Virus record (IMG/VR): IMGVR_UViG_3300030389_004188
Origin: an uncultured virus (IMG/VR IMGVR_UViG_3300030389_004188)
Taxonomy: Duplodnaviria > Heunggongvirae > Uroviricota > Caudoviricetes
Strand: one strand, 5' to 3'
Length of the DNA stretch: 20,000 bases
Shown here: positions 1-20,000 of the stretch, piece after piece
Numbering within the stretch: position 1 is the first letter of the stretch
Layout of the letters: each line of letters opens with the position of its first letter
Translations under genes and position numbers: made by a program
The notes under the pieces: model-generated
Told to the model about the DNA's origin: nothing
Seen by the model: only the letters and a program-made list of their open reading frames with translations
Database searches by the model: none

Positions 1-2
1 CA

Positions 3-272
3 CATTTTATAACCGAACAAGTATTGACTGTTCCGAATGGTTCTTTATCAGTTCTACTTGATGATGGGTTTGAAAAAAAAACTTTTTTGCTTGACTCTCC
101 CAATAAAGCTTTGTATATTCCGTATGGTATATGGGACTCGGCAGTATATGAAAGTGAAGATACTATTTTGTTGGCAATGTCAAACATAGAATATAGAAGA
201 GAAGATTACATCGTAGATTATTATGAATTCAAACGACTAAAGGGAGTACAAGATGAGACCATTAGGAACTGA
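3..272 (+). CDS. FdtA/QdtA (WxcM-like) cupin, dTDP-4-keto-6-deoxyglucose 3,4-ketoisomerase; 5'-truncated by the window edge
   Basis: The frame is open from base 3 (HFITEQVLTVPNGS), matching the family H..EQ.L...GS segment. The C-terminal LLDSPNKALYIPYGIW...ILLAMSN..Y..EDYI.DY.EF is typical. The TTG at 24 is internal. Confidence 0.8.
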   Translation, partial: HFITEQVLTVPNGSLSVLLDDGFEKKTFLLDSPNKALYIPYGIWDSAVYESEDTILLAMSNIEYRREDYIVDYYEFKRLKGVQDETIRN

Positions 273-915
273 TTATCTACAATATGATAGTGAGATTTAT
301 CCATTCAGAACAATAATCGAAGATTATATTGGGGAAGAATTAGAAAGAATACATTATAAAAGACATTATGAATTATTGAATCAACTGAAAACTGAACAGA
401 GAACTATCTTTCACAAAAGAGTTTATCGTGAAGTTACTGGCGATGATAGATTGAATTTTATTGAGTTGTATAAAAGTTTTTTGAAAGATTACATACAGCC
501 ACAATGGGGAGATACTCAGTTATGTTATCAGACTATTCCAACATTTAGATTTCAATTTCCTGGTAACATCGGTGTATCAAAATTTCATAGAGATAGTTCA
601 TACAACCACTCACCCAATGAAAAAAACTACTTCCTACCATTGATGGATACTAAAGAGACTACTTCAATTTGGGTAGAATCAAATGTAGACAAAGGAGATT
701 ATGCACCAATGATTTGTAAATATGGTGAGGTAATACAATGGGATGGTTCTACTTTGACTCACGGAAATAAACTAAACACTACAGATACTACAAGAGTTAG
801 TTTTGATTTCAGAATTATTAGTTTTGATGATTGGGAAAGTTATAAGTGGAAAGAAAGTACGATAACTGCAGTAAAAAATCTAAGTGTTCTTGGAGACTAT
901 TGGAGTAAATTATGA
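253..915 (+). CDS. StrG-like Fe(II)/2OG-fold dioxygenase
   Basis: YQTIPTFRFQFPGN, an HxD motif (FHRD), a distal His (LTHGN) and a terminal TRVSFDFR. GGGAG SD upstream. Confidence 0.7.
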   Translation: MRPLGTDYLQYDSEIYPFRTIIEDYIGEELERIHYKRHYELLNQLKTEQRTIFHKRVYREVTGDDRLNFIELYKSFLKDYIQPQWGDTQLCYQTIPTFRFQFPGNIGVSKFHRDSSYNHSPNEKNYFLPLMDTKETTSIWVESNVDKGDYAPMICKYGEVIQWDGSTLTHGNKLNTTDTTRVSFDFRIISFDDWESYKWKESTITAVKNLSVLGDYWSKL

Positions 916-1835
916 GAAAAAATATACTTGTTACAGGTGGACTTGGACATATTGGTTCACAAATTATAAGAAAACTTGACCACGATATAACCGTAGTTGA
1001 TAACCTTTTGACTCAAAGGTATTGTTCTTTATTCGAGTTGGATAAGAAAATAAATTTTGTAGAGTCTGATTTTTCTGAATTAGATTCTTCCTTTCTAAGT
1101 ACATTTGACGAGATATTACACTTTGGTGCAATAACAGATGCAGCTGGTAGTTTTGATAACAAAGAAGAGTTGGAAAAACATAATGTGGTATCTACTAAAA
1201 AACTAATAAATAAATTCGTAGATTCTACTTGTAAGAGATTTATATTTCCCTCATCTACAAGTGTTTATGGTGTCGCAGCTAGTGTAGTGGATGAAGATAA
1301 TGATGAGTATGTAAATCCACAATCACCATATGCAGAATCAAAAGTAGAGATTGAAAACTATCTAAAGTTGAAAATAGACCCAACAACACATAACTATATT
1401 ATTCCAAGATTTGGAACTATCTATGGATTTTCGATTGGTATGAGATTCCATACTGCAATAAATAAATTCATTTGGCAATCAAAAATGAAAGAACCATTGA
1501 CGATATGGAAAGAAAATTATAAACAATACAGACCTTATTTGGAATTATCAGATTGTGTTCGTAGTGTTCAACACTTATTAGAAATTCCTTATATGGATGC
1601 AAAAAATAATACGATTTACAATATTTTGACTAATAATTATACATTAGAAGAAGTTATTGAAAACTTAGAAAAAGTTTTTGGTAAACAAGAACTCAATTTT
1701 GTTGAGACTCCGTTATTGAATCAATTTAGTTATAAAGTGAATGACTCAAAAATTAGAAGAACAGGATTTGTACCAAGTGGTGACTTACAATTATCGTTGG
1801 TTAGTACATCAGTTGCAATGGATGGTATAAGATGA
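912..1835 (+). CDS. NAD-dependent nucleotide-sugar epimerase/dehydratase (extended SDR)
   Basis: ILVTGGLGHIG Rossmann motif, FPSSTSVYG, catalytic YAESK, RFGTIYG. Confidence 0.9.
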   Translation: MRKNILVTGGLGHIGSQIIRKLDHDITVVDNLLTQRYCSLFELDKKINFVESDFSELDSSFLSTFDEILHFGAITDAAGSFDNKEELEKHNVVSTKKLINKFVDSTCKRFIFPSSTSVYGVAASVVDEDNDEYVNPQSPYAESKVEIENYLKLKIDPTTHNYIIPRFGTIYGFSIGMRFHTAINKFIWQSKMKEPLTIWKENYKQYRPYLELSDCVRSVQHLLEIPYMDAKNNTIYNILTNNYTLEEVIENLEKVFGKQELNFVETPLLNQFSYKVNDSKIRRTGFVPSGDLQLSLVSTSVAMDGIR

Positions 1836-2746
1836 AAAAAGTATTAGTAACAGGTGGAGTTGGATTTGTTGGTACAAATCTGATAGAAGAATTACTAAAA
1901 CAAGGTTATAAAGTTTCATCAGTAGATAATTACGATACAGGAAAAAAAGAAAGAGAACTTGAGGGATGTAAATATCATAATATAGATATTTCAAAACCAA
2001 GTTGGTGGAGTTTATCAGATAGTTGTTGGTGTGAGTTTTGGTGTGATTGTGAGATAGAACAACCTGATATTATTTATCATTTAGCTGCAAGAGCTAGAAT
2101 ACAACCATCTTTTGAAGACCCACAATCTACTTTTCGTAGTAATGTTTTAGGTACACAAAATGTATTAGAGTATGCGAGACTACGAAATATACCTGTAATA
2201 TATGCGGCATCATCCTCATCACACGGAGATGTACACGCAAATCCATATACATTTACAAAATGGCAAGGTGAAGAATTGATAAGACTTTATAATAAAGTAT
2301 TCAATGTACCAACCGTTATCACAAGATTTTATAATGTGTATGGTGAGAGACAAAATACAGAGGGTGCTTATTGTAATGTATTGGGTATATTTGAAAGACA
2401 ATATGGTGAAGGTAGACCACTAACAATAACTGGTGATGGGGAACAGAGAAGAGACTTTACTTATGTAAAAGATATTGTTGATGGGTTGATTAGGTGTAGT
2501 TATATTCTTGAAAGTAATAGAAGTCACAAAATTAGTGGTGAAGAAATAGAATTAGGTAATGGTAAAAATTATTCAATCAATGAATTGGCTGATTCGTTTG
2601 GTGAGAACTATCCTACAAAATACTTAGATGAAAGACCTGGTGAAGTTAGGGAGAGTCTAAATACAGATACAAAGGCACAAGACATTTTGGGTTGGAATCC
2701 AAGTGGAGATATTTTAGATTACATAAAAAATAAACTCGTAAGATGA
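1832..2746 (+). CDS. NAD-dependent nucleotide-sugar epimerase/dehydratase (UDP-hexose 4-epimerase-like SDR)
   Basis: VLVTGGVGFVG, HLAA, YAASSS, YTFTK, RFYNVYG, GDGEQRRDFTYVKD, RPGE. Confidence 0.92.
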   Translation: MKKVLVTGGVGFVGTNLIEELLKQGYKVSSVDNYDTGKKERELEGCKYHNIDISKPSWWSLSDSCWCEFWCDCEIEQPDIIYHLAARARIQPSFEDPQSTFRSNVLGTQNVLEYARLRNIPVIYAASSSSHGDVHANPYTFTKWQGEELIRLYNKVFNVPTVITRFYNVYGERQNTEGAYCNVLGIFERQYGEGRPLTITGDGEQRRDFTYVKDIVDGLIRCSYILESNRSHKISGEEIELGNGKNYSINELADSFGENYPTKYLDERPGEVRESLNTDTKAQDILGWNPSGDILDYIKNKLVR

Positions 2747-3141
2747 AAATCAGAGACATAGTAAGACCATTATTACAAGAGATTTATCAACCTGATGGTT
2801 GGAAGATGTTGGTTTGTTGTATAATGTTAAATCTAACAAACAGAAAACAAGTGGATAGAGTAAGACATAAATTATTCAAAAAGTATCCAACTGCTAAAGA
2901 TTTATCGGTAGCTGATTATGAAGAACTATCTGAATTACTCACACCATTGGGGATGCAGTTCAAGAGAGCTGCAACACTAATGAAATTTAGTAAAGAATAT
3001 AATGATGGATTTACAGATCCCATAGAATTATATGGTATCGGTAAATATGCTAAAGACTCTTGGGAGATATTCCAAAATAATAATATGAATGTAAAACCAA
3101 AGGATAAAGTTTTACAAGAATATCTAAGAGTAGAGGGGTAA
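2743..3141 (+). CDS. Stand-alone MBD4-like HhH-GPD DNA glycosylase domain
   Basis: LLQE, WKMLVCCIMLN.T, KYPTA, ELLTPLGM..KRA.TL.KFS.EY, HhH motif PIELYGIGKYAKDS and catalytic Asp in VKPKD. Colinear with the MBD4 glycosylase domain. No FeS cluster motif and no methyl-binding domain. Confidence 0.85.
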   Translation: MKIRDIVRPLLQEIYQPDGWKMLVCCIMLNLTNRKQVDRVRHKLFKKYPTAKDLSVADYEELSELLTPLGMQFKRAATLMKFSKEYNDGFTDPIELYGIGKYAKDSWEIFQNNNMNVKPKDKVLQEYLRVEG

Positions 3142-3870
3142 ATGAAAATAATAGTTACAGGTGGTAAGGGTAAATTTGCATCTTTACTAAAAGAAAAAGG
3201 TAGTGAGTTAGGTCACGAAATACTTTGTCCAACTAAAGAAGAAATGGATATAAGAAAACTTTGGGGACACGGTGGTGTTTATGATTATTTGTGGAGTCAA
3301 ACAGATACAGACATCGTAATACACGCTGGGGCACTAACAAGACCAATGGTTGTACATCAAGAAAGACCACACGATAGTATAGAGACAAATATAATTGGTA
3401 GTAGTAATGTGGTTCTTGGTTGTATGAAATTTGATATGAAAGTAATTTATGTATCTACTGATTATGTTTATGAGGGTAAAGATGGAAACTATACAGAAGA
3501 CTCACCAGTAAAACCATTCAACAATTATGGTTGGTCAAAACTTGGTGGTGAAACACCTTGTATGATTTATGATAATTCACTAATACTAAGAATTTGTATG
3601 AATAACAAACCATTTCCACATCCAAAAGCATTAGATGATATGTATAAGAGTTTGATTTGGGATGATGAGGCTGCTGATATTACATTGAAATTGTTAGATG
3701 AAAAAGGTATCATAAATGTAGGTGGTGAATCAAGGTCGGTGTATGACTTTGTATCTAAAACACATAAAGAAGACATTGGAAGAATATCACTATCAGATGT
3801 AAGTAATGTAAAGATGGGTACAAACACAACAATGGATTGTAGTAAACTTGAAAGGATATTGAATGATTAA
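3142..3870 (+). CDS. rmlD: RmlD/RfbD-like dTDP-4-keto-sugar reductase (SDR)
   Basis: IIVTGGKGKFA, IHAGA, YVSTDYVYEGKDGNYTEDSPVKPFNNYGWSKLGGE (STDYVF and YxxSK signatures). Confidence 0.8.
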   Translation: MKIIVTGGKGKFASLLKEKGSELGHEILCPTKEEMDIRKLWGHGGVYDYLWSQTDTDIVIHAGALTRPMVVHQERPHDSIETNIIGSSNVVLGCMKFDMKVIYVSTDYVYEGKDGNYTEDSPVKPFNNYGWSKLGGETPCMIYDNSLILRICMNNKPFPHPKALDDMYKSLIWDDEAADITLKLLDEKGIINVGGESRSVYDFVSKTHKEDIGRISLSDVSNVKMGTNTTMDCSKLERILND

Positions 3871-4828
3871 TTTATTTGAATTCAATAATTACAAAATAGA
3901 CACTAAGAAATTAGACCATTTATTACACGGTTCTGCAGTTAGAAAACTTGAAGAACAGATTTGTGAATATGTTGGTGCAAAATATTGTGCATCATTCTGT
4001 AGTGCATCATTTATAATAGAACTTATGTTTAGTCGTCCTGAGTTTATCAACAATGAGACAAGTCTTGATATTCCAAGTATGATTCCACCTGTCGTTCCGA
4101 ATGCACTACATCATGCAGGTATGGAAATATACTTGAATGATGATGTTGATTGGGTTGGACATTCTTATGTGTTATGGGAAGAGTTTGGTGGTGAGAGAAA
4201 GATAATAGATTCTGCACAACAAATTGATAGGAATCAATTTTCTGATAATTGTAATGATGATGACTATATGATATTTTCATTGTATCCAACAAAACCATTA
4301 TCATCATTGGATGGTGGATTAGTTGTATCAAATAATAAAGAGGGTATTGAATTACTAAGTAGTCTTGGATTCTATGGTATGAAACGAGAGATAGATTCTT
4401 GGTCAAGAGAACCAATTAGGTATGGACACAAAACATATTTACCAACAATACAGGCAGAGTTGGCATTAGAAAACCTAAGATTTTTAGATGAGAGACACGA
4501 AAAGATTGACTACATAAGAAATTATTATAACAAGAATCTTGGGTTGAAAAATACAAGTAGACATCTTTATAGAATACGAGTTGATAATAATCAAGATGCA
4601 ATGAAATGGTTCAAGGAACAAGGTATAATTACAGGTGTACATTATAAACCAATTCATCAAATAGAATTATATAATCACTATGAATGGGATTGGCATCTTA
4701 GATACCACAACATACCGAGAGTAAATAATCACGGAGAGACCACATTATCAATTCCATTTCACCATAAATTACAAGACAATGATATAGAATATATAGTCGA
4801 AAAGGTACAGGAGTATAAGAATGCTTGA
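3863..4828 (+). CDS. DegT/DnrJ/EryC1/StrS-family PLP-dependent sugar aminotransferase (short variant)
   Basis: LE..ICEYVGAKY, IDSAQ, FSLYPTKPL..LDGG with the PLP lysine, GVHYKPIH, TLSIPFH. Confidence 0.88.
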   Translation: MINLFEFNNYKIDTKKLDHLLHGSAVRKLEEQICEYVGAKYCASFCSASFIIELMFSRPEFINNETSLDIPSMIPPVVPNALHHAGMEIYLNDDVDWVGHSYVLWEEFGGERKIIDSAQQIDRNQFSDNCNDDDYMIFSLYPTKPLSSLDGGLVVSNNKEGIELLSSLGFYGMKREIDSWSREPIRYGHKTYLPTIQAELALENLRFLDERHEKIDYIRNYYNKNLGLKNTSRHLYRIRVDNNQDAMKWFKEQGIITGVHYKPIHQIELYNHYEWDWHLRYHNIPRVNNHGETTLSIPFHHKLQDNDIEYIVEKVQEYKNA

Positions 4829-5942
4829 AGAAATAAAAAGTTTATTCAAGGATGGTGACTATAAAGGTAAGGTGGAGTTTTTAGTATTAGGACCTTGGTG
4901 TGGTGAGTTTAGTTATGAAACGAATTGGTGGATTCCTGAGTGTAGATTACAAGTAGATAAATATTCAAGTGACGATGATATGAAGATGGTAGTTGTGGTG
5001 GTAGGTGAGTTGGGTAGTCAGCCATTGTATAGAGATTTTTGTGACTACTACATTCCAATACCACATAATTTTGGTGACGAACACGGTAAAGAGATTAAAA
5101 TTCCTGAGATGAGAGACACTTGGGCTAGAAGAAGTGATAATAAAAATGTTATGATGGCAGAAATACCTAAACCAATACAAGATTTTTATAATCATATTTG
5201 TAATAAGTGTGGAGAGTATGGAGAGGTTTACAAATATAGTCCGAGTGAGTACATAAAAGATAAAAGATATATGGAAAGACCTGCAGGTATTATTGAATAT
5301 TATACACCACCACTAAAAGAGTTGAACTTAGTAAAAGATATAATTCAAAATCATATACATAAAAACGAAAGAAAACCTTTGATATCAATATTTGCAAAAC
5401 AAAGATATCGACAAGGTAAATTAGACTTTGAGAGTTGGAGTCCAAAACTTTGGGAAGAGTTTATGATAAGACTTGATGAGTTTGGTGTAAGTATTCTAAA
5501 TTTTGTAATAGAAGGTTCTGCAGGATTCTTAGAACTTGATGAAGAAGTGGTAAAAAAATATCCACATATAAATCAAATGGTTGTAAAAAACGATGTTCCA
5601 GCACCAATGGTAGATTGTATGTCCGAAAAAACAATTTTAGGATATCAAATGGCAGTTCTTGAACTAACAGATATGTCAATTTGGGGTTCAACTGGTGCTT
5701 GTACTCTAAATTATTTTATGAAGTATAGAAAACCTATGTTTGTTCAACACAATAAAAACGATGTTTGGAGACAACAATTCGAGTGGATGAGAGATATAAC
5801 ACAAGACTTACATCAGATACATTTTTTTGATAAGTATAAAAGAAATGAGATGGAAAATATTCCTGTAGATGAAATGATAGATGAGTTTAGAGGGTGGCTC
5901 AAGTCTGATTTTCAAATAGAAACTAAGAAAGAAGAAGAATGA
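4821..5942 (+). CDS. Hypothetical protein, possible divergent GT-B-fold glycosyltransferase
   Basis: 373-aa ORF coupled to its neighbours. N-terminal GPWCGEFSYE, a central SWSPKLWEEF and a C-terminal SIWGSTGA loosely resemble the GT9 layout. Confidence 0.4.
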   Translation: MLEEIKSLFKDGDYKGKVEFLVLGPWCGEFSYETNWWIPECRLQVDKYSSDDDMKMVVVVVGELGSQPLYRDFCDYYIPIPHNFGDEHGKEIKIPEMRDTWARRSDNKNVMMAEIPKPIQDFYNHICNKCGEYGEVYKYSPSEYIKDKRYMERPAGIIEYYTPPLKELNLVKDIIQNHIHKNERKPLISIFAKQRYRQGKLDFESWSPKLWEEFMIRLDEFGVSILNFVIEGSAGFLELDEEVVKKYPHINQMVVKNDVPAPMVDCMSEKTILGYQMAVLELTDMSIWGSTGACTLNYFMKYRKPMFVQHNKNDVWRQQFEWMRDITQDLHQIHFFDKYKRNEMENIPVDEMIDEFRGWLKSDFQIETKKEEE

Positions 5943-6154
5943 GAGATTTACAATCATCACTAAAATCAAAAGGTGAGTATGTAACACAGATAATTCACTT
6001 TGTTGGCGGAGTGAAAAGAACATTTGAGGGTGTATCGACATCCAAAATAAAACAAGGTCAAATGACTAAATTAGAACTAAAGGATGGTAGAATAGTAATG
6101 ATAAATGATACAAATGTATTATGTGTAGAAGTATTTTCAGAGGATATGGAATGA
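5939..6154 (+). CDS. Small hypothetical protein (71 aa, beta-rich)
   Basis: ATGA overlaps at both ends (5939-5942 and 6151-6154). No recognised motif. Confidence 0.75.
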   Translation: MRDLQSSLKSKGEYVTQIIHFVGGVKRTFEGVSTSKIKQGQMTKLELKDGRIVMINDTNVLCVEVFSEDME

Positions 6155-7449
6155 GTGTAGTAGACAAAATAAAGAATCTCATTGACGAGATTGAATCAGA
6201 TAAGAGTGTATTGAGGTACTCGTACAATACCTCAGATATAGTTCCTGGTAAGACTCCAATATACTATTCAGGTCCTTATTGGGATTCTGATGAGTTGAAG
6301 GCTGGTGTTGTTTCATTTTTGACTGGTAAGTGGTTGAGTTCAGGTGAAAATGTATATAAATTTGAAAAGAAATTCTCAAAAAGATTCAAGTGTGGAAACT
6401 CAGTTATGGTCAATAGTGGTAGTTCTGCAAATCTTGTTATGATTGCAGGAATAAAGAAACATTTGAAATGGAATGATGGTGATGAGATAATTGTATCACC
6501 AGTTGGATTTCCAACTACCATTGCACCTATTGTTCAGAATAATATGACTCCAATATTTGTGGACATCGAATTCGACACATTGAACTTTGATGTAAAACTA
6601 ATAGAGAAAAAGATAACAAGTAAAACACGAGGTATATTTTTATCACCAGTATTAGGTAATCCTTGTAATATGGATTTCTTGGATTACTTATGTAAGAAAT
6701 ATAACTTGGAATTAATTTTAGATGGGTGTGATTCACTTGGTACATTATGGAATGGTAAATATCTAACAGAAATGGCAAAAGTATCTTCTTGTTCTTTTTA
6801 TCCAGCACATCACATTACTTGTGGTGAGGGTGGTATGATTTCATCAACAGATGAGGATTTGATTTCTATGGTGAGAAGTTTTTCTTGGTGGGGAAGAGAT
6901 TGTTATTGTGTCGGTAGTGCTAATTTACTTGCTTGTGGAACTTGTGGTAATAGATTTGATAAATGGTTAGAACCAATGTATGATGGTATAGTAGACCACA
7001 AATATATTTTTACCAATATGGGATACAATCTAAAACCATTAGACTTACAAGGTGCACTTGGACTCGAACAATTGAAGAAGTTTGATTTCATTGAAGAGAA
7101 AAGAAGAGAGTCAAGAGAAAGAGTTTCTAAAATATTTGAAGATAATCTTGATATAAAAGTACCAATTCAGTTAGACCAAGCCGATACCTCGTGGTTTGGT
7201 ACACCAATAATCTGTAAGGACAAGGAACAAAAAGATAAGATTGTTAGTCACCTTGAAGAAAATAAAATACAGACTCGTAACTATTTTGCGGGTAATATTT
7301 TGATACATTCTGGTTACTCACATTTGGATGATTACAAATTATATCCAAATTCAAATGAAGTCTTGGATAGAATATTTTTTGTAGGGGCTGCACCACATTA
7401 CAACGATGATGTGTTTCAGTACATAGAAGATGTAGTGAGAAAAATATGA
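6151..7449 (+). CDS. rfbH: RfbH/DdhC (E1)-type NDP-4-keto-6-deoxyglucose 3-dehydrase, PMP/[2Fe-2S]
   Basis: VNSGSSANL, GFPTTIAP, SFYPAHHITCGEGG (His replaces the PLP Lys), WGRDCYC...TCGNRF Fe-S cysteines, DHKY, GYNLK, TRNYFAGN. Start placed at ATG 6151 (ATGA overlap, GAGGA upstream) rather than 6121. Confidence 0.93.
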   Translation: MSVVDKIKNLIDEIESDKSVLRYSYNTSDIVPGKTPIYYSGPYWDSDELKAGVVSFLTGKWLSSGENVYKFEKKFSKRFKCGNSVMVNSGSSANLVMIAGIKKHLKWNDGDEIIVSPVGFPTTIAPIVQNNMTPIFVDIEFDTLNFDVKLIEKKITSKTRGIFLSPVLGNPCNMDFLDYLCKKYNLELILDGCDSLGTLWNGKYLTEMAKVSSCSFYPAHHITCGEGGMISSTDEDLISMVRSFSWWGRDCYCVGSANLLACGTCGNRFDKWLEPMYDGIVDHKYIFTNMGYNLKPLDLQGALGLEQLKKFDFIEEKRRESRERVSKIFEDNLDIKVPIQLDQADTSWFGTPIICKDKEQKDKIVSHLEENKIQTRNYFAGNILIHSGYSHLDDYKLYPNSNEVLDRIFFVGAAPHYNDDVFQYIEDVVRKI

Positions 7450-8294
7450 GTCAGTTAGGAGATAGGAAAGTATCAATTGTTATTTCACTTTTCTTGAAAA
7501 CAAGAGCAGTTGTAGGTGGTTCACGAGACAATCCAAATAATAATACTAAATTATTTGATATGTGTCAAAATGTTATGAAGTATGCCAATTCGATATCAAA
7601 TAAAAACATACAAGTGTTCTTGGGAGTAAACTATACAGAGGATTCTGATAAGAAATGTTTAGATTATTTGGAAAAAGAATCTGATAGAAATCAATTTATC
7701 ACCTTTGTACGAAGAAATAATAATTTAGGTGGTTGGTCGTATGGATTGTTTGATTATGTATTTAGACAAGAAAGAGATAATGGATATGATTATTTTATAT
7801 TCTACGAAGATGACCAGGTTTCAAAGTATGGGTGGGATGAAAATGTAATATCAAATTCGATTATGACAATGGAAAAGAATAATGAAATAGGATTTTTTGC
7901 ATCAATTGGAGTGAATAAAAGAGACCCATTCAAAAGAATAGGTACTTGTTCTGCACATAATGGTACAGGAATGTCTTCAACTAAAATCTTGGGTGAGGTT
8001 TGTGATAAGTGGGGACAATTGAATTGGTCAAAAGTTGAGGGTGGATTTATTCACAATGGATATGGTGATAAAATTCAAGTAACAGGATTGACCAGACCAC
8101 AAATGGTAGAAAGAGCCCTTGAGTTTTTACCACAATATACTGAGGATGTAACTTCATCATACAATAGAAAAGTTCAAGCCGCATTTAGTGAGGTGGATTT
8201 TACTGATAGTATTTGTAAGTTGGGTTATGGAATCTATGAAGAAAAAGGTGGACCAGGTGGTAAGGGAGTTTTACATTGGAGGACAGCAAAATGA
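7446..8294 (+). CDS. Putative GT-A-fold glycosyltransferase
   Basis: RRNNNLGGWSYG followed by YDYFIFYEDD (DxD-like); context of the sugar cluster. Confidence 0.55.
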   Translation: MSQLGDRKVSIVISLFLKTRAVVGGSRDNPNNNTKLFDMCQNVMKYANSISNKNIQVFLGVNYTEDSDKKCLDYLEKESDRNQFITFVRRNNNLGGWSYGLFDYVFRQERDNGYDYFIFYEDDQVSKYGWDENVISNSIMTMEKNNEIGFFASIGVNKRDPFKRIGTCSAHNGTGMSSTKILGEVCDKWGQLNWSKVEGGFIHNGYGDKIQVTGLTRPQMVERALEFLPQYTEDVTSSYNRKVQAAFSEVDFTDSICKLGYGIYEEKGGPGGKGVLHWRTAK

Positions 8295-9031
8295 AAAAAA
8301 CTATAGTAGTTGGAACAGGAAGATGTGGTACACGAGGGTTTGCAAAAGCCTTTGGTGGAGTTCACGAGTATAAAACATTCGAGAGATTTCATCCATTATA
8401 TGTTAGGATGAACACTGCAGTTCGTAATCCATTTCCAAGATTTGAAGACAGACTTTATAGTTCAAAGTTGATGTATCACGACTTAGAACAATTACATCCA
8501 CATAAAGAATCATTTATGAATGTAGATAATTCTATGACTTGGTTGGTAGATGGAATCTATAAATTCTTTGAGGGTGATGTGAAGTTTATTTTATTAGTAA
8601 GAGATGGTAGAGATTTTGTTACATCAGCCGTAAATAGAGGATGGGCAGAGAGAGTAGAGTTAGACCATTATCCATTAGAGGGTGATTTGGTTAGAGACAG
8701 ATGGGACAATATGTCTTTGATTGGAAAGGCATCTTGGATGTGGAATGAAAGAAATAGAAGGGCACTAAATTATTTGGCAGAGATACCAGAAGATAGTTGG
8801 AAAGTACACAGAATCGAGGATTCAACAGAAGAGAGTTTGAAAGAGTTATCAGTATGGTGTGAACAACCATTAGTTGATTCCAATCAGATTTTGAAAGGTA
8901 ATGAGAATACAAACATTGGAAGTGGAAGGTATAATAAGAAAATAGAAAACCACCAAAGATGGAATGAAAAAGAAAAATTAGACTTTTGGGAATACTCTCA
9001 AGAGTTACAGGAGTATTTTGGATATGAGTAA
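8291..9031 (+). CDS. PAPS-dependent sulfotransferase family protein
   Basis: 5'-PSB loop IVVGTGRCGT and 3'-PB motif KFILLVRDGRDFVTS, then W.E.N, HRIED and C-terminal YFGY. Start placed at ATG 8291 (ATGA overlap). Confidence 0.82.
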   Translation: MKKTIVVGTGRCGTRGFAKAFGGVHEYKTFERFHPLYVRMNTAVRNPFPRFEDRLYSSKLMYHDLEQLHPHKESFMNVDNSMTWLVDGIYKFFEGDVKFILLVRDGRDFVTSAVNRGWAERVELDHYPLEGDLVRDRWDNMSLIGKASWMWNERNRRALNYLAEIPEDSWKVHRIEDSTEESLKELSVWCEQPLVDSNQILKGNENTNIGSGRYNKKIENHQRWNEKEKLDFWEYSQELQEYFGYE

Positions 9032-9773
9032 AGTATTATTTGTAATACCCACAACTGCAAGAAGATTGAAGTTGTTATCTAATGTAGTACAAGAGGTATT
9101 GGATAAAAATAAAAACCACGAGTGTGAATTTATTGTGGTAAAAAATGGTAATTTTCCTGAAGATGTATATGATGAGTTTGAATTACAACCAGAAGTAATC
9201 AAAGAAAGGTCAGAACCTGCAGCAAATATTGCAGTGGCAATAAACAAAGGACTTTCATATCAAAGAGATGACCACGATTGGGTAGTTATACTTGAGGACG
9301 ATTTTTTAATACATAAGGAGAATTGGATTGATACTTATATAAAAGTTATGGAGTCAAAAGATAAATGTGGTTGTATTGGTTCACGAGTTCACGGAAAACA
9401 AAGTAAGATGAGAGTACCAAGTTTACAATTTGAGTCACCTCAATCGTTTGAAGTTTTTTGGACAGATGGGGTAAACTTTCTAAGGCCAGAAATTACTTGG
9501 GACCATAAATTAGATGAACAATTTTGGGGAAACTCAGAAGTACCAGATTATTGTGTAACACTTATAGACCACGGTTGGGAAAATTGGTATGTTTATGTTG
9601 AACACACTCACGACACAATATCAGAAGAAAAGAAATATGAATATTCAGAAACACATATCAATCAGTTTGCAAACAGAGGTAAGTTGTGGACTAAATGGTG
9701 TGAGACAGATAATGATAAAATTTTTACTTATGTGATGATGGATTTAGTAGAGGACAGACAATATGCAGAATAA
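9024..9773 (+). CDS. GT2-like (GT-A) glycosyltransferase
   Basis: FVIPT, FIVVKNG, AVAINKGL, WVVILEDD. AGGAG SD at 9009-9013. Confidence 0.75.
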   Translation: MSKVLFVIPTTARRLKLLSNVVQEVLDKNKNHECEFIVVKNGNFPEDVYDEFELQPEVIKERSEPAANIAVAINKGLSYQRDDHDWVVILEDDFLIHKENWIDTYIKVMESKDKCGCIGSRVHGKQSKMRVPSLQFESPQSFEVFWTDGVNFLRPEITWDHKLDEQFWGNSEVPDYCVTLIDHGWENWYVYVEHTHDTISEEKKYEYSETHINQFANRGKLWTKWCETDNDKIFTYVMMDLVEDRQYAE

Positions 9774-10608
9774 AAATCTTGTATGGTTGAATGGTATAGT
9801 ACCAACAGACCCTATGATTAGAAGAAAATACGGGTTTGATAACATAGATTGGATTGAGTTATCAAAGTATTATTGGAGTAAGTATTGTGAGATACACGAT
9901 GGTATAGATTTATATCATTATGAAAAAGTTAGTCCACCATATACAAATACAAATAAACATAGAGTACCTTGGACACGATGGTTTGACCAAATAAAATTTC
10001 TTGAAAGACCAGAGAACTCTCATTACGAAAAAGTGTACTCAGTTGATGCAAGTACATTGATAAATTTGAAAGAATGTCCTAATATATTTACACGAACCGA
10101 AAGAGAACCCGACAATGACTTTTGGGGTACTCGTGACTTTGCAAATCTTGGGTGGACATATGATGGTATTGTTGGTTATGAAGACATATGTAATTACAAT
10201 AATATAAAATATGACCACACGAGATACTTTGCTGCTGGGCATGTCTTGTATGATGTGAAGAAAATGTTACCTATGTTGAAAAAATTAGAGAAGTTTTACA
10301 ACGATAATATGGAAGTAATACTTGAGAAACAAAATCACTCTGTTAGAAAAGGTACAGACCAAGTAGTATTCAATTGGTTAGTTCAATCAGAGGGAATCAA
10401 ATATGACTTATCTTTATTGGATGTTAGGTATCAGGCAACACATTTCAAACGATATGAATGGGATAAGGCAGCAGATGGATACTTGAGACAAAATTATATA
10501 TTATCTATTTCAGGTATGTCAAAGAAAGACGAAAGAGGTATTTTGATGAAAGAGTTACACGAGTTACTACTAAATCTTTATCCAGACTATATAGGAGCTG
10601 TAAAATGA
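9763..10608 (+). CDS. GT8-like (GT-A) glycosyltransferase, divergent
   Basis: YSVDAS (degenerate DxD), YFAAG, GTDQVVFNWL. Colinear with the downstream GT8 protein. Confidence 0.6.
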   Translation: MQNKNLVWLNGIVPTDPMIRRKYGFDNIDWIELSKYYWSKYCEIHDGIDLYHYEKVSPPYTNTNKHRVPWTRWFDQIKFLERPENSHYEKVYSVDASTLINLKECPNIFTRTEREPDNDFWGTRDFANLGWTYDGIVGYEDICNYNNIKYDHTRYFAAGHVLYDVKKMLPMLKKLEKFYNDNMEVILEKQNHSVRKGTDQVVFNWLVQSEGIKYDLSLLDVRYQATHFKRYEWDKAADGYLRQNYILSISGMSKKDERGILMKELHELLLNLYPDYIGAVK

Positions 10609-11336
10609 ATGTAGTTTTTATGATTGATATACAAAATGACGATAGGTCAAAAAACACACCTTACAAATTGAGTCAAGAAGTGTGGAAGGCTTGGATAGAA
10701 GATAAACCTGATACAGAATTATTTGTATTGAATGAACCACTATTTGATGACCCAAACATAAGACCTAATTTTTACAAAATGTATTTTCCTCAGTTGATGG
10801 AGGCTACAGGACAAGAATGGGACAAATGTTTGTATGTAGATTCAGATACAATTCCCTCACCAGACTTACCAAATATATTTGATGTGGTTGGTGATAAATT
10901 TGGTGTGGTTAGAAACTTTGGTTCGTGTGAATGGGTAGTGAGGTCAATATTGAATTGGAGAAACAATTTATTTCCTGAAGAACCAATACTAAATTACTCA
11001 AGGTATTTCAATTCTGGTATGATGGTATTTTCAAAACACCATACTGAATTTTTTGAAAAGGCACAAGAATGTTTTACAGAAAACTTTGCAAAAATTATGG
11101 GGTTGGTAAGACTTGGGTGTGGTATAGACCAAACTATGTTGAACTTTTTGACAAGAAAACACAATGTAGATATGATGTGGTTACCATATGAATATAATAT
11201 GCAAGACCTAATAAGATTTGAAGTACCAGAAGATTGGCCAGGATACATATGGCATTTCAATGCCATACCCAATGACCCACAAAAACATCATACTAATATA
11301 TTGATGCAAACAAAGGCAAATTACTTATGGAGATAA
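10605..11336 (+). CDS. GT8-family glycosyltransferase
   Basis: LYVDSD, YFNSGMMVF, DQTMLNFL, LPYEYN and IWHFN: the full set of GT8 motifs. Confidence 0.87.
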   Translation: MNVVFMIDIQNDDRSKNTPYKLSQEVWKAWIEDKPDTELFVLNEPLFDDPNIRPNFYKMYFPQLMEATGQEWDKCLYVDSDTIPSPDLPNIFDVVGDKFGVVRNFGSCEWVVRSILNWRNNLFPEEPILNYSRYFNSGMMVFSKHHTEFFEKAQECFTENFAKIMGLVRLGCGIDQTMLNFLTRKHNVDMMWLPYEYNMQDLIRFEVPEDWPGYIWHFNAIPNDPQKHHTNILMQTKANYLWR

Positions 11337-12331
11337 AATATAGATACATTGTAGGTTGTCACATAATGTTTTATGAAATTGATATGATAACCGAGTATAT
11401 AGATTCTCTTGTACAATGGGACTATATAACTAATAAAGAAAATATAACTATAGATTTATTTTATAATATGAGTCAGTATTTTGAAAAGATGGATACTGAT
11501 AAAGTAAAGAAACACGAATTTTTAATTAGGTTCAAACGACAAGTTGCGAGACTTGAATCATTAGGATTTCTTGTTGAGTATGAGGTTTATGATGATGATG
11601 AAACACCATACACAATGTCAGACTATCGTAGAGACCTAAATTATAAATCTGTAAACTCACTCAAATATGATTATACGATATGGGGTGAAAGTGATTGTTT
11701 ACTACCAAAAGAAATGTTACCAACACTTGACCACATAATGGATAACTCACCAGTACCAAGATACATTGTGACATTTGCCATAAGAAAGATGTGGGATGAT
11801 AGTTGGAGAGTATTAGAACATCCAAAGTTTACTGATAGTCCATTTTATGAAATGGCTGACCCAAAAGCACTTACAGAAGATTCGTCAATCAGAAATACTA
11901 TGAGTCTCGAAAGAATGAATGAGATAAATTCAGAGACAGATGGTGATTTATCAGTATACGATTTGAATTTTCCAAAGTTTGATGGTAGTGGATTGGTAAT
12001 GACCAATCAATTATTGATGACAGGTTGTAATATACCAAAGTCTGTTTTTATGAATGGTGATGATACTGCATTCTTGGAGAGTGTGAGATTACATATGGGT
12101 AATCAGTATAAACAATATGTTGTGAAGAATATTCTAAAGGTTCATAATAGAAATCATCCAAACAAACGATTTTATGTAAAGGGTGAGGACGATACCAAAC
12201 AATCACATTTCAAAAGACAAACAAATTGGTATAAAGAATTCAATGTGTTATCAAAAGGTAATTTGAATAATTTATATCACAATCAAAAGAGGTTTCTAAC
12301 ATATGAAGACTTTAGAAAAACCAAAACATAA
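11327..12331 (+). CDS. Hypothetical protein, possible GT-A-fold glycosyltransferase
   Basis: YDYTIWGESDCLLP (ExD-like), NGDDTAF, KVHNRNHP; lies between glycosyltransferase genes. Confidence 0.5.
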   Translation: MEIKYRYIVGCHIMFYEIDMITEYIDSLVQWDYITNKENITIDLFYNMSQYFEKMDTDKVKKHEFLIRFKRQVARLESLGFLVEYEVYDDDETPYTMSDYRRDLNYKSVNSLKYDYTIWGESDCLLPKEMLPTLDHIMDNSPVPRYIVTFAIRKMWDDSWRVLEHPKFTDSPFYEMADPKALTEDSSIRNTMSLERMNEINSETDGDLSVYDLNFPKFDGSGLVMTNQLLMTGCNIPKSVFMNGDDTAFLESVRLHMGNQYKQYVVKNILKVHNRNHPNKRFYVKGEDDTKQSHFKRQTNWYKEFNVLSKGNLNNLYHNQKRFLTYEDFRKTKT

Positions 12332-13295
12332 AGTAGCATTTTTTAGTGAGATGGGATTCACGAGTAAAGTCACTCGTGAACACGCTAATATGAGAACAGA
12401 ATTTGCATGGTTTTGTGCACTTGATGCCGACCATTATCCATTATCAGAAGATGTTGGAGAGGGTTGGAATAAAGATGGTATGGGTGAATATGATTTTGGA
12501 ATAGTAATCATACCAAAGAATTACATACCATTCAAAATGGATAACATAAAAAGGATGTGTAAAAAAGTTGGATTTATGCAAGAAGGTCCAAGTTGGTATT
12601 TTCAAGACCTACCATTTGCAGAACAAATTCATATGGTAAATAATATGACTTCTGCAGATTTTATATTTGCACATAATGATAGAGATGCAAAATACTATGA
12701 AGGTCTTTTAGGTAAACCAACTTTCATAAACCCAACACTTATGATAACAGATTTGTTAGATGACTTGCCACATAAAGATAAAGACGATAAAGTATTGGTA
12801 GGTGGTAATTTTGTTAGATGGTATGGTGGTTGGAATTCTTTTATAGTTGCAAGAGATTTAGGAGTACCAATTTGGTTACCAAGTATGGGTAAGATGAACG
12901 AACAAGAAAAATATTTTGAAGAGGTCAATCATTTACCTTATATGGATTGGTTTGGTTGGATGAAATCAATACGAGACTTCAAGTACGCAGTTCATTTGAA
13001 TCCAAATACAATCGGTGGTACATTTTATTTGAATTGTGCGTATTGGGGAATACCTTGTGTTGGAAATAAACATACCAATACACAATGGAAATGTTTTCCA
13101 GAAACATCAGTAGAACCAGATGACTTATTAGGAGCAAAAAAACTTGTAAAGAAGTTACGAGACAATAAACACTTCTATAATTCTGTATCAAAACAGGCAA
13201 AATATAATTTTAATAAACATTTTGGAGAAGAAGTATATATTTATATAATGAATAGGAGATTCGATGAAATCAATAAGTTACATACTACCAAGTAG
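12303..13295 (+). CDS. Putative GT-B (GT4-like) glycosyltransferase
   Basis: ADFIFAHN, and C-terminal GTFYLNCAYWGIPCVG and VEPDDL..AKKLVKKL resembling the GT4 nucleotide-binding region. Confidence 0.6.
   Translation: MKTLEKPKHKVAFFSEMGFTSKVTREHANMRTEFAWFCALDADHYPLSEDVGEGWNKDGMGEYDFGIVIIPKNYIPFKMDNIKRMCKKVGFMQEGPSWYFQDLPFAEQIHMVNNMTSADFIFAHNDRDAKYYEGLLGKPTFINPTLMITDLLDDLPHKDKDDKVLVGGNFVRWYGGWNSFIVARDLGVPIWLPSMGKMNEQEKYFEEVNHLPYMDWFGWMKSIRDFKYAVHLNPNTIGGTFYLNCAYWGIPCVGNKHTNTQWKCFPETSVEPDDLLGAKKLVKKLRDNKHFYNSVSKQAKYNFNKHFGEEVYIYIMNRRFDEINKLHTTK
13236..13248 (+). promoter_or_regulatory. Putative phage late promoter TATATTTATATAA inside the upstream CDS
   Basis: 13-mer identical to 16944-16956, followed by an AGGAG SD and ATG 13264. 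Confidence 0.55.
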
Positions 13296-14511
13296 AAATA
13301 ATCTAAAATATCTAAAACAGGCATACGAAAGTATACGAAAGAACTCTTCACTACCATATGAAATTTGTATCGCGAGTGATGCAAGTACGGATGGTACGGT
13401 TGAATGGGTTCAAAGTATAATGAAAGAAGATGAGAATGTAAAACTTCATATCAATGAAGGTCCTGAGAGACTTGGACATACTATATTATACGATACACTA
13501 ATAAATGAATATGCAACAAATGATATTGTTATGATATTTCACGCGGATATGTATCTAACACCCAATTCAGATAAAGAAATTGATAGACTATTAGAAAAGG
13601 GAAAAGTAGTATCATTCACAAGAATAGAACCACCACTACATCCTGATGGGCCAGAGAAAATATTATTAGACTTTGGTATAGAACCAGAAGAGTTCAAAGA
13701 AGAGGAATTATTAAAAACGGTGGAAGATTTACAGACAGGAAGGGATGGAATCAAGTATGGCCCTCTCTTATTGAATCACGATAGAACCAATGGTATATTC
13801 GCACCTTGGGCTATATATAAAGAGGACTTTCAATCTATCGGTGGACACGACCCACTCTACGCTCCTCAATCAAAAGAAGACTCTGATATATTCAATCGTT
13901 TCAAACTAAATGGTTACGAGTTTATACAAACTTGGAAAGGATTTGTATATCATATGACTTGTAGAGGTTCACGATTCAAAGATGGGGCCATACGAAATCC
14001 TAGCGGACAAGTTTTTATGAGAAATAGAGAATCGGATGAGTGGTTGAAACAGAATGAAAGAAGTACAAGAAATTTTGTTCGTAAATGGGGACACTTAGTA
14101 AAACACGATGAAAAATTACATCCTATCATTCCACCAAAATATAATGTTGGTTTTGTGGTAGAGAATTGTAACTATGAATTTCTAAGAGAATTAGAGCCGT
14201 GGTGTGATAACATATATGGTGATTGGGTTGGACATAAAGGTATTTATGTAAACAAATACATTGAGGATGAACAACCAAATACTCAGTTTGATTTGAGTAA
14301 AAGAATTAGAACACAACATACTAATCCAACAAATAACATCGTGATTAGATTCGATTGTAGTAAAGTTACACAACAGAGTTTCGATATAATTGTAAATTTA
14401 TCAGAGATACTACAAGAAAGTGCAGAGTTAGGTACTATGGAATTAGACATATTCAACTTTGAAATAAAGTCTTTGAAGACATATGAAAAGGATTTGATTG
14501 TATGTCAATAA
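13264..14511 (+). CDS. GT2-family glycosyltransferase with C-terminal extension
   Basis: ISYILPSRN, IASDASTDGT, IFHADM, F.SIGGHD, EDSDIFNR, VYH. AGGAG SD at 13254-13258. Confidence 0.9.
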   Translation: MKSISYILPSRNNLKYLKQAYESIRKNSSLPYEICIASDASTDGTVEWVQSIMKEDENVKLHINEGPERLGHTILYDTLINEYATNDIVMIFHADMYLTPNSDKEIDRLLEKGKVVSFTRIEPPLHPDGPEKILLDFGIEPEEFKEEELLKTVEDLQTGRDGIKYGPLLLNHDRTNGIFAPWAIYKEDFQSIGGHDPLYAPQSKEDSDIFNRFKLNGYEFIQTWKGFVYHMTCRGSRFKDGAIRNPSGQVFMRNRESDEWLKQNERSTRNFVRKWGHLVKHDEKLHPIIPPKYNVGFVVENCNYEFLRELEPWCDNIYGDWVGHKGIYVNKYIEDEQPNTQFDLSKRIRTQHTNPTNNIVIRFDCSKVTQQSFDIIVNLSEILQESAELGTMELDIFNFEIKSLKTYEKDLIVCQ

Positions 14512-14795
14512 GAAAATCTTATTACAAAGATTATCTATCACTACATAAAAATAGAAAGAATCGTAGACTACATTTTATAGGTCAATGGGTCACACTATTT
14601 GTTGTTAGTTATATGTTTTATAGTGGATTTTATTGGTTACTACCAATCATACCATTTATAATCTATCCATTTGCTTGGACAGGACATTATTTGTATGAGA
14701 AGAACGAACCAGCAGCCTTTCATAATCCAATAAAGGCTAAAATATCAGATTGGATTATGTTTTGGGATATACTAAAGGGTAAGATAAAGATATGA
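14502..14795 (+). CDS. DUF962 / Mpo1-like membrane protein
   Basis: YLSLH.N..NRRLHFIG, two hydrophobic segments, AWTGHYLYEKNEPAAF, DWIMF.DIL.GKI. Confidence 0.88.
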   Translation: MSIRKSYYKDYLSLHKNRKNRRLHFIGQWVTLFVVSYMFYSGFYWLLPIIPFIIYPFAWTGHYLYEKNEPAAFHNPIKAKISDWIMFWDILKGKIKI

Positions 14796-15034
14796 CATAC
14801 TTTTTGATGCACAAATTTGAGTCAAAAGAAAATCTGATGTATAGTAGTAACATATTAGGAGAAGAGAGTTTGGGTACTTTTTATCCTGAACAAGGATGGG
14901 TGGCACTACATAATATGATGAATAACCACGCAGAAATGTTGGAGAACTACATTATACTTGATGAAAAGGGTAAGAAATATACTATGACAGAGTTTCTTGA
15001 TGTTGTAGAAAAATTAAAAATAAAAAGGGCTTGA
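14792..15034 (+). CDS. Hypothetical protein (80 aa)
   Basis: ATGA-coupled to the upstream gene; last gene of the coupled run. Confidence 0.75.
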   Translation: MTYFLMHKFESKENLMYSSNILGEESLGTFYPEQGWVALHNMMNNHAEMLENYIILDEKGKKYTMTEFLDVVEKLKIKRA

Positions 15035-15059
15035 CTTTATATAATATTATTCGTAACTT
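15031..15059 (+). promoter_or_regulatory. Sigma70-type promoter (-35 TTGACT, 17-bp spacer, -10 TAACTT)
   Basis: TTGACT at 15031-15036 and TAACTT at 15054-15059, with an A-tract upstream, AGGAG SD at 15062-15066 and ATG at 15073. Sits in the first sizeable intergenic gap. Confidence 0.65.
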
Positions 15060-15072
15060 ATAGGAGTAAAAA

Positions 15073-15258
15073 ATGAGTAATAATGATGGTTTTATGAATT
15101 ACGAAGAACTCGCAGAACGACTTGAAGAAGAGAGTTTCAGTATAAAAACCAACACAAAAAAACATCCAAAGAAAAAGAAAAAGTCTTGGGTAAAAAGTAA
15201 AGGAACGAAAAATGAGAAACCTCAGTATAATAAAAAAGGTAATCGTAAACGGATTTAG
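15073..15258 (+). CDS. Small protein with acidic N-terminus and Lys-rich tail (61 aa)
   Basis: Strong SD, directly behind the promoter; KKHPKKKKKS tract. Confidence 0.65.
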   Translation: MSNNDGFMNYEELAERLEEESFSIKTNTKKHPKKKKKSWVKSKGTKNEKPQYNKKGNRKRI

Positions 15259-15817
15259 TTTATCACTACTACTTCTGATTGGATGTGAATTAGATCCTGT
15301 CGGTGGTTATTATGTTTGGGATGAGGACTGCCAATGTGAAGTCCATATATCAGAGTACGAAAAAAACTCTGATTTTGAAGTTGAACTATTTATTGATGGT
15401 AGAGCACCTATTGATGATAATGGGTATTACCATTTGACATTGAGTCGTACAAACTGGCAAACTCTACATAGAATGGAAATGACATTGTTATATGATGGAG
15501 AACCCGCTCAATATAAAAATTTAGCCTTTCGTTCCAATTTATTTTGGGAGTTAGGTGACACACTTGGATATATACATACAATAGGATTGACAGATGATAT
15601 GGTATATGTTTCTGTTGATACAAGTTATATTATATTACCAGGTGATAATGTTGTACCTACATCAAATCAAAAATCTATAACAGATGATGAGGGAGTGACA
15701 AGTAATATGTTGGCACCTGTACAAAGTATGGTTGGTGACACTATGAATGTTAGTGTTTATTATAGAGATGGTAAAGGTGAGGTACAAAGAAAAGAAATCA
15801 ATTATGTTTTAGAATAG
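15212..15817 (+). CDS. Putative lipoprotein, beta-rich
   Basis: Basic N-region, hydrophobic LSLLLLIG and lipobox Cys (LIGC). Confidence 0.65.
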   Translation: MRNLSIIKKVIVNGFSLSLLLLIGCELDPVGGYYVWDEDCQCEVHISEYEKNSDFEVELFIDGRAPIDDNGYYHLTLSRTNWQTLHRMEMTLLYDGEPAQYKNLAFRSNLFWELGDTLGYIHTIGLTDDMVYVSVDTSYIILPGDNVVPTSNQKSITDDEGVTSNMLAPVQSMVGDTMNVSVYYRDGKGEVQRKEINYVLE

Positions 15818-15827
15818 GAGTCTAATA

Positions 15828-16091
15828 ATGAAGTTTCTACTTGTAGACAAGTATGATAATATAGTGACATCAGTAAATCTTGCGAGTAATGTTGGAATAA
15901 ATGGAGCGAAAACTTATTTCAAAGGTGTAAAACTAATGCCTAAAGATGAAGATTTTGATAAGTTATGGCGAGTTATGACAGAAGAACAATATGATACGAA
16001 CTTCAAAAGTAATTTACAAAACAGGCAAAATAAACAATACGAATGGTGGAAAGATGAACCAAAAGGTCCCGATGATGGGATAGATTATTAG
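15828..16091 (+). CDS. Hypothetical protein (87 aa)
   Basis: AGGAG SD overlapping the upstream stop codon. Confidence 0.75.
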   Translation: MKFLLVDKYDNIVTSVNLASNVGINGAKTYFKGVKLMPKDEDFDKLWRVMTEEQYDTNFKSNLQNRQNKQYEWWKDEPKGPDDGIDY

Positions 16092-16100
16092 GGTAAAATT

Positions 16101-16430
16101 ATGGCAAATAAAAAGAGTAAGTTGGATACATCAAAGGTCTTGAAAAAAGTTTTAGAGGCACCTGAGGATATCGGACAAGACTATTTAGATAAAGAAGAAC
16201 TAAAAGAACTACTCGATACTATACCAGAACTCGCAGAAGAGTTGAATGATTTGGTGGATGAGATGAGTAGTCTCGGTAAAGAAATTGTAGAAGATTTTGG
16301 TATCGATGAAGATAATGATAACTCTGATGTAATAGTACAAGTACATCAAGATTCACCTATATTGGAAGAAGATGGGAAAGAAGATAAACATATCAAGTCT
16401 GGGAACTCCGAAGAATCCGTTCAGAAGTAA
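16101..16430 (+). CDS. Acidic hypothetical protein (109 aa)
   Basis: ORF in an operon-like arrangement; D/E-rich and probably helical. Confidence 0.7.
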   Translation: MANKKSKLDTSKVLKKVLEAPEDIGQDYLDKEELKELLDTIPELAEELNDLVDEMSSLGKEIVEDFGIDEDNDNSDVIVQVHQDSPILEEDGKEDKHIKSGNSEESVQK

Positions 16431-16941
16431 ACCAATACCAAAAGGTAGGATAGAATGGGCAATAGAGAATTCTGTGTCGATGAAATCTGCTGCTCGATTG
16501 TTGGGTGTAAATTATAATACATTCAAAAAGTATGCCAAATTATATGATGTGTTCAATCCAAAACCAGATAGAAGTGGAATACCCTCGACAGGAAATAGTG
16601 GATGGAATGCTGGTGGGGCTAAATTAGAAGATTTATTGGGTGGTAAACATCCAAATTATCCACATTGGAAACTACAAGAAAGACTTATCAAAGAGGGATA
16701 TATAAAACAAGAGTGCAGTAATTGTGGGTATGATGAGGTAAGACCACAAGACTATCAAGGGCCATATTTATTGAATTTTCTTGATGGTGATGGAAAGAAT
16801 CATAAGTTAGAGAACCTATCACTATTATGTTATAATTGTTTCTTTCTAATGAAACCTGCAGGTAAGGTATTATCCACACCAAAAAATATTGTCCACTTAC
16901 GAAATAAATTGATGAAGGCTTTTGACGAAGATTCTAATTAG
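16372..16941 (+). CDS. HTH domain fused to a zinc-binding HNH-like domain lacking catalytic His
   Basis: SMKSAARLLGVNYNTFKKYA (HTH); CSNCG...LNFLDGDGKNHKLENLSLLCYNCF (HNH scaffold with two CxxC motifs). Confidence 0.75.
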   Translation: MGKKINISSLGTPKNPFRSKPIPKGRIEWAIENSVSMKSAARLLGVNYNTFKKYAKLYDVFNPKPDRSGIPSTGNSGWNAGGAKLEDLLGGKHPNYPHWKLQERLIKEGYIKQECSNCGYDEVRPQDYQGPYLLNFLDGDGKNHKLENLSLLCYNCFFLMKPAGKVLSTPKNIVHLRNKLMKAFDEDSN

Positions 16942-16943
16942 GT

Positions 16944-16956
16944 TATATTTATATAA
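16944..16956 (+). promoter_or_regulatory. Putative phage late promoter TATATTTATATAA
   Basis: Intergenic, upstream of the AGGAG SD (16975-16979) and ATG 16986. The motif recurs at other unit starts. Confidence 0.6.
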
Positions 16957-16985
16957 GAATACAACAACTTATTTAGGAGAAAATA

Positions 16986-17273
16986 ATGTCCACACCAACA
17001 AATACAGGCGGAATCGTAGGAAGAGGTAGAAGAACTTTTGGAGACCCAGCAGGTGAATTCAATCAAACCGTAACAGTAGAAGGAAACTATGAGGCCACAG
17101 GTTCTAACGACTTAGGTTGGAGTGCATTGGTGGTCAAGACTGCAGGTAATGCAGTATTACATACACATAATGGTAGTATCGCAGCTTCAGACCTATCTGC
17201 TGGAGTTATCTATCCAATAGGAATAAAAAGAGTTGCAACAACCAATGGTAAGATTATATTACTGAAAAAGTAG
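16986..17273 (+). CDS. Small Gly/Thr-rich putative virion protein (head-spike base/decoration-like)
   Basis: C-terminal LSAGVIYPIGIKRVATT resembles the G.I.P.RV.RV.AT motif recalled for the RcGTA Rcc01079 spike-base family. Follows the late-type motif. Confidence 0.45.
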   Translation: MSTPTNTGGIVGRGRRTFGDPAGEFNQTVTVEGNYEATGSNDLGWSALVVKTAGNAVLHTHNGSIAASDLSAGVIYPIGIKRVATTNGKIILLKK

Positions 17274-17283
17274 GTGAACTAAA

Positions 17284-18225
17284 ATGGTAAAACTAAAAAA
17301 TTTAATCAACGAAGAAGAAACATTCAAACTCAAGAAAAAAGACGGTGGGAATATTGTTGTATTCAAGAATAAAGACAATTATGAAAAGGCCCTAAAGTCT
17401 GGTGAGTATATAGACCCAATAAACAAAGGTGATGATTCACTTGGTGGTAAAGATGATGAGAAAGGTTCTACTGCAACAGCTTCAGACTTCGACATTGATA
17501 AAAGATTAGGAAAAGATAAAGAGGATTCGGATGATAGTGATCCTTCATATGGTAAATGGGATGATATGGAAGACAGAATGTTTTCTCCAGATGATTTTGA
17601 TACTTGGTTGGAAGATAGTGATATAAAATTGAGTAAAGACGATGACCAAAAAATTATGGACTTGATGTCTAATTGGTATGACTTGGATGGTGACTTACAA
17701 CAAGCAGAAATGGAATTTGAAATGGGTGATGACGAAGATGGAGATGCAGAATATCAAATGGATATGATAAAGGATGAGTTAGATATTACCAAGGCAGATA
17801 TTAGAAGAATAATGATGAAGTATAAGGACGATGCAGAAAAAGAGAAGGACTCAGATGATGGTATGTCTATGAGTTCAGAAGAAGGTATCAAGAATGACTT
17901 AGACCAACTCAGAGATAAAATCAAGGTACGAGGAGATAAACAAATTCGTAATGGTGAGGTCTTTAGACAACTGGCACAAGATGTTGAGGACGAATATGGA
18001 GAAGAGGCTGGTATAAAGAGTGTTGAGGATTTACGATATATATCTTACGATATAGCCAGTCAAGGTATAGAAAACACGGAAGAGATGTTGAAAAAAGTAC
18101 TTGATAATTTGGAATTAGAGTTACAAAGATACAATTCTGATATATTCCAATCGGTACCAGGTCGTGACCCAAAAGAAAGTTATCGGACAATAAAAGAACA
18201 ATTCAATCGAATAAAGAGGAAATAA
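17284..18225 (+). CDS. Highly acidic hypothetical protein, possible internal head protein
   Basis: D/E-rich 313 aa. N-terminal MVKLKNLINE and basic C-terminal IKEQFNRIKRK. AGGTG SD. Confidence 0.6.
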   Translation: MVKLKNLINEEETFKLKKKDGGNIVVFKNKDNYEKALKSGEYIDPINKGDDSLGGKDDEKGSTATASDFDIDKRLGKDKEDSDDSDPSYGKWDDMEDRMFSPDDFDTWLEDSDIKLSKDDDQKIMDLMSNWYDLDGDLQQAEMEFEMGDDEDGDAEYQMDMIKDELDITKADIRRIMMKYKDDAEKEKDSDDGMSMSSEEGIKNDLDQLRDKIKVRGDKQIRNGEVFRQLAQDVEDEYGEEAGIKSVEDLRYISYDIASQGIENTEEMLKKVLDNLELELQRYNSDIFQSVPGRDPKESYRTIKEQFNRIKRK

Positions 18226-18226
18226 A

Positions 18227-18457
18227 ATGGCACTAATAGATTCAATCAAAGGAAGAGAAGTACCTAAACCCAATAAAGGACCACAAGGTAATATTCCACT
18301 AAATTCACCAAATGGTGCAGGAATCAACCAAGTTCCACTTTCATCAAGAATCATAGGTGGGGCAAAAGATGTCGTTCCAATGGGTAGTCCAATAGGAAGA
18401 CATAAAGAATCTCCTGTTTCTATTGTAAAGAAATCACCATTGGCAGGAGTGAAATAA
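18227..18457 (+). CDS. Pro/Gly-rich hypothetical protein (76 aa)
   Basis: GAGGA SD; 1-bp gaps to both neighbours. Confidence 0.7.
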   Translation: MALIDSIKGREVPKPNKGPQGNIPLNSPNGAGINQVPLSSRIIGGAKDVVPMGSPIGRHKESPVSIVKKSPLAGVK

Positions 18458-18458
18458 A

Positions 18459-18740
18459 ATGAATCAAGCTGATAGAAAAGAGTTTGACCTTATTCACGAA
18501 AAGATAGACACCATAAAAAAGAGTATAGATGATATGAAACACGATATGTCTATGGCTCACGGAAAGACAGACGCAGGTCTATCATTCCTAAAAGAAAACC
18601 TATTCAATCCACACGAAGGATTATGGGCAGAAACCAAACAGAATACCCAATTCAGACAGAACTCTCAGAAGTGGAGAGGTGTTATAGGAGTTGGTTTCGT
18701 AGGTCTTGTAATAGACAAAGTTTGGAAGTTATTTCAGTAG
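18459..18740 (+). CDS. Coiled-coil protein with C-terminal membrane anchor (XhlA/holin-like architecture)
   Basis: Heptad-like IHEKIDTIKKSIDDMKHDM and C-terminal hydrophobic GVIGVGFVGLVI. AGGAG SD. Confidence 0.55.
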   Translation: MNQADRKEFDLIHEKIDTIKKSIDDMKHDMSMAHGKTDAGLSFLKENLFNPHEGLWAETKQNTQFRQNSQKWRGVIGVGFVGLVIDKVWKLFQ

Positions 18741-18768
18741 AAAAAATCTATTCTACAATCACAACAAC

Positions 18769-18777
18769 ATATTTATA
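18769..18777 (+). promoter_or_regulatory. Putative phage late promoter ATATTTATA
   Basis: Intergenic copy of the recurring motif, directly 5' of the structured leader. Confidence 0.55.
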
Positions 18778-18786
18778 ATCGAAGAT

Positions 18787-18834
18787 TAAATACGCCTATC
18801 GAGGTGGTTATCGGAACGAGTAAATACGCCTATC
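18787..18834 (+). repeat. Perfect 14-bp direct repeat TAAATACGCCTATC, two copies
   Basis: Copies at 18787-18800 and 18821-18834 (34-bp period). Confidence 0.95.
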
Positions 18835-18893
18835 ACCACATCTCACGATAGGACGAAATCAAAGATTTCTCCAAAAGACGAAAGGAGTTCCAT

Positions 18894-19577
18894 ATGGATT
18901 CAAATGATAATAGGAATTGGGCGGGTGGTCGATTCCGTGATAACAATGATAAGTTTGACCCGAATAAATTTTATATGATGAGAGGACACACCTTGAGAAC
19001 CGTGTTGAATTGCATCGAGGAGTTGAAGCGTGGAGTAGATAGAAAGGTTACGGGTAAGGATGATGGCAAGGATGATGTGATAAATCGTGATAGAAGTAGG
19101 TGGACGGAAAAGGATTATGAGAGTGTGAATTATTTCTTCAACTCCTTGATAGTCGAGATAATAGACTTGATGGAAAACCCAATCAACTCCTATAGTGAGG
19201 ATGAATTGCGTTGGATATATTCAAGGAAAAGAAGGGCTCAAAATCTATTCAAGGATGAAATGGATGATGCATTGAATAAGAAGAAATCCTTAGATGATAT
19301 ACGAGAGAAAATCCTCGGAATATCACCAAAGGAGGGCAATCAAATACTATCGGACTTCGAGAAACTTCAAGAGTGGTTGAATCAATTAGGACGAGAAATC
19401 ATCCAAGACAATAAGGCCAAGGAAGAGGCTCGTAAGAATAAAAACAATTCAAAAAATAAAAATACCAAGAAAGAAAAACTCAAACCCAAACCCATCGAGG
19501 AAGATGAGTTTATTGACTTTTTATTGGATATGGGTGTGGTGCCGAGTCGTGATGAGGGCGGTACGGATGATGAATAG
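18894..19577 (+). CDS. Hypothetical charged helical protein (227 aa)
   Basis: AAGGAG SD at 18882-18887; Lys/Asn-rich linker and acidic C-terminus. Confidence 0.75.
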   Translation: MDSNDNRNWAGGRFRDNNDKFDPNKFYMMRGHTLRTVLNCIEELKRGVDRKVTGKDDGKDDVINRDRSRWTEKDYESVNYFFNSLIVEIIDLMENPINSYSEDELRWIYSRKRRAQNLFKDEMDDALNKKKSLDDIREKILGISPKEGNQILSDFEKLQEWLNQLGREIIQDNKAKEEARKNKNNSKNKNTKKEKLKPKPIEEDEFIDFLLDMGVVPSRDEGGTDDE

Positions 19578-19598
19578 ATTGAGGAATATTTCTATCGG

Positions 19599-19607
19599 TA
19601 TATTTAT
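19599..19607 (+). promoter_or_regulatory. Putative phage late promoter TATATTTAT
   Basis: Intergenic copy 5 nt before ATG 19613. Confidence 0.5.
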
Positions 19608-19612
19608 TGTAT

Positions 19613-19696
19613 ATGAACGAGTGGGAAGCCTTGTTTATAATTTTTTGTGTCGTGGTCGTGATAAAGTGTTTTCACTATATACGAACACACAAGTAA
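19613..19696 (+). CDS. 27-aa single-pass membrane peptide (not in the ORF track)
   Basis: MNEWEALFIIFCVVVVIKCFHYIRTHK*: hydrophobic core with basic C-tail, directly after the TATTTAT motif. Confidence 0.5.
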   Translation: MNEWEALFIIFCVVVVIKCFHYIRTHK

Positions 19697-19737
19697 AGAA
19701 TAAACGATTTAGGCCACACGATATTGAGGATTCAATA

Positions 19738-20000
19738 ATGGATGATGAGGAATTGAATGAGATTCCTGCCAGTTCCTTTCATCACCAAGTCACAAAATAT
19801 GAGGAAGATTTTATGGAAGAAAATTACCAAGAGGAGATTGTGTATAATAAGGACTACAATCAGGTGATGATAAAGAGTTATGGGAATAAGATTTATATCA
19901 TATGTAAGGAATCAAAGGAACAACAAGTTATAAAGCGTATGAGTACTCCTACTTGTATATTATCAGAATATAAGGAATGGTCAAGTGAGAGAGGAATGGA
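19738..20000 (+). CDS. Hypothetical protein, 3'-truncated by the window edge (not in the ORF track)
   Basis: GAGGA SD at 19726-19730. MDDEELNEIPASSFHHQVTKYEEDF... stays open to the end of the window. Confidence 0.7.
   Translation, partial: MDDEELNEIPASSFHHQVTKYEEDFMEENYQEEIVYNKDYNQVMIKSYGNKIYIICKESKEQQVIKRMSTPTCILSEYKEWSSERGM

Follow-up and report, generated by a model that had tools for sequence, protein, structure and literature searches.

The window, a stretch of 20,000 nucleotides from an uncultured virus of the Caudoviricetes (IMG/VR IMGVR_UViG_3300030389_004188), carries a single long series of plus-strand genes, among them a gene predicted to encode a stand-alone MBD4-type HhH-GPD DNA glycosylase of 132 aa (2743..3141, +; recognised by its open reading frame, Pfam and phmmer). 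The gene sits between two SDR sugar enzymes, as originally described: a 304-aa SDR nucleotide-sugar epimerase/dehydratase upstream (1832..2746, +; Pfam Epimerase/GDP_Man_Dehyd) and a 242-aa RmlD-like SDR downstream (3142..3870, +; Pfam RmlD_sub_bind/Epimerase). The glycosylase ATG (2743-2745) overlaps the TGA of the upstream SDR gene (2744-2746) in an ATGA at 2743-2746, and its TAA (3139-3141) is followed without a gap by the ATG of the RmlD-like gene at 3142, so that the start and stop codons agree with the overlap and the zero gap first reported for this reading frame. Both junctions carry a copy of the 8-bp direct repeat ATGAAAAT, the left copy (2743..2750, +) forming the start of the glycosylase gene and the right copy (3142..3149, +) the start of the RmlD-like gene; the two mark the left and right boundaries of the cassette described below. 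The glycosylase gene is probably co-transcribed with the sugar genes. Its tight packing is uninformative, however, since the gap is zero or negative at 22 of the 30 gene junctions in the window, and its composition lies within the spread of the other window genes, both in GC (31.1% against 33.3 ± 2.6) and in GC3 (24.1% against 25.7 ± 6.0). The surrounding sugar island includes at least six glycosyltransferases, two DegT aminotransferases, and FdtA/RmlC/C-methyltransferase genes. Other genes of this stretch include one for a 220-aa protein (253-915, +) matching the NCBIfam model 'sporadic carbohydrate cluster 2OG-Fe(II) oxygenase' at 41.8 bits, below the cut-off of 150, a 97-aa Mpo1-like (DUF962) protein (14502-14795, +) directly after the island's last glycosyltransferase (GT2, 13264-14511), and an HNH endonuclease just past the latter (16372-16941, +).

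HhH-GPD (PF00730) is the sole Pfam domain of the 132-aa protein, at 29.2 bits just above the cut-off of 26.2, and a search of the PHROGs assigned no family. When phmmer was run against PDB chain sequences, the 15 best matches were MBD4 glycosylase domains (E 7e-24 to 1e-22, over residues 10-127), compared with E-values of 0.07 for endonuclease III (Nth) and 0.24 for archaeal MIG. An AlphaFold2 model built from an alignment of 35 relatives has a mean pLDDT of 93.1, and its top 16 of 16 Foldseek matches in the PDB are MBD4 (TM 0.87-0.88, rmsd 1.2-1.4 Å, identity 42-44%); MIG follows at TM 0.70 and rmsd 6.1 Å, with MIG, MutY and Nth spanning TM 0.57-0.70 and, for most chains, rmsd 5.5-7.8 Å. MBD4 structures may have been part of what AlphaFold2 learned, so the agreement in fold does not count as evidence separate from that of the sequence. 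A fragment of Nth or MutY was ruled out as an identity by the NCBIfam equivalog models, both far below their cut-offs (nth TIGR01083, 31.5 bits against 211.7; mutY TIGR01084, 18.5 against 286.5), by the Nth E-value and by the order of the Foldseek matches. Alignment and modelling thus agree with the original prediction of an MBD4-like enzyme and place MBD4 far ahead of Nth, MutY and MIG; the protein is a genuine glycosylase domain of the MBD4 type and resembles no other HhH-GPD branch as closely.

Judged by its sequence, the protein does not qualify as a full-length eukaryotic MBD4, the N-terminal methyl-CpG-binding domain being absent: Pfam detected no MBD domain in the 132 residues, and inspection of the sequence found no four-Cys (Fe-S) motif, the C-terminus lying 11 residues past D121. 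That the protein has neither a methyl-binding domain nor an FeS cluster had been anticipated. It shares with the catalytic domain of mammalian MBD4/MED1 (PDB 4e9e, 1ngn, 3iho, 6vjw, 4evv) the fold, the Gln, the HhH Tyr, the catalytic Asp, the lack of an Fe-S cluster and a similar size of about 130-140 residues. It differs from MBD4/MED1 in being encoded by a phage as a free-standing protein of 132 aa that lacks both the methyl-CpG-binding domain and the linker, and in having Leu in place of the Arg of LN-R-T, with an invariant Arg three positions further on. Nth, MutY and archaeal MIG belong to the same HhH-GPD superfamily and have the catalytic Asp after the hairpin as well, but the phage protein lacks their Fe-S cluster loop and matches them weakly in sequence and structure. 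Its Tyr stands at what is presumably the position of the Nth lyase Lys.

The motifs LLQE, LNLT, GIGKY, and PKD of the phage protein align with LVQE, LNRT, GIGKY, and PED of the human and mouse MBD4 chains, so the first, third and fourth are indeed equivalents of the MBD4 motifs, as had been proposed. Q12, the HhH hairpin G98-I99-G100, Y102, and the catalytic D121 are all present and align with Q449, Y540, and D560, which we take to form the active site of human MBD4. Among 35 marine phage sequences W20, N30, T32, R34, G98, G100, Y102, and D121 are invariant and Q12 is conserved in at least 90%; among the aligned representatives of the wider family the catalytic Asp is present in 142/142 and the Tyr in 145/147. 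The remaining motif differs. L31 occupies the position of R468 in the human LNRT, presumably the Arg that fills the gap in the DNA, and might entail a DNA handling different from that of human MBD4. The substitution noted in the original prediction is therefore present, but it is not a meaningful departure from the family: when the window protein was aligned with the 150 best representatives of the profile search described below, Arg was found at the LN-X-T position in only 13 of 70 long eukaryote-type proteins (≥230 aa; K 26, R 13, C 8, V 7, L 6, I 6, Q 2, A 1, H 1) and in 7 of 70 short ones (<200 aa; Q 27, L 23, R 7, C 5, K 4, V 3, M 1). As the position varies across the whole family, Leu is ordinary there and Arg does not define the family. 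At the +3 position, Arg is found in 44/70 short forms and Gly in 57/70 long forms, and the 35 marine phage sequences have Leu (21) or Cys (14) at LN-X-T with Arg at +3 in 35/35. That the basic residue plugging the gap has been relocated to R34 in the phage forms seems a reasonable inference from these alignments. The difference at residue 31, together with a pocket mapped for the Q, Y, and D residues alone, would leave room for another substrate, for instance 5-hydroxymethyluracil or a pyrimidine that has been oxidised or alkylated, or for a DNA binder without catalysis. The invariant catalytic Asp and Tyr, the nearly invariant Gln, and the closeness to MBD4 at 42-44% identity and an rmsd of 1.3 Å make such a role extremely improbable.

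A profile search of 1.84 billion proteins returned 4,496 matches at E ≤0.001, 1,813 at ≤1e-10 and 99 at ≤1e-30. The scan of the 78 representatives (of 150) with at least 200 aa found an MBD domain in seven, and single long representatives carry chromo, Myb/SANT, LAP2alpha or zf-CXXC domains, which marks these as eukaryotic. Ten short representatives were looked up and all proved to be metagenomic, on contigs of at most 209 kb. A search restricted to proteins of similar length gave 922 clusters (90% identity) at E ≤1e-5 among 932 candidates, nearly all of those among the matches listed being 130-150 aa long and derived from marine data sets, and this strengthens the case that marine phages abound in stand-alone genes for the MBD4 catalytic domain, as recognised by sequence, a domain known from eukaryotes. 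In bacteria, the family profile met Nth-type matches alone in five genomes (34-50 bits, positions 12-91), and no MBD4-type match at E ≤1e-18 was found in 401 + 401 sampled genomes of two bacterial phyla. A contig scan with patterns from the query alone yielded 38 loci, all of them weak partial Nth-like matches at 25-38% identity. In a maximum-likelihood tree of the domain (153 rows, 127 columns; 11 of 164 rows excluded as fragments), the window protein groups with marine viral contigs (SH-aLRT 94 with L010 and L017). The backbone has little support, 62 of 149 inner branches lying below 80, and the tree thus points to no donor and does not show which way the gene passed between phages and eukaryotes.

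A tblastn search of cultured phages turned up 16 records with a homologue, 13 of them in the Xp12 group (9 Xanthomonas, 2 Stenotrophomonas, and 2 Janthinobacterium phages), the other three being cyanophage S-TIM54 and two records of an Aeropyrum virus. The 'ENDO3c' proteins of the Xp12 group, such as Xp12 QNN97216 and AXL1 gp65, are likewise short and stand-alone and belong to the same family, with 37-39% identity over 91% of the query. A passage in PMC9206674 describes AXL1 gp65 as an ENDO3c-domain protein of uncertain activity with an unclear active site, and the literature search found no published description of a phage MBD4-type enzyme. The two settings differ, however, in that the ENDO3c genes of the Xp12 group lie in a dCMP-modification/nucleotide module of 5mC phages, whereas the window gene lies in a sugar operon and C5-modification genes were not detected in the genome that provides its context.

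This genome context is provided by the nearest record, G001, a 109-kb linear IMG/VR contig of about 59% completeness, which matches the entire window at 98.8% identity and in which the sugar island extends past the window. The site of the glycosylase gene is filled in G001. A search with the downstream RmlD-like protein retrieved a 40.6-kb contig (L087, G035) whose flanks match window positions 1-2750 at 98.5% and 3140-8858 at 97.3% with nothing between, and no MBD4-type match was found anywhere in its 40.6 kb. The left junction of the window reads ...CTCGTAAG-ATGAAAAT-CAGAGAC and the right one ...GGGGTAA-ATGAAAAT-AATAGTTAC, whereas the single junction of the empty form reads ...CTCGTAAA-ATGAAAAT-AATAGTTAC, one copy of the repeat being kept. 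The comparison defines a unit of 399 bp, reaching from one ATG to the next and delimited by the direct repeat. Where the unit is missing, the TGA of the SDR gene overlaps the ATG of the RmlD-like gene. A pattern covering both alleles recovered the empty site from the 40.6-kb contig, which is present in both collections, and from an independent metagenome contig of 24.5 kb, so that two independent contigs, nearly identical to the window on both flanks, are without exactly this ORF. The description of the gene as an insert in the sugar operon thus holds in the sense of a discrete unit, and the gene is a dispensable, optional accessory cassette of 399 bp. The polymorphism is compatible with deletion as well as insertion, and a deletion could have arisen in a single step by recombination between the repeats; in either case, the sugar operon is complete without the glycosylase gene.

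The stretch is present in 19 runs of 9 studies, and the filled form was found in contigs of three runs from three studies, indicating that the filled arrangement is stable. Runs X16-X19 (0.76 of words) were considered as carriers of the empty allele and rejected, X16 proving to hold the filled allele with 15 differences. Joints of the empty site were not seen in X1, X11 or X16, whose contigs show presence and not absence, and the raw reads of run X23 give the stretch hardly any coverage. Single small contigs of low depth, from X1 and X11, depart from the window sequence at 2743 and around 3134, which hints at the gene occurring in other contexts in co-occurring relatives.

Gene context was compared across 34 viral contigs with relatives at 42-100% identity, G001 being one of them and the other 33 being counted. 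UvdE lies directly downstream of the homologue in 8/33 loci (L010, L012-L014, L016-L019), and in seven of these eight an ATP-dependent DNA ligase lies two genes upstream. A peptide deformylase gene is found directly upstream or one small gene off in 6/33 (L015, L016, L020-L022, L039), five of them beyond the UvdE set, while 17/33 (L023-L038, L040) have an FkbM-type methyltransferase upstream and a conserved gene of 351-360 aa downstream. UvdE is five genes away in L009, and L011 and L041 have no UvdE, deformylase or FkbM neighbours. The 17 FkbM-type loci form a distant group, here called group B (genomes of about 255 kb), in which a block is fixed in the order 660-aa gene, 532-aa gene, FkbM-type gene, glycosylase, and 351-360-aa gene, the large genes of the block belonging to no Pfam or PHROG family. 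DruA-like (Druantia) genes of 397 aa occur a few genes downstream of the glycosylase in two loci (L011:8710-9900(+), L021:9110-10300(+)). In the cultured phage Xp12, the homologue directly precedes genes for a HAD hydrolase, a thymidylate-synthase homologue, dCMP deaminase, and DHFR.

The original prediction raised the possibility of a link to a base-glycosylation pathway. On this view the glycosylase would serve the sugar island, contributing for instance to the glycosylation or hypermodification of DNA bases. The gene is indeed embedded in the operon by its ATGA overlap and zero gap, the arrangement recurs in the contigs from three studies, and genes related to the 2OG oxygenase and GT2 of the window lie about 3 kb upstream of the homologue in L016 and L039. 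This last arrangement implies that sugar island and glycosylase share one plastic region. However, sugar genes adjoin the homologue in 0/33 of the other viral loci, whose neighbours are instead repair genes, deformylase or FkbM, two contigs have the entire operon and lack the gene, overlaps between genes are usual in the window, and the gene set of the island fits an oligosaccharide pathway. A functional tie is therefore highly unlikely, and the comparison of neighbourhoods, with homologues lying in other contexts away from sugar genes, gave the outcome that the original prediction had named as refuting the link to sugar genes or base glycosylation. LPS-type clusters of sugar and glycosyltransferase genes in large marine phages have been attributed to changes of the host surface, as a passage on pelagimyophages in PMC7029224 has it. 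The attractive idea of a DNA enzyme working within a sugar pathway is thus removed, and what is documented instead is a single-gene cassette, acquired or lost at gene boundaries within a plastic region of the phage.

The phage itself is a large T4-like marine phage. G001 holds a T4-like replication set of PolB, gp32, UvsX/RecA, DnaB-like helicase, class II RNR, ThyX, and dUTPase, along with the DenV pyrimidine-dimer glycosylase, a 5'-3' exonuclease, PNKP-HAD, and PhoH; its PolB shares 45% identity with the PolB of Microcystis phage Mel-JY01, against about 31-33% for the others among the matches listed. A gene of the UDG family was not found in any of the 5/5 long contigs searched. UvdE is present in 3/5 of these contigs, G001 (about 59% complete) having DenV and no UvdE, and among them a ligase was found in G027 alone, with none in the same incomplete G001.

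It is quite likely, taking all parts together, that the gene encodes a stand-alone, cluster-less, monofunctional MBD4-type glycosylase repairing U/T:G in phage DNA, carried on a dispensable cassette whose site in the sugar operon is incidental. The substrate, the monofunctionality, and the later repair steps are those we infer from the sequences. The enzyme would flip out and excise U or T, arising from deaminated C or methylated C, where paired with G in phage DNA, leaving an abasic site. The latter would be processed by phage or host enzymes, with DenV as a possible AP lyase in this phage and UvdE in its relatives, and a PNKP-type phosphatase or the 5'-3' exonuclease, PolB, and a ligase might then complete the repair. 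The place of the gene in the sugar operon would merely result from genes being shuffled within a plastic region and would not point to a shared function. Such a repair role is favoured by UvdE downstream in 8/33 loci, by the ligase in seven, by the neighbours of the gene in Xp12, by the DenV, 5'-3' exonuclease, PNKP-HAD, and PolB genes of G001, and by the lack of detectable UDG-family genes in 5/5 long contigs, while L31, the tight packing with sugar genes, and the failure to find a ligase or UvdE in the roughly 59% of the genome represented by G001 count against it. The activity of the enzyme would bear on the way in which phages without UDG handle deaminated cytosine. Use of the enzyme as a counter-defence or offensive tool, either undoing cytosine deamination inflicted on phage DNA by the host or attacking host DNA, would suit the accessory nature of the gene, which is present or absent like many counter-defence genes, as well as the DruA-like and GmrSD-like genes of the same plastic regions. 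Such a use is nevertheless very unlikely, as no deaminase or inhibitor gene was found beside the homologue in the loci examined and the neighbours that recur are repair genes.

A specialised variant of the repair reading supposes that the phage DNA contains modified cytosine, either at C5 as in Xp12 or N4-methylated, and that the enzyme removes the products of its deamination. The homologues in cultured phages come mainly from the Xp12 group, where the Xp12 homologue adjoins the module with thymidylate-synthase homologue and dCMP deaminase, and 5mC takes the place of C in the Xp12 genome according to passages in PMC8670742 and PMC9206674. PF00303 (the thymidylate-synthase/dCMP-hydroxymethylase fold) is found in 6/33 other contigs, 10-16 kb from the homologue and in each case in the distant group B (48-58% identity), and a second, divergent TS-fold gene is found in G027. 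On the other hand, neither PF00303 nor PF00145 (C5 methyltransferase) nor PF00383 (dCMP deaminase) was found in the about 59% complete G001, which holds the RNR, ThyX, and dUTPase module, and PF00303 was not found in 14/14 other contigs of the window's lineage, which are fragments but include contigs of 94, 94, and 126 kb.

Methylation at N4 is brought into consideration by four paralogs of 358-504 aa in G001 (L002:2042-3556(-), L005:18374-19450(-), L006:1833-3041(-), L006:3029-4252(-)), each with an uncharacterised N-terminal part, a motif I (D.S.GWGGR-like), and then FTSPPYF, and with weak matches to N6_N4_Mtase and DNA-methyltransferase PHROGs; a PDB sequence search with one of them gave no useful match. 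The SPPY motif is what we take to be a marker of N4-cytosine methyltransferases, and the four paralogs may be enzymes of this type. G001 also encodes a 253-aa DPPY (beta-class) DNA methyltransferase directly beside PolB (L006:7568-8329(-)), kept in a relative (L009:4353-5114(+)), which together with the four paralogs counts in favour of modified DNA. The N4 version is weakened by its dependence on our assumption about the SPPY motif and by N4-methylation being generally held to slow deamination rather than to raise it, and both versions by the near-identical phages that live without the gene. The enzyme may repair deaminated modified cytosine, but its specialisation for DNA modified in either of these ways is unlikely. 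Quite unlikely, too, is the combined proposition that the family is common to phages and eukaryotes (it was not found in the 802 sampled bacterial genomes), that the plug residue has moved to R34, and that the enzyme is matched to an unrecognised cytosine modification written by the SPPY proteins; were it true, the filled and empty alleles would show in nature what it costs a phage to be without such repair.

Several further genes of G001 are of interest with regard to the host and to the region around the island. A 916-aa TonB-dependent receptor (CarboxypepD_reg + Plug; L006:10206-12956(-)) may hint at the host, its architecture being, as we understand it, typical of Bacteroidota, and a TonB C-terminal domain protein is encoded at L004:6432-6767(-). 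Two small proteins (L003:14673-15113(-), L003:15587-16033(-)) have a type IV pilin N-terminal methylation motif, and a 639-aa protein (L002:76-1995(-)) gives a weak GmrSD_C match. A DUF1599 'nucleotide modification associated' protein (L005:17979-18353(-)) is encoded shortly beyond the sugar island, where it adjoins a PD-(D/E)XK nuclease and a SLOG-family protein.
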